A stretch of 64,000 bases of DNA from an uncultured cyanobacterium (GTDB lineage Bacteria > Cyanobacteriota > Cyanobacteriia > Cyanobacteriales > CAWUOF01), in assembly GCA_963744145.1 (NCBI GenBank), contig CAVUSO010000001.1, positions 2,432,001 through 2,496,000 of the forward strand, in the 5' to 3' direction. The first letter of the stretch is position 1. Every line of letters begins with the position of its first letter. The position numbers were made by a program, and so were the translations under genes. This document shows positions 1-64,000 of the stretch, in pieces. A model generated the notes under the pieces. It saw nothing but the letters and a program-made list of their open reading frames with translations, had not been told where the DNA came from and ran no database searches.

Positions 1-895
1 CCGGCATTTTAGTGAGGCTTTATCTCGTTACTTTAAAGGATTAGGAGAGTTCCCTAAATTCAAAAGAAAAAAAGATGGTGATTCATTTACTGTAGATGCT
101 GCTGATTGGAATCACTCAATTTTATTGGCAGCTAAGAAATCAATTAAAATTCCCACGTTGGGGACATTTCGACTCAAAGAATCTATTCCATTTCCCTGTG
201 TAGCGCAGACATTTACTATCTCGCGCACGGCGGATAAATGGTATGTATCCTTTACGATCAAAGCCGAGAAAATCCCACCGCTTTCCCACCCCGTTGCCGA
301 ACCAGTAGGAATTGACTTAGGAGTAGCAACATTTGCGACTCTTTCTGATGGTAATTCTTACGAATCTCCCCGTCCACTCAAGAAAGCGAAAACCAAGCTG
401 AGTAAAGAACAGTGGAGAAATCGGCACAAGCAATTGGGGAATAGGAAATTCGGGGTGCGAGCGTCGAAAAACGCTCACATACATTATCATAGAATTGCTA
501 AAATCCACGCAAAAACTGCCAATGTACGTCGCGATTTTTTACAGAAAACTACAACAGAAATTAGCCAAAAATATGCTCATATTCATATCGAAGATTTGAA
601 TGTAAGCGGGATGATGGCTAATCATAAATTAGCGGCAGCTATTGCTGATTGTGGATTTTATGAATTTCGCCGTCAGTTGGAATATAAGTCTACCATGTAT
701 GGCACAAAAGTTGAGCTAGTAGATCGATGGTTTCCTTCTTCTAAAACCTGCTCAAATTGCGGTCATATTCAATCAATGCCATTAAAAGAACGAGTGTTTA
801 ATTGCGGTGCTTGTAATTTGTTAATTAATCGGGATTTAAACGCCGCGATCAATTTATCTCGTTATTTGGAAAAAAGTAAGACTAGCTCGGTCTGA
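1..895 (+). CDS. tnpB: RNA-guided endonuclease TnpB (IS200/IS605/IS607 accessory), 5'-truncated by the window edge
   Basis: Frame is open from base 2 (RHFSEALSRYFKGLGEFPKFKRKK...). RuvC motifs GIDLG, IEDLN and RDLNAAIN and zinc finger CSNC...CGAC are all intact. Confidence 0.95.
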   Translation, partial: RHFSEALSRYFKGLGEFPKFKRKKDGDSFTVDAADWNHSILLAAKKSIKIPTLGTFRLKESIPFPCVAQTFTISRTADKWYVSFTIKAEKIPPLSHPVAEPVGIDLGVATFATLSDGNSYESPRPLKKAKTKLSKEQWRNRHKQLGNRKFGVRASKNAHIHYHRIAKIHAKTANVRRDFLQKTTTEISQKYAHIHIEDLNVSGMMANHKLAAAIADCGFYEFRRQLEYKSTMYGTKVELVDRWFPSSKTCSNCGHIQSMPLKERVFNCGACNLLINRDLNAAINLSRYLEKSKTSSV

Positions 896-997
896 ACTAA
901 ACGTCCTGTGGACAAGAAGGAGCCGACTCCCTTGGTTGAAGCAGGAAGTGAACATCAAATTTGCCGTAGGTAGATTTGAGTAGGTTTCATGGAGCGG
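1..997 (+). mobile_element. Right part of a TnpB-carrying IS, probably IS607-type; right end about 997 (...TAGGTTTCATGGAGCGG)
   Basis: tnpB is followed by ~100 nt of typical right-end/omegaRNA sequence (GGACAAGAAGGAGCCGACTCCCTTGGTTGAAGCAGGAAG) ending in GG, after which LysR coding sequence resumes abruptly. Confidence 0.75.
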
Positions 998-1767
998 TTC
1001 GACTCCTGCAACGCACAACAAGACAATTAGCCCCTACGGAAGCAGGTATGGTCTATTTTCAACGAATTGAACCTCTGGTGGAAGAGATAGAGCAAGCAAT
1101 CAATCTGGCAATAGATATTTCTGGACAACCTAAAGGAATATTGCGAGTTACAGCATCTGTTTCTTTTGGGCTAAAGTGGATTGTGCCCTTACTACGTGAT
1201 TTCGGCACCATGTATCCAGACCTCACTATTGATCTCGTCTTGACTGATAGTAATCTGGATTTATTAAGTGAACGAATTGACCTTGCGGTTCGACTTGGAC
1301 TGTTAGTAGACTCGACTTTAATTGCCCAAAAATTGATGGGAACCCGTTATATTGTCTGTGCTAGCTCACCATACCTGAAGCAATGGGGATATCCAGAAAA
1401 ACCCAGGGATATAGACAAACATAACTGTTTACTATTTCCCTTAGCGGGATTTCGTTCAAAGTGGATATTTAGAGATAGAAATGGTGAAGAAAGTGAAGTA
1501 ATGGTTCGGGGAAAAACAATCATCTCAAATGCGATCGCGCTTCAGGAATGTGCGATCGCTGGAATGGGATTAGCATTGCTACCAACCTGGTTGATTGATG
1601 ATGATTTAAAACTCGGTACTCTTGTCAATGTTTTTCCCAATTATCAGGTAACAGCAACAGATTTTAATACCGCAGTTTGGTTAGTTTATCCTTCCCGTAA
1701 TTACGTTCCCCTCAAAGTCCGGGTTTTTATTGATTTTCTGAAGAATTCCATCAGAGGGATCAGATAA
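998..1767 (+). pseudogene. LysR-family regulator interrupted by the IS; N-terminal HTH missing here
   Basis: VRLLQRTTRQLAPTEAG...G.LRVTASVSFG...IDLAVR matches the CrgA-like LysR linker and substrate domain; the sequence starts at the end of the HTH region. Confidence 0.85.
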
Positions 1768-1820
1768 AACGAACCTTACCCAATCTCAAACTGTTGGGGA
1801 ATATTTTTATGCCTAGGTTG

Positions 1821-1897
1821 ATTTAATTTAGAGCATAATTTTCCCTAAACCAACTGCTAAAATTATAGTTGCTAAGTGTTGAAACCAAAGCGATCGC
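1821..1897 (-). repeat. Direct-repeat copy of the 3' end of the gene at 10556-13096, ending at a HIP1 site
   Basis: TTTAGAGCATAATTTTCCCTAAACCAACTGCTAAAATTATAGT.GCTAAGTGTTGAAACCAAAGCGAT occurs at 1827-1894 and 10555-10622. Confidence 0.9.
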
Positions 1898-1984
1898 GAA
1901 AGCTCAGGTGTTAAGAATCCAAGCCCGAAAAAGAGAGCCGCCAAAAAAAAGCTTGATCTCTTACTTATTGATAGGATCTACTAC

Positions 1985-3535
1985 TTAACTAACCAAATGC
2001 TTTGATAAAACTTCAACAACCTTCCCAGCTAGAGTATTACCGAGTTCCCTTGGCTCCAACTTATATAGCCCACCCCCATAAACACGCCCCTCACTGATCA
2101 GCACTTCATCAGAAATGCAATTAAGTACCTGCCATAATTGTTTGAGTAATTCTGGATGATCTAAAAGCACTTGGGCAAGAGTAGGTTTAGGATACAGCAT
2201 CAAATAAACATTGGTAGCCGTAGCCTTTGAGTGGTTCAGAATAAATCGAAATGGTCTAGCTCTACCAGAATTCTGACGACCCATATAGGTGCAGAGAAAG
2301 GGGGAAGGCGATCGCTTTTCTTGAGAATACCAGGGAGAACGATGCTTGCACAGGTAGCGATCGCTAATTCCCTGCTTTACTCCCATCTGCAAATATTCCC
2401 AAAGCGACGGATAATTAGCTTTCACCTCATCTGGGGATAAATCACAAGACAGCAGAAATAGTTGACGATCTAGAACGGGATTCCCCAAGCGATCAGCTTC
2501 AATTTCATCCACTGATAATAGTCGGGGACTGGGCAAAACTGGTTTGAAAAAATCTAGAGGTAATTGATAATCAGAAACTTGCTCTGGTGTCAACACAAAA
2601 AAATCGTTAGCTCCCGTCGCTAGTCCCCGTTTGATCGTGAATAAATCCTTCAGTTTTAATGACTGCTCTTGAGAATTCACTCTACTAGACACCAATCCAA
2701 ACTGAGTCCATTTAGCTGCACCGCGTAGTTCTTCCACCGACATTATTAGGGAGCGTTTAGGTTCTGTCAGACTCCCCTGATATGTGAATTCAACAGCATG
2801 GTTAGCAGGTGGTAAAGCTTTCTTAAACCAAACTACTGCGGACGATACTAACGCATCCTTAAACTGTACATCCACCAGATCGAAACAATGAATCCGCAGT
2901 AAAGTAACACAGTTGACCAGGTAATCCTTAATTGGCTGTCCGTAATTTACATCCATAAACCCTGTAGGAATTAGCCACCCAGCTAAACCATTGGTTGTCA
3001 TCCAAGCATCTGAAATACACAAGAAATGACAGTAAAGACTAGCCAACTGACTGAGTTTTATTTCTGCTGTTTGCTCTGTTATCCTTTGCAACCTTAGTTT
3101 TTCAACTCGACTCAAATGATGATGTCGGACATAGGGGGGATTGCAAATCAGCAAGTTAGCTTTAGTGTGATCAGAATTGGGTGGTATAGCCTGAGTAAAA
3201 TCAGCAATATTTACCGTAAGGAGTGGATCGCACCAAAGTTTTATCGCTTCATTGCCATAGTGAGGGTCAATCTCATAGGCGATCGCTTCTTCAATTTGAG
3301 ATAACGGAAATTGCTGCAATAATGCCGAGTAGAATGCTCCAGTGCCAAAAGCCGGGTCAAGAAACCTAATTTTTTGATTTATTGGTAATATAGTTTTAGC
3401 ATATTTCAAAATATCTGTTGCCAGTGCTGTAGGTGTGGCAAACTGACCTAACTTGTTTCGCTCTGTTTGGGTTTTTGCTCCATCTAGTTGCGACTGTCGT
3501 AATACTCGGATCGATTCTGTCGTAATGAGGCTCAT
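1985..3535 (-). CDS. N6-adenine DNA methyltransferase (gamma class, Eco57I/XamI-like type II R-M)
   Basis: LGQFATP, motif I FLDPAFGTG, motif IV NPPY, C-terminal GRVYGGGLYKLEPREL; overlaps the REase stop codon. Confidence 0.9.
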   Translation of the reverse strand: MSLITTESIRVLRQSQLDGAKTQTERNKLGQFATPTALATDILKYAKTILPINQKIRFLDPAFGTGAFYSALLQQFPLSQIEEAIAYEIDPHYGNEAIKLWCDPLLTVNIADFTQAIPPNSDHTKANLLICNPPYVRHHHLSRVEKLRLQRITEQTAEIKLSQLASLYCHFLCISDAWMTTNGLAGWLIPTGFMDVNYGQPIKDYLVNCVTLLRIHCFDLVDVQFKDALVSSAVVWFKKALPPANHAVEFTYQGSLTEPKRSLIMSVEELRGAAKWTQFGLVSSRVNSQEQSLKLKDLFTIKRGLATGANDFFVLTPEQVSDYQLPLDFFKPVLPSPRLLSVDEIEADRLGNPVLDRQLFLLSCDLSPDEVKANYPSLWEYLQMGVKQGISDRYLCKHRSPWYSQEKRSPSPFLCTYMGRQNSGRARPFRFILNHSKATATNVYLMLYPKPTLAQVLLDHPELLKQLWQVLNCISDEVLISEGRVYGGGLYKLEPRELGNTLAGKVVEVLSKHLVS

Positions 3536-4101
3536 ATTCCAAACAGTCCTAAATCATCTATTCGATGTTCCCACACCCAATCAATCCCCTCTGCTGCTTC
3601 ATAGCCTAAATAACCGCTATCAAAATAACCGCAAAGAAACAAAATAAACCGGACATTTTCACCGTAATTACTCCGTAATTGAGTCATTTTAACAGCTTCT
3701 TCTTTGCGTCGTTTATTGGGATTGGTATAGTCTCCAGCAGATTTCAGTTCAGCATCGAGAGTAGCACTATCTGTTCGGGGTGGAATTCGCTGTTTTTCTT
3801 CCATATTTTTGACCAGGTTGGACGAAACCCCAGCTAAACCAATTAGGCGATCGCGTGCAATAGGTGGCGCTGTTGCCATCCGGAGAATAGGGAGAACAGA
3901 AGGATACTGTCGTAGAATAGCAGGTGTAATATTGGTGAGATTTACTGTTTGCTCTAATGCCGATTTAACTTGTTTAGTGGTTACTAAACGAGTGTCGCGG
4001 TAAACTTGAGGGGCGAACTGCATAAACCAATTGTTGTAGAAGTCTACTGACTGGACAATATCTAGCTTCCACAAATGGGGCTTATCTGCATTGACTGGCA
4101 T
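3532..4101 (-). pseudogene. XamI-family restriction endonuclease with an apparent in-frame internal deletion
   Basis: N-terminus MPVNADKPHLWKLDI...PPIARDRLIGLAG and C-terminus SAGDYTNPNKRRKEEA...GYEAAEGIDWVWEHRI are XamI-like, but the protein is only 189 aa and the central region appears absent. Confidence 0.75.
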
Positions 4102-4132
4102 GATATCAAATTCTAGCGATCGCTCTCCCTAT

Positions 4133-4351
4133 TTAAGCTACGGTAAAAGATATATTTTCTAGCACTACATTCGGGATATTTCCTGTACCTAAAACCTGTG
4201 TAGCATCTAAAACTTCTATCCCTACTAATAACTCATTTTCACCAATATTTAAAGCAATTTCCTCGGTTAACTGTAAAGTCCGACACTGATGCTTGCCTTC
4301 TACAAGTCTAATGTAGAGAGCATCAACTTCTGAATCATAACTAATCTTCAT
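4133..4351 (-). CDS. DUF2283-family putative antitoxin
   Basis: MKISYDSEVDALYIRL...LVGIEVLDA signature. Confidence 0.85.
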   Translation of the reverse strand: MKISYDSEVDALYIRLVEGKHQCRTLQLTEEIALNIGENELLVGIEVLDATQVLGTGNIPNVVLENISFTVA

Positions 4352-4362
4352 AAATTTTGACC

Positions 4363-4617
4363 TCAAAAATAAAAAGTATACAAGGTGATAACGACTAACT
4401 CAGTATCAGTCTCAGCAACAATCGGTACTACTTTCTTCAGAGAGTAGAACTTACCCTGCCAATCATCATTATACTGAAAAGTAGCTTGATATTTATACTT
4501 ACCATTTTTAGCAAGTTGTCGATTACCTGTAATAATGGTATCAACAATTTCTGCGACATTTGTACCTCTTTCAATCGCTTGTTCTTTGGCATGATTAGTT
4601 AATCTAATGGGTTTCAC
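4363..4617 (-). CDS. DUF4258 / RelE-like putative toxin
   Basis: IRLTNHAKEQAIERG...VVITLY; directly upstream of the DUF2283 gene. Confidence 0.8.
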   Translation of the reverse strand: MKPIRLTNHAKEQAIERGTNVAEIVDTIITGNRQLAKNGKYKYQATFQYNDDWQGKFYSLKKVVPIVAETDTELVVITLYTFYF

Positions 4618-4632
4618 TTTCTTTGTTACCCC

Positions 4633-4815
4633 TTAATAGTCTCTGCTGCTTGACCTTGACCTTTACCTTGAAGTCTAGCCAGACGTTGCTCTTGCAGATC
4701 AGTTTCTACCATTGCGATTAATTCATCAAGTGGTCGTGTAAGCAAGTTAATTTGTTGGTTAACTTCACGCCATTTTCTCACACTTCGCGCTCTTGTTTGG
4801 GGGGTCGGGTATTTG
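4633..4815 (-). pseudogene. Headless copy of the small 'MNQPTQIPDPQTRARSVRKWREV' gene
   Basis: Near-identical to 5186-5335; further copies at ~5940-6029 and ~6215-6362. Confidence 0.75.
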
Positions 4816-5080
4816 GCTACGGATGAGCAAGACGCGATCGCGACTCGTCTCTTGGCGGAAATGGAAGATGAGCAGACATGGAAAACTAAGTTTGAATCTA
4901 CGACTGATGATCAGTGGGATCGGATAGCCCAGATGGTGCGTCAAGAAATTGCTGTTGGCGATATCGCTCCTTTATCCGACGTTTTCCCTTCTGAATCTCA
5001 ACCATGAAATCAAGTGTCACGAAAGCATTTCGCCAGAAACTTGATCAGCTTCCTACATCAATTCAAAAGCAAGCTGCTGC
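4813..5080 (+). pseudogene. Decayed type II TA remnant: N-truncated antitoxin (4813-5007) and 5' fragment of a RelE/ParE-like toxin (from 5004)
   Basis: EQDAIATRLLAEMEDEQTW...WDRIAQMVRQEI, then overlapping ATG MKSSVTKAFRQKLDQLPTSIQKQAA, cut off at a repeat junction. Confidence 0.6.
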
Positions 5081-5146
5081 GAAAGCTCTGGTATTGAGAA
5101 CCCAAGCCCAAAAAAGAGAGAAACCAAAAAATGCTTGACCTCTTAC

Positions 5147-5689
5147 CTAATTTATCTTCTCTACTACTTGACTTTTACTTTTAGATTGAAGTCTAGCTAG
5201 ACGTTGCGATCGCAAACCAGTTTCTACCATTGCGATTAATTCATCAAGCTGGAGTGTAAGCAAGTCGATTTGTTGATTAACTTCACGCCATTTTCTCACA
5301 CTTCGCGCTCTCGTTTGGGGGTCGGGTATTTGAGTTGGTTGATTCATAGTAAATTCCAATGCAAGTTTAGTTTCAGCAATGCTTGCTTCGACAGCACCGA
5401 TTAATACCTCAGCCTGCTCAATAGTTTGAGCCAGTAAGTTCAGCATAGCATCAGTTGCGATTGGTTGGTATTCGGCTATTCTTAGTGCTAGAGTATGTAG
5501 ACGTGAATAAGGTACTGTCAGCCTTTCGACACTATTGTGCATCTGATCTAATTCTGGTAAGGTTGCCTCATTTTCGCCAAACCTTTCCAATAGAACAAAC
5601 TCGGTAGCTTTGGCCTCATTAATCAGCTCTACTAACCGTCGTTGTAAGTAAAAGATTCTACTTAAAGTTTGGTCTGGTAATTTGGCCAT
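5147..5689 (-). CDS. Hypothetical helical protein, apparently a fusion of two small ORFs (second begins MNQPTQ at 5347)
   Basis: 180-aa ORF; its C-terminal module also occurs elsewhere as stand-alone copies, one with its own ATG at 6362. Confidence 0.55.
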   Translation of the reverse strand: MAKLPDQTLSRIFYLQRRLVELINEAKATEFVLLERFGENEATLPELDQMHNSVERLTVPYSRLHTLALRIAEYQPIATDAMLNLLAQTIEQAEVLIGAVEASIAETKLALEFTMNQPTQIPDPQTRARSVRKWREVNQQIDLLTLQLDELIAMVETGLRSQRLARLQSKSKSQVVEKIN

Positions 5690-5782
5690 TGTACCTGAGA
5701 TTGAGAGAAACCAAAACTATATTGTACCAAATTTGCCATAATATCTATTTTAGCTATACCTAACAGTTTTTTGGGGGGGGTC

Positions 5783-6300
5783 GGGGCGATCGCATCACTT
5801 CTAATCGCTGATGAGAGTAATTTTCCCTGTAGGGGCGAAGCATTCGGGCGACAATTGAACAATAAAACGGTTAATCTTATCCCCGAATGCTTCGCCCAGC
5901 TCTACGCCGAGATCCCCAAAAATATCCTTGATCTTTATATTGAAGTCCAGCTAGACATGGTGATCGCCAACCAGGTTCTAGGATTGCGATTAATTCATCA
6001 AGCGATCAGGTCAGCTATTGGTTAACTTCAGAAATGCTGTTTTTTTGGGATCAGAGGGGCGATCGCATCACTTCCAATCGCAAATGAGAGTAATTTTCCC
6101 TGTAGGGGCGAAGCATTCGGGCGACAATTGAACAATAAAACGGTTAATCTTATCCCCGAATGCTTCGCCCAGTTCTACGCCGAGATCCCCAAAAATATCC
6201 TTGATCTTTATATTTAAGTCCTAGATATGGCGATCGCCAACCAGTTTCTAGGATTGCGATTAATTCATCAAGCGATCGGGTCAGCTATTGGTTAACTTCA
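5783..6300. repeat. Tandem duplication (period 273 bp) starting at HIP1, each unit containing a GTAGGGGCGAAGCATTCG...CGAATGCTTCGCCC REP-like hairpin
   Basis: GCGATCGCATCACTTC begins at 5786 and 6059 (third start at 6606); an inverted hairpin copy lies at ~6400-6508. Confidence 0.9.
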
Positions 6301-6476
6301 CACCATTTTCTCACACTTCACGCTCTCGTTTGGGCGTCGGGTATTTGGGCTGGTTGATTCATGGTAGAGTGCAATACGGTTCAGGTAAGATTTTTTTTGG
6401 ATATCTCGGCGAAGAAGGGCGAAGCATTCGGATCTAAGATTAACCGTTTTTATTGTTAAATTATCGCCCAAATGCT

Positions 6477-6587
6477 ATGCCTCCGGCACGCTACGCGAAC
6501 GCCCCTACGCTTAACTGAACTGTATTGGGTTCTAACCAATAACTGATCTGCCGAAATGCTGATGCCTACGGCACGCTACGCGATCGC
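6477..6587. repeat. Two small dispersed repeat (SDR5-like) elements ATGCCT.CGGCACGCTACGCGA
   Basis: Copies at 6477-6502 (interrupting a REP arm) and 6561-6587 (ending in GCGATCGC). Confidence 0.7.
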
Positions 6588-6668
6588 TATTCCAGTTTAT
6601 GGGGCGCGATCGCATCACTTCTAATCGCAGATGAGAGTGAACAAGAGTAGACCATTGGGCTACAATAC

Positions 6669-6944
6669 TTAATTATTTTGACTCACTTCAGTTATTCTCG
6701 AAGAAATTACAAGCCCGGCAGTTCCTAACCCTATAGTTGCTAAAGAACCTAAAATAATAAATTGAGCCTGGTTAGTATTTATTGGTGAAGGTACTATGAC
6801 TTCAACACCAGGAATCCCACTTCTTATAGTTGGACTTTGTGCTGGTTCTTGAGCGCGAGCTAACTTGATCAAACCAAATGCAAACAATAAAACACCTAAA
6901 CCGATAAATCCTACACTAATAATTTTAAAAATTATCTTTTTCAT
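6669..6944 (-). CDS. Small membrane/secreted protein (signal peptide plus C-terminal TM helix)
   Basis: AGAGGAG RBS before MKKIIFK; N-terminal hydrophobic stretch ending ARA|QE and a C-terminal hydrophobic segment. Confidence 0.65.
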   Translation of the reverse strand: MKKIIFKIISVGFIGLGVLLFAFGLIKLARAQEPAQSPTIRSGIPGVEVIVPSPINTNQAQFIILGSLATIGLGTAGLVISSRITEVSQNN

Positions 6945-7011
6945 GTTTGTTGGCTCCTCTTTGATTAAAGTATGGTGGATAGGATAGCAATTAGTATTGC
7001 TTTGTGTGGTT

Positions 7012-7410
7012 TCAAAAACAACCCTTACTAAAAAAAAGTTTGATTTTCTCTTGAACTTCTGGTATCTCCTCCCAATCATCTTCAATTGATTTTCTCATCA
7101 TTTCAGGTTGTTTTGCTGTATAGGAATTTGTACAATTTGGAGTCTCTATTTTGTAAGTCAAATCAATCTTAGAGCGTCCTCTTAATGGATTTTCAGGATC
7201 GGGTTCAATCTGAACATGAGGTGATATGTAAGAGATTATTTTGTCAAAAACAACTTCTATAGTTTGACCGGCTACTGTTTGAATTAAAACTTCCCCTACA
7301 TAAACCGCTAAACTCAATAATTGAGGAGTTACAGGGCTACATGCAACTAGAAGAGGAATAAATAGAAATATCAGCCACCAACTTGTTTTTCTCGTTTTTT
7401 TGTATTGCAT
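7012..7410 (-). CDS. Putative lipoprotein
   Basis: Basic N-terminus, hydrophobic core, lipobox LVAC. Confidence 0.7.
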   Translation of the reverse strand: MQYKKTRKTSWWLIFLFIPLLVACSPVTPQLLSLAVYVGEVLIQTVAGQTIEVVFDKIISYISPHVQIEPDPENPLRGRSKIDLTYKIETPNCTNSYTAKQPEMMRKSIEDDWEEIPEVQEKIKLFFSKGCF

Positions 7411-7412
7411 GA

Positions 7413-8222
7413 TTATCTCATTGTACTCTCATTTTCTATGATATCCGAAATCTCAACTGAACCATATTGTAGTTTATTCTGAATATGTAAACCCAGAAAA
7501 ACCAAGCCTAAAATTCCGGTCATTCCGAAATGATATAAATTCTCTGACGTGATTTCAGCAAAAGGATAAGCGTAAGGAAAAAATCTGGCATATTGACTAT
7601 CTAGTAAGTTAGCTATTCCTAATTTTATTAACCCTAGCAAGGAAGGAAAAAATAAAGCAACAAAGGCAATTACCCTTTTTGAAACGTAGTCAAATGCTAG
7701 ATCGAAATCTAAAACTGCAATCATACCTCCTGCGAAAATAATATAACTAACTAAACCCAAAATATCTAAAAGCACATTGGCAGGGGAAATATGATGATAT
7801 AGAGAAGTTGCGAATACCAAAATTAGCCCTAAAAAACCCAACCAAAATCCATAAACAATTACCCATATTGCTCTAGCAGTAGCAATCTCCCAAGGAAAGC
7901 AAGGAGTAAGACGCAGCCACAGTAACTGACTTACTGAAAAACTGTCTCCCAAAGGTATAAGTAACCGAGAAAGTATATCAAAGGCTACATAGATCCAAGC
8001 CCATGAAAATAATTCATGGAGAAAACGTATATAGACTGTTTCTCTAGCTCCCTGATATGATGTTAAAGGGATATCAAAAAAAGTTAGTTGTCCTTGATAC
8101 CAACTACAGGGCACTGTTGCAATAATTATTCCTACTAATAATAAAATTGGCAAGCTATATGACTTGAACAATTTTATAATTTCATGCTCAATTATTACCC
8201 ATGCTTTGTTTAAATTTATCAT
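7413..8222 (-). CDS. Putative ABC-2-type permease (about 6 TM)
   Basis: Multiple hydrophobic segments; translationally coupled to the ABC ATPase. Confidence 0.65.
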   Translation of the reverse strand: MINLNKAWVIIEHEIIKLFKSYSLPILLLVGIIIATVPCSWYQGQLTFFDIPLTSYQGARETVYIRFLHELFSWAWIYVAFDILSRLLIPLGDSFSVSQLLWLRLTPCFPWEIATARAIWVIVYGFWLGFLGLILVFATSLYHHISPANVLLDILGLVSYIIFAGGMIAVLDFDLAFDYVSKRVIAFVALFFPSLLGLIKLGIANLLDSQYARFFPYAYPFAEITSENLYHFGMTGILGLVFLGLHIQNKLQYGSVEISDIIENESTMR

Positions 8223-9097
8223 TAGCTTTCCCTCCTTTGTAGAACCCCTGTCATCTGAAATTTATGGATTGATGAATCTGTAAAAATTTCTTCCAAAACT
8301 TGAAAAGCTCCTTCTTTGGAAAGATTAAAATATTTTTGAGCTTCAGCGTTAATAGAATCAGTCTCTATTTGACAATCAAAGCCTTGAAACTGTTGTTCAT
8401 GTAGTTTACCTTGAAATAGTTCATAAACTTTATCGGTTAACTTGGCGACTTCATCCCGCCGATGAGAAATCCATAAAATCCCTGCTTGATTACAATTAGC
8501 AAGTCGTTGAATTTCGGACAATACAATTTGTTTACCTTCTTTGTCTAATCCTTCTGTTGCTTCATCTGCAATTAGCAACTGTGGTTTCTTAGCCAAAGCT
8601 AAAAATGCCATCAGTCTGATCCTTTGTCCTTTTGACAGCTTGCTAACATCAGATTCATAAAAACTAGGAATTTGTAGTCTTTGCTCAATTTCAATGTAAG
8701 CTAATCCTTTTAGCTCCTTTTGTTGCTGACATAGAGATTTAAAAATTTGCACAAGCTCTTTAACTAAAATTCCTGTTGGTAAGCCTAACTCTCCAGGGTA
8801 ATAAGAAGGATCACCTATGTAGCCTAGCTGGGGGTAATTATTGCCCCATAAAACTTTCTTTCCAAATAAATTGACAGTGCCGTTGTTAGGAAAGCATAAT
8901 CCTAGCAATAGTTTAATAATTGTAGATTTGCCGCAGCCATTTTCCCCAATCAGACCAATATTCTTACCCGGAAACAAACTTAATGAAATATTATCCAAAA
9001 GCTTATTCTGGCTTTTGGCATAGCTAAATGTAACATCTTTTAACTCAAATAATGGTTGTTGGCTTAGATGTGAGCCAGTTAAAGAACTTGGTTGCAT
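8222..9097 (-). CDS. ABC transporter ATP-binding protein (start uncertain; alternatives at 9166 and 9220)
   Basis: Walker A GENGCGKST, signature LSKGQ, Walker B LLIADEAT, H-loop ISH. Confidence 0.9.
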   Translation of the reverse strand: MQPSSLTGSHLSQQPLFELKDVTFSYAKSQNKLLDNISLSLFPGKNIGLIGENGCGKSTIIKLLLGLCFPNNGTVNLFGKKVLWGNNYPQLGYIGDPSYYPGELGLPTGILVKELVQIFKSLCQQQKELKGLAYIEIEQRLQIPSFYESDVSKLSKGQRIRLMAFLALAKKPQLLIADEATEGLDKEGKQIVLSEIQRLANCNQAGILWISHRRDEVAKLTDKVYELFQGKLHEQQFQGFDCQIETDSINAEAQKYFNLSKEGAFQVLEEIFTDSSIHKFQMTGVLQRRES

Positions 9098-9218
9098 CAA
9101 TAGTGTTTCCTTGCTCTCATGCGTGTAATCCCGTTGTTGATCGTGAATATGTATTCTAGACAACATATTTGAGTTGCAACTTATAAATGGCTGACAGCTC
9201 CACAGTTCGATGTATATC

Positions 9219-9238
9219 AAAAAAAAAAAAAAAAAAAA
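9219..9238. repeat. A20 homopolymer upstream of the ABC operon
   Basis: 20 consecutive A's. Confidence 0.9.
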
Positions 9239-9391
9239 GTCTAGCTGTGGATTCAGGGTAAACGTATCTTATTTTTATAATGCTTACTGGAAAATGATTT
9301 CAGCAATTGTTAATTTTTGTTACTAAATTATGAAACTCTTACTAGAAAAGCAGCCTACTGGCGACATTCTGATTTCTCTAATTTGCCCCCA

Positions 9392-9937
9392 ACTGCGGTG
9401 AGTAAAACTCTCTCCCGACTAGCAGAAGAAGGAGTTTTGGAGTGAGTCAGCAAGGGACTTTACTACCATTCGCGTCAGACTAAACATGGAACAACCTAGA
9501 AGCTACTGATGCAGCAATACTTGATTTCTTAAGGTCTAGAGGGAATTTGAGTGAGTTGTCTCCAAAAGAGACTAAGCAACGGTTACTGGACTATTTTCGA
9601 TCAAGCGATCGCTTTGAACAGTTAGTAGCAATTGCCGATGAGGAACCGCCGCGAGTACGAGCTATACTGGGAGCGATCGGACAGGAATTAGGTCAAAGTC
9701 TGAAAAAATTAGAAAAACTCAGAAATAGCTTAAATTCCTTATCTCGGTTTGATTTCGGTAAGTTAAGCAACCTGCGCTATGCCAAAGAGTGGCAAGGCGA
9801 ATGAAACTGTTTCAGCACAAATACAACCAAGTCTGATCACAGAATATAATCAGCAGTGTGGCAGACTATACTACGGAAATTATCCTACATGGAATGAGGT
9901 ACAAACCTGCTTTGAAGAAATTCGTAATTGGTTGTGA
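9392..9937 (+). pseudogene. Decayed AbiEi/AbiEii-like (type IV TA) pair
   Basis: wHTH-like TAVSKTLSRLAEEGVLE*VSKGLYY with an internal stop; antitoxin C-terminus EPPRVRAILGAIGQ...YAKEWQ; overlapping MKLFQH start joined almost directly to C-terminal PTWNEVQTCFEEIRNWL*. Confidence 0.6.
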
Positions 9938-10173
9938 AACCAGTATTTTAGTCCACCTCACAGCATTGACTTGAGATCCGAGTTACCTATCCTTTGTACA
10001 CCTTACGAATTGTAATAGTCAAAATAATCGGTGATGATGTCAAAGTTATCTGCTGGTGATTAACTATTTTCGATCAAGCGATCGCATTTGTGTGGTAGAC
10101 AGCGGATTCGGTGGTTGATGAAGTACAGTAAGATTTGGCATGAATGGCGATCGATCGGTTAAAGTCGCTTATG

Positions 10174-10450
10174 AGTGATCTGTGTTGGTTGGGCAGGTTT
10201 ATGATAGTTATCTGTTTGGAGCAGAATTGATTGGTGAACCTGCCCCTACAAATCCTGGTTGATTATGATCATAAATTCATTCATCTGCCCCTACAAATCC
10301 TGTTAATCTTGTAATCCTCTAATCCTGATCGATTTTTTGGTGAATCCCTGTAGGGGCGGGTTCACCGATGAACTTGCCACACACAAATAACCCTTGTGCC
10401 GAGCGCAGTCGAGGTATTAATGAACCCGCCCTGCCCCACAGATCACCTTA
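10174..10450. repeat. Inverted pair of GTAGGGGCGGGTTCACC REP-like elements (same family as 44497-44605)
   Basis: 10349-10448 matches 44528-44602; 10174-10285 is its reverse complement. Confidence 0.8.
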
Positions 10451-10555
10451 ATGAACTTCATAAACCTAGAATAACCTGTAACGATTGTACAACTACCACC
10501 ACCTTAACTGAAGTATTTTAAAAATCAGTAGAAGTAAAAATACATATTATTTAGT

Positions 10556-13096
10556 TTAGAGCATAATTTTCCCTAAACCAACTGCTAAAATTATAGTCGC
10601 TAAGTGTTGAAACCAAAGCGATTGCGCTACGCGCACGCTGTGCGAACGCATCGATTGACGAGCAATTTTTTGGGTTAATAACATTGTTAATAACACCGAA
10701 ACAATTAAGATCGTTCCCTGTAAAAACTCAACTACTGCTGGATCAGCTACCCAGACAGGTAACCCAGCACCATCTAATCCAAAAGTAGCTAAACTAACTG
10801 GTAAAATTTTTCCAGCTTCGGTTAAACCCAATTGTAAATAGTGGGCTAAATTTCCTCCTAATACTAATGGTAAATATCCATAAGCTAGCTCGGTAAAAGA
10901 ACGGGGTTTTAAAGGACCTTTAAATAACCAGATCAACCCATAAGCTAACAAGGGAATTAATGCTGGAATCGTTAAAACCAATATAGAAATTCCCAAATGG
11001 AGCCAAAATAAACTTAAATCCCCAGCTAATCCGAACCAGGATTGTAATTCTGGTAAATGATGTAAAAATACCCCATTTAATAACAATAGTAATAGTGCTA
11101 CTTCATAATCATGGGGTACATGAGTTGTCCAAAGTTCAATTCCCGGTGGACGCAAATTTAGTTCTACCGAACGATGGGGACAAGCTTTTAAACAAGTCAT
11201 ACACAATACACAATCTTTATTATCTTCTAACTGAGCAGGATGGGAATATAATGGACATCCCATTGTCTCTAAACCTTCTCCTTTTTGCGGACCTCCTTTA
11301 TAACATTGATAGGTAGTACATTCAGCTGAACAAGTTCCCTGTTGTGCCCTTAATTCAATCAAAGAAAGTTTAGCAAATAATCCATTCATGCCCCCAATTG
11401 GACATAAATATCGACACCAAAAGCGTCGCTCAAAAATAGCTGAAAAAATCATTGCTCCAGCAGTAATTAGTAATAGTAAACAAGCCGAAAGGTAAGCTGT
11501 ATTTGGTAAATCCCACAGCTCTTCCCATAAAAAAATTAAAGCAAATAAACCAAATAAAAACCAGCCACCATACTTTTCGGCTGTCTGCCGGGGCCAGTGT
11601 TTTAATTCACGGGGATATAACCATAAAGACAACTTCTGAGTAACTTCCCCATAAATCATAAAAGGACAAATTGAACACCACAATCGACCTACAAATGGAA
11701 AGCCAATTAATATTAATGGCCACCACCAAGCCCAGAAGATATTTAAGGCAAAATTATTAGTTCGATGTTGGGGACCAATAAATAAAATCGCCACAATAAT
11801 GGCAAAGAAAGTGAAAGTAAAACCATAATTAATGCGATCGGGCCACCAAGGACTACGCAGAAACCACCTTAATTGGGGATAGAGATTTAACAGATTCACC
11901 CGAAATAATTTTTTCTTAGTTTGGACTGACCAAAAAATTTCTTCAGTCAGGAGTTTGGCACCATTAGACTGAATTAGCGCTCGTTCAACTAAATTTTCTA
12001 ATTCTCGCAGATTATTGGGAAAATCATAGCTTTGTAAACGTCTTAAAGCTTCGGTAGTCATCCGAGGTTTATTGATATTTTTAGCTTGACACTGAAGACT
12101 GATATAATAATTTACTTGTGTTTCAATATCGGCTTTACGAACCCGTAAGGGTGGAATTTTAATTAAATGACCAGCCAGAGAGTCTATTTCTGGCATAATT
12201 TTTTCCGAAATCATAATTATTCTTGCCAGACAAGTAACTATTTCGGGTGATTCTGGAAGACGACTAATCGGAGTATAAGTACCAGTTTTGAGTAAATTAG
12301 CCAAGGGAGGTATTAATTCGGGCGACAGTTCTTGGATATTATTTAAAATAATCGTTCCTTGTCCTAAGCATTCTAATAATCCTGGTTTACCTCCGACTCG
12401 ACCAAATAATTCAGGACCGTGAGGTTGAAGTAGACCACAATCTACTTTAATAATTGGTTCTCGACGATTTGGAGAGCTAAAATGAATCAAAGCTGCTGTA
12501 TTATCTTTTTCTAGTCCTGGTTCACCAAAGATTAAAACTGGGTGATTATTCTCGGTGGCTTTTTTAATTTGTTGTCTTAATCTGATCGCATAGCGACTTT
12601 TACCAACAATTCCACGTTTCGCTTTGGTAATTAAATAGGGTCGGAGAGTAATTAGACGTTCTTGTTCGTAGGTAAGTTGGGATGAGATTTGGACGAGTTC
12701 CTCGGCTAATCTTTGGGAAAATATTTGGGTAATTTCTGGATATTCGCTCACTAATTGATGAAATTGCTCGGTACTAATAAACCAAAGATGACATTCCGTT
12801 TTACTAATAATGGTTCTCTGGGCTAGTTGCCCAAATAATAATTCTTGGAGATGAATGGTAGCACCAGTGAGTAAACTAATTGCCCAAATTGAGCCGATTT
12901 GATGGAGCCGATCGCCTTCAATTTGACCGGACTCCAATATGTATAATCCTGCTGGTGGGGTGTCTTCTAGGACCAAACGATGGTGAGCTGGGATCACTTG
13001 TTTCACTAACAGTGGGGCGATCGCAGTTAAGATATATTCAGGCAAAATGCCGATTTCAGTTCGCTCTTGGAGCCAAATCAGTAAAGTTGATGTCAT
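10556..13096 (-). CDS. cNMP-binding / sigma54-activator-like AAA+ / membrane 4Fe-4S (NosR/RdxA-like) fusion protein
   Basis: LYILESGQI (cNMP); VLIFGEPGLEKD, PLRVRKADI, YDFPNNLRELENLVERA (AAA+); WCSICP, WCRYLCP, CVLCMTCLKACP with multiple TM helices. Confidence 0.85.
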   Translation of the reverse strand: MTSTLLIWLQERTEIGILPEYILTAIAPLLVKQVIPAHHRLVLEDTPPAGLYILESGQIEGDRLHQIGSIWAISLLTGATIHLQELLFGQLAQRTIISKTECHLWFISTEQFHQLVSEYPEITQIFSQRLAEELVQISSQLTYEQERLITLRPYLITKAKRGIVGKSRYAIRLRQQIKKATENNHPVLIFGEPGLEKDNTAALIHFSSPNRREPIIKVDCGLLQPHGPELFGRVGGKPGLLECLGQGTIILNNIQELSPELIPPLANLLKTGTYTPISRLPESPEIVTCLARIIMISEKIMPEIDSLAGHLIKIPPLRVRKADIETQVNYYISLQCQAKNINKPRMTTEALRRLQSYDFPNNLRELENLVERALIQSNGAKLLTEEIFWSVQTKKKLFRVNLLNLYPQLRWFLRSPWWPDRINYGFTFTFFAIIVAILFIGPQHRTNNFALNIFWAWWWPLILIGFPFVGRLWCSICPFMIYGEVTQKLSLWLYPRELKHWPRQTAEKYGGWFLFGLFALIFLWEELWDLPNTAYLSACLLLLITAGAMIFSAIFERRFWCRYLCPIGGMNGLFAKLSLIELRAQQGTCSAECTTYQCYKGGPQKGEGLETMGCPLYSHPAQLEDNKDCVLCMTCLKACPHRSVELNLRPPGIELWTTHVPHDYEVALLLLLLNGVFLHHLPELQSWFGLAGDLSLFWLHLGISILVLTIPALIPLLAYGLIWLFKGPLKPRSFTELAYGYLPLVLGGNLAHYLQLGLTEAGKILPVSLATFGLDGAGLPVWVADPAVVEFLQGTILIVSVLLTMLLTQKIARQSMRSHSVRVAQSLWFQHLATIILAVGLGKIML

Positions 13097-13218
13097 GGGG
13101 ATCTAATCTAAACATCATTACTATTATTCAATGGATTGCCTCCCAAAAATTTGATTGTTACAATTACTAATAATATCCATTAATTATCCTGATTAATCAA
13201 CCCAAAGGTCAGCCAAAA

Positions 13219-13320
13219 ATGAATTTAACCAGTACAGAAATTACCAATCTCTGGGTTCCTTTACTTCTCCTCAGTTTCATCATCATCGCAGCTATTTTTT
13301 TCAGTTATAGCAGTAAATAA
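13219..13320 (+). CDS. Putative 33-aa single-TM microprotein (MNLTSTEITNLWVPLLLLSFIIIAAIFFSYSSK)
   Basis: ATG...TAA ORF with one hydrophobic helix, directly upstream of the metal ABC operon; below the ORF-track cut-off. Confidence 0.45.
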   Translation: MNLTSTEITNLWVPLLLLSFIIIAAIFFSYSSK

Positions 13321-13401
13321 ATCAAGTTTATGCCCCCAGAGGGGATTGCAATTTGAAAAAAAAGAGAGTCTACTGATAACTTGTTCTCTCCAGTTGACTA
13401 T

Positions 13402-14460
13402 ATGAAAAGACTTTTTGTCCTGGTTTTCGGTATTAGTTTATTCGCGATCGCTTGTAGTAAATCCCAAAATCAAGCCAATCCTCCTAGTCCTTCAACCTCC
13501 AATCCTCCACCCTCAGTCGCTAGTCAAACTCAAAAGAAACCTTTAGTAGTAACAACTGTAGCTCCTCTGACTAATATTGTTAGTAATATTGCGGGCGATC
13601 GGCTCGAAGTCAAGGGTATCATCCCGGAAGGAACCGATTCCCATACCTTTGAACCCCGTCCCTCCGATGCAGATTTATTAGCTAAAGCTAACCTGATTAT
13701 TGCTAATGGTTTATCCTTAGAAACTCCCACCGAAAAACTTGCTAATTCTGCTAAACCAAAGGAAACAAAAATCTATGAATTAGGTGAGAACACTATTACT
13801 AAAGATCAATGGATGTTTGATTTTAGCTTTCCCAAGGAAAAAGGGGAACCTAACCCCCATTTGTGGGTCAATCCCAAATATGCAGAAAATTATGCTAAAC
13901 TAGCTGCTAAGTGGTTAACCGAACTCGATCCAGCTGGTAAAGATTATTATGCCAATAACTTGAAAAATTACCTCCAAAGACTCGAAGAGTTAGATCAAGT
14001 AACTAGAGCTGTAGTAGAAAGTATACCCCCAGAAAATCGGAAACTACTCACTTATCACGATTCTTGGGCTTATTGGTCGAGGGAATACAATTTTCAAGTA
14101 ATTGGAGCAATTCAACCCTCAGATTTTAAAGAGCCTTCTGCTCAAGAAGTAGCTAAATTAATTGACCAAATTCATGCTGAAAAAGTTCCAGCTATTTTTG
14201 GCTCTGAAGTTTATCCGAGTAAAGTGGAAGAACAAATTGCTCGTGAAGCAAAAGTCAAAACTGCTAATACTGCTGATGATGAATTACCAGGAGAGGGTTC
14301 AGCTAATGCAATGGAAGATAAAAACCCTCAACATACCTATATTGGGATGATGGCAAATAATATGAAACTTTTTGCCGAAAATTTAGGAGGAAACCCTGAT
14401 TTAGTCAAAAAAATTAACCCTGCTAATGTAGTCGGTCCGACTGCTACTTCTCCTAAATAA
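13402..14460 (+). CDS. Zn/Mn ABC transporter substrate-binding lipoprotein (cluster A-I)
   Basis: Lipobox AIAC, DSHTFEP, NPHLW, TYHDSWAY. Confidence 0.92.
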   Translation: MKRLFVLVFGISLFAIACSKSQNQANPPSPSTSNPPPSVASQTQKKPLVVTTVAPLTNIVSNIAGDRLEVKGIIPEGTDSHTFEPRPSDADLLAKANLIIANGLSLETPTEKLANSAKPKETKIYELGENTITKDQWMFDFSFPKEKGEPNPHLWVNPKYAENYAKLAAKWLTELDPAGKDYYANNLKNYLQRLEELDQVTRAVVESIPPENRKLLTYHDSWAYWSREYNFQVIGAIQPSDFKEPSAQEVAKLIDQIHAEKVPAIFGSEVYPSKVEEQIAREAKVKTANTADDELPGEGSANAMEDKNPQHTYIGMMANNMKLFAENLGGNPDLVKKINPANVVGPTATSPK

Positions 14461-14483
14461 CCTAACTCGCACCAAATTAAACC

Positions 14484-15305
14484 ATGAACTATGAACCGCT
14501 ATTAGAAGTAAGAAACCTCGTTTGTGGCTATGAAAATCAGTTGATCTTTTCAGATGTAAATTTGAAATTATATCCAGGTCAACTCTCCGGTTTAGTCGGT
14601 CCTTCCGGGAGCGGGAAAACCACTTTACTCAAAGCAATTTTGGGTTTAGTACCGATTTGGTCTGGGGAAATTTGGTGCCGAGGAAAACTGTTAAAATCAG
14701 GTACAGCTCCTCCTCAAGTGGGATATGTACCTCAAGTAGAAACTATTGATTGGAGTTTTCCGGTTACTGTCGAAGAAGTAGTGATGATGGGGCGCTATCG
14801 ACAACAAAAAATTTGGCCCTGACATTCTAAAAGCGATCGGGAAACTGCTCGGGAATTATTAAGTCGAGTTGGGATTGAACATCTTGCTAGTCAATCAATT
14901 GGTAAACTATCCGGTGGTCAGCAACAACGAGTATTTTTAGCTAGAGCTTTAGTCGGAAATCCTGATCTAGTTCTGTTAGATGAACCCACCAGTAGTTCTG
15001 ATTTAAAAGTTCAACATGAACTCTTACATTTATTAGCAGACCTCAATCAACAAGGTTTAACCATTTTACTTTCTACCCATGATCTTAATTCTGTTGCTAC
15101 TCATTTACCTTGGGTCATTTGTTTTAATCATGGCTTAATCTGTCAAGGTCAACCGATCGATATTTTTACAACTAGTAATCTCCAGAAAACCTTTGGAGCA
15201 GCAATGATAGTATTACATCATGAAGAGCGCATTATTATTGCTAGTGATATGACTTCTGTTCGTCATCAAATGCAATCTCATCTACCAGCAATCTTACGAT
15301 CATAA
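14484..15305 (+). pseudogene. Zn/Mn ABC ATP-binding subunit with an in-frame TGA at 14820-14822
   Basis: Walker A GPSGSGKTT before the stop; the same frame continues with LSGGQQQR, LLDEPT and STHDL to TAA at 15305. Confidence 0.9.
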
Positions 15306-15310
15306 TTATC

Positions 15311-16171
15311 ATGGAACTTCTCTTAAAACCTTTTCAGTATGATTTTTTTACTCGGGCGATGTTAGTCGCCATGATGGCAGGTTTATTATGTGGTGTTATG
15401 GGAGTCTATATTACTACTAAACGCATGAGTTATATTGCTCATGGACTTTCCCACGCGATTTTAGGTGGAGCAGTTTTTAGCTATGTTTTAGGATTAAATT
15501 TCTATATTGGTTCAGGAATTTGGGGATTCCTAGCAGCTTTATTAATTCAATATTTGAGTAGTCGTAAAATTTACTCAGATGCGGCGATCGGGATTGTGAC
15601 TACAGCTAGTTTTGCTTTCGGAGTCGCAATTATTAGTAGTTATCGCAAGTTTACCCAAAATTTTGAAGCAGCTTTATTTGGTAATGTGCTGGGAGTAGCA
15701 CCAACAGATTTATGGATTGTTGGGATAGTTACAGTAGTCCTGTTAACGATAGTTTTTTTATTTTATCGACCGTTATTATTTTGGTCTTTCGATCGCGAAG
15801 TTGCCAAAGTTTATGGAGTACCAGTTGTCGCGATCGATATTCTGTTTGCGCTGATGTTAGCAACTTTATTAGTCACCACTTTACAGGTATTGGGAGTAAC
15901 ATTAATTATTTCTGCTGTCGTTATTCCCGCTTCCATAGCGCGACTTTTGAGCGATCGCTTTGGTTATATGATGATTATTTCTGGCATTTTAGGAGCTGTA
16001 ACTGCATTCATTGGTATTTATTTTAGCTACTACCTAGATATTGCTTCTGGTGCTAGTGTAGTTTTACTATCCACATTAATATTTAGTTTAGTTCTCCTCT
16101 GGAGTAATTATTATCGTTCTCGTCAACGTCCAATCTTTCCTTTTGATGCGACTAAAAATTTATATGAATAA
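15311..16171 (+). CDS. Zn/Mn ABC transporter permease
   Basis: HGLSHAILGG, DAAIGI, ALFGNVL; multi-TM. Confidence 0.92.
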   Translation: MELLLKPFQYDFFTRAMLVAMMAGLLCGVMGVYITTKRMSYIAHGLSHAILGGAVFSYVLGLNFYIGSGIWGFLAALLIQYLSSRKIYSDAAIGIVTTASFAFGVAIISSYRKFTQNFEAALFGNVLGVAPTDLWIVGIVTVVLLTIVFLFYRPLLFWSFDREVAKVYGVPVVAIDILFALMLATLLVTTLQVLGVTLIISAVVIPASIARLLSDRFGYMMIISGILGAVTAFIGIYFSYYLDIASGASVVLLSTLIFSLVLLWSNYYRSRQRPIFPFDATKNLYE

Positions 16172-16245
16172 TGAATCAAAAAGTAACTGCTGGAGTTAAG
16201 TTTTCAGATTTCAATGGTTTAAGTTTTAATTCAGGTGTAGAAGTA

Positions 16246-17091
16246 TCAAACATCGACATAGTTGAATAGACAGGATTTTAATTCACTGATCGTCTTAGGG
16301 GGTGATATTTGTGAGCAACGCAGATGAGCAGGAATGGATTCCCAGATCTCTAACAGCATAGGAATATCCAGTTGCAATTGTTCTATTATTGTCCGATGAG
16401 CGAAAATTTCATCGGTTTGACCTGATAATACTAACTGTCCCTCATGCAATACAAATACCAAATCTGCCCAGGAATAAGCTAGATCCAGGTTATGAGTTGC
16501 CATTACGATTGTAGTGCCTTGGGTATGAATTCGATCTAATTCTTGCAGTAAATTACGAGTTTGTCTTCCATCAAGATAAGCAGTGGGTTCATCCAGCAAA
16601 AGTAATTCCGGTTGAAGCGTCATTACTCCTGCTAGAGCAACTCGCCGTTTTTGTCCTAAACTAAGATGGTGCAGAGGTTTATCTGCGATGTCTTGCAGGG
16701 CAAAATCTACTAGGGTTTGGTGCAGTCGTTTTTCAATCACTGTTGTAGGTAATTGTAAATTACACAATCCGTAGGAAATATCTTCAGCAACAGTTCCAGC
16801 AACTAATTGTTTTTCAGGATCTTGAAATCCTAGCCCAATCCGTTGTCGCCATTGATTGAGGGAACGGGAATTATAAACAAGGGGTTTTGTTTTCCAGGAA
16901 ATAGTACCGCGATCGGGTTTATATAGTCCGTCAGCAAGACACAGCAATGTTGATTTACCACAACCATTATGTCCGATCAGTACGCTTTTTTTACCAGAGG
17001 GAATGGTTAAAGATAGATGATTCAGGGCAGGTTGTTTAGTGCTAGGATAGGTATAAGAAATTTCGTCAAATTGCAGGAGAGGAATAGACAT
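16246..17091 (-). CDS. cbiO: Cobalt ECF transporter ATPase
   Basis: GHNGCGKST, FQDPEKQL, LSLGQKRR, LLDEPT; last gene of cbiMNQO. Confidence 0.9.
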   Translation of the reverse strand: MSIPLLQFDEISYTYPSTKQPALNHLSLTIPSGKKSVLIGHNGCGKSTLLCLADGLYKPDRGTISWKTKPLVYNSRSLNQWRQRIGLGFQDPEKQLVAGTVAEDISYGLCNLQLPTTVIEKRLHQTLVDFALQDIADKPLHHLSLGQKRRVALAGVMTLQPELLLLDEPTAYLDGRQTRNLLQELDRIHTQGTTIVMATHNLDLAYSWADLVFVLHEGQLVLSGQTDEIFAHRTIIEQLQLDIPMLLEIWESIPAHLRCSQISPPKTISELKSCLFNYVDV

Positions 17092-17104
17092 AAATTAATA
17101 AAAT

Positions 17105-17893
17105 CTAAAATCTAAGGTCTAAAATGATTAAGCCTGTACAACCTAACAAGGATTCCATCGCATAACGTCTAGAGTAGTGATAGGAGTTATTTGATTGCAC
17201 TCGAAACTCTCCATTGAATCCCCGTGCTGCTAGTGCTAGGGAAAGTTGTTGGTAGTGTTGCAGCGATCGCACTAATAGTTGACTTCCCAGTAATCCAACA
17301 CTATACATCCAACGTTGCCTTGTCCGATATCCTCCTCTTGCTGTTTGTGCTAGTTGCAGTTCAGTTACCACATCTAGAAATAAGAACACAAACCGATACA
17401 TTAACATTAATAGTTCAGTTAAAATGCTAGGAATTCGCCACTGTCTCAGCACTTGTAATAGATCGGTGAAAGGGATGGTGAATAGGACAAATAATAAACA
17501 GGATGTGCAAGCAAGCGATCGCATTCCAATCTGGAGTGCTTGAGTTAATCCATTTCTGCTTAAAAATATATACCATTTACCCAATTCTATGCCGCTAATT
17601 TGATCTATTTGGACGGAGGTGATCTGTTCTACGGAGACAATTTCTAAGATTAATGCTGGCATACTGGTTAAGAGAAATATTCCGGCGATCGTTAATACTC
17701 GTAGATAAATCTTTCCGGGAATTCTTGCATAGCCAATAGTCCATACTCCTAGCCATAGACTAATTAATAGTTGGGTGGTTGGATGGGTGATCATGGCGAT
17801 GAGTAATGTGGCGATCGCAAATAAGAGTTTTTGTTGTGGTGAAACTAACCGCAAGCGATTTGTATAGGTATAGAGGTCAAGATGATGGTGCAT
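17105..17893 (-). CDS. cbiQ: Cobalt ECF transporter T component
   Basis: LMYRFVF, AQTARGG, ARGF motifs. Confidence 0.9.
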   Translation of the reverse strand: MHHHLDLYTYTNRLRLVSPQQKLLFAIATLLIAMITHPTTQLLISLWLGVWTIGYARIPGKIYLRVLTIAGIFLLTSMPALILEIVSVEQITSVQIDQISGIELGKWYIFLSRNGLTQALQIGMRSLACTSCLLFVLFTIPFTDLLQVLRQWRIPSILTELLMLMYRFVFLFLDVVTELQLAQTARGGYRTRQRWMYSVGLLGSQLLVRSLQHYQQLSLALAARGFNGEFRVQSNNSYHYSRRYAMESLLGCTGLIILDLRF

Positions 17894-17929
17894 TATTGGT
17901 TTACAGAAGGAGGAGGATGTTTATTTTTT

Positions 17930-18235
17930 TTATTGCTTTTTTGTTGATTCTGATTGTTCGCTTCTGCCGCGATATAGTCCTATTACATAACCGATGATGC
18001 CAGATCCTATTGCTGCTTGGGATGCAAATAAAAAACTCTCTACTTCTCCACTAGGTGGTTCAAACAGAGGTTTAAACCAGGGTTTATATCCGGGTTGGAC
18101 TTCGCTGATCGCTTTTTCAGCACGGTCATCTGAGCCACCAAATTCTCCTCGGACAAAGATCAGGGGAATTAAAGCTAGAATTAAGACTGCGATCGCTAAT
18201 AGCCAATTATGATTTTTAGTCGGTTGTTTATTCAT
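17930..18235 (-). CDS. cbiN: Cobalt ECF transporter component CbiN
   Basis: [34 protein letters not shown]. Confidence 0.92.
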
Positions 18236-18980
18236 GTTTGAGTAGTTTCAGGGTTTCTAAATCTTGACGACCGTAGGATTGCAGCCAATTCCATACTAAT
18301 ACTGTTAGTAATCCTTCACTGATTGCTAAGGGGAATTGTGTTACTGCAAAGATACCCGCAAATTTAAGAAATGCGGCGATAAAACCACCCTGAACCGCAG
18401 GAAATGCTAAAGCTAATTGAATTGAGGTGGTGATATAGGTAAGCAAATCTTCTAAGGTTGAGGCGAGGAAGATTGCTATTTTTTGATGCCCGGTTTGTAA
18501 GACTAGGTGATAAACTCCATAGGCTACAAAAGGACCGACGATCGCCATTGAAAACGCATTAGCACCGAGGGTGGTTAAACCACCGTGGGCTAGTAATAAT
18601 GCCTGGAATAGTAAGACTAAACCCCCTAAGACTGACATTACTGAAGGACCAAATAGAATTGCGCCTAGTCCTGTTCCTGTGGGGTGTGAGCAACTACCTG
18701 TTACGGATGGGATCTTTAAAGCGGATAGGACAAAGGTGAAGGCTCCAGCTAGGGCGAGTAGGGGTTTGAGCTCTGGATTTGTTTTCGTGATGTGAGTTAG
18801 CGATCGCCATCCCAGTAGAAAAAATGGCAATGCTACAATCCACCAAAACACTGCCCATTGCCAAGGTAGAAAGCCTTCCATGATGTGCATTGCCTGGGCA
18901 GGTTCTGCTGAACCGATTACTAAATAAAATGTAAGTCCTACCATCCCAGTAAGACTACCAATATATCGATACCGTCTCAT
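18228..18980 (-). CDS. cbiM: Cobalt ECF transporter S component
   Basis: Signal peptide then [28 protein letters not shown]. Confidence 0.95.
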
Positions 18981-19011
18981 CTGTACCTCGCAGATTCTTG
19001 AACGTCTGGTA

Positions 19012-19140
19012 GCGATCGGCGGGCATCCTGGCTAGGTGTGATGATCAGTCACGTCTTTACAGTTGCGGGACAGCGGCAGATTTACACTGCTCTTTCCCCC
19101 TTACCTCTAGTAGTTGTTCTCCACTAGAACCGATCAAGCA
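19012..19140 (-). promoter_or_regulatory. Cobalamin riboswitch upstream of cbiM
   Basis: Minus strand reads GGTTC...GGGGAAAG.GCAGTGTAAATCTGCCGCTGTCCCGCAACTGTAA...AGCCAGGATGCCCGCC (B12-box elements). Confidence 0.9.
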
Positions 19141-19372
19141 TATTTTGAGCATATCACACCGATTCCATTATTAACAGCACTAGAGTTAAGATCGCCAGTT
19201 TTAATGGAATTGAGCGATTGAATGGTAATTGTTCCCCCATTACTTGAACTGCGGTGATCGGGATTGTGACTAAAATGAATAATGAATCAATAATGAAATC
19301 TAAAAAAACTAAAATTTAGCAGTGATTACCTATTGCATTGATGAAAGATTTAGATTAAGATAAATCAGACAT

Positions 19373-19484
19373 TGAAAGGGAGTAGCTGCTAGCAGAGAAA
19401 ATGCTAGTACATCTGAATCAACATACTGGTATTTTACCTGGTTCAGATGACAAGTTTTCGTCAAACTTGGGAGCGAGACTTTCA
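19373..19484 (+). promoter_or_regulatory. yybP-ykoY (Mn2+) riboswitch
   Basis: TGAAAGGGAGTAGC...TCAACATAC...GCGAGACTTTCA with P1 pairing TGAAAG/CTTTCA, upstream of a GDT1-family gene. Confidence 0.85.
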
Positions 19485-19573
19485 CTAAGTTCGTAAACAT
19501 GATACGAGCTTGGTGAGGTTTCGTCAATCTCATCAAGCTCTATTAGCAAGATATCAAAGGGGAGTTTGATGAG

Positions 19574-20200
19574 ATGTTAGCTGCTTTTACCGCTTCTTTA
19601 TTATTAATAACTATTTCCGAATTAGGTGATAAAACTTTTTTTATTGCTGTAATTCTCGCCATGCGTAATTCGCGACGTTTGGTATTTCTTGCTGTAATTG
19701 CTGCTTTAGTAGCGATGACATTGTTATCAGTAGGAATGGGACAATTTCTCGCTTTAATGCCCAAAATTTATATCCATTGGGGAGAAGTAAGTTTGTTTTT
19801 GGGTTTTGGGCTAAAACTACTTTATGATGCTAGTAAAATGTCTGACTCAACTGGAGCAGTAGGAGAAAAAGAAGCAGAAATCATGGTAGAGGAATGTGAT
19901 CAAGAAAAAAATCAGTTCTGGTTACAATTTCCCCAGGTTGGTTTTTTATGTCAAGCATTTTTGATGACTTTTATTGCGGAATGGGGCGATCGGACTCAAA
20001 TTAGTACCGTTGCACTAGCTGCTAGTTATGAACCTATTAGTGTGATCAGTGGTTCAATTTTAGGACATAGCATTTGTACTGCGATCGCTGTGATTGGTGG
20101 ACGTTTAATTGCTGGACATATTTCGGAACGCATCGTCACTGCGGTGGGTGGTTTCTTGTTCTTGATTTTTGGTATAGTTACTCTAGTTCAAAACAATTAA
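19574..20200 (+). CDS. TMEM165/GDT1 (UPF0016) Mn2+ exporter, Mnx/PAM71-like
   Basis: Two EXGD(K/R)T motifs: ELGDKT and EWGDRTQ. Confidence 0.93.
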   Translation: MLAAFTASLLLITISELGDKTFFIAVILAMRNSRRLVFLAVIAALVAMTLLSVGMGQFLALMPKIYIHWGEVSLFLGFGLKLLYDASKMSDSTGAVGEKEAEIMVEECDQEKNQFWLQFPQVGFLCQAFLMTFIAEWGDRTQISTVALAASYEPISVISGSILGHSICTAIAVIGGRLIAGHISERIVTAVGGFLFLIFGIVTLVQNN

Positions 20201-20293
20201 AACCTGAGCATTATCCTTCCGGTATCGTAGGAATACAGGAAGGATAGGAGAGCGATTCGGTATAAATATAATCACAAAAATTTGTGGTAAATC

Positions 20294-21340
20294 TTAAAAA
20301 CTGCCAAACATTTCTGCTAACATTTCTTCCATCATTTTTTGGTGCATTTCACGGAGAACAGGTGGACCTTTAAGAAATTCTTTAATCGTCATTTTCTGTT
20401 CTCGAAACTCCTGAATAAAATCACGAATCTCGCTCGCAAACTTCACTTTAGCTTCCAGTTCTTTATCAATCTCTGCTAGGATATCAATTCCTAGTTTAGA
20501 TGCTTTACGAGCATCAGCAACTAATGCACCTTCTGGGGTATTTTTCACCAGTCTTAATTCCCGTTTCAGGTTCTCTGATTGAGTTTTTAAGATGGCATTT
20601 TGCTCTTCTAAGCGATTACATTGTCTGGCTAAATCATCTTCATTATTATGATCGATAGATTCTCCTAAATTATGTTTACGTTCAATTTCTAATAATTTGG
20701 CTATATCTCCTTCTTGATAAGCTTTATTAATTTCTTTCATAATCTCAGTATGACGCATCTGAGTTTCACTATCGGTTACGCGATCGGGGTGAAAAATTTC
20801 CGCTAATTTGAGAAATGTCTGACGAACTTTTCGTGATGACTCACTTTTACCCACAGCCTCATATTCATTTTCCGGTCTGTCTCGATGATAATAATATCCC
20901 TGTTTCTGCTGTTGATCATAAAACTCTTTTTCCCCTTCTTCATCTTCAAACAGTTGATCTAATTCCGGATCTTCATCCGGATCTTCATCTGGTTCACTAA
21001 TCACCTCGATTAACTGGAGATTGCGATAAACTGATTCAATATTTTTTTGGGTTTGTTTACCAAACTTTCTGGTTGCAAAAATTTCCTTGAATAAATTATG
21101 GATTTCTCGGTCGATCGCTGCCATTTTTTCCATACTAGGAGCAGCTCGATGAAACATTTGTGTCGCTAAAGAACGCAGCTGGGAAACAAAATTATCGAGT
21201 TCTGTTTGTTTCTTTTTAATCTGTTTGATCAGAGTGTTATGTTCTTTTTCTAGCGCTGCTAAACGGAGATGAAGCTCAGAAAGAGCTAGGGGTTGTGTTG
21301 AAGCAGCTTTCGGGACAGGTGGGACTCGACGACGGGGCAT
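20294..21340 (-). CDS. Coiled-coil protein with an internal J-domain
   Basis: KVRQTFLKLAEIFHPDR...MKEINKAY (HPD motif). Confidence 0.85.
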   Translation of the reverse strand: MPRRRVPPVPKAASTQPLALSELHLRLAALEKEHNTLIKQIKKKQTELDNFVSQLRSLATQMFHRAAPSMEKMAAIDREIHNLFKEIFATRKFGKQTQKNIESVYRNLQLIEVISEPDEDPDEDPELDQLFEDEEGEKEFYDQQQKQGYYYHRDRPENEYEAVGKSESSRKVRQTFLKLAEIFHPDRVTDSETQMRHTEIMKEINKAYQEGDIAKLLEIERKHNLGESIDHNNEDDLARQCNRLEEQNAILKTQSENLKRELRLVKNTPEGALVADARKASKLGIDILAEIDKELEAKVKFASEIRDFIQEFREQKMTIKEFLKGPPVLREMHQKMMEEMLAEMFGSF

Positions 21341-21467
21341 AATCAAAAATCAGTAGTTTTTAGGTGAAAAGTGGTCAAAATTTTAGCTAATCTCATGACT
21401 TTGCGTGATTATACCATAATTAGCTTGCCAAAACACAACTTATCTAGGAGCATCTAGTAACTGTTTG

Positions 21468-21605
21468 ATACCAATTTAATGTGAAGTTGCACAAATTTAG
21501 AATCCCCCTAAATCCCCCTGAAAAAGGGGGACTTTTAATTCTGGCTCCCCCTTTTTCAGGGGGTTGGGGGGATCAATTCTATGCAGATTCATCAAAAATT
21601 GGTAT
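21468..21605. repeat. MITE-like element with terminal inverted repeats and an internal CCCCC/GGGGG hairpin
   Basis: ATACCAATTT...AAATTGGTAT ends; internal CCCCCTGAAAAAGGGGG/CCCCCTTTTTCAGGGGG. Confidence 0.65.
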
Positions 21606-21631
21606 GAGCCAACAGCTATTAAGTGATCTGA

Positions 21632-23482
21632 TCACAACTTTGGTTGAATGGGAATTTCAATGATAAATTGAGCCCCTGTACCAGGTTGAGAAATACATTC
21701 TAATTTTCCACCATGTTTTTCGACAATAATTTGATAACTGGTTGCTAATCCTAATCCCTTTCCCTGTCCGACTTCTTTAGTCGTAAAAAAAGGATCAAAT
21801 AAACGGTGCTTAATATTCTCCTGAATTCCTGGTCCATTATCAGTAATAATGATTCTGACTTGTTCCTCTGCTATCACTTCCGTACTAATTGAAATAGTGG
21901 GTTTTTGGCGATCGCCTATTTCTATTTTTTCCTCCAAAGCATCGATCGCATTATTCAGGATGTGCATAAATACTTGGTTTAAATGTCCCGGATAACATTG
22001 GACTGTCGGCAAATTTCCATATTCTTTATTAATGGTAATTTCCCCTCGTTCAGGTTGTGCTTTCAGTCGATGTTTTAATAAAACTAAAGTGCTTTCAATC
22101 CCAGCATGAATATCGACTTCCTTATATTCGGATTCATTGAAACGGGCAAAATTACTGAGCGATCGCACTATTTCGCTAATCCGTTCTGCTCCCACCTGCA
22201 TTGAATCTAGCATTTTTGGCAAATCTTGCTTGATAAAATCCAGATTAATATTTTCTAATTCTGCTTGAATATCTGGTCCTGGTTCCGGATAATATTTACC
22301 GTATAGTTGCAATAAATGAAGCATTTCTTGCAAATATTGACTAGCATATTTAATATTACCATAAATAAAACTGACTGGGTTATTAATTTCGTGAGCAACC
22401 CCAGCTACTACCTGTCCTAGACTGGACATTTTTTCCGTTTGAATTAATTGGGTTTGGGTAGTTTTTAAATCTCGCAAAGCTTGAGTTAGCTTTTGATTTT
22501 TTAATCGTAAAGCTTCTTCGGCTGCTTTGGCACGAGTAATATCATTATTAATTTCTAAAATTGCACAGGGATTTCCCATTTCATCTCGTTGGAGTGTCCA
22601 ACGACTAGCAACGGTAATTCTGGTTCCGTCTCGTTTACTATGAATCAGTTCTCCAGTCCAATAACCATTCTGCGTTAATAGCGCTTTTATTTCCTCGATT
22701 GGTTGCAAAAATTCTGTTTGTAAAAAAGTATGTACATATTGATCAAGAGCTTCAGCTCGATGCCAATCATAAAGCCTTTCTGCACCACTATTCCAGTAAG
22801 TAATCCTGTAGTTAAGATCCAAAATCATAATCGTATCATTAGCCAGATCCAACATTTGCGCGTGTTTGCGTAATGTCTTTTCTGCTTGAGTGCGATCGCG
22901 AATCTCCTGGAGTAATGTATCATTTAGATATTTTAGTTCAGTCGAACGTTTTTCAAACTGCTTTTCTAACTGATCATAAGCTTTGTGTAAAGCTGCTTCT
23001 GAGAGTTGACAATAACTGAGAAATTCTGAGAAAATCATCAACCCACCCACCTCACCAACACTGTTGTACCATGGCTTAATTTCTCCTTTGACTAAATAAG
23101 TGTTACCATTAAAACATCTGAGTAGCTCAATTTCCCAAGTTTGGATTTCTCCTGTCAACCCCAGGGTCATAATTTTTTCCCACTGTTCCTTTAAATCGGG
23201 AAATAATTCATCATGAGATCGACCAATTACATCTTCCCAGGAAAGTTGATAATCCAACAACCACCGCGGACTTACCACCAAATAACGGAACTGTCGATTC
23301 AACATTGCTACTGGTGCAGAAATTGATTCGACAAACTGACATAATTGCGTTTCCCATAATTCTGCTATCATTGATAATGAAGGCATATAGCTATAGCTTG
23401 CTCCTGTTGTGATTGGAGTTTGGACTTGTGGCGGTTGGGCGATCGCTAGCACTGGTGATGACAGGGAAAAATGTCTCTGCAT
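21632..23482 (-). CDS. Cytoplasmic PAS-PAS sensor histidine kinase
   Basis: Two PAS regions; H-box AHEINNP, N-box NAIDA, DNGPG, FFTTK, GKGLGL. Confidence 0.93.
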   Translation of the reverse strand: MQRHFSLSSPVLAIAQPPQVQTPITTGASYSYMPSLSMIAELWETQLCQFVESISAPVAMLNRQFRYLVVSPRWLLDYQLSWEDVIGRSHDELFPDLKEQWEKIMTLGLTGEIQTWEIELLRCFNGNTYLVKGEIKPWYNSVGEVGGLMIFSEFLSYCQLSEAALHKAYDQLEKQFEKRSTELKYLNDTLLQEIRDRTQAEKTLRKHAQMLDLANDTIMILDLNYRITYWNSGAERLYDWHRAEALDQYVHTFLQTEFLQPIEEIKALLTQNGYWTGELIHSKRDGTRITVASRWTLQRDEMGNPCAILEINNDITRAKAAEEALRLKNQKLTQALRDLKTTQTQLIQTEKMSSLGQVVAGVAHEINNPVSFIYGNIKYASQYLQEMLHLLQLYGKYYPEPGPDIQAELENINLDFIKQDLPKMLDSMQVGAERISEIVRSLSNFARFNESEYKEVDIHAGIESTLVLLKHRLKAQPERGEITINKEYGNLPTVQCYPGHLNQVFMHILNNAIDALEEKIEIGDRQKPTISISTEVIAEEQVRIIITDNGPGIQENIKHRLFDPFFTTKEVGQGKGLGLATSYQIIVEKHGGKLECISQPGTGAQFIIEIPIQPKL

Positions 23483-23630
23483 AAATTAAAAAAAGAAATT
23501 ATTAAATAATTATAAAATCAATTTTTCTTAATGACTATGCTGGTGAGATTTTATTTATTTATTAAATAGATAAATTGGCTGAAGTTATTTATCCGTATTT
23601 TTACGATCATGTTTAAGCTCACCAACTAAA

Positions 23631-25070
23631 TTAGATGAGTAGATCACTTAACTTGGGGCCAAGGAATCTGGCGATCGGCCCCAAATAGTTGGCCACAGCC
23701 GCTGCCCCATCACGATTGAGATGACTAGGATCAGCAAAAAATTCATTACGAGCTAGATCAGGGAAATTAAGATCGCGGAACAGAAACCCTTTTACCTGGG
23801 ATTGGTGCTGCATATATTCACGAAATTGTTGTTCGTAGCGATCGCGTACTGGATCTAAATATTCCTTAGTCAAGGGTAAATTGACAAAAACTAAAGGGAT
23901 GTGATGTTCTCTAGTAAAAGTAACCAGAGATGTTAAAGCAGTTTCTTGTTTACCACCGAGAGAAAAAGCAGCATAATCTCGATCATAACGCCCAGGAACT
24001 TTAGCATAGTAGTGAAAATAAGTATCAGGATTAAACCGATTGTTGACCGACATAAATCCATTGCCATCGATCGCATTAGCAGCATCAGAAAAAGCGTGCA
24101 AAACTAAGGATGGATTAGCCGTAATCTGGGAGACCAGGAACTCACCAAATAGCCATTTAGAATTAAGAAGTTTCTGCTTTAATTTGGGAATATTAGTAAT
24201 ATTTGTCGGCTGAATACTTTGTCGATATAAAGTAGTACAAGCATCTTGATGGAGATTTTCATTTGGTAGAACTGGACGCACTCCTGCTAATAAGCGTTGA
24301 TAACCAGGAGAATTCGCGATCGCGCTAAAAGTTCGATCTACCCTACCATTATTAAAAGCACGGGAACCATCAGCCCAGACAATCAATTTTGGTAACTGTG
24401 CGGGAGTTAAAAGTTGTCTAATCAGAAAGTCTACCACCTGAGCAGTAGCACCATTTATCCCAAAATTAAAAATTTTCAAGTCCCCATTTCCTTGAACTGT
24501 CAAAGTTTGATGTAAATATTGAGGATTAACTCCTTGTAATCCCCGGGAACTACCAACAATCAGCACATCTGGCGGTCCCATAGCAGCTAGGTAAGATAAA
24601 TAAAGAACCACTTGCTCATCGAGTAACTCACTATCAAAAGAAGGCAAAAAAAACTGAGTCCGAGTCACATTAGCTTTTTGTTGAGCGATGGTGAGGTAAT
24701 TCATATATTCCATCACTTTTTTTTGAGCAAAAATGCGTTGGGGACTAACGGTAGGAATCGATTGCAGTTTTTCAATTAATTGCAACCAACCGATCGCGAT
24801 CCGATTCCAATCTTCCTGGGATTTAGCTGTTTGAGTCATAATTGCTAAATTTAGACCTTGATCTAATTTTTCAGACAATCCCTCTTCAGAAGATCCACAT
24901 TGAACAGACTTTCCGGAACCAAAGAGCGAACTGGTTTTGACTAAGGTTTCAGTTTGCCTATTGCTCGAGCTACTTGGCTGCCATGATCTGATCTCTGAAC
25001 AACCAGTAGCTAGAGAAATAATGAACAGCGCGATCGCGATCGGAGGAGATACTAAACCTGATCTAGACAT
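23631..25070 (-). CDS. Lipoprotein with SGNH-like (DUF1574-type) domain
   Basis: Lipobox ATGC, VGSSR, NFGINGA, FADPSHLN. Confidence 0.75.
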   Translation of the reverse strand: MSRSGLVSPPIAIALFIISLATGCSEIRSWQPSSSSNRQTETLVKTSSLFGSGKSVQCGSSEEGLSEKLDQGLNLAIMTQTAKSQEDWNRIAIGWLQLIEKLQSIPTVSPQRIFAQKKVMEYMNYLTIAQQKANVTRTQFFLPSFDSELLDEQVVLYLSYLAAMGPPDVLIVGSSRGLQGVNPQYLHQTLTVQGNGDLKIFNFGINGATAQVVDFLIRQLLTPAQLPKLIVWADGSRAFNNGRVDRTFSAIANSPGYQRLLAGVRPVLPNENLHQDACTTLYRQSIQPTNITNIPKLKQKLLNSKWLFGEFLVSQITANPSLVLHAFSDAANAIDGNGFMSVNNRFNPDTYFHYYAKVPGRYDRDYAAFSLGGKQETALTSLVTFTREHHIPLVFVNLPLTKEYLDPVRDRYEQQFREYMQHQSQVKGFLFRDLNFPDLARNEFFADPSHLNRDGAAAVANYLGPIARFLGPKLSDLLI

Positions 25071-25080
25071 AAAAATTTGA

Positions 25081-25545
25081 TCAATTTGGTGAAATCGGAC
25101 GTAATCGTGATACCTTAAGAGTGAATTTACCAACACCAGTTTCACCAAAAGCTCGGACACGAACTATATAAGTACCAGTCTTGATAATCCGAGCAAATAA
25201 CAAAGAATTAGTTGTGCCATCTGGACCATCATCATTTTCACCAACGGTCGAGCCATCACTAGCAATCAGGGTCACCATCGTATCAAAGTTGTCAGAAGTT
25301 AAATCGATCGCTACTTGGTCTCCTGCTTCTAACTCAACCGAGTAGTCTCGGGCAAAACCACCTTGACCCGTCGGAATATCTTTGTCCGACAGAGTATCCG
25401 TGATCTGATTAGTAGATGGTAAGGGAATCGGTTTATATAACTGAACTTGAGCATTAGCGATCGCTGGGAACAGACTAAACGCTAACCAAGTAATCGGAAT
25501 AAAAAGCGCCAAAGCCACTTTAGTTTTAAACAAGTGAGTCATCAA
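25081..25545 (-). CDS. Secreted PPC (pre-peptidase C-terminal) domain protein
   Basis: Signal peptide; ENDDG...NSLL...GTYIVRV...GKFTL. Confidence 0.85.
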   Translation of the reverse strand: MMTHLFKTKVALALFIPITWLAFSLFPAIANAQVQLYKPIPLPSTNQITDTLSDKDIPTGQGGFARDYSVELEAGDQVAIDLTSDNFDTMVTLIASDGSTVGENDDGPDGTTNSLLFARIIKTGTYIVRVRAFGETGVGKFTLKVSRLRPISPN

Positions 25546-25787
25546 AATATGGATATTCCCATGAATGAGGATAATTGATCAATTCTGCCATAATGATCGA
25601 GAATTAATTAGCCGTTAACATTTAACCAATTTTTTGGCTACTTGTGTCAACCTGGTCAGAGATTGGCTATTAATGATCAGGTCTAACGTCCCAATATGAT
25701 TCAAATCATAATTTAAACTAATATCTAGACCAAAGGGAAGGTTTTTCCCTCAATGAGAGTAATTAGTTGGGAGCGATCGGGTATATT

Positions 25788-25905
25788 GACCTCTCCCCCA
25801 GCCCCTCTCCTAAAAGGAAAGGGGAGCAAGAATGATCTTTCTCCCCCTTCCCCCCTAGGAAAGGGGGTTAGGGGGTTAGGTGTGACCGTGAGCGTAGTCG
25901 AACGG
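25788..25905. repeat. Cyanobacterial CCCC/GGGG palindromic repeat; related copies at ~38272-38313, ~55091-55108 and ~57975-58016
   Basis: GACCTCTCCCCCAGCCCCTCTCC...GGGGAG...GGGGGTTAGGGGGTTAGG. Confidence 0.75.
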
Positions 25906-26153
25906 TTTTTCCGTTGATGATGGGATGATCCCAATTTCCGCTCATTAGCATTACAGATAACTTATATAGACTATCTGTAGTCATAATTATCAGAATTGGT
26001 ATTAAACTAGATTTTTACCTTTCTTGTCGCAGACTCCAGTGATCAGAAAATTAATTATTTTTTAAGTTTTCGCCTATAATAAACATAACTTAGTCATATA
26101 ATATTGTTAAACGACTAATTTTTAACAGATAAAAGTGGATAATTTTACTAAAA

Positions 26154-27572
26154 ATGATAGACATTGACTGGGGTTCAATACTTGATTCAATTCCACCAAA
26201 TTCTGAAGAAGCAATAGTTTCAGAAAAATTTGTCAGACCTCTGATAGAATCACTTGGATTTAGTAGTGAAGAATGGCGGCCCCAATTTCAAACAGATGCT
26301 GGTCCTGTAGATTTTGCTGCCCGCAAAAACGATGGTGATAATTATTTTTTAAACTCTAAGGAAAACCCTGATTTATTGATCGAAGTAAAGGGGCAAGCTA
26401 GGACAAATAAAACTGGGATAATTTCTAAGATTAATCTGGCTGAAAATACTCCACAATATAAAGAGGCAAAAGATCAAATTAAAAGATATTTGCTTGCACC
26501 TAAATGTAAAAAAGCTCAATGGGGGATTATAACTAATTCAATTCATATCCAACTGTTTCGACGACATGGTAATGTGGTTATTCCTGCCACCCCTAGTGAA
26601 TTAATTAAAAAAGATAATATAATTCAAATTATTACTAAAATAAAAAACCTTATTGATCATCCTCCTCAAGCTTTAACAATTTGTTTATATAATGATAAAG
26701 GAGGAGTAGGAAAAACCACTACAACCATAAATCTTGCATCAATATTACGAACATTTAAAAAAAATGTCCTAGTAGTTGATTTTGATGGACAGCAAAGAGA
26801 TTTAACTGATTCCCTTGATTTAAAAGAGTCTGCTGTAACCCTTTCTGAGTGTTTAATTAATGAAAAAATAGATACTCATAAAGCAATTCAACCATTTATT
26901 TGGAAGGATAAAAAAGGACGGAAGTTTAAAATTTTTGATGTGATCCCATCTGATCGTGATCTAGTAAACTTTACAGACCAAAATAAACTAGCTCAAGTAG
27001 AAGAACAATCCGCAAGATTAAAAAACTTACTGAAAACCTTTCTTAATGAATACGACTATATCTTGATCGATAGTCCACCGGGATGGACTTTTTTTAGTCA
27101 AAGCTGTGTATTTGCGGCTGATGTAGTCCTAATACCGACAAAACATGATAATTTCAGCTCTCTCAAAAATGCAGCTAAAGTGATTAAAGAACTTATACCT
27201 GAAGTCCAAAAAGAAAGACTTAAAATATATGGTGAACCTTTACCAGTACCTTTACCAATCTTTTTTAATGAACATGATGTCAGTTCTGCTTCAATTGCAA
27301 GAACACATCATGAAATTAAACAATTAATTACAATTAAAGAAGAGAAAGGAAAAAAAGGAGAGAAAATAGAAAAACTTATTGATGATCCAGATTTACGTCC
27401 TTACTACTACCCAAAAGATAAAAACGGAGATTATGATAGATATATATTCTCTATTCCTGCATATAAAGTAGTAGCGAGTTCTGCATTTATTAGATCACCT
27501 GCGGTTCTAATAAATCAAAATGCTCGTAAATGTTATGAAGAATTAGCTAAGGAGTATTTTTTATATGAGTAA
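26154..27572 (+). CDS. HsdR-N-like PD-(D/E)XK nuclease fused to a ParA/Soj ATPase
   Basis: N-terminal PVDF...LIEVKG...QIKRY...WGIITN; C-terminal KGGVGKTT, VVDFDGQ, YILIDSPP. Confidence 0.88.
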   Translation: MIDIDWGSILDSIPPNSEEAIVSEKFVRPLIESLGFSSEEWRPQFQTDAGPVDFAARKNDGDNYFLNSKENPDLLIEVKGQARTNKTGIISKINLAENTPQYKEAKDQIKRYLLAPKCKKAQWGIITNSIHIQLFRRHGNVVIPATPSELIKKDNIIQIITKIKNLIDHPPQALTICLYNDKGGVGKTTTTINLASILRTFKKNVLVVDFDGQQRDLTDSLDLKESAVTLSECLINEKIDTHKAIQPFIWKDKKGRKFKIFDVIPSDRDLVNFTDQNKLAQVEEQSARLKNLLKTFLNEYDYILIDSPPGWTFFSQSCVFAADVVLIPTKHDNFSSLKNAAKVIKELIPEVQKERLKIYGEPLPVPLPIFFNEHDVSSASIARTHHEIKQLITIKEEKGKKGEKIEKLIDDPDLRPYYYPKDKNGDYDRYIFSIPAYKVVASSAFIRSPAVLINQNARKCYEELAKEYFLYE

Positions 27573-28395
27573 ATTTGATAATATCGGTCAATTAATGTAT
27601 TTGCAACTGGAAAAGATTGATCCTGGAATTGAGCCTAAATCTCATGGTGAAGTTAGAATTACTGAATCTGAATTCATCTTGGAAGCAGCGATCGAATCTG
27701 TCAAGCAAGCTGAAGGTCATAACTGGATTCCTCTGATCGTTCAACAAATTGAAAATAGGTATCAACTTGTCTGCAATCAGTTTGTCTATACTGTAATGCT
27801 GAGAGCCAACTTTGAGAGAGCTTGGTGTATTGTAATCGACCCAGATCAGAAAAATATTGAACAAGCTAAAATTCTCTCAAAAGAAACCGTTCCCAAGGTA
27901 AATCTTTGTACTGCATCTAAAAAAACTATTGAATTAGGTCTAAAGTTTTTACGTGATGAACCTGCAAGTCCATTAAAAGATCTAAAAGATATTGATGTGA
28001 TTAAGATAGCTAATAGTATGATGCAGGCAAATCGAAAAACTTGGGAAAATTTTACTCCGATTATTGCGTTGAAATGTGGAATTGCTAAAGGTAAAAAGTT
28101 AGATGCTTTAGCTAAAGTATTCTATATTGATCCACCGGAAAAAATCATTATCCCACCAGCTCCATTGGTTTTAAGTATTAAAAAAGCTTCTTATGATGAA
28201 GTGGTGGAAAGGATTAGTTATTTATCAACTTATAAAATTGGTGGTTTTGATCAAGTTGATGTTGAAAAAGTATCTGAGGCAATATTCACAGCTACTAAGA
28301 GTAAGTGGAAATCGTTAAACCCGATCGCCAAGCTTGATTGTGGGATTGAAACTGCTGCACAAATAAAAATCCTCAAGAGCGTCTTTACACTTTGA
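27565..28395 (+). CDS. ParB/Srx-like N-terminal domain plus two ComEA-like HhH repeats
   Basis: NWIPLIVQQIENRYQLV (ParB-N-like); repeats KVNLCTAS...W....PI..LKCGI...VFYI and VLSIKKAS...W....PI..LDCGI...VFTL; 8-bp overlap with the upstream gene. Confidence 0.65.
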   Translation: MSKFDNIGQLMYLQLEKIDPGIEPKSHGEVRITESEFILEAAIESVKQAEGHNWIPLIVQQIENRYQLVCNQFVYTVMLRANFERAWCIVIDPDQKNIEQAKILSKETVPKVNLCTASKKTIELGLKFLRDEPASPLKDLKDIDVIKIANSMMQANRKTWENFTPIIALKCGIAKGKKLDALAKVFYIDPPEKIIIPPAPLVLSIKKASYDEVVERISYLSTYKIGGFDQVDVEKVSEAIFTATKSKWKSLNPIAKLDCGIETAAQIKILKSVFTL

Positions 28396-28467
28396 TGGCG
28401 ATCGCTAGCGTGATTTTAGCGATCAAATTGCGATCGCCCCAAAATTACTGATTTTAGACCAGATGAA

Positions 28468-29412
28468 CTAACTATTCAAAAACTGATTAGGATCAATTCC
28501 TGATTCATGCAATCGTTGGAGCAACTCGGCTAACTTTGATTCGGCTTGTTCAGCCCTCAGACGTTCTTGTTCGGCCCGTTGTTGTTCTCGTTCAGCCCGA
28601 AGTTGTTCTTGTTGGGCTCTCAGACGTTCTTGTTGGACAAGCTGACGTTCTTGTTCAGTTTCCGTCAGAATCCAATTACCATTTTCATCATACCAGCGTA
28701 GCCATAATCGCTCTAACCCCTGATATTCTCCTTGCCATCGACCTAATCCTAACCCTAATTCCTCAATCCATCCACCCTGGGCTTCTAGCTCCCATTCCTG
28801 ATAATGTCCCCCGATTAATCGAAATGCTCTCAGTTCATTGGTATAACGGTTGAATGCAAAATAGTAAGGAATGCGTAAGATTTGCTCATACACTTCCCAC
28901 TTCCTCGGTGGTTTCTGTTTTCTGTCTATGTTCAAGCCATTCCCTGCTCCCAATTCATCTTTTCGAGACAATTGCTCTAAATTACCCTCACCTAAATCTT
29001 CCTGTTCTGTTCCTGGTGAGAGTAATTCTACCACTACTAAGGGATTGACCCCTTCTTGCCACACTACATAAGAAAGACGCAAATCAACTTCATCATAAAA
29101 GCGCGATACACCCACTACTCCAAACCAATCGGGTCGTTTGTACCAGAGGGGATGACGCACATCATAGTAAAGATTCATATCGCTGGCACTAAATACTTGG
29201 GAACTGGGGTATTTAGTCGGGCGAAAAGTCTGACTTAAAAATTGAGGTTGCCAATCATGAAATTCATCGGGCAAACCAGGTTCCTCCGGGTTTTCACTAG
29301 GTAGATCATACATGGTGGGGAGCGTTTCTCGCGGGGGAGCCGGAGGATCTTGTTGGGGAACTGGATAGGGAAAGGGAAACATGAGTTCAGAGATGGCTGA
29401 TGTCATAGTCAT
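28468..29412 (-). CDS. Uma2 (DUF820) family PD-(D/E)XK protein with coiled-coil tail
   Basis: LPTMYDLPSE.PEEPGLPDEFH, RPDWF, VVELLSP, QERLRAE repeats. Confidence 0.9.
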   Translation of the reverse strand: MTMTSAISELMFPFPYPVPQQDPPAPPRETLPTMYDLPSENPEEPGLPDEFHDWQPQFLSQTFRPTKYPSSQVFSASDMNLYYDVRHPLWYKRPDWFGVVGVSRFYDEVDLRLSYVVWQEGVNPLVVVELLSPGTEQEDLGEGNLEQLSRKDELGAGNGLNIDRKQKPPRKWEVYEQILRIPYYFAFNRYTNELRAFRLIGGHYQEWELEAQGGWIEELGLGLGRWQGEYQGLERLWLRWYDENGNWILTETEQERQLVQQERLRAQQEQLRAEREQQRAEQERLRAEQAESKLAELLQRLHESGIDPNQFLNS

Positions 29413-29995
29413 TATAACTTGAAAATTCTCAGCGAGCAGTTAGCATAGACTATTTGACCTATGAGTTATAAAAAAGAAGTTTTAACAATTTGCTTTTTCT
29501 CCGACTTTTCTTCGATTTTCTCAAGTTGAGAACGGGAGTTCAAAAATTCTTCAAATAACTCAAAAAATGATGGATGTTATGATTTAGCGAATATATTTGA
29601 TGATTGGAGAAAAAAGGAAAAATATCTTAGAGACGAAACTTACAGGTTATTTAGAGAAAAAGGAAGGGTCGAATTTCTCTTTATAGTGCGATCGCATCAA
29701 TTAAGTTAATGTGCGATCGTGTTCTTACTTAAGCTTCAAACAGATAAAGTATGACCAACACTGTTCATAAATTTAATTACAGAGATCAAATAATGTTGAT
29801 TGCTTGCTTGCTAAAATGGCGCAAATTTGTCAATTGCTCCGAGAAGGGAGAAAAAACTCATTAGAGAAATTGGAAAAATGGAACCGATTGAGCTGGTCTA
29901 AGAGTCTAAAAAGCTGCGGAGATAGAATGGGGCTGACTATTCTAGCTCAAGCTGAAATGGATTCTATAATCATGACCTCTATCAGGTAGAAAAAC

Positions 29996-30505
29996 ATGCT
30001 GAAAAAATTAGCTTCTTGTGGTGTTGCTTTGGGATTGATGTCTTTGAATCTCGCTATAGATAGTTATCCTGTAGGAGCAGAAACAAGAGTTCACGGTAAT
30101 CATTTTCTGATTCGTTCTGCCGAGGATAATAGTTATTGTATCGATGCAAGTCTTGATCAAGGAGCTGAAGGTCACAAAGCTTATATTTATAAATGTCACG
30201 GTCGTTACAACCAGCGCTGGACTTTTACTGATGGACTAGATAATGATAGTGCCCTGGTCGGATTTGATGGACGTTGTTTAGATATTAGGGGTAGACAAGT
30301 TAAAGATAATACTCCCCTGATTCTTTATCCTTGTCATTATGGCGCAAATCAACAATTTCAAGTCACAGCACGCGGACAAATCCGTGAGAAGCAGTCTGGT
30401 AAATGTCTTACTATTGGCTCCACTCCAGGCGATCGCAAGCCCGTATTTATTGATGATTGTGATGGTAATCCAGCTCAATTGTGGAAGATCACACGTGAAC
30501 TTTAA
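29996..30505 (+). CDS. Secreted ricin-B (beta-trefoil) lectin
   Basis: Signal peptide; three C-x-D...C...Q-x-W/F repeats (NQRW, NQQF, AQLW). Confidence 0.9.
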   Translation: MLKKLASCGVALGLMSLNLAIDSYPVGAETRVHGNHFLIRSAEDNSYCIDASLDQGAEGHKAYIYKCHGRYNQRWTFTDGLDNDSALVGFDGRCLDIRGRQVKDNTPLILYPCHYGANQQFQVTARGQIREKQSGKCLTIGSTPGDRKPVFIDDCDGNPAQLWKITREL

Positions 30506-30540
30506 CCAGTTGTTACCCTAATATTTCTATTTACCTAAAA

Positions 30541-30575
30541 TCAAGCGATCGCCAGGTGATATTGCGATCGCTTGA
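30541..30575. terminator. Hairpin built from two HIP1 sites between convergent genes
   Basis: TCAAGCGATCGC...GCGATCGCTTGA. Confidence 0.5.
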
Positions 30576-30638
30576 TCATCCTAATAGTTGTTAGTAGTTG
30601 TTGGATAAAACGCCCTAGGGAGAATTTACTTAATTATT

Positions 30639-31358
30639 CTATTTAACTAAGGATTCGGAACCAACCCAGTGCTTTTGAATCGCAATAATTGCTGCTTGAG
30701 TGCGATCGCGGACTTCTAATTTTTGTAAAATTGCATGAACATGAACGCGCACTGTACCAGGAGTAATAAAGAGCAATTCGGCAATTTCTTGATTATTCTT
30801 ACCACCTGCGACCAATGCTAAAATTTCTTGTTCCCGTTTAGTTAGGGGATTTTCATCCATTTCCAGAGCAGGTTCATATTGTCTCTGTTGATGATTAATT
30901 TTTCCAGAATTGATTACTGGAGGATGCTCTAAAAAAGCAGCTCTAATTTCTGTCATTGCTGCTTTATCCCACCAAGAAGCTCCCCCAGCTACTGAACGAA
31001 TTGCTAATATTAAAGCTTGTGCATCAATTCCTTTTAAACAATAACCTTGTGCTCCAGCTTCAATTAATTTAGCAATCAGGGGTTTTTCAGAACGAGATGT
31101 CAAGATTAATATCGGTAAATCTGGATGCTGCTGTTTAATTTGACGACAAGCTTCTACACCACCAATTCCTGGTAAACCTACATCCATCAGGATCAGATCG
31201 AGGGGATGTTGATTGGCTAAATCTACTGCTGTTTCTCCATCTTCTGCTTCAGCAACTAACTCTAAATCTGACTCCTGTTGTAATCTGACCCGAAGTCCAA
31301 GACGAAACAGTTCGTCATCCTCAACTAGCAAAATCTTTAGTGAATCAGCAGGTTTCAT
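30639..31358 (-). CDS. NarL/LuxR-family response regulator, divergent from kdp
   Basis: LLVEDD, LMDVGLPG, LTKREQEIL...GTVRVHV...KLEVRDRTQA. Confidence 0.93.
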   Translation of the reverse strand: MKPADSLKILLVEDDELFRLGLRVRLQQESDLELVAEAEDGETAVDLANQHPLDLILMDVGLPGIGGVEACRQIKQQHPDLPILILTSRSEKPLIAKLIEAGAQGYCLKGIDAQALILAIRSVAGGASWWDKAAMTEIRAAFLEHPPVINSGKINHQQRQYEPALEMDENPLTKREQEILALVAGGKNNQEIAELLFITPGTVRVHVHAILQKLEVRDRTQAAIIAIQKHWVGSESLVK

Positions 31359-31659
31359 TAGAAATTAAACCATTTGAGGTGGACAAGCAGGCAGTCAAAA
31401 CCCAAAGAAAGCATCTTGATCATACCTTCGACTCTGCCCTTTACAAATGTTCTGATGGAACCTCTCTACGCGAGCGGGAAAACGAGCGAGTAAAGTCAGT
31501 TGTCCAAAGGATCAATCTGACCACCCTATTATAGTCGGCTGGAGATAAACATAAGCCTTTGTGGGTTTAAAAATGCACTGGTTTAACACTGGGATCAATT
31601 GGGATGAGTCCAAAATTAGCATTAGACAAGAAAGCAAAAGTCATGTTGATCAATTTACT

Positions 31660-31745
31660 GGACAGGCAAGATGCCTGTCCCACAACCAAAAAAACTCTTG
31701 TAGGACAGGCATCTTGCCTGTCCTAGTTATTTTTGCAAGAAGTCT
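31660..31745. repeat. REP-like palindrome GGACAGGCAAGATGCCTGTCC; second copy at ~48655-48735
   Basis: Inverted arms GGACAGGCAAGATGCCTGTCC / GGACAGGCATCTTGCCTGTCC. Confidence 0.8.
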
Positions 31746-31992
31746 ATTGTGGGTGAGACAGTCCGCTCTCACTTAGAGGTCCATCAACTGTCTTTTCTGT
31801 CAACTGCATAAATCCTGATATATATATTTGTATATAAGTTCACCGAACTGGAGAACTTATATTTTGAGTAGTATTAACAAACTCCCTAATCATCTTGTTA
31901 AAGTTTGTTTACAGGAAAAATACATCTTGCGAACAACCGATTCGGGAAAAGCAGAGGATTGACCTGACGCGAATTTCTACTTTGGTTAAGTT

Positions 31993-33732
31993 ATGACCCA
32001 AGGATTCATTCAAATTGTACTGACCTTAATCATTTTAATCGCGATCGTCCGTCCTTTAGGGCAATATATCGCGAAGGTTTTTCTGGGAGAGAGAACCTTT
32101 CTCGACCCAATTATTGGACCTGTGGAAAGAATCATCTACCAAATCGGTGGAGTCCGGAGTAAGGAAACTATGACTGGTTGGTACTATACCCGTGCTTTGC
32201 TGTATAGCAACTTATTTATGGGTATATTTGTCTTTGTGATCTTAATGACTCAAAGATTACTACCTTTAAACCCAACAGGTTTGGGCACCCCTTTCTGGGA
32301 TACAGCGTTACATACCACAGTCTCATTTTTAACTAATACAGATCAACAACATTATTCTGGTGAAACCACATTAAGTTATTTTAGTCAAATTGCCGCATTA
32401 GGCTTTTTGATGTTCGTTTCTGCTGGAACTGGTCTAGCAGTTGGGATCGCATTTATTCGGGGATTAACAGGTAGACCATTGGGTAATTTTTATGTGGATC
32501 TGCTCCAATCAATTACCCGGATATTACTACCCATTTCTGTAATTGGAGCCATCCTATTAATTATCCTGGGTGTCCCAGAAACCTTACAAGGACCAGCGAT
32601 CGCGACCACCTTAGAAGGAAGCACCCAAGCAATTGCTAGAGGACCGATTGCTAATTTTGAAATAATTAAGCAATTAGGAGAAAATGGTGGTGGTTTTTTT
32701 GGGGTTAACTCAGCCCATCCCTTGGAAAATCCCAACGCTGCTACTAACCTAATTGAAACTATTGCAATGGTTTCTATTCCCGCAGCATTAATTTACACCT
32801 ATGGGGTATTTGCTAATAATACCAAACAAGCTTGGTTATTATTTTGGATGGTTTTTGGGATTTATGTAGTCTTAATTGGAATTAGTGCAATTGGTGAATA
32901 CCAAGGAAATCCCTTAGTCAACTCTTTACTAGGATCACAACAGCCAAATTTAGAGGGAAAAGAAATAAGATTTGGTTGGGCACAATCAGCTTTGTGGTTA
33001 GTAACTACTACTGGAACAATGTGCGGTGCTGCAACTAGTATGCACGATTCTCTCATGCCACCAGCACTTTTTTCTGCCATGTTTAACATGTTTCTGCAAA
33101 TTATTTGGGGAGGTCAAGGAACAGGGACAGCTTACTTATTTATCTTTCTGATTTTGACAGTGTTCCTGACTGGATTAATGGTAGGACGTACACCAGAATT
33201 TTTAGGGAGGAAGATTGAAAAACGGGAGATAGTTCTAGCTAGTGTAGTGCTGCTAGTGCATCCGATCGTGATTTTAATTCCGGGAGCGTTTGCTTTAGCA
33301 TTTGCTGATCAAGTAGCAGGAATTAGCAATCCTACCTTTCATGGACTTGCTCAAGTTATTTACGAATATACATCAGCAGCGGCGAATAATGGTTCAGGTT
33401 TAGCCGGATTAGGAAATATTCACCCTAGTAGCTATGATAATACACCGGAAAATATTGCTGCTCATACCAGTGCTTTGTGGTGGAATTTAACTTGTCTTTT
33501 TCCCCTATTAGGAGGACGTTATATTCCCATAATTGCCTTACTATTTTTAGCAGAAGGTATGGCAAATAAACAACCTGTACCAGTGACAACCGGAACCCTC
33601 CGGACTGACACATTACTATTTACTGGTGTGACTGCTGGAGTAATTTTAATTCTGGGAGCTTTAACCTTCTTTCCCGTATTAGCTCTCGGTCCAATTGCGG
33701 AAGCATTTCAAATTGCAGCTGGAACGACCTAA
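31993..33732 (+). CDS. kdpA: K+-transporting ATPase subunit A
   Basis: [42 protein letters not shown]. Confidence 0.97.
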
Positions 33733-33766
33733 ACAATTGCGATCGCTAGTAACAATAAATTGAACA

Positions 33767-35875
33767 ATGGTAACCCCTACATCTAAACCAATCCGTACTC
33801 CTGGTGGACCGCGCGGTTCGCGGAGACACACACCTAAAGTTGATACATCAGGACTTTATCAAAGAGCAGTTCGAGAGTCATTTGTCAAGCTTGATCCACG
33901 CATAACTGTGAAAAATCCAGTCATGTTTATTGTCTGGGTCGGGACAATTATTACTGCTTTAGTGACAATTGATCCTTATTTATTTGGTGGTTCTCCCGCA
34001 GAAACTACCCATGGTCTACCCTTAAGAGCTTTCAATGGTTTAATTACCTTAATTCTCTTTTTTACGGTAGTTTTTGCTAATTTTGCTGAAGCAGTAGCAG
34101 AAGGAAGAGGTAAAGCTCAAGCTGATGCGCTCCGAGCGACTAAAGCAGATACGATCGCACGTAAACTTTTACCAGATGGTACGATCCAGGAAGTATCTTC
34201 AACAACACTCAGAAAAGGTGATATGTTGAAAGTAATCGCTGGAGATATGATTCCCACCGATGGAGAAGTAATTGCTGGTGTTGCTTCCGTAGATGAATCA
34301 GCAATTACAGGAGAATCAGCACCGGTCTTGAAAGAACCAGGATCGGATATAGCTAGTTCTGTCACTGGAGGTACAAAGATTATCTCCGATGAACTAACTA
34401 TTAAAGTCAGTGCTGATCCGGGAAAAGGATTTATCGATCGCATGATTGCGCTAGTGGAAGGTGCGGAACGGAGCAAAACCCCTAATGAAATTGCTTTGAC
34501 TGTTTTATTAGCAGTTTTGACCGAGGTATTCTTAATTGTTGTTGCGACCCTACCACCGATCGGTAATTATGTTAATAGTCCAGTCAGTGTCGCGATTTTG
34601 ATTTCCCTATTAGTAGCACTAATTCCCACTACTATTGGTGGATTATTAAGTGCAATTGGGATTGCTGGAATGGATCGGGTAGCCCAATTTAATGTAGTCG
34701 CAACTTCAGGAAGAGCAGTAGAAGCTTGTGGTGATGTCAATACTCTGGTTTTAGATAAAACCGGAACAATTACCCTAGGAAATCGGTTAGCGGAAGAATT
34801 TATTCCGGTCAATAATCACTCAATTGAAGAAATTGCTACTGTTGCGTTAGCTGCGAGTATTTTTGACGAGACCCCAGAAGGAAAATCCATTGTTCGATTA
34901 GCAGAAAAATTAGGAGCTAAAACTGATTTCGATCGCAATCAATGCGAAGGAATTGAATTTTCAGCCCGAACGAGGATGAGTGGAACTGATCTCCCCAATG
35001 AACAAGAAGTAAGGAAGGGAGCAGTGGATGCGGTTAAAGGTTTTGTGCGATCGCGTGGAGGTCAAATTCCTCCAGAACTGGATACTGCTTATGAAAGAGT
35101 TTCCCATCAAGGAGGTACACCTTTAGCGGTTTGTCAAAATAATGATCTCTATGGTGTGATTTACCTCAAAGATATTATTAAACCTGGAATCCGGGAACGA
35201 TTTGACCAATTGCGACGGATGGGGGTACGGACAATCATGCTCACTGGAGATAACCGGATTACAGCTAATGTAATTGCTCAAGAAGCAGGAGTAGATGATT
35301 TTATTGCGGAAGCAACTCCAGAAGATAAAATTAGCGTCATTCAGAGAGAACAATCTCAAGGTAAAATTGTCGCAATGACTGGTGATGGTACGAATGATGC
35401 ACCTGCTCTAGCACAAGCAAACGTAGGGGTAGCAATGAATTCAGGTACTCAAGCAGCTAAAGAAGCTGCGAATATGGTAGATTTAGATTCAGACCCGACA
35501 AAATTAATTGATTTAGTTACCATTGGTAAACAACTACTAATTACTCGTGGTGCTTTGACAACTTTTTCGATCGCTAACGACATTGCTAAATATTTTGCGA
35601 TTATTCCTGTAATATTTGCTTCAGCAGGATTACAAAGCTTGAATATCATGGGGCTAAAAAGTATGGAATCTGCGGTTTTATCAGCGTTAATTTATAATGC
35701 GTTGATTATCCCAGCTTTAATTCCTTTAGCACTCACAGGTGTTGAATTTAAACCTCTGACCGCTAATCAACTTTTGCAACGTAATATTTTCATCTACGGT
35801 GTCGGTGGAGTGATTGCACCTTTTATCGCAATTAAAGTAATTGATTTGCTAATCACTGTAGTACATTTGGCTTAA
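33767..35875 (+). CDS. kdpB: K+-transporting P-type ATPase subunit B
   Basis: [23 protein letters not shown]. Confidence 0.98.
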
Positions 35876-35895
35876 ATTAGGTAAGGACAAAAATT

Positions 35896-36165
35896 ATGAA
35901 AATTATTGATTCCATTGAGGAATATTTACCGAGAAATTTCCAAGAATTGATAGATTTAGGGCACAATTTATGGAAAAAACACCCAGTTCCGGTGCGATTA
36001 TTCCTATTAATGTGCTTTAATTTGCTCCTGATTCCAGGAGTACAAGCTGCAACAGGAGGACAAATTTCCACCGGACAAGCTTATTGGTTAGCTTTCCTGG
36101 GATTAGTGACTTTAGCACTAGCAGTTTATCTATTTGTTGTAATTGTTCAACCGGAGCGGTTTTAA
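35896..36165 (+). CDS. kdpG: Cyanobacterial KdpG (extended KdpF-like) subunit
   Basis: Located between kdpB and kdpC; C-terminus LAVYLFVVIVQPERF is KdpF-like. Confidence 0.8.
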   Translation: MKIIDSIEEYLPRNFQELIDLGHNLWKKHPVPVRLFLLMCFNLLLIPGVQAATGGQISTGQAYWLAFLGLVTLALAVYLFVVIVQPERF

Positions 36166-36170
36166 GATTT

Positions 36171-36821
36171 ATGGTGCGAGAAATTATCACAGGTATTCGA
36201 GTTAGTTTGGTAATCTGGGTATTAACTGGAATTATTTATCCTTTGTTAATGGTAGCAGTAGGACAAATATTATTTCCCTATCAAGCTAATGGGAGTTTAA
36301 TTAATTCCCCCAATTCCCCCACACCAGTTGGTTCAGCTTTAATTGGACAACCTTTCAGTCAAGACAAATATTTTTGGAGTCGTCCTAGTACAGTCAGCTA
36401 TAGTACAGCTGATCCAAAAAACGATAAGGATAATATTCTCCAAACCGGAGTTTCTGGAGCTAGTAATTTAGCTCCTAGTAATTCCCAAGAGTTACTGAAG
36501 GATAATCGCAAACCAGACGATCCTGATTTGTTAAAACGAATTCGAGGTGATATAAATAAGTTAAAAGCTGCTGGAATTCAACCCACTGCTGATCTAGTCT
36601 ATACTTCTGGGTCTGGTTTAGATCCCCATATTAGTGAAGAATCAGCGCAGGCCCAAATTAATCGGGTCGCTAAAGCTAGAGGAATCAACCCTAATCAGGT
36701 CGAACTGATTCTTTCTAAACACATTGATTCTAGATTTCTGGGGATTTTTGGGGAACCTGGGGTGAATGTATTGCAACTAAATTTAGATTTAGATAGGATT
36801 AAAACAGCTCCACCAAGTTAG
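36171..36821 (+). CDS. kdpC: K+-transporting ATPase subunit C
   Basis: FPYQANGS, YFWSRPS, SGASNL, SGSGLDPHIS, GEPGVNVLQLN; ATG at 36171. Confidence 0.95.
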   Translation: MVREIITGIRVSLVIWVLTGIIYPLLMVAVGQILFPYQANGSLINSPNSPTPVGSALIGQPFSQDKYFWSRPSTVSYSTADPKNDKDNILQTGVSGASNLAPSNSQELLKDNRKPDDPDLLKRIRGDINKLKAAGIQPTADLVYTSGSGLDPHISEESAQAQINRVAKARGINPNQVELILSKHIDSRFLGIFGEPGVNVLQLNLDLDRIKTAPPS

Positions 36822-36858
36822 ACGGGTTAGGATCTCAGCGGATTTTACCGATTGAGTT

Positions 36859-36898
36859 GCACTTAATCCAATCATAACCTAATAATTGGATTAAGTGC
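36859..36898 (+). terminator. Hairpin after kdpC
   Basis: GCACTTAATCCAAT...ATTGGATTAAGTGC. Confidence 0.6.
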
Positions 36899-37117
36899 TA
36901 ATTACTAACTCATGGCTTTTGATTATCATTGATCTCAACTTATGCTAAATCCAGATTGACAAAAAAATCCGTATTTATACGGTAGTTAACCACAGCATCG
37001 CTTGGTATGTTGACAAAAACAGTAAAATTACTTAGATAATAAGTAGTTTTCATTTTTAACCAACATTTTCTGAATTGGCATAATATTTTTCGATCAGATG
37101 GTGCAATACGCCTAAAA

Positions 37118-38263
37118 ATGATTACCAAAAACGATCTAACCAGCCCGCTTCATCTACCTATGTATAAACATCCACGGCGGGGTAAACATAAAATTTTTAT
37201 TGGGATGGCACCCGGAGTGGGTAAAACTTTCCGGATGCTAGAAGAAGCTCATCAACTGAAAAATGAGGGACTTGACGTTGTGATTGGATTAATAGAAACC
37301 CATCAACGCAAGGATACGGTCGAAAAAGCTGAAGGGTTAGAAATTGTGCCCCGCAAAAATATGAGCCGCGGCGGTATGATCTTAACTGAAATGGATACAG
37401 ATGCGATTTTAGAGCGTCAACCTCAGCTAGTTTTAGTAGATGAATTGGCACATACTAATATTCCGGGTTCCTCGCGAGAAAAGCGTTATCAAGATGTAGA
37501 AGTGCTGTTAGAAGGTGGACTAGATGTTTATTCTACTGTCAATATTCAGCACTTAGAAAGTTTGAATGATTTAGTTGCCCGAATTACGGGAGTAGTAGTC
37601 AGGGAACGTATTCCTGATCGTCTGTTAGATGAAGCTGATGAAGTGGTAGTAATTGACGTTACACCCGAAACTCTAGAAGAAAGACTGATCGAAGGAAAAA
37701 TTTATGCTCCGGAAAAGGTAGATCAGTCTTTAAGAAATTTCTTTCAACGACGTCATTTAATTGCACTCCGAGAATTAGCACTGCGAGAAGTAGCTGATAA
37801 TGTCGAAGGAGATGCGTTAAATTCAACCCCAACTACGAAATTTTGTAGTATTCACGAACGAGTTTTAGTTTGTATATCAACTTATCCTAATTCAGTGCAA
37901 TTGTTGCGACGTGGAGCCAGAATTTCAGATTATATGCGAGCGCGTCTGTATGCAGTGTTTGTAGCACATCCAGAGCGGTTTTTGACGAAAGAAGAGAGTT
38001 TGCATATTGAAACCTGTGAAAAACTTTGTAAAGAATTTGGAGGGGAATTTATCCGGATTTCTGATTATGATGTAGCTAAAGCGATCGCGCAAGTAGCCCA
38101 TCAATATCATATTACTCAAGTTGTCTTAGGTGATACTCGTCGCTCCCGCTGGGAGTTATTTTTAAAGGGTTCTTTTGTGCAGCGTTTAATGCGACAATTA
38201 CAAAATATTGATTTGCATATTATCGCGACTGAAAAAAGCTCCAATTCATCTCCATCATTATAA
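37118..38263 (+). CDS. kdpD: Short cyanobacterial KdpD (KdpD-N plus Usp; no TM or kinase domain)
   Basis: GMAPGVGKT, VDELAHTN, NIQHLESLND, LRELALR; C-terminal Usp domain. Confidence 0.93.
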   Translation: MITKNDLTSPLHLPMYKHPRRGKHKIFIGMAPGVGKTFRMLEEAHQLKNEGLDVVIGLIETHQRKDTVEKAEGLEIVPRKNMSRGGMILTEMDTDAILERQPQLVLVDELAHTNIPGSSREKRYQDVEVLLEGGLDVYSTVNIQHLESLNDLVARITGVVVRERIPDRLLDEADEVVVIDVTPETLEERLIEGKIYAPEKVDQSLRNFFQRRHLIALRELALREVADNVEGDALNSTPTTKFCSIHERVLVCISTYPNSVQLLRRGARISDYMRARLYAVFVAHPERFLTKEESLHIETCEKLCKEFGGEFIRISDYDVAKAIAQVAHQYHITQVVLGDTRRSRWELFLKGSFVQRLMRQLQNIDLHIIATEKSSNSSPSL

Positions 38264-38358
38264 CTAGAAGAGACCTAACTCCCCAACCCCCTTCCCTACC
38301 AGGAAAGGGGGAGTAATTAAGATGACCGATCATAAATCAAAAAATAGAATAATCAACC

Positions 38359-38688
38359 ATGCTAATCGAAGAATATTTTGATTTTTTGGCCCCAGATGAC
38401 ATTCGAGTAAAAGGGACAAGAGTAGGAATAGAAAGTATCCTTTATGAATATATTTATCGGCAACGTTCACCGGAGGAAATCTTAAAACACTTTTCTACTC
38501 TTACTCTCGATCAAATCTACGCTACAATTCTTTATTATTTAACCAATAAAGAAACTGTAGATCGATATATTGAAGACTGGCTCCAATGGTCACATCAACA
38601 AAGAAAAATCCAAGAATTAAACCCTCATCCAGCTTCAATTAGATTACAAAAGATCAAGGTGGAAAGACAGAAAAATAATGCCACTTAA
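38359..38688 (+). CDS. DUF433-family antitoxin
   Basis: IRVKGTRV...SPEEI...LTLDQIYATILYY. Confidence 0.88.
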   Translation: MLIEEYFDFLAPDDIRVKGTRVGIESILYEYIYRQRSPEEILKHFSTLTLDQIYATILYYLTNKETVDRYIEDWLQWSHQQRKIQELNPHPASIRLQKIKVERQKNNAT

Positions 38689-39049
38689 GTACCTTATGGA
38701 TGAAAATGTTGATCCAATTTATCCTATTCAAATTCGGATCAGACAACCAGAATTAATTATTAGAGTTATTGGCGAACCTTTTATCCCAGCCAAAGGAACT
38801 AAAGATCCTGAAATTTTAGAATGGTGTGAAGAATATAACTTTATTCTAGTCACAAATAACCGTAAATCTATGCCAGTTCATTTGAAAGATCATTTACAAA
38901 TAAATCATCATATTTCTGGGATTTTTATTTTAAATGCGAATTTAAGTATTGGACAAAATATCGATGAATTAATTTTGATTGCTGAATGTTCTTTCGTCAA
39001 TGAATATCAAGATCAAATTATTCATCTACCTATCACTGAATCTGAGTAA
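38678..39049 (+). CDS. DUF5615 PIN-like toxin
   Basis: YLMDENV, DPEILEWC, ILVTNN; overlaps the DUF433 gene. Confidence 0.85.
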   Translation: MPLKYLMDENVDPIYPIQIRIRQPELIIRVIGEPFIPAKGTKDPEILEWCEEYNFILVTNNRKSMPVHLKDHLQINHHISGIFILNANLSIGQNIDELILIAECSFVNEYQDQIIHLPITESE

Positions 39050-39068
39050 AGGTATACTAATTATATGT

Positions 39069-40472
39069 ATGTTAAAAGACCAAATTTTACAGGAACGCTA
39101 TCAACTCCAGCAAAATTTAGGAAAAAAAACAGGTTATCAAACTTGGTTAGCTGAAGACTTATTAGTAAAACCATCAAAGTTAGTGATTATTAAGTTACTT
39201 GCGTTTAGTCCTCAGATGCAGTGGGAAGAATTTAAACTGTTTGAACGGGAAGCACAAGTATTAAAAAATCTAAATCATCCCCGGATTCCTAAGTATCAAG
39301 ATTATTTTTCCGTCGATTTCCAGACTGGGGAGGGATTATGTTGGTTTGGGTTAGTTCAAGACTATATTAATGGAGTCTCCTTACAGCAACTTTTAGATCA
39401 AGGTCAAAGATTTCCAGAAAGTCAACTACGTTCGATCGCGATCCAGATCTTAGATATATTAACTTATCTCCATAGTTTTACTCCACCTGTACTTCATCGA
39501 GATCTGAAACCGAGTAACTTGATTTGGGGAGAAGATGAACAGGTTTATTTAGTTGATTTTGGTGCAGTTAGTGATCCCAAAGCGGTAGAAGGAGCAACAT
39601 TTACGATCGTGGGAACTGCGGGGTATACACCGTTAGAACAATTTTGGGGAAGAGCAGTTCCTAGCTCAGATTTATATGCTCTGGGTGCAACATTAATTCA
39701 TTTATTAACAGGAATACCCCCAGCAGATTTACCCCAAGATAATTTGCGGATACAATTTACTAATCAAGTTAGTGTTAATGCAAGTTTTTGTCGCTGGATT
39801 GAATTGCTAACAGAACCAGATGTAGAGCATCGGTTTAATTCTGCAAGTCAAGCGATCAAAGCTTTGCAGACAAAAACATTATTTACTGGAAAAATAACTA
39901 AAAATTACCCCCAAGTTCTGAAAATTAGTCAAACCGATCAGAAATTACTGATTACTATACCACGGAATCAGCTAAAAATTAGGGATTGGCTCCAATTAAC
40001 TGGTAAATTAACTAGAGAAATTTGGGTGAGATTAGGGTTAATCTTACCCACCCTAGGTTTAAGCTTAGTCATTTCACCTCTCCTCGAGATCTATTTTTCT
40101 GCTTCTACTAATACTTACTTTATTCTAGTTGTGTTGAGCATAGTCGGAATTTTACTAGGATTTTCCTTGATTAGCTTAATTCGCTCCGGATTATTGAGTA
40201 TAATTAAAGAAATTGCGATCGCATATTTTGGAGATCAGTACCTCCAGTTTACCCGAAACCAGTTTTCTAGTTGGAAGCAAATCTTAAATTGTGCAGGAGA
40301 ACGGATGATTTTAGGAAAAACCGCAGAAATTAATAAAATTACCTCTATTCCCTTTGAGTCAATCATCATTGAAACTTCAGCAAATCGCTATGTGACGGGA
40401 CAGCAATTAACTGAACCAGAACGAGATCAATTAGTACAAGTTATCCAAACTTGGTTAAACCGCACAATTTGA
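39069..40472 (+). CDS. Membrane Ser/Thr protein kinase (Pkn2-type)
   Basis: FEREAQVL, HRDLKPSN, DFG, SDLYALG; two C-terminal TM helices. Confidence 0.92.
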   Translation: MLKDQILQERYQLQQNLGKKTGYQTWLAEDLLVKPSKLVIIKLLAFSPQMQWEEFKLFEREAQVLKNLNHPRIPKYQDYFSVDFQTGEGLCWFGLVQDYINGVSLQQLLDQGQRFPESQLRSIAIQILDILTYLHSFTPPVLHRDLKPSNLIWGEDEQVYLVDFGAVSDPKAVEGATFTIVGTAGYTPLEQFWGRAVPSSDLYALGATLIHLLTGIPPADLPQDNLRIQFTNQVSVNASFCRWIELLTEPDVEHRFNSASQAIKALQTKTLFTGKITKNYPQVLKISQTDQKLLITIPRNQLKIRDWLQLTGKLTREIWVRLGLILPTLGLSLVISPLLEIYFSASTNTYFILVVLSIVGILLGFSLISLIRSGLLSIIKEIAIAYFGDQYLQFTRNQFSSWKQILNCAGERMILGKTAEINKITSIPFESIIIETSANRYVTGQQLTEPERDQLVQVIQTWLNRTI

Positions 40473-40487
40473 AACCAGAAATGATCT

Positions 40488-43007
40488 ATGCTCCAAACTG
40501 AACAAATTATCCAAGAACGATATCAACTCAAACAACAACTAGGAGATCATGCTAGTCGTCAAACTTGGTTAGTGGAAGATTTAGCTAACCATCACCAGTT
40601 AGCGATCGCCAAATTTTTAGCATTTTGTCCTCAAACTAATTGGGATGAAGTCAAGTTATTTCAGCGAGAAGCACAAATTTTACAACAACTTCAGCATCCC
40701 CATATTCCGAAATACCGAGATTATTTTGCTCTCCCTCAAACCCAGGAGTGGGAATTACCTTGGTTTGTACTAATCCAAGACTATATTCCTGGTAATTCTT
40801 TACAACAGTTATTAAAATCTGGGAAAATCTTCACAGAATCAGAAGCAAAATGGATTGCAGTACAACTATTACAGATATTAATCTACCTACATGAACTGAG
40901 TCCACCTGTTTTACATCGCGATCTTAAACCCAGTAATATTATTTGGGGTAAGGATGAACAAATATATTTAGTAGACTTTGGATCAGTTCAAGAAAAAGCA
41001 AAAGCAGAAGGAGTAACTTTTACCATTGTGGGGACGGATGGTTATGCACCTCCAGAACAACTCTGGGGACGTGCGATCGCATCAAGTGATTTATACGGAT
41101 TAGGAGCAACTTTAATTCATCTCTTAACCGGAATAGCTCCAGGAGATTTACCCCAGGAAAAAATGCAGTTAAAGTTTCTCGATCGGGTAAAATTAAGTTC
41201 CCGTTTTGCTAATTGGATCGAAAAATTAATTGCTCCTGCGATCGAACGACGTTTTCCTCGTGCTAATCAAGCTTTAGCAATTTTAGAAACTATAGATGTG
41301 GTTTATCATGGTGAAGAGATTGGGACGATTAATTCCAGATCAAACAAAAAGTTTAATTATGAAGGAGTAGTTACATTAATTCTAATTCAAGGGATTGTCT
41401 TATTATTGATTATGTTAGCTGGACCATCCTTCAATGCTATGTATTGGGGTGGGTTTGTGGGACAAGGAAGAAGAGATTTAAACTCAATTAATCAAAAACA
41501 GAAAGATTATTACGAAACCCATGGTAAATTCATTGATTCTCTATTTACCACATTTCCTAACTTGAAAGCACATCAAAGAAATTACGATTATTCCAGTTTG
41601 GTCACTCCTTGGGTTACCTATACCTATGGAATTTCACGATGGAATAGTCTTGATAGTCTGGTAGGAGCTAATTTTGTCATCCCAGCTAATTCTGATCAAG
41701 TTCAAGTTATCTCAATTGTTTGTAATTTCAAATCCGATCGTAGTAAAACCTTAGAACCAATGCTCAAGGATGGTTATATTCTATGTCCCCGTGATCATTA
41801 TTCGATTAAGTATAATACTACAGATAATCCAAATTATTCAGAGCAGGTAGAGAAAAATTGGACTTTAGCGCGAGATGCTTTTAATTATACTAGCAATGGT
41901 AAGTTGGAACAAGCTTTAATTGTAGCGCATAGTATTAGTCATCCTTATTTTCAAGCTCTCACTTTAAATAATATCGCGATCGCTCAAGCTCAACAAGGAC
42001 AACTAAATCAAGCTACTACTATTTTCTCTCAAGCTCAACAAGTTGCAGCAGAAATAAAAGATCCAGAGAGTAAAGCATGGGTATTAATTAATCTTGCTAG
42101 TAGCTCTAACTATATGGGGTTAGAATTACTAGCAAATCCGATTTTTTCCGAAACAATTGATTTAGCTAAAACTATTAAAAAATCTAAAATCCAAGCAGCA
42201 ATATTGTCTACGATCACTGACCATTATATAGCTCTAAAACAATATGATTCAGCTCTCAGTGTCGCTGAAATTGTCCCAATTGTAGCCAATAAAACTTTAC
42301 TATTAATTGCGATCGCTCAGGGATATTTAGACCATCAACAAAATCTGCTCGCAAAATCAGTAATCTCCACTGCTCTATCAACTGCTCAATCGATTGAATA
42401 CGCTGATACTCAAGCAAAAATGCTGCTAGAAATAGGTAGCATATATGCTAATTTAGCACAAGCTGATCTAGCAACTAATATATTTGAACAAGCGGTTAAA
42501 GTTGCTCAAAATATTGCTGATAACTCTAGTAAAGCTAGCATTTTAGTCGCGATCGCTAATGCTGCTGCTGAATCGGGGTTTAATTCCCAAGCTGCTCAGA
42601 TTTATACCCAAGGGGTTAAATTAGCTGAAACCTTTTCTAATCGCGAGCAATCTGCTAGATATTATCTTATGTTAGCTAATTTAAAACAACAGGATTTTTA
42701 TCAAAAAAACCACATCTTCGCTAATTTTTTGGAAGAGTTAAACTTCAATAATGTTCCGCAACCAGATCATTATATTTATTCAGTCACTAGCACAGCTCAA
42801 GCAACATTTATCTATGCGATCGCGATCAATCCAAATCAAGATTCCCATTATATTGGAGCTGTATTCTTACCCAATCCAGGTATAAGGGCAAAAATCAGAT
42901 CAATTGTCTGTGAAAGTGAATTAGGAAGTATTAACAATCCCACTGATCAGAATGGAAAACTAACCTGTGGTAATGGGACAAGAGATGTTAGTCAGATTGA
43001 TGATTAG
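40488..43007 (+). CDS. Ser/Thr kinase - TM - pilin-like domain - TPR-like repeats - pilin-like domain
   Basis: HRDLKPSN/DFG/APE; TM; LNSINQKQKDYY...F and LANLKQQDFY...F...SIVC...C (type IV pilin-like G/H) flanking helical repeats. Confidence 0.85.
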   Translation: MLQTEQIIQERYQLKQQLGDHASRQTWLVEDLANHHQLAIAKFLAFCPQTNWDEVKLFQREAQILQQLQHPHIPKYRDYFALPQTQEWELPWFVLIQDYIPGNSLQQLLKSGKIFTESEAKWIAVQLLQILIYLHELSPPVLHRDLKPSNIIWGKDEQIYLVDFGSVQEKAKAEGVTFTIVGTDGYAPPEQLWGRAIASSDLYGLGATLIHLLTGIAPGDLPQEKMQLKFLDRVKLSSRFANWIEKLIAPAIERRFPRANQALAILETIDVVYHGEEIGTINSRSNKKFNYEGVVTLILIQGIVLLLIMLAGPSFNAMYWGGFVGQGRRDLNSINQKQKDYYETHGKFIDSLFTTFPNLKAHQRNYDYSSLVTPWVTYTYGISRWNSLDSLVGANFVIPANSDQVQVISIVCNFKSDRSKTLEPMLKDGYILCPRDHYSIKYNTTDNPNYSEQVEKNWTLARDAFNYTSNGKLEQALIVAHSISHPYFQALTLNNIAIAQAQQGQLNQATTIFSQAQQVAAEIKDPESKAWVLINLASSSNYMGLELLANPIFSETIDLAKTIKKSKIQAAILSTITDHYIALKQYDSALSVAEIVPIVANKTLLLIAIAQGYLDHQQNLLAKSVISTALSTAQSIEYADTQAKMLLEIGSIYANLAQADLATNIFEQAVKVAQNIADNSSKASILVAIANAAAESGFNSQAAQIYTQGVKLAETFSNREQSARYYLMLANLKQQDFYQKNHIFANFLEELNFNNVPQPDHYIYSVTSTAQATFIYAIAINPNQDSHYIGAVFLPNPGIRAKIRSIVCESELGSINNPTDQNGKLTCGNGTRDVSQIDD

Positions 43008-43567
43008 CTAATCTTTCCAGTTCAGTCACAACTCGATCTAACTCTTCAATCAAAGGAGTGGAACCATTTTGCCGAAAAGCTTCTACGAGGGAACGATAAT
43101 ACCAAAGACTACCATCTTTTTTACCTTGAAAACGTTCCCAAACTGCTGATCCAATTACCCGATAATCATAAAGAATTGAACGAGCATTATGGAGTTTATC
43201 AGCAACAGATACTAATAATACCGAGGAGGAAGCAGTAGGAATATGAGCAATATAAGCTTCTTTCCGTTGACTGCCAAGGTGGTTTTGGAGTAGAATCTGT
43301 ATCAGTACAACCATCAACAATAGCAGTAACATTCTCTCCAAAACGACGCAAAATTTCCCCCCGAGCTACGTCACCACCTTGATCTTCTATAGCATCATGA
43401 AGTAAAGCTGCGATCGCTTCATCTTCATTACCACCATTTTCAATCACAATACTGGTGACACCTAATAAGTGAGCAACGTAAGGAATTGTTGTTCCTTTCC
43501 GAGTTTGATTAGCATGGAGTTGAGTCGCAAAAGTTAAAGCTTCAGTAAAACGGTTTGAAAAAATCAT
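42988..43567 (-). pseudogene. HD-domain small alarmone hydrolase-like protein with a +1 frameshift at ~43270
   Basis: HANQTRKG..PYVAH, AALLHDAIED, KPPW in one frame; RKEAY...VSVADKLHN in the next. One extra base in CAG-T-CAA-CGG. Confidence 0.88.
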
Positions 43568-43644
43568 AATTTTCCCGGTACTCATTAGTATATAAACAAT
43601 GATCTTAACCTAGATGAACAGAATTAGTAAATCCCCAGTTTTGC

Positions 43645-44283
43645 TTAACTAGATTTTTTATTTTTGAGCCAGACTCGAAATGATTTAATTAAGCTCATTT
43701 CATCAATTATTTTACTTTGCTCTAGGAATTGATTTAATTCAGTTACTAATAAATTGGGGAAATTGATTGAGCGATCGCTTTGAATATATTGGGTTTCTTT
43801 TAATTGATAGAACTGCAAAATTTGTCCATTGTATCGCCAAAGTTCCGTTACTCCCAATTCTGCATAAATTTGCAATTTATCTATAGAACTACGAGTAATA
43901 TCTATTTCTATAGCTAAATCTGGTGGTGGATCTTTAGTCAGATCGATTTCTCGTTTATCTCTTACTGCTGCTTCATTTTGGATATAATAACAGTTATCCG
44001 GTTCTATAGCAAGTCTGATATCTTCTCGTTTTAAAGTCATTGAACCGCAATTTTTAATTTTGATCTCCAATTCTTCACATAAAACGAAAATAAAGTTAAT
44101 AAATTGGATTTTATAACTTTCGTGTTCGTAAAGTGGTGTCATAATTTCTAGTCTATACCCATCATAAGCAAATCTTGAACATCGAGTTTCACCAGTTTCC
44201 TGTAGTAAAGTTGCCAAAGTTAGCCAACTAATGTTTTCTAGTAAGGTTCTTTGCTCCGTCGGGGTTGAGATTGCGATCGCCAT
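43645..44283 (-). CDS. Uma2 (DUF820) family protein
   Basis: LEIMTP...EPDNCYY...PPPDLAIEIDIT...YAELGV. Confidence 0.92.
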   Translation of the reverse strand: MAIAISTPTEQRTLLENISWLTLATLLQETGETRCSRFAYDGYRLEIMTPLYEHESYKIQFINFIFVLCEELEIKIKNCGSMTLKREDIRLAIEPDNCYYIQNEAAVRDKREIDLTKDPPPDLAIEIDITRSSIDKLQIYAELGVTELWRYNGQILQFYQLKETQYIQSDRSINFPNLLVTELNQFLEQSKIIDEMSLIKSFRVWLKNKKSS

Positions 44284-44496
44284 TTACTTACTCCTTTGAT
44301 TCCTATTTTAAATCAACTGAACAAAGAACACCACACCTTACCTAGTGATTATGATTTTTGGTGCCGCGCATCATCCTTATATCCAAGTATCAGCAAAGTA
44401 AAAAATCCATTCTATTACAGCGTATGACCGATTGGTGAAGTATATCATTGTTGTCTGACCATCAAGATTAAATTAGATGATCAAAATAGATGGTCG

Positions 44497-44605
44497 ATGA
44501 ATTGATGATCACAATCAACCAGGATTTGTAGGGGCGGGTTCACCGCTGAATCTGCCACACACAAATAACTATAATGAACCCGCCCACCCCCACAGATCAC
44601 CTGAA
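44497..44605. repeat. GTAGGGGCGGGTTCACC REP-like element
   Basis: Matches the 10174-10450 copies. Confidence 0.8.
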
Positions 44606-44680
44606 TCAACTCACCCCATCTAACATCACAGACAAAATTAATTATTTCTGGTAAGCGATCGTGATTAAGTAAGATCCAAT

Positions 44681-44895
44681 CAAGCAGTTTGCAACATGGT
44701 TACAGCACCTGCTCGATCTCCTTGTTCTAATTTTATCTCTGCTAACTGAGTTTGTCGATATTTCGCTAAAGCTAATATATATTGTTGTACCTCTGCATCT
44801 TGAATTGGTTGATAATTCCGGCTCACATTTGCTTCAAATGGAACAATTTGTGATCATAAACCTTCCTGATTGCTCCCAGGATCATCATAGCGAAT
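44681..44895 (-). pseudogene. Orphan fragment resembling the C-terminal part of a cyanobacterial vWA-domain protein
   Basis: RYDDPGSNQEGL*SQIVPFEANV...VQQYILALAKYRQTQLAEIKLEQGDRAGAVTMLQTA*; internal stop, no start. Confidence 0.6.
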
Positions 44896-45079
44896 TTATA
44901 CCCCCTTTAATCGCCTAGAAGTTCCCACAAATTAGGTAATTGTTTTAGTCCCCGACAGAGAACCTTGCTAGGGATTAAACCTGATTATTATATTACTCAA
45001 ATTGATATTTTTTACCTATTTTTTTGATAACTAAATTTTAGAAATTTCTTAAACTTAAGTTAAATAAAATTCATAAACT

Positions 45080-45093
45080 TTGACTTAAATTAA
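45080..45093 (+). promoter_or_regulatory. Possible FNR/CRP-family box upstream of hcp
   Basis: TTGAC-TTAA-ATTAA versus consensus TTGAT-N4-ATCAA (8 of 10 positions). Confidence 0.4.
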
Positions 45094-45158
45094 TGCTTTT
45101 ATTTAGTGATTCGCTCTAAAATAAAAACCATAAATAAACCACAGAGGAAGATAGAATT

Positions 45159-46805
45159 ATGTTTTGTGAACAATGCGAACAAACTGCCAGTGGACAAGGA
45201 TGTCACCAATGGGGTGCTTGTGGCAAAAGTCCGGAAGTTAATGCGGTTCAAGACTTATTAATTCATTGCTTACGTGGACTTGCACCAGTTGCGATCGCAG
45301 CGCGTCAGTTAGGAATTTCTACCCATAAGATAGATGTCTTTACTAGCGAAGTTCTATTTGCAACAATGACGAATGTGAATTTTAACCGCAAAAGTTTTGT
45401 GGAATATGTTCATCAAGCGATCGACCTACGAGAAGACTTAAAAAAACAAGTTCAGCAAACCAGTAATACACCGATTCAATGGTCTACCCTGACTAATTTT
45501 GTACCTGACTTTGAGTCAGATTTAACAGAGCAAGGTAAGGAAGTTTCTTATCAGTTTATCAGTCAATCTGGCAACGATGTAGATATTTTTTCGCTGAAAC
45601 TCACAGTTCTTTATGGTCTAAAAGGGTTAGCTGCGTATAGTTTTCACGCTTTAGAATTAGGTCAAGAGGATCAACAAGTTTATGACTTTTATTATCAAGC
45701 ATTAGCTGCGCTCGATCGCCAGGATCTTAGTTTAGATGATTGGATCAAGTTAGCACTCAAAGTTGGTGAAATTAACCTCCGTTCGATGGAACTTCTGGAC
45801 GCAGGTCATACCACTACCTACGGTCATCCAGTTCCGACCATAGTACCTTTAAATGCGAAAAAAGGTAAAGCGATCCTAGTATCGGGACATGATATTCAAC
45901 AATTAGCCATATTGCTCGAACAAACAAAAGATACTGGCATAATTGTCTATACTCATGGTGAACTATTACCAGCACATGGTTATCCCAAATTAAAAGAGAA
46001 ATATCCTCATCTTTATGGTCACTATGGCACAGCTTGGCAAAATCAAACTAAGGAATTTCCTAAATTTCCCGGTGCGATCGTGCTGACTACAAATTGCCTT
46101 ATGCCCCCCCATGAACACTATGAGGAAAAACTATTTACTCTCGGACCAGTAAATTGGCCCGGTCTGATTCATTTAAGTGTCAAAGATGGGGTTGTTGATT
46201 TTACACCAGTAATTGAAAAAGCATTATCTTTACCTGGATTTGATCATGATGAAGCACCCCGGAGCGTAATGACGGGTTTTGCTCGGAATGCTGTATTAAA
46301 TGTAGCCGATGAAGTCATTGAATCCGTCAAAAATGGCAAAATTCGACACTTCTTTTTAGTCGGTGGTTGTGATGGTGCTAAACCCGATCGCAATTACTAT
46401 ACTGAATTTGTCGAAAAAGTACCAGATGATTGCATTGTGTTGACCTTAGCTTGTGGAAAATTCCGCTTTTTTGACAAACAATTGGGAAGTATTGGTCATA
46501 TTCCACGTTTGATGGATGTTGGTCAATGTAATGATGCTTATTCTGCGATTCAAATTGCGCTGGGATTAGCTCAAGCATTTAACGTCGGTGTGAATGAATT
46601 ACCCCTATCGATGATTATTTCTTGGTATGAACAAAAAGCAGTTGCGGTTTTGTTAACTTTACTTTATTTGGGAATTAAAGATATCCGCTTAGGTCCAACC
46701 TTACCAGCTTTTATTTCCCCCAATGTGTTTAAGTTTCTCTCGGAAACTTATCATCTCAAACCCATTGCTACCCCCGATGAAGATTTAGCTGCTTGTTTGG
46801 CTTAA
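45159..46805 (+). CDS. hcp: Hybrid cluster protein (hydroxylamine/NO reductase)
   Basis: MFCEQCEQTA...GACGK, YTHGELLP, TTNC, GGCDG, GQCNDAY, SWYEQKA. Confidence 0.97.
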   Translation: MFCEQCEQTASGQGCHQWGACGKSPEVNAVQDLLIHCLRGLAPVAIAARQLGISTHKIDVFTSEVLFATMTNVNFNRKSFVEYVHQAIDLREDLKKQVQQTSNTPIQWSTLTNFVPDFESDLTEQGKEVSYQFISQSGNDVDIFSLKLTVLYGLKGLAAYSFHALELGQEDQQVYDFYYQALAALDRQDLSLDDWIKLALKVGEINLRSMELLDAGHTTTYGHPVPTIVPLNAKKGKAILVSGHDIQQLAILLEQTKDTGIIVYTHGELLPAHGYPKLKEKYPHLYGHYGTAWQNQTKEFPKFPGAIVLTTNCLMPPHEHYEEKLFTLGPVNWPGLIHLSVKDGVVDFTPVIEKALSLPGFDHDEAPRSVMTGFARNAVLNVADEVIESVKNGKIRHFFLVGGCDGAKPDRNYYTEFVEKVPDDCIVLTLACGKFRFFDKQLGSIGHIPRLMDVGQCNDAYSAIQIALGLAQAFNVGVNELPLSMIISWYEQKAVAVLLTLLYLGIKDIRLGPTLPAFISPNVFKFLSETYHLKPIATPDEDLAACLA

Positions 46806-46854
46806 TCCTAAGAATTAATTAGCCGATCGCTTAGTGCCAAAATCCCACAAAAGT

Positions 46855-46990
46855 AAACACCCCAGCCAATCCCTGGGGTGTAATTTTGGGAGAAATTCAA
46901 TTTACTTAAAATTAAGCGACTACTCAACAGATGTCAAAACTTAGCTAATGGCGATCGCCAACAAGGGCTTTTTGTTTTTTACCTTATGTA
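46855..46990 (-). ncRNA. Candidate HLR1-controlled small RNA (remnant of a psb34 paralogue)
   Basis: Promoter at 46986-47023, no ORF, terminator ACACCCCAG...CTGGGGTGT at ~46857-46881. Confidence 0.4.
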
Positions 46991-47023
46991 AACTAATGTA
47001 ACGTTATTTTTACAAAATGTCAA
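46986..47023 (-). promoter_or_regulatory. Sigma70 promoter with an HLR1 (RpaB) site
   Basis: TTGACA-N17-TACATT overlapping GTTACATT-AG-TTTACATA. Confidence 0.75.
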
Positions 47024-47396
47024 TAGCTCAGAGGCATTAATCCTATAAATATTTGTTTTAGCTGATATAGCTAATTAATATAGTAAGCCGATGATAATAG
47101 GGATGAAGGAAATAGTGAACTATCAATAGTAGTCGCTTAAAAATAAAAACCCCAGCAGTATGTGGGTAGCTGGGGAGAAATGGATAAATCTAGGTTAGGT
47201 TAATATCAAACGTCCTGGCTGTTTGCATAATTACATTTTGCTGGGTTAATTAGCATATTAATTTAGCCGGGATCAGGTTTGAGGTTTTAGTTAATAGAGA
47301 TATTAAAAAATTAACACCCCAGGAATTACCTGAAGTGTACAGGAAGGAAGAATTTTGATGGGTTGAAACTTATACTAATACTGAGAATGCGGCATC

Positions 47397-47564
47397 CTAG
47401 CTAATGGCAACTGCGAATAAAATTAGAGCTGTGATAAATAGAACAGCTATTCCACCTTGGAGCAGATAACGCTGTTGTTGTTCGGGTGATGGGTACTGGG
47501 CGTAATAAATAGGGGACTCATCAGGGGAGTTGCTGCTTTGACCTTGTTCGTTTAGGGTTTTCAT
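47397..47564 (-). CDS. psb34: Psb34 / Ssl1498-family PSII assembly microprotein (55 aa)
   Basis: MKTLNEQG...PIYYAQYPSPEQQQRYLLQGGIAVLFITALILFAVAIS; AGGAG RBS; missed by the ORF track. Confidence 0.85.
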   Translation of the reverse strand: MKTLNEQGQSSNSPDESPIYYAQYPSPEQQQRYLLQGGIAVLFITALILFAVAIS

Positions 47565-47587
47565 TTGTGATCTCCTATTTCTTACTT

Positions 47588-47625
47588 TATGTAAATAAAT
47601 GTAACATCATTTGGAAACAATGTCA
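47588..47625 (-). promoter_or_regulatory. psb34 promoter with an HLR1 (RpaB) site
   Basis: TTGACA-N17-TACATT overlapping GTTACATT-TA-TTTACATA. Confidence 0.8.
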
Positions 47626-47834
47626 AGAAGTTTCAATATTTATGGTATCAGCATTCCTTTTAGGGTTGATAGGTTTAAGTAATCGGGTCACCTAAATTCC
47701 ATGCTGGCCATGTCAAAGTATTTTTACTTATCCCAGTCCGGAAATGAGTGTTTCGCTACTTAAAAAAAAATTTGCGAAAATTTCTGCGTGAGTATGATAG
47801 AATCTCTAAAAAGCAATATACTTCAACGAACAGC

Positions 47835-48224
47835 ATGATTGCGACCCAAAATGCACCTGTTAAAACTAGAAGTGTTGACGAGTTAATAGAGACCTTTAAT
47901 AAAATTAGAACTTTATACACTGTTCAAGAACCACTCGAAACCCTCAAGTTGTTCATTGAAGAGGAATCTTTAGCACCTTTAATTATTGAAGGCTATAGCA
48001 AAATTCGGACAGTGTTTCCTACGGAAAGGTTAGCTTTAGAGATTAGACCCGATCCAGAAATTGTCGGTTGGAGACCTTTGTGGCTGATTATCTATACCAA
48101 TCTGGAAGTGGATGAAGCATTAGAGAAGTTAAACATCATTGACGATCATTGGTGGTTAGAAGCTATGATTCAGGTCAGTAATAAGTTACATATTAATATA
48201 GATTGGGAAGGAGATGCGATTTGA
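47835..48224 (+). CDS. Hypothetical protein, probable partner (antitoxin) of the HEPN gene
   Basis: Overlaps the HEPN gene; ...EALEKLNIIDDHWW C-terminus. Confidence 0.6.
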   Translation: MIATQNAPVKTRSVDELIETFNKIRTLYTVQEPLETLKLFIEEESLAPLIIEGYSKIRTVFPTERLALEIRPDPEIVGWRPLWLIIYTNLEVDEALEKLNIIDDHWWLEAMIQVSNKLHINIDWEGDAI

Positions 48225-48630
48225 TTGGTCTGAATATCTGAATATAGCCCGGGAAATAGCTGCGTTACCGAGTGATAATGCAGCTATTGATGAAGCAAGA
48301 ATGCGCTCGGCTGTCAGTAGAGCGTATTATGCAGTCTTTTGTTTAGCCAGGAATTATTTACGAGATATTCAAAAAGACCCCCGACTAGCTCATTATAAAA
48401 TCTACGATTTAAATGAGCATAAATATGTCGCTGAAGAATTTATTTACAATCAATTTCATAATAAAAAAATGATCAAGATTGGTGAAAAATTAAGCCGATT
48501 AAGAGATTTTAGAAATAAAGCTGATTATGCTGATGTGATATTTAATGTCAGGAGAGATGTGAATAATGCTTTAAATATAGCTGAAGCAATTATGAAATTA
48601 TTAAATGAACTGCGAGAAGAAAATCAATAG
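48214..48630 (+). CDS. HEPN-domain protein (putative toxin)
   Basis: MRFDWSEYL, RSAVSRAYYA, LRDFRNKADY. Confidence 0.85.
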   Translation: MRFDWSEYLNIAREIAALPSDNAAIDEARMRSAVSRAYYAVFCLARNYLRDIQKDPRLAHYKIYDLNEHKYVAEEFIYNQFHNKKMIKIGEKLSRLRDFRNKADYADVIFNVRRDVNNALNIAEAIMKLLNELREENQ

Positions 48631-48745
48631 TCTGATGATCTGACAGACCAGATGTAGACAGACAAGATGTCTGTCCCACCCACCAGAACCAAGGACTTTT
48701 GTGGGACAGTCATCTTGACTGTCCTAGTTATTTTGGCTTTCTGGT

Positions 48746-50791
48746 CTAATGTTTAGCTAAGATTCTCTTCGATAAAGTTTCCGGAACTTCTTGGAGATGA
48801 TCAAAACTCCAATTAAAGAAACCGACCCCAACAGTAAGCGATCGCAATTCCACAATTAAATCTTGCATTTCTGCTTGGGGAATATAAGCAGATACCTGAT
48901 CCCATTCTTTCCAATCTGCGATCGGCTCATACCCCAAAATCTGACCACGACGACCAGTGACTAATTGCAACATTTTCGAGGTAAAAGTATTTGGTGCAGA
49001 AATTGTCACCGTTGCGATCGGTTCTAGGAGAACTGATTCACATTTTTCCATCCCCTCTTGCATCGCGATCCGAGCTGCTTGCTTAAATGCTTGTTCTGAA
49101 CTATCAACATTATGATAAGAACCTTTGGTTAAAGTTACAGCAATATCAACGACAGGAAAACCCAATGGACCTTGGGCTAAATATTCCCTGACACCCATTT
49201 CTACTCCAGGGATATACTGTTTGGGGACAACACCACCAACAATAGTTTCTTGGAAATTAAACCCTTCTCCTCGTGACAAAGGTTTAATATTCAGATAAAC
49301 ATCCCCAAATTGTCCATGTCCACCACTTTGGTGTTTGTATCTTCCGTGAATTTCCGATACAGATTTACGGATCGTTTCTTTGTAAGCAACTTGGGGTAAA
49401 TTAGTTACCATTGGTAAATTATATTTGCGACGTAACCGATCTAGAGCAACCTTGAGGTGAATTTCTCCCTGACCCCAAAGAATCACTTCATGGGTATCTC
49501 CATGTTGTTCCCAAGTCAGGGAAGGATCTTCTTCAATCAGTTTAGCGATCGCGGCACTAATTTTGACTTCATCATTGCGCTTTTCCGGAGCGATCGCTAA
49601 AGCAAAGACCGGAGACAATTGTGCTGTTTTCCGCAACTTAGTAGTTAATGTTGCACCATTACCAGTAGTGAGGATATCTCCAGTTTTAATTCCTTCCAAA
49701 CGTCCTAAAGCGACAATTTCTCCAGCTTCTGCTGATTGTAAAGATTGGGTTTGTTGACCCATCAAGCGATACAAACCACCAGCACGAACACCATTGAGGA
49801 TCGTACCATCGGTTAACTTACCTTGCCAAACTCTGACTAAAGACAGCTTACCACCTTGAGGATTATAATAAGTTTTGATCACTTGGGCGATCGTCTCTGT
49901 ACCTGTGAACGCACCACGATGTTCCACCGTCGTTTCTGGAGTAGGTGCTTCTCGGAGCAAAGCATTGAGCAAAGGTCGAACTCCATAATCTTGTTCAGCA
50001 ATGCCAAAAAAGACTGGTACAATTAAATCCGCACCCAATTCCATTTTTAAGTCTTGGATAATTTCGTCTGAAGATGGATTAATTTCTTCTAAAAGTTCTT
50101 CGAGGAGATGATCATCAAAATTAGCTAACTCTTCTAACATTTGCGATCGCGCTTGTTGCTCTTGGGTTTGGAGCGATGCTGGTAAGGGAACGGGATCAGC
50201 TGGTGCTCCAGGATGATAATGATAAGCTTGTTCACTGACTAAATCAATAAAACCAACGATTTTATCTCCTTGACTAATGGGATATTGATGTGGTATAATT
50301 GGACGACTCGAAACAGATTTAAGTGCATTCAATAAATTAATGTAGTTAGTTGCACAATTGTTTTCATCTGTACCGCTCCGATCCATTTTGTTAATAAAAA
50401 CTAAATGGGGAATTTCCCAATCATCTAGAAATTTAAACAAGGGAGCAAGGGTTAGCATCTTCCCACTATCACTTTCGCACACTACAACTGCTGCATCTAC
50501 TCCAATTAAGACATTGAGCGATTCTTGAGCAAATTCAATGGAACCAGGACAGTCTAGAAAAGTGAAACGTACATCTTCATATTCTGCACTAGCAAGATTC
50601 ACTTCCACTGTCATTTGGCGATCGCGAGCTTCTGGGGAACTATCACCCACCGTATTGCCATCTTTAATACTACCTTTGCGGGTAATTGCTTTGGTGACAA
50701 ACAGCAAACTTTCTAGTAATGTGGTTTTACCACTTAAATAGGGACCAACAATCGCGACATTTCGCGTACCTGAAATGGTTTTTTGACTCAT
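48746..50791 (-). CDS. Elongation factor G-like protein (EF-G2)
   Basis: GPYLSGKTT, DCPG, NKMD, GQGEIHL, HQSGGHGQFG. Confidence 0.92.
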   Translation of the reverse strand: MSQKTISGTRNVAIVGPYLSGKTTLLESLLFVTKAITRKGSIKDGNTVGDSSPEARDRQMTVEVNLASAEYEDVRFTFLDCPGSIEFAQESLNVLIGVDAAVVVCESDSGKMLTLAPLFKFLDDWEIPHLVFINKMDRSGTDENNCATNYINLLNALKSVSSRPIIPHQYPISQGDKIVGFIDLVSEQAYHYHPGAPADPVPLPASLQTQEQQARSQMLEELANFDDHLLEELLEEINPSSDEIIQDLKMELGADLIVPVFFGIAEQDYGVRPLLNALLREAPTPETTVEHRGAFTGTETIAQVIKTYYNPQGGKLSLVRVWQGKLTDGTILNGVRAGGLYRLMGQQTQSLQSAEAGEIVALGRLEGIKTGDILTTGNGATLTTKLRKTAQLSPVFALAIAPEKRNDEVKISAAIAKLIEEDPSLTWEQHGDTHEVILWGQGEIHLKVALDRLRRKYNLPMVTNLPQVAYKETIRKSVSEIHGRYKHQSGGHGQFGDVYLNIKPLSRGEGFNFQETIVGGVVPKQYIPGVEMGVREYLAQGPLGFPVVDIAVTLTKGSYHNVDSSEQAFKQAARIAMQEGMEKCESVLLEPIATVTISAPNTFTSKMLQLVTGRRGQILGYEPIADWKEWDQVSAYIPQAEMQDLIVELRSLTVGVGFFNWSFDHLQEVPETLSKRILAKH

Positions 50792-51283
50792 AGCTTTTTC
50801 CCGAACTAAAAATAATTCCAGTCGATTGACGCTTGAGCAGCTTCGAGGGATTTTCCACGTTCAGCTTTCCCGGTCAATAATCCTTGTATAGGGTCTGGAT
50901 TTCTCATGTTGAGATTATCTCATTTTCGCCTTGAGTTAATAAATCTTTTAGCTTCTCTTAATCAAAAAATTAACTTACATTAAAAATTATAAATAATTAT
51001 TGGTTAATTGTACTAATGGTCAAATATATGTTAAAGCAACTAACTTGTAGATAAAATTAATGGGTGAAAATTGGTGGTGCGCGATCGGGATCACAAATTT
51101 AAACCATAGTCCATCACCGCAGTAAGGTTCACTCGGTCACTCAAAGAAAAGAATTAAATCACATCTTGACGGAGACACTGATCAATGATCAGCGTCGATC
51201 GGATCACATTTGATCAAAGAGTTAAATCACGGTCAACGGTTAGTAAATGCTTGATATTAAAGGTATTGAGTTCTATCAAACTA

Positions 51284-51484
51284 ATGCAATCACCATCGCA
51301 TCTATATCACAATTCCATCGCGGAAATATTTTTTCAAGTTTGGCGCTATGGTATGATCACTCGGAATCATCGTCAACAGCTATGCTTGGCGATTTTAGGA
51401 GATGCTATGAACGAAGAAGAGTGTCATGCAATTAATCGATTATTTCATGCAGTTCGTCGAGGTTGGCTGAAATTAATTGACTAA
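51284..51484 (+). CDS. Small cyanobacterial hypothetical protein
   Basis: IAEIFFQV...EEECHAINRLFHAVRRG.LK pattern. Confidence 0.7.
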   Translation: MQSPSHLYHNSIAEIFFQVWRYGMITRNHRQQLCLAILGDAMNEEECHAINRLFHAVRRGWLKLID

Positions 51485-51504
51485 ATCTGGACCTGTTTGC
51501 TGCT

Positions 51505-52101
51505 TCATTTACGACCCCAAGTTGACTCATCCCACCGAGGTACACCTTTGGTAATGTCTCCCCAAACTAGATTTGATTCGTTTCCGTCCAGGTTTTCTAG
51601 CGATCGCACTGGTATTTTACTTTCCATGTCCCATGGGATTTGATGACTAGGGTTCGGGACTCGAGATGAGCCGGTCGGATTAGAATATTGATAAAGTTGT
51701 AATTGGATCAGTGCCACTCCATTAGCTAAATTTGTTAATGTTTCCTTCAATTCTTCAATTTGTTGAATTTCATACCTAGCATTAAATTTTTCCGTTAGTT
51801 CCTCTACCTGAGTTTTTATCGGTGCTATGGTTTCTTCTAAGACACCTTGTTGTTGCTGAAGTTTGTGGATCGATTCTTTGACCCGAAATAGATCTTGGTC
51901 TACCAACATAATCGCAGCTAAAGTTTTGATCCTGGTCTGTTGTTCAAAACGATAACGATTAGTCAAGTTCAGTAATAAGGATAAAGACAAGGGGGTCGCA
52001 CAGAAAATTATCTTCCCAGAAATTACAGCCATGACTGTACCAACCACAGAACCAAATAGAGCCAGAGATTCGGCAATTTCTAACCAAGGAAATTTATTCA
52101 T
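51505..52101 (-). CDS. Hypothetical membrane-anchored coiled-coil protein
   Basis: WLEIAE...PLSLSLLLNLTNRYR N-terminus, then coiled coil. Confidence 0.7.
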   Translation of the reverse strand: MNKFPWLEIAESLALFGSVVGTVMAVISGKIIFCATPLSLSLLLNLTNRYRFEQQTRIKTLAAIMLVDQDLFRVKESIHKLQQQQGVLEETIAPIKTQVEELTEKFNARYEIQQIEELKETLTNLANGVALIQLQLYQYSNPTGSSRVPNPSHQIPWDMESKIPVRSLENLDGNESNLVWGDITKGVPRWDESTWGRK

Positions 52102-52358
52102 AATTTTAGTCAGTTTTATGATTAAGGATAGATTTTCATAAAAAAACTCTAGCAAAAATAGTTATTTTTTTTTATTATTTCTGAGAAAAATGTAGTAAAA
52201 AAAGTCTTTACTACTTTGATTAATCGATTCAGGTATTGTCTATATCATATTTTGCCAATTTTGTCAATAGCATTTATGACTAAGTTAGATAGTCTTAGCT
52301 AAACCAGCATTTCATCATGGGTTCAAACCAGCAAAGCGATCGCGGAACCTAACCCCGT

Positions 52359-52961
52359 TCAACCAGCAATACTTTTCAATAAAATTCCTAAAATTTTATC
52401 CACATTGTTAATATAGTATTCGCTCAAGTCGATGGATATGATAGTACCATTTAATTGAAGAAATTGCCACATATTTCCGGTTGTCACTGCACCATAAATT
52501 AGATCAATTGCATTTCCTTCTTGTTGGTTAAATATCTGTGCTGCTAACATTGCTGCCGCACATTGTGCTAATCCAACTTTAATATTTTCATTCTTCGCTT
52601 CTATAATAATCAAAACCGGAGCATTAATGGTTAGCTGTTCCTTAGCACGACTGATGACAAAATCGCAGTATCCATTTAACCCCTTTTCAGCATCAACATT
52701 AAATTCCGTCCCTGAAAATAAACTAACCTGGTAATTTGCTCTACGTCTAACTTCTAACAACACTGGGGCAATAATCATTTCTGAACGAGCTTTTTCCGTG
52801 CTAATCGCTAGAGCTAGTGGGACATTTTCTTGTAAACCTATAGTTAGATAATCGCTAGGTGTTACAGGTTCAATCATCGCAAATAGATCCGGTTGTTCAT
52901 CGATCTGGATACCAAATATTTTTTTAAATTTAGTTAAACTTGTAAAATCACTATAAGCCAT
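52359..52961 (-). CDS. PD-(D/E)XK-fold hypothetical protein
   Basis: EKARSE, GYCDF, IIEAK, QCAAAM, GAVTTG. Confidence 0.75.
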
Positions 52962-53008
52962 GATTGACATCCTTTTAAATGGTCTTTTGACTAACAAGGT
53001 ATATTTTT

Positions 53009-54169
53009 ATGTCCTGGTACAACCGATTAAACAATTCTATCCTAGCCCAAGTAATTGTTTTGGCTGTAAGTTTATCTGGATTTGCACTCCTATTTTATTT
53101 TGGTCGTTTACCTGAACCAAATGAATCTACTCCTGACTTAATTGAAGCTTTACAGAACAGTAATCCTAAAATTAGGATGCAAGCTGCTTGGTCTTTAGGG
53201 AGCAAACATTCACAAAATCCAGTTGTTATTCCTGCTCTGATTAAAGCTTTAGATGATGATGATAGTAGAGTACGCACTCATGCTGTTAGTGCTTTAGAAT
53301 TTATGGGTCCTGAAGCTAAGATTGCTGTCCCAAATTTGTTAGGAGCTTTGGAGCGCGATCGGGATAGTTCAGTCCGAATTGCAGCTGGATTTGCACTAGC
53401 TAAACTAGATCAATCAAGCGCAGTTCCAGCGTTAATTAAAGTCTTACAGCAAGATCCAGATGGAATGGTTCGTGCTGATGCAGCGATCGCACTCGGAAGA
53501 ATTGGTCCGATCGCTCGTGCTGCGGTTCCTGCTTTAATCGATACTATGCACCAGCAAAATCATACCGGATGGCTAGAATTTAACTCAACAATTCGTCCTA
53601 ATGTAGCAGAAGCACTCGGAAATATTGGTCCCGATGCTGTTGCTGCTGTTCCGATTTTGACCGAAGCTTTAACAGATAATGATGCTTATACCCGTTGGGA
53701 ATCAGCGGAAGCTTTAATGAAAATTGGTCCGGGAGCGCGTGCAGCAATTCCAGTTTTGATGGAAACCTTACAGCATGATGGTGATGTGAAAGTGCGATCG
53801 CGTTGTGCTTTCGCGATCGGAAAGATTGATCCTACTCCAAGCGCAATTCCTACTCTTTTACCAATTCTCAATCAAGATCCAGACCCACAAGTCCGCGCTT
53901 ATGCTGCTTTTAGTTTAGCGCGAATCCGCAATCAAGGACAGGGAAAAATTACCAATCTTGATGCTACACTTACCGCAACTGTACCCCAACTGATCGAAAT
54001 GCTAAAAAATGAAGATCCTAATAATCGTGTAAGTGCAGTATTAGCTTTGGGAGAAATGGGTAATACTGCTCAAGCAGCGATTCCCGCATTAACCGAAGTG
54101 CTAAAAGATCATAATGATTATGTGCGTACTAGCGCAGTTAATGCTTTAAAGCGGATCAAAAAAATATGA
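53009..54169 (+). CDS. Membrane-anchored HEAT (PBS-lyase-like) repeat protein
   Basis: N-terminal TM; repeated VR..AA.ALG.IG...AVP.L. Confidence 0.9.
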   Translation: MSWYNRLNNSILAQVIVLAVSLSGFALLFYFGRLPEPNESTPDLIEALQNSNPKIRMQAAWSLGSKHSQNPVVIPALIKALDDDDSRVRTHAVSALEFMGPEAKIAVPNLLGALERDRDSSVRIAAGFALAKLDQSSAVPALIKVLQQDPDGMVRADAAIALGRIGPIARAAVPALIDTMHQQNHTGWLEFNSTIRPNVAEALGNIGPDAVAAVPILTEALTDNDAYTRWESAEALMKIGPGARAAIPVLMETLQHDGDVKVRSRCAFAIGKIDPTPSAIPTLLPILNQDPDPQVRAYAAFSLARIRNQGQGKITNLDATLTATVPQLIEMLKNEDPNNRVSAVLALGEMGNTAQAAIPALTEVLKDHNDYVRTSAVNALKRIKKI

Positions 54170-54978
54170 ATAAAACAGTTTTCATTACAGGTGCTTCGAG
54201 CGGAATTGGTAAAGCAACTGCTGCACTTTTTGCTCAAGAAGGTTGGGACGTAGTAGCTACAGTGCGATCGCCCGAACGTTCTCTCGATTTAGCTCAATTA
54301 CCAAGGGTGACAGTGTTACGTTTAGATGTGACAGATCCTGCTACAATTGAGCAGGCGATCGCCCAAGCTTTAGCTAAATTTAGTCAAATTGATGTTTTAG
54401 TAAATAATGCTGGATATGCTGTAGTTGGTGCATTTGAAACCGCTACCCCAAACCAGATATTACAACAATTTGATACTAATGTTTTTGGATTAATGAATGT
54501 GACTCGTGCGATCTTACCACATTTTCGTCATCAAAAACGTGGTATTATTATTAATGTTGCTTCTGTTGGTGGTCGGTTGACATTTCCACTGTATAGTTTA
54601 TATCATGCAACTAAGTGGGCAGTAGAAGGATTTTCGGAATCATTACAATATGAATTAGCACCTCTAGGAATTCGGGTAAAAATCATTGAACCTGGACCAA
54701 TTAAAACAGACTTTTATGAGCGATCGATGGATATAATATCTCGACCGGATCTAACTGACTATGATAAAATTATTCAACAAGCAATGCCAACTATGCAAAA
54801 AGCTGGAACGAATGGAGCTACACCGGAATTAGTCGCTCAAGTGATCTATAAAGCTGCGACTGATCACAGTAATAAACTCCGTTATAGTGCTAATTCAGCG
54901 TTATTATTAATGCTGCGAAAGCTATTACCAGATAGTCTATTTTTTCAAATAGTTCGGCAAGTTATTTTTACCAAATAG
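54166..54978 (+). CDS. Short-chain dehydrogenase/reductase
   Basis: TGASSGIG, NNAG, YHATK. Confidence 0.95.
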   Translation: MNKTVFITGASSGIGKATAALFAQEGWDVVATVRSPERSLDLAQLPRVTVLRLDVTDPATIEQAIAQALAKFSQIDVLVNNAGYAVVGAFETATPNQILQQFDTNVFGLMNVTRAILPHFRHQKRGIIINVASVGGRLTFPLYSLYHATKWAVEGFSESLQYELAPLGIRVKIIEPGPIKTDFYERSMDIISRPDLTDYDKIIQQAMPTMQKAGTNGATPELVAQVIYKAATDHSNKLRYSANSALLLMLRKLLPDSLFFQIVRQVIFTK

Positions 54979-55212
54979 CAGGGAAAATTGAAAATTATTA
55001 CTTGATCTATCTAAAAATAGGTAGTTTTATTCGCAATTAGCTCCCTCATACCTGGAGCAGAGATATTTTATGCTCTCTGCTCAATCATCCGACCTAACCC
55101 CCCAACCTGACTTTTCCCGTTAAGTCCTGAAAACGATATATACCAAAGGTTATAGGATATCCCAATGGGTCAATTTATAAAAGTGTTCTTTACTATAGTC
55201 CATGGTGAAATT

Positions 55213-55491
55213 ATGAATGAAGTTATTCTAGAGAGTGAGGTAGGAGTAGATTATACTCCTCTTCGAGACTTATTAGCTGCTGGGAAATGGAAAGATGCTG
55301 ATGAAAAAACTTATTATCTTGTACTTAAAGCTGCTAATCGCAAAAAAGAAGGATATCTCATTGGTGATGATTGGTTAAGGTTTCCCTGTAAAGACTTTCG
55401 CACCATAGATCAGTTATGGGTAAAATATTCTGATGGTCATTTTGGGTTTAGTATTCAAAAACAAATATGGCACTCCAAAACCAACCAATGA
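55213..55491 (+). pseudogene. GUN4-domain gene, copy 1 (3'-truncated)
   Basis: SEVGVDY..LRDLLAAGKWKDAD..T...FPCKD..TIDQLWVKYS.GHFGFSIQK.IW, then joins spacer sequence. Confidence 0.85.
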
Positions 55492-55565
55492 TAGAAAGCG
55501 ATAGTCCTCACCCCTAGACATACCAATGGCCATGTATTATCATGGAATAAAAACATGGTGAAATT

Positions 55566-56044
55566 ATGAGTGAAATTATTCTAGAGAGTGAAGTAGGAGT
55601 AGATTACAGTCATCTACGAGACTTATTAGCTAATGGGAACAAGATGCCGATGAGGAAACTTACAGACTTGTACTTAAAGCTGCTAATCGCGAAAAACAAG
55701 AATATCTTTCAGGTGAGGATTGGTTAAATTTTCCATCTAAAGACCTTCGGACTATAAATCAGTTATGGGTACAACACTCAAATGGTCATTTTGGGTTTAG
55801 TGTCCAAAAAAAAATCTGGGAAAGCAATGATGTTGGGGGTCATCCAGATGCTGAAATAAATATTCATCGCAAATTTGGTGAAAAAATAGGTTGGAGGAAA
55901 GCAGGAAGATGGTTAGATTATCCTGACCTAAAGTTTAATATTGATGCTCCAATAGGACATTTACCTGCTAGAGGTGGATGTGCATTTTGTTGGTTTTTAA
56001 AAGAGGTTATCTGGGGGGATCTTTTCTCACGCAAAGACTTGTAA
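55566..56044 (+). pseudogene. GUN4-domain gene, copy 2 (frameshift at ~55638)
   Basis: GGGAA-CAAGATGCC lacks 4 nt relative to copy 1; downstream frame ...APIGHLP...LFSRKDL*. Confidence 0.85.
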
Positions 56045-56209
56045 GCTGTAATATACAAAACTCATCTATTAATAATAGCGATCGCACTCCCAACCCACAC
56101 CAAAGCGATCGCACTCCAAAAGAAACCTAACGATAGAATGCGATCGCACTAAATCCTAGACATGATCAAAGACCATCTATTATTATAGAATTAAAACCTT
56201 GGTCAAGTT

Positions 56210-56711
56210 ATGCTTGAAAGTGAAGTAGGAATAGATTACAGTAATCTCCGTGATTTATTAGCTGCTGAGAAATGGCAAAAAGCTGATGAAGAAACTTGGA
56301 AGCTTATGTTAAAAACTGTTAATCGTGAAAAACAAGGCTCGCCTTGAGCCTAAAGATTGGCTTGAATTCCCCTGTAAAGACCTTCACACTATAGATCAGT
56401 TATGGGTAAAATATTCTGATGGTCGTTTTGGTTTGAGTATTCAAAAAACAATATGGGAAAGTATTGGAGGAAATTTAAATGGAAATTATGAAATAATAAA
56501 GATATTTTCTGATCAAGTAGGTTGGTGGGAACAAGGGTCATTTTTATGCTATAGAGAGCTAACATTTAATTCAAAGAAAGCAAGGATCGGCCATTTGCCA
56601 GTTTTAGTTGACGATCATATGCTAGGTATTTGCGAATACTGGCTAGAGGGGTGTTGGGAGGTGGTTGATCGAAAATATCTTTTTTCTCGTGCAAAGATTT
56701 GTAACCTCTAA
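56210..56711 (+). pseudogene. GUN4-domain gene, copy 3 (+1 frameshift at ~56339)
   Basis: MLESEVGIDY...REKQG then the frame shifts into LEPKDWLEFPCKD...GHLP...LFSRAKICNL. Confidence 0.85.
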
Positions 56712-56894
56712 GATATAACGATTCTCCCATTAAATCAATTGTACAAGAAGCACACAGCGATCGCTATCTTGAAAAAATCTAGAAAACCATCAGAATTAAC
56801 TAGGGCTTTTACTGAAGAGTGGTTAGCGATCGCATTCGTTACAATCCCAGACTGATTGGTGGTTGGTGAATGCGATCGCATTAATTTTGCTCGC

Positions 56895-57119
56895 TTACCC
56901 GTTCATGACAAAGCGCAAGAACGCCGCCGCCGCCTCATCCTCGGTTGTATGCCGCTCCAACACGGTCTTACCCCCGCGCTCACTATAGTACACGATCCAC
57001 CCCAAACTGGAACGCTCAATGCCGTAGCACTCCCCGCTCCCAAGTCCTCCATCCGTCACGTATTTATACTCAGGGATTCCCGCATTGCGGATCAGGACCA
57101 GAGTCTCCGCCAGGTTCAT
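56895..57119 (-). CDS. Putative immunity protein for the TNT toxin
   Basis: 74 aa with W.VYYSERG...EDEA motif, directly downstream of and overlapping the corrected TNT gene. Confidence 0.7.
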   Translation of the reverse strand: MNLAETLVLIRNAGIPEYKYVTDGGLGSGECYGIERSSLGWIVYYSERGGKTVLERHTTEDEAAAAFLRFVMNG

Positions 57120-57577
57120 AAGATTCCACCTCTAACACGCCACTAGCAACCAACTTATAGGACCGGATCTCCGGACTGAAACTGTTTCGCCCCCCCCGGA
57201 TACCCAAACCACGACGCGGCATTGCATGACTTTACTTGCAGTGGCTTTATTACCTTATATACTCGGTAATCCATCTGCTTGCACACATACGGAACCGCAC
57301 GCGCTCCAAATGATTCTCCTTGTGGACTAAAAAATGTCCCCCCCTCACTCCCAAATCGATCAATCAACGTCCCAACCTGCAACGTTTCCGCAACAGGTGT
57401 CCCATCGCACCCATCATTCGGCGGCCAGGAAATTGTCGCCTTGTTATTCGCCCATTGAATCCATTGTGGCACCAAATCCCAACGCAAATTTCCAGACCAA
57501 CCAGACGGCGGCGCTCCTGCCGCTCCTACCATAAATGGGATAAAAACCAACATTAAAACCAATATTAGACGTTTCAT
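57070..57577 (-). pseudogene. Secreted TNT-domain (DUF4237) NAD+ glycohydrolase; +1 frameshift at ~57162 removes the C-terminal ~30 aa
   Basis: Signal peptide; WPPNDG...GTLIDRFG..G.F.SP....F..RAVP...Y.V...WFG.PGG..Q; removing one base restores DPAYKLVASGVLEVESY...PQCGNP*. Confidence 0.8.
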
Positions 57578-57693
57578 GATGACATCACAACCTTCCATTC
57601 CTATTTTCGTTGAACTCTAATGTCCCTAACGAGTAGGGAGACTTCTTCATAGACTAATATAATAGGATATTTACCTGATTTAATCTAGAAAAC

Positions 57694-57798
57694 TAAGGAA
57701 TAGAAATTAAATAACTAGCTCGTTTGTAGTAAGCCATGAGAGCGAAGGCAGCGCTTACTACGAACTAAATCATCAACTTATTTATTTTTCATTCCTAA
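57694..57798. repeat. MITE/REP-like element
   Basis: Outer inverted repeats around GTTTGTAGTAAGC...GCTTACTACGAAC. Confidence 0.55.
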
Positions 57799-58024
57799 GT
57801 TAATAATTTGTGGTTCTTGAATGCGATCGCGATAATTACCAAAAAAGGGTTAATGATGATGGAGCAATCAAACAAAATTGTTGCTCAAAACTTAGTCAAT
57901 CAAACCCCCCTTCCCGATCAGGGATAGGGAGTAATTAAGATGATTAATCTATGAGATTTAATCATATTCATTCTACTCCCCTCGTCCTTGTAGGAGAGGG
58001 GGTGGGGGAGAGGTCAAACAATTT

Positions 58025-59449
58025 TTAATCGCGACAAACTTGATTTACTACTCTTCCATCTGCTCCAATTAATTCAATTTGAAATGGCATTTGTCCGAAA
58101 GCATGGGTAGAACAGCTTAAACAAGGATCATAAGCTCTAATTCCCGCTTCCACCCGATTTAACATTCCTTCAGGAATTTCATTTCCATGAATGTAATGTT
58201 TAGCAATTTGAGCGATCGTTTTATTCATTGCTAGGTTATTCTGTCCCGTAGCAATAATCAGATTGACTTTTTTAATTAATCCATTTTCATCTACTTGATA
58301 GTGATGGATTAAAGTTCCCCGAGGTGCTTCACTCACACCGATTCCTTCAAGCTGATTGATCCCCGCAGTAGCACGAGTTCGCGGGGAAACGATATCGGGA
58401 TCGTTAACTAACTGTTCTATATATTCTAGACCAGCGAGGATTTCGATTAATCGTGCATAGTGATACAAGAATGATGATGTAGGAATTTTCCCAGCTCGAT
58501 CGCGAAATTCTTGTAATTGATTATCTGCTGCTGGTGTTCCCATGAATTGACAAACATTTAACCGAGCTAATGGTCCGACTCGATAAATTCCCGCAGGATA
58601 TCCTAATGGTTTATAGTAGGGAAATTTCAGATAAGACCAAGGTTCTACTGCTTCACCTAAAAAGTCTTGATAATTATCTTCACTCAAATTATCAGCGACA
58701 ATATTACCTTGACTATCCACAAAACGGAGATGACCACCGTAATGTTCCCAAACTCCATTTTGACCAACTAATCCCATAAATAAGGATGGAAATTCACCGA
58801 AAGTTTGAACTTCTGTGGAAAATTGATCTAAGAGACGTTTAAACAAAGCGATCGCTGTATTAATTGTGGTATAAGATTCTGGTAAGCGATCGCGAATCCA
58901 AGTACGTCCTTCTTCACTTAAAGGTGATCTTACTCCACCAGGTACAGCCCAAGCTGGGTGAATTTTTTTCGCACCTAATAACTCAATTACTTTTTGACCA
59001 AATTGACGTAACCGAATCCCACTTCTAGCTAAATCTGGATCAGCACTCATCAATCCAAATACATTACGAGTCGCAGGATCACTATCCCAACCTAACAGAA
59101 AATCTGGACTACTCAGATGAAAGAAACTTAAAGCATGGGATTGGACAATTTGTCCTAAATTCATCATCCGACGTAGTTTTTCACCCGCAACTGGAACTTT
59201 TACAGCTTGAATCTTATCTCCAGTTTTAGCCGAAGCTAACAAATGACTAACCGGACAAATCCCACAGATTCGAGCTGTAATTCCAGCCATTTCCCACATG
59301 GGACGACCTTCACAAAATTTCTCAAATCCCCGAAACTCTACCACATGAAACCGAGCATCAGATACTTCCCCAGCATCATCTAAAAAAATCGAAATTTTGG
59401 CGTGACCTTCAATCCGAGTTACAGGATCAATTACAATTGTTTTTGACAT
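58025..59449 (-). CDS. hoxH: Bidirectional NiFe hydrogenase large subunit
   Basis: [25 protein letters not shown]. Confidence 0.97.
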
Positions 59450-59534
59450 AAAATTCCCTCTTTTGCTTTTGTATGTAGTTGCGATCGGAAACCTCTAAAA
59501 AAGTCACGCGATCGCCAAATTCGTCAACCAATTT

Positions 59535-60080
59535 TTAGCCAAATTTAATCATAGTTCTTCCCACCATAGTTGGTTTCTTTCCTTGTAATAGTGGTTCAAT
59601 TGCTGCTTGAATTCTTGGTGCTGATGGTGGACATCCAGGAATATAGACATCAACCTTTACTACTTCATGAACTGGAAGCACCCGCTCTAGTAAGGGAGGA
59701 ACAATTCCTGGTTCATTTGGTAATTGTGCTGTCTGATCTCCTAGTTCCAAATAGGAACGTTTTAATACTGGTTCTGTTCCTTTGAGCATATTTCTCATCC
59801 CAGGAACATTAGCTGTCACCGCACAATCTCCGAAGGAAATTACTAATTTACTCCGTTCGCGGATTTTGTAGATAAGTTCGAGGTTATCTTCATTCGCGAT
59901 CGCACCTTCTACTAAAGCCACATCTACCCCTGTCGGATATTCTTTTATATCCGCGATCGGACTATAAACTAATTCGATGTGGTTAGCTAATTCAAACAGC
60001 CATTCATCGAGATCGAGAAAGGACATATGACATCCGGAACAACCACCTAACCAAACTGTGGCTAATTTTATCTTGTCCAT
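59535..60080 (-). CDS. hoxY: Bidirectional hydrogenase small subunit
   Basis: [17 protein letters not shown]. Confidence 0.97.
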
Positions 60081-60784
60081 TCTTTTTTCTCCCGAGCGTT
60101 AACAATAAATTCTAGTTTGTTGCGATCGTGAACCATTTCAGCAACAGTGGAACCTTTCCGGAAAATTGCTCCGGTCGGACAAGCATCTACACATTTACCG
60201 CAACTGGTACAAGCTGAAACTGTACCCCAAGGTTGATTTAAACCAGTCACGACTTTAGCTTGGGCTCCACGAAAAGCGACATCCCACACATGAGCCCCTT
60301 CAATTTCATCACAGACTCGAACACAGCGAGTACATAATACGCAACGGTTATGATCAACTCCATAGCGATCGTGGGAAATATCTACTTCTCTAGTCGGAAA
60401 AGTATAGGGAAAACGGGAGTGATCCATTCCCACTTCGATCGCTAAATTTTGCAGTTCGCAATTTTCATTAGAAACACAAACTGCACAAACATGATTCCCT
60501 TCCGCAAACAACATTTCGACGATCATTCGTCGGTATTCTTGAATCCGATCGTTATTGGTGTTAACTTTCATTCCTTCTGCTACTTGAGTCACACAAGCAG
60601 GTAAAAGTTTATTCACACCAACTACTTCCACAATACATAATCGACAAGCACCGACTTCAGAAATTCCTTCTAAATGACATAAAGTAGGAATCCGAATTCC
60701 CATAGTTTGTGCTGCTTGTAAAATCGTTTGATTTTCTTCAACAGCCACATCAATACCATCAATGACTAGGGTTTTGACTGACAT
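60068..60784 (-). CDS. hoxU: Diaphorase Fe-S subunit
   Basis: IPTLCH...[29 protein letters not shown]. Confidence 0.97.
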
Positions 60785-60811
60785 AATCCTTCCTTTTCCC
60801 GCTCCGGTTTT

Positions 60812-62449
60812 CTAAGTTCTAGCTGCTACTGGTTGATGACTCGGTGCTGTTTTACCATTGAGACTTTGTTGAATTAGCGCTAGATATTCTTCACGGAAAT
60901 AGCGCATGGTACTTAGCACGGGGTTGGGTGCAGACTGTCCTAAACCACAGAGACTGGTATTTTTCACCATGTCGCAAAGTGCTTCTAGTTTATCTAAGTC
61001 AGCGAGGGTCGCTTCTCCTTTGAGGATTTTAGTTAATGCTTGGTACATTTGGGCTGTACCTGCGCGACAGGGAATACATTTTCCACAGGTTTCTTCCCGA
61101 CAGAAGTCCATATAAAATTTGGCAACTTCTACCATACTGGTCCCTTCATCCATGACTACCATCCCCCCAGAACCCATCATGGAGCCGATTTTGACGAGGG
61201 ATTCATAATCTACAGTTGTATCTAACATTGACGCGGGAATACAACCACCGGATGGTCCACCAGTTTGGACTGCTTTTACTTGACCATCGGGAACACCACC
61301 ACCCATTTCTTCGACGATTTCCCGGAGGGTAATACCCATGGGGACTTCGATTAAGCCATTGTTACTGATTTTCCCCGTCAGAGCAAAAACTTTGGTGCCT
61401 TTACTTTTTTCTGTACCAATACTGGCATACCATTCTGCACCTTCGCGAATGATCGCTGCAATATTAGCAAAGGTTTCCACGTTATTGATCAAAGTTGGAC
61501 AATCCCAGAGTCCGGATACTGCTGGATAGGGAGGACGGGGACTAGGAATACCGCGTCCACCTTCGATCGAAGAGATCAGAGCAGTTTCTTCACCACAAAC
61601 AAATGCTCCAGCACCGATGCGAATATCGATTTTGAAGTCAAAGTGAGAATCGAAGATTTGACTACCGAGAATCCCTAATCGTTTCGCTTGTTTAATCGCG
61701 ATTTGTAAACGTTCGATCGCTAAAGGATATTCAGCTCGGACGTAAATAAATCCTTCACTAGCACCAACCGCATAAGCACCGATCGCCATTCCTTCTAAAA
61801 CTCGATGGGGATCGCTTTCTAAAACGGAACGATCCATGAAAGCACCTGGATCTCCTTCATCTCCATTACAGATCACAAATTTCCGACCTTCGGGCATTTT
61901 GGCGACAGTTGCCCATTTTAATCCGGTGGGATAACCACCACCACCACGTCCTCTTAATCCGCTTTTGGTAATTTGTTCAATGACATCGCTTGGTTTCATG
62001 TCATGGATGACTTTGTAGAGAGATTGATATCCACCTTTAGCGATATATTCTTCAATTTTTTCCGGGTCAATTATCCCACTTGTTTCCCGGACAATTCGCA
62101 TTTGACGCGCAAAAAATGGGTGTTGGAGATTACCTTCTTTAGCTGTAGCTGTACCACCATCAAGAGCTTTGATAATACTCGCTGCATCTTCTGGGGTGAC
62201 TTGTTCGTAAAGTTTACCTTTTGATTCGATTTCTACTAAGGGACCGCGTCCGCAAAATCCCATACAACCTACACCTACTACCTGAACCCAATCGCCTATT
62301 CCTGTTTCTTTGACTGCTGTTTCTAGGTTTTTCTTCACACCAATTGAGTTAGCAGCTTGACAACCGGTAGAAGTGCAACAATAAACACGGGTTTCTTTTT
62401 GACTGTTGCGTTCTTTTTCGCCAATTGCTATCAGTTCAGTTAAATCCAT
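60812..62449 (-). CDS. hoxF: Diaphorase FMN/NAD subunit
   Basis: GLRGRGGGGYP, GAFVCGEE, CGKCIPCR, CGLG. Confidence 0.97.
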   Translation of the reverse strand: MDLTELIAIGEKERNSQKETRVYCCTSTGCQAANSIGVKKNLETAVKETGIGDWVQVVGVGCMGFCGRGPLVEIESKGKLYEQVTPEDAASIIKALDGGTATAKEGNLQHPFFARQMRIVRETSGIIDPEKIEEYIAKGGYQSLYKVIHDMKPSDVIEQITKSGLRGRGGGGYPTGLKWATVAKMPEGRKFVICNGDEGDPGAFMDRSVLESDPHRVLEGMAIGAYAVGASEGFIYVRAEYPLAIERLQIAIKQAKRLGILGSQIFDSHFDFKIDIRIGAGAFVCGEETALISSIEGGRGIPSPRPPYPAVSGLWDCPTLINNVETFANIAAIIREGAEWYASIGTEKSKGTKVFALTGKISNNGLIEVPMGITLREIVEEMGGGVPDGQVKAVQTGGPSGGCIPASMLDTTVDYESLVKIGSMMGSGGMVVMDEGTSMVEVAKFYMDFCREETCGKCIPCRAGTAQMYQALTKILKGEATLADLDKLEALCDMVKNTSLCGLGQSAPNPVLSTMRYFREEYLALIQQSLNGKTAPSHQPVAART

Positions 62450-62525
62450 ACTGTTTAGCCTTTTTTCAGTCCTTTATTAATCACTTACATATCTCATCAA
62501 TAGTCGTTTTGGTGATAATTTCTCC

Positions 62526-63065
62526 TTATTTTTTATTCAGCCATTCTTTTACTCTTGTTACTGCTGTGGTTGTTGTCACTTTCCCTGCAACTGTACCATC
62601 AAAAACTACTGCTGGTGCAATTCCACAAGCACCAATACACCGAGCTGTTACTAGGGAAACTTGACCATCTGGAGTCGTTTCACCTTGATGGATTCCTGTT
62701 GCTTGTTCGAGTTGGGTGATGATCTGATCTGCACCTTTAACATAACAAGCTGTTCCTAAACAAATTACACAGGTATGAGCACCTGATGGTTTGAGGGAAA
62801 AAAGATGATAAAAGGTCGCAACTCCATAAACTTTACTTAGTGGGAGTTTTAGACCTCTTGCTACATATAGCAATACATCTTCTTCTAGGTAGCCAAATGC
62901 TTCTTGTGCTTTATGTAGCACTTCAATTAAGGCATCTTGACGGTATTGATTTCGCTTCATGGTCATATCTAGTGTTTTGAAGCGTTTATCACCGCTCTGG
63001 TGCCCCTTGGACGACCCTTCTGTTGCTTTTGTCTCGATTTTGGGATTTGCAGTGGAAGATTGCAT
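62526..63065 (-). CDS. hoxE: Diaphorase 2Fe-2S subunit
   Basis: [19 protein letters not shown]. Confidence 0.96.
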
Positions 63066-63707
63066 ATTTATAGTCCTTACTGTTCAATCCGACTAACTGG
63101 GCCTTAATTGCTGATGATCTCAGGACAATTTTATTACCCTCCAAATTCCTTATTCATGCAATTTCAGGCTTTTGATTGATCACTTTGCATCTGTTTGATA
63201 ATTTACCATAATCTAGCTTTTTTTTGTACCTTTTTTAGGATAACTTGTTTGGTATCCTTTTTATTCTCAAAAAATCCCAGATTTTACCAATTGTAAATAT
63301 TGTTTAAAATCCTGTCACTCCCTGAGTAAAGCAACTTTTTTATTGTTAAAAGAGGGAATTTTATTAATAAAAACTTAATAATCAAAATAACCTAATTTTG
63401 CTATGATGCCTTTTGGTAGTGTAGAGAAAGAAAAGAAACTAACAGGCCAATTTTTGGCATTCCAGCTAGAAAATAGATGCAAAACTAAATCAGTTTTGTC
63501 AAGACTTTCATTGGCGATCGCAGCTAGGGATAGCGAATCGTCAATGAAAAATTTCTGATTGGCTAGTTATATATTAAAAAAGCAAACAATAGTGGTGAGA
63601 GAAAATAGAAAGCATGAGTAGTGGATGTAATAAGTATGTCCCTACATCACTTAAAAAATTATGAATATATAAGATATATTGGTGCAGCTAGATGTAAACT
63701 ATACCTA

Positions 63708-64000
63708 GAGAGAGTAGGCGCAGGTAGTTGCGGACTAACTCCTCTTTTAGGAGTAAGTCTGAGGAAAGTCCGGGCTCCCGAAAGACCAAACTTGCTGGGT
63801 AACGCCCAGTGCGGGTGACCGTGAGGAAAGTGCCACAGAAACATACCGCCCCGAGGATTTTTCCTGGAAAATGATTGGGGTAAGGGTGCAAAGGTGCGGT
63901 AAGAGCGCACCAGCAGCATCGAGAGGTGCTGGCTCGGTAAACCCCGGTGGGGAGCAAGGTCGAAGGAACTAGGGTTGGTCTTTTACCAGTTCTGCTCGTA
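63708..64000 (+). ncRNA. rnpB: RNase P RNA (type A), 3'-truncated by the window edge
   Basis: GAGGAAAGTCCGGGCT, AGTGCCACAGAAA, GGTAAACCCC conserved elements. Confidence 0.97.

Follow-up and report, generated by a model that had tools for sequence, protein, structure and literature searches.

Introduction

What does a ParA-type ATPase do when a restriction-type nuclease domain precedes it in the same polypeptide, and when its partner keeps the ParB fold and little else of ParB? ParA/MinD ATPases serve as positioning devices, and to our knowledge none carries an active nuclease. A gene pair of this kind lies in a 64,000-nucleotide stretch of the genome of an uncultured cyanobacterium, here called the window. 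The original prediction, made from the sequence, held that the pair is not a partition system and may be an ATP-gated nuclease whose partner binds DNA non-specifically, that is, a candidate defence or DNA-surveillance system. We followed up this prediction with profile and structure comparisons and with surveys of related loci, genomes, plasmids and viral contigs.

Results

The two-gene unit and its setting

The two open reading frames span 26154..28395 exactly as predicted (Table 1) and overlap by 8 bp, the ATG of gene 2 lying within the last codons of gene 1. At related loci, the gene-1 match likewise stops close to where gene 2 starts, a few bases away at most. The pair had been described as AT-rich and as located between repeats and a Uma2 gene, and both points were confirmed: its GC content is 0.33 vs 0.39 for the window, and the downstream gene is Uma2 (Pfam, E 6.6e-15). 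Upstream, the repeat at 25735-25925 proved to be a dispersed element, matched 54 times across the genome, and a centromere role for it was rejected on this ground. Transporters and kinases surround the pair. From 13.4 to 40.5 kb the window contains 22 ORFs, among which we found no methylase, replication gene or PADLOC system, in agreement with the predicted lack of replicon genes and methylase nearby. Neither a parS-like site nor direct repeats flanking the pair were found in the window; an Rfam search returned only chance hairpin matches, and a promoter and terminator scan gave no excess over shuffled sequence.

Table 1. Features of the gene pair, in window coordinates
Feature	Position	Strand	Description and basis
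Gene 1	26154..27572	+	472 aa; ORF; PD-(D/E)XK nuclease head and ParA/Soj-type ATPase fusion (predicted)
N-terminal restriction-type nuclease domain (predicted), aa 1-170	26154..26663	+	AF2, structure matches, motif residues
Nuclease motif residues	D53 26310-26312; E77 26382-26384; K79 26388-26390; Q108 26475-26477; Y112 26487-26489	+	
ParA/Soj-type deviant Walker A ATPase domain, aa 171-472	26664..27569	+	AAA_31 and invariant motifs
Walker A KGGVGKT, aa 182-188	26697-26717	+	
Translational coupling region	27549..27572	+	AAGGAG 10 nt before the gene 2 ATG; sequence
Gene 2	27565..28395	+	276 aa; ORF; ParB/Srx-fold domain and two HhH repeats
ParB/Srx-fold domain, aa 1-110	27565..27894	+	Structure matches; 30-sequence alignment
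HhH-type repeat 1, aa 104-192	27874..28140	+	XcpX/GspK and Tex HhH matches; homology to repeat 2
HhH-type repeat 2, ComEA-like, aa 197-276	28153..28392	+	ComEA matches; hhalign vs repeat 1

Gene 1 joins a restriction-type head to a ParA ATPase

Pfam assigned aa 175-348 of the gene 1 protein to AAA_31/ParA (E 7e-34) and aa 19-137 to HSDR_N_2, the latter at a borderline level (E 1.1e-5, 25.9 bits vs a cut-off of 25). The N-terminal domain, modelled alone with AF2, reached a pLDDT of 95. Its best structural match was the head of BpuSI (VIA; Z 12.8, 143 residues aligned), followed by the V. vulnificus HsdR (Z 10.7), DrdV (Z 10.3) and EcoR124I HsdR (Z 7.8), with repair-type folds (Hjc, Vsr, NucS and exonucleases) at Z 5-6. 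Foldseek also placed BpuSI on top, yet only at E 1.1e-3. Residues D53, E77, K79, Q108 and Y112 are invariant in 34/34 aligned N-terminal domains; QxxxY is a RecB-family motif in HsdR proteins (PMC2475608).

Across 33 full-length homologues, the ATPase shows no variation in KGGVGKT (K182, K187), in the Walker A' and B aspartates (D209/D211 and D306) or in P308. Its family profile comes nearest to Soj of H. pylori (6iub, 1.6e-26) and to ParA of M. xanthus (8ray, 3.3e-24), while the P1/P7 ParA chains 3ez2 and 3ez9 score about 1e-9 to 1e-10. A Lys/Glu-rich insertion near aa 397-410 falls in gap columns in 71 homologues and is specific to the clade of the gene 1 protein.

Head and ATPase are equally well conserved (mean identity 53.6% vs 54.6%). 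A database search with gene 1 gave 2925 relatives (E<=1e-3), and the top 120 are all about 420-475 aa long. The head subfamily is represented by 142 matches among 1.84 billion representatives, and AAA_31 is present in 30 of the 31 long matches scanned; the subfamily is almost confined to ParA fusions. By sequence and model, gene 1 is a predicted nuclease, in which an HsdR/BpuSI-type PD-(D/E)XK domain is fused to a Soj-like ParA.

Gene 2 keeps the ParB fold without its hallmarks

Gene 2 had no match in Pfam, NCBIfam or PADLOC, and the PF02195 profile does not detect it. Its AF2 model (pLDDT 90.8) assigned aa 5-110 to the ParB/Srx fold, with PadC (Z 11.2), KorB (9.9) and sulfiredoxin (9.5) as matches; Foldseek retrieved M. 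xanthus ParB at 7.8e-6 and ParB/Noc/PadC proteins at 1e-5 to 1e-4. In an alignment of 30 sequences, N53, W54, P56, N71 and W87 are invariant. The position of CTP box II (GxxRxxA) is occupied by SNHF, CNQF in the window, and by an arginine in none of the 30. The N-terminus reads M..FDN.G(K/Q/E)LM, in which the basic residue is not conserved (Q in the window), and the ParA-activating LG-R/K-GL peptide, as defined in PMC12704722, is absent from the N-terminus throughout the alignment.

A central HTH is also absent, since only two HhH-type repeats follow aa 110. An hhalign comparison shows the two to be homologous (99%, E 7e-18). Repeat 2 (aa 197-276) resembles the ComEA-related 2duy (Z 6.7) and ComEA 8dss (Z 6.3), and aa 109-192 resemble HhH segments found in GspK/XcpX and Tex (Z 5.6-6.2), all of these matches being moderate and under the decisive level of the tool. 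HHH_3 occurs in 11% of the members of a related Atlas cluster. Neither protein of the pair contains a domain that reads a specific DNA sequence.

These comparisons bear out four features proposed earlier from the sequence: the HsdR-N-type domain with intact motifs, the complete ParA ATPase, the ParB/Srx-like domain without the CTP arginine motif, and the two HhH repeats, the last with moderate matches outside the protein.

Distribution, inheritance and neighbours

Across 80 related loci, gene 1 and gene 2 are the sole recurring genes and are strictly paired; neither a repair gene nor a methylase is co-conserved with them. All of the 105 gene-2 relatives (E<=1e-3) that carry an organism name are cyanobacterial. 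The two-gene unit is real, and cyanobacteria are the only group in which we found it. It was present in 64 of 401 sampled cyanobacterial genomes, with in-frame stops in four matches and decayed copies at two loci (L047 and L012); it is not a core component, being dispensable and patchy.

Inheritance is largely vertical. The gene-1 tree tracks taxonomy, with 19 label changes vs 36 after shuffling and a possible minimum of 13, and the 13 Nostoc rows and the 15 Microcoleus rows each form a monophyletic group that is syntenic inside the genus. Up to four of the nearest ORFs per side were inspected at 19 diverse loci; at 12 of these, no ORF was of a defence or mobile type, and the neighbours are mostly housekeeping genes. 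The proposed neighbourhood survey upheld strict pairing but not a general association with defence genes.

The composition of the pair is deviant. Its GC content is under that of the flanks in 65/67 loci, its HIP1 density is 0.043 vs 0.79 per kb, and its GC3 is 0.29 vs 0.43 (lower in 56/58 loci). The pair is AT-rich and almost without HIP1 in nearly all lineages.

Clean presence and absence at fixed sites was observed in two genera. In a Microcoleus-like genus, the flanks abut in one genome (G235) with a single copy of a ~30-bp repeat, and this repeat flanks the cassette at L009. Instead of the pair, this slot is occupied in G323 by a type II REase (4e-39) and a C5 MTase (8e-104), and in G056 by a ParE toxin (1.3e-18). 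In a Nostoc-like genus, the empty slot is a gap of 224 bp in G243 and of 241 bp in G217.

Relatives are rare on mobile DNA: 3-4 among 72,556 plasmids, and 0 confirmed among 52 pattern matches on viral contigs. The plasmids with distant relatives also bear ParM or small ParA systems. PF02195 has no match in the genome of the window and matches in 55 of the 63 other pair-bearing genomes, at least a dozen of these 55 matches being weak (E 1e-3 to 1e-5) and possibly the gene-2 relative itself. A general role as stand-in for a missing canonical ParABS was rejected on the 55/63 count.

The genome of the window has a paralogous pair, followed by a NUDIX gene. Three singleton metagenomic relatives carry added domains: P0315 has HEPN_Swt1, and P0309 and P0281 have an SF1 helicase similar to MkoA of Mokosh (6e-41 to 4e-62). 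The locus of the HEPN-fused protein was not found in the genome contigs searched. PADLOC 2.0, among the checks proposed with the original prediction, matched no defence system. Gene 1 gave only PDC-M28B in the Walker A region (E 9.8e-7 over 41 residues, a weak match), and the paralogous pair likewise matched none. We found no description of the pair in print, and neither PADLOC nor the literature searched gave a characterised system with this architecture, in line with the original prediction.

Upstream repeats

At eight Nostoc loci and in Pantanalinema (L023), gene 1 is preceded, at a distance of 117-611 bp, by an array of 21-bp units (4-11 per array). In the two Nostoc genomes checked, 10/10 and 8/9 motif matches were inside the array, and the array belongs to the indel in Nostoc. 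It looks like a centromere or an operator. A heptad-repeat gene was considered and rejected: the minus-strand frame is open only in L011, L036, L026 and L028. It is closed in L020, L042 and L021, and L023 has stops in all three minus-strand frames; because of these closed frames, the sequences make non-coding iterons the more likely reading. In 28 of 33 lineage representatives, the window among them, the region upstream of gene 1 contained no repeated 9-mer. An operator or parS shared across lineages was rejected, since beyond HIP1 only A-rich words are common there; the best 8-mer occurs in at most 8 of 36 lineage clusters and the best 10-mer in 4.

Discussion

We tentatively propose, at a probability of roughly 0.4, that the pair is a DNA-conflict module of cyanobacteria, self-contained and dispensable, whose nuclease is gated by ATP and which serves either to ward off incoming DNA or as an element of the addiction type. 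The head corresponds to the cleavage module of ATP-dependent and methyltransferase-fused restriction enzymes and has invariant residues; it is conserved to the same degree as the ATPase, in a subfamily that occurs almost only in this fusion. Besides being dispensable and patchily distributed, with broken copies, the pair forms clean indels at fixed sites, one of which is alternatively filled by R-M or a ParE toxin. Its deviant GC, HIP1 and GC3 values in nearly all lineages point in the same direction, as do the HEPN_Swt1 and Mokosh-like helicase domains added in relatives, whose weight is limited because these are metagenomic singletons. Three further observations favour this reading: the plasmids with relatives have partition systems of their own, the proteins lack a sequence-reading domain in a window without a parS-like site, and the pair does not substitute for canonical ParB.

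Other observations speak against a DNA-conflict module. Neither protein has a model in PADLOC 2.0, and the gene-1 tree follows taxonomy, which is unusual for defence genes. At most of the diverse loci the nearest neighbours are not of defence or mobile type, the surroundings in the window are transporters and kinases, and relatives are nearly lacking on plasmids and lacking on viral contigs. The pair has no methylase or other self-marker, leaving self/non-self discrimination unexplained, and the array in Nostoc and Pantanalinema resembles a centromere or operator. The original defence or surveillance claim therefore stands in part: slot sharing, composition and the fusions agree with it, while the vertical tree, the housekeeping neighbours, the lack of a recognisable discriminator and the array do not. 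The nuclease residues are kept, the genes stay paired, and the distribution over 64 of 401 genomes is not that of a core gene.

A conflict module of this kind may work as follows. Gene 1 protein would bind ATP and form a Soj-like sandwich dimer on DNA without sequence preference. Dimerisation or clustering would bring two nuclease heads together and thereby permit ATP-gated cutting. The HhH repeats of gene 2 would give non-specific DNA binding, and its ParB/Srx domain, devoid of the CTP box, would govern the ATPase cycle and hence the dwell time of the nuclease on DNA. A bolder and rather doubtful extension is that ParA/ParB machinery has here given rise to an immune or DNA-surveillance system, the first of its kind, in which a nucleoid-riding ParA dimer is the ATP-gated nuclease, a non-specific and CTP-independent partner sets its dwell time, and incoming plasmid or phage DNA that is not “serviced” by the partner is cut. 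If true, the re-use of SMC machinery by Wadjet would be a parallel.

The main rival, which we consider possible though unlikely, is a partition-like system that positions chromosome copies or other DNA cargo in polyploid cyanobacteria. Gene 1 would form ATP-dependent gradients on the nucleoid and gene 2 would be a stimulating ParB-like adaptor, while the head would bind DNA or an operator, as does the N-terminal HTH of type Ia ParA, or process DNA during segregation. The translationally coupled parA-parB-like operon, the proximity of the ATPase to chromosomal Soj/ParA and that of gene 2 to PadC, which recruits ParA, and to KorB fit this rival, and so do the largely vertical phylogeny with genus-level synteny and the housekeeping neighbours. 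The iterons of a Nostoc subclade and of Pantanalinema, which in both Nostoc genomes checked are genome-unique and in Nostoc form part of the indel, are consistent with it, as is the lack of any PF02195 ParB in the genome of the window. A comparable system, HpaAB, is described for polyploid archaea (PMC13722703). However, a mere binding domain would not need invariant catalytic residues, and gene 2 retains the fold alone among the ParB hallmarks. No upstream motif is repeated in most representatives, including the window; the pair is lost cleanly within genera, coexists with canonical ParB and accompanies other partition genes on plasmids. In view of the tree, the neighbours and the array, the claim that the pair is not a partition system is not established.

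An accessory factor of DNA repair, recombination or turnover appears improbable, more so than partition. A nucleoid-scanning ATPase would deliver a structure-specific nuclease to ends, branches or damage with gene 2 as DNA-bound cofactor, for example to trim or degrade surplus or damaged chromosome copies. PD-(D/E)XK and RecB-type motifs are common to repair nucleases and resolvases, including the lower-scoring folds matched by the head, HhH modules are typical of repair proteins, and the vertical inheritance, the chromosomal setting and the NUDIX gene after the paralogous pair would suit such a role. Yet the top structural matches are restriction heads rather than repair enzymes, no repair gene shows linkage to the pair across the 80 loci, and patchy loss, deviant composition and a slot shared with R-M and toxin genes are not expected of repair genes.

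Type Ia plasmid ParA proteins (P1 ParA, F SopA) have an N-terminal HTH DNA-binding extension. Gene 1 is similar in its sizeable extra N-terminal domain and in its position upstream of the partner gene; in contrast, its extension is of the PD-(D/E)XK type with invariant catalytic residues and not a winged HTH, and the pair is mostly chromosomal. With the chromosomal ParA(Soj)-ParB(Spo0J)-parS system (type Ib), the pair shares a two-gene operon with the ATPase first and an ATPase closest to Soj/ParA, and the fold of gene 2 is closest to the ParB-like proteins PadC and KorB. It differs in the 170-aa restriction-type head, in a partner that lacks the CTP arginine box, HTH and LG-R/K-GL peptide and ends in HhH repeats, in the absence of parS from the window, and in being a non-core unit that coexists with canonical ParB.

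The heads of Type I HsdR and of Type IIG/IIL enzymes (EcoR124I, BpuSI, DrdV) have the same fold and the D...ExK...QxxxY motif set (PMC2475608), and are likewise N-terminal to an NTP-using or DNA-tracking module. Unlike these enzymes, gene 1 joins the head to a ParA dimeriser instead of an SF2 translocase or a methyltransferase/TRD, and no methylase or specificity subunit of the Type I/IIG kind lies near the pair. In logic, the pair resembles Menshen (NsnABC), presented in PMC12065111 as a ParB-like DNA-binding sensor with an ATPase and a nuclease effector, and the SMC-derived Wadjet and Lamassu, presented in PMC10586767 as chromosome-maintenance machinery turned against foreign DNA. There is no sequence relationship to the three systems, whose PADLOC models do not match the pair; its ATPase is of the ParA and not the ABC/SMC class, its ParB-fold domain is not DUF262, and its ATPase and predicted nuclease share one polypeptide.

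Our analysis also bears on surveys of ParB. Pfam-based surveys are blind to gene 2, and those based on PF02195, such as that of PMC12704722, would miss the pair. Whichever reading holds, gene 2 represents a ParB fold able to work without CTP motifs. If the pair is partition-like, it would offer a first handle on the organisation of chromosome copies in polyploid cyanobacteria without canonical ParB, such as the one from which the window derives. If the head cuts under the control of ATP and the partner, the pair would be a new coupling of a Brownian-ratchet ATPase to DNA destruction; plasmids and cyanophages may then face a barrier in cyanobacteria that is new, with a bearing on how genetically tractable filamentous cyanobacteria are.

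Domain architecture of the pair

The pair consists of gene 1, a nuclease head fused to a ParA ATPase, and gene 2, its ParB-like/HhH partner. Re-checking both open reading frames returned exactly the coordinates of the original prediction, including the 8-bp overlap of the two genes (see table), and AAGGAG lies 10 nt ahead of the gene 2 start. Pfam matched HSDR_N_2 to aa 19-137 of gene 1 at a borderline level (E 1.1e-5; 25.9 bits, the cut-off being 25) and AAA_31/ParA to aa 175-348 (E 7e-34). To probe the weak N-terminal call, aa 1-170 were modelled with 33 homologous segments (pLDDT 95), and the model was compared structurally with approximately 48,000 PDB representatives. The top match was the N-terminal cleavage domain of the type IIG enzyme BpuSI (Z 12.8 over 143 residues), and the other top matches were likewise N-terminal cleavage domains (Vibrio HsdR, Z 10.7; DrdV, Z 10.3; EcoR124I HsdR, Z 7.8). 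BpuSI also ranked first by Foldseek, yet with an E value of merely 1.1e-3. The residues D53, E77, K79, Q108 and Y112, which form the D / ExK / QxxxY set, were invariant in 34/34 aligned N-domains; QxxxY in HsdR is described as a RecB-family nuclease motif (PMC2475608). The proposed HsdR-N-type PD-(D/E)XK domain with intact motifs is thus borne out by fold and residues, and the head is apparently catalytic.

The ATPase is complete, as had been claimed: KGGVGKT and the Walker A' and B aspartates were kept in 33 homologues. By profile, it is nearest to chromosomal Soj/ParA proteins (H. pylori Soj, 1.6e-26; M. xanthus ParA, 3.3e-24). Head and ATPase were conserved alike over 71 pairs (53.6% vs 54.6% mean identity). 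The C-terminal part of the ATPase carries a Lys/Glu-rich insertion; when 71 homologues were aligned, its columns were gaps in at least 97% of them.

Gene 2 had no match in Pfam, NCBIfam or PADLOC. In its AF2 model (pLDDT 90.8), aa 5-110 form a ParB/Srx-fold domain (PadC, Z 11.2; KorB, 9.9; sulfiredoxin, 9.5), and Foldseek returned ParB, Noc and PadC at 1e-5 to 1e-4. Two repeats of approximately 80 aa each follow; their mutual homology is clear (hhalign 99%, E 7e-18), and they resemble HhH regions at moderate Z scores, repeat 1 those of GspK/XcpX and Tex (5.6-6.2) and repeat 2 ComEA (6.7 and 6.3). At the position of the GERR box of ParB, the family has SNHF, with arginine in 0/30 sequences, and no conserved basic residue was found in the N-terminal peptide in the same alignment of 30 sequences. 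Both the ParB/Srx-like domain lacking the arginine motif and the two ComEA-like HhH repeats had been anticipated; since the re-checked ORFs, domains and motifs of both genes agree with it, the original observation is confirmed in each structural point.

The literature covered, consisting of abstracts and matching passages, contained no account of a nuclease-ParA fusion or of the gene 2 partner. Neither was found in the matching passages of a ParB-CTPase survey (PMC12704722), the McdAB evolution paper (PMC7182216), the Menshen analysis (PMC12065111) or a 2026 anti-plasmid preprint. The survey, according to its matching passages, was based on PF02195 at gathering cut-offs (PMC12704722), and PF02195 does not pick up gene 2.

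Positions of the pair and of associated features
Feature	Location	Strand	Remarks
Gene 1	window 26154..27572	+	472-aa ORF
Lys/Glu-rich insertion of gene 1	window 27342-27383		about aa 397-410
Gene 2	window 27565..28395	+	276-aa ORF
Hairpin-rich dispersed repeat	window 25735-25925		54 matches in genome
Uma2-like gene	window 28418-29567		copies elsewhere on chromosome, 80-94% identical
Element of about 115 bp	window 31634-31748		many copies, 93-99% identical
Second divergent copy of the architecture	G000:C1:6559294-6561399 (L103 8294-10399)	-	genome of the window, outside the window
Direct repeats of about 30 bp	L009, about 6490-6520 and 8950-8980		bracket 2.4-kb cassette
Empty site	L098 (G235:C2, near 11500)		single copy of the L009 repeat
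Leader of gene 1	L064 5940-6110		Chroococcales MAG
Leader of gene 1	L009 6470-6645		
21-bp array	L011 6239-6466		Nostoc
21-bp array	L023 6112-6268		Pantanalinema

Pairing and distribution

Gene 2 had 105 database relatives (42-68% identity); all those with an organism name were cyanobacterial, as were the nearest ESM Atlas clusters. Across 185,579 species genomes, a pattern scan yielded 224 stretches encoding a relative, and the best 80 loci were examined closely. A ParA-type match lay directly 5' of gene 2 in 78 of these 80 loci, the two others being a contig end (L060) and an internal deletion (L047). The nuclease head was found in 75; of the five without it, three are truncated by the end of the contig, and the other two come from a divergent clade. 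When flanking ORFs of the 80 loci were clustered, genes 1 and 2 alone were shared, the next real cluster covering 19 loci of one genus; the pair is a self-contained two-gene unit. Pairwise identities of the two genes correlated at r = 0.86, which is consistent with joint inheritance, a high value that shared ancestry by itself also yields. One pair lies on a contig labelled Rhizobium sp. MAG (L063), which is probably a mis-binned cyanobacterial contig because it carries 14 HIP1 sites in 11 kb.

Among 401 evenly sampled cyanobacterial genomes, the gene 2 profile matched 64, four matches having in-frame stops. The distribution was patchy: 16/19 in genus g3 (4 of the 16 being weak matches to other proteins), 11/46 in family f6 and 1/33 in family f26. 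Distant relatives (29-44% identity) occurred on just 3-4 of 72,556 plasmids, and ParM or small ParA systems are present on these plasmids as well; HSDR_N_2 was retained in two of the three plasmid-borne ATPases, and the partners had Rho_N/SAP tails and weak ParB_N signals. Viral contigs gave no confirmed relatives. In the second copy in the genome of the window, the HSDR_N_2+AAA_31 protein has 448 aa, and its ParB-like partner, which has a SAP/Rho_N-like tail, is 241 aa long; immediately behind this copy comes a NUDIX gene and, approximately 3 kb farther along, a PIN/UPF0175 pair.

We also considered the pair as a replacement for ParB. PF02195 (ParB_N) matched 186/401 sampled genomes, including 55 of the 63 other pair-bearing genomes, although at least a dozen of these 55 matches are weak. 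Given this co-occurrence, replacement is rejected as a general rule, and there is no complementarity, although the window's own genome (7.7 Mb, 96.3% complete) had no ParB_N match.

Inheritance, empty sites and upstream elements

The gene 1 tree (FastTree, 71 rows, no bootstraps) tracks taxonomy: it requires 19 order-label changes, where 13 is the minimum possible and shuffling gives 36 on average. The 13 Nostoc rows were monophyletic, as were the 15 Microcoleus rows, and discordant placements were few. By eye, the L064 leader is mostly near-identical to that of L009, over most of the approximately 170 bp 5' of gene 1 and the first codons; the proteins fall in different tree clades, and recombination, transfer or mis-binning could account for the likeness.

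In G235, a genome of the Microcoleus-like genus g3 (genus names here are inferences from resemblance to named loci), the two flanks of L009 abut directly at 94% identity. In G323, the same slot is occupied by a C5 methyltransferase (8e-104) together with a type II restriction enzyme (PADLOC REase_II, 4e-39); in G056, it contains a ParE toxin (Pfam, 1.3e-18) preceded by a small ORF, and in G313, 398 bp. In L009, the upstream neighbour of the pair is a type IIG-like MTase/REase. In the Nostoc-like genus g22, only 224 bp (G243) or 241 bp (G217) separate the flanks of L011. Slot sharing was thus seen in one genus and clean empty sites in two. A conserved element of approximately 130 bp follows the right-hand repeat in all cargo variants of the Microcoleus slot, and part of the leader preceding gene 1 is retained ahead of the methylase gene in G323.

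The pair also differs in composition. In the window, where HIP1 occurs at 1.25 per kb, the pair contains no such site, and over 67 loci HIP1 density was 0.043 per kb in the pair vs 0.79 in the flanks. GC was below that of the flanks in 65/67 loci, and GC3 (0.29 vs 0.43) was lower in 56/58.

Tandem 21-bp units (4-11 copies) precede gene 1 by 117-611 bp in eight Nostoc loci (L011, L015, L020, L021, L026, L028, L036 and L042) and in Pantanalinema, and are related in sequence between these two different orders. The unit was found nowhere else within these loci, and 10/10 and 8/9 genome-wide matches in two Nostoc genomes (approximately 8 Mb) fell inside the array, which lies within the Nostoc presence/absence indel. 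The array is probably non-coding and resembles an iteron centromere or an operator, for which it is a candidate. The window lacks it, as do 28/33 lineage representatives. In the window, the Uma2 C-terminus has a 21-bp-periodic repeat coding heptads. Four further loci (L057, L061, L069 and L077) show a C-run and then a ATAAATAGGGCA-like motif approximately 90-130 bp before gene 1; it is common to Leptolyngbyales loci of the main clade and of a deeply divergent paralogous clade, and may be a lineage-specific regulatory site.

Functional interpretation

The module, which is strictly paired and cyanobacteria-only, joins a restriction-type head on a Soj-like ATPase to a ParB-fold/HhH partner without the CTP box; it is dispensable, deviates in composition, passes on mostly by vertical descent and has been lost repeatedly. 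The original prediction set partition aside for what may be an ATP-gated nuclease, a candidate for action against plasmids or phages or in DNA surveillance. A partition-like or positioning role is suggested by the architecture of the pair, the vertical gene 1 tree and the centromere- or operator-like Nostoc array, and we regard it as rather unlikely; an accessory role in repair or turnover appears improbable. Several findings point away from a conflict-type cassette. Neighbours were mostly housekeeping genes (e.g., YceG, Tmk, HolB, PyrD, SecA, PrmA, Alr, RtcA, ArgF and Ffh) in a scan of up to four ORFs per side at 19 diverse loci (144 ORFs), with defence- or mobile-type families at 7/19. In the window, the pair lies among kinases, the Uma2 gene and genes for the transport of Zn/Mn and cobalt and for Kdp transport; PADLOC reported no system there beyond generic ABC and kinase matches, and has no model for either protein, neither of which contains a recognisable self/non-self discrimination device.

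Rare fusions point towards a role in DNA conflict. The head profile found merely 142 representatives among 1.84 billion, and all but one of the 31 long sequences scanned were fused to AAA_31. One relative gains an N-terminal Swt1-like HEPN domain and two gain an SF1 helicase resembling Mokosh MkoA (6e-41 to 4e-62), these three being metagenomic singletons. Because of these fusions, the catalytic conservation, the slot common with restriction-modification and toxin-antitoxin cargo, and the composition, we tentatively favor a role in DNA conflict, that is, defence or addiction, at a probability of approximately 0.4. For such a role, gene 1 would dimerise on DNA in an ATP-gated manner, so that two nuclease heads come side by side, and the gene 2 partner may tune the ATPase cycle.
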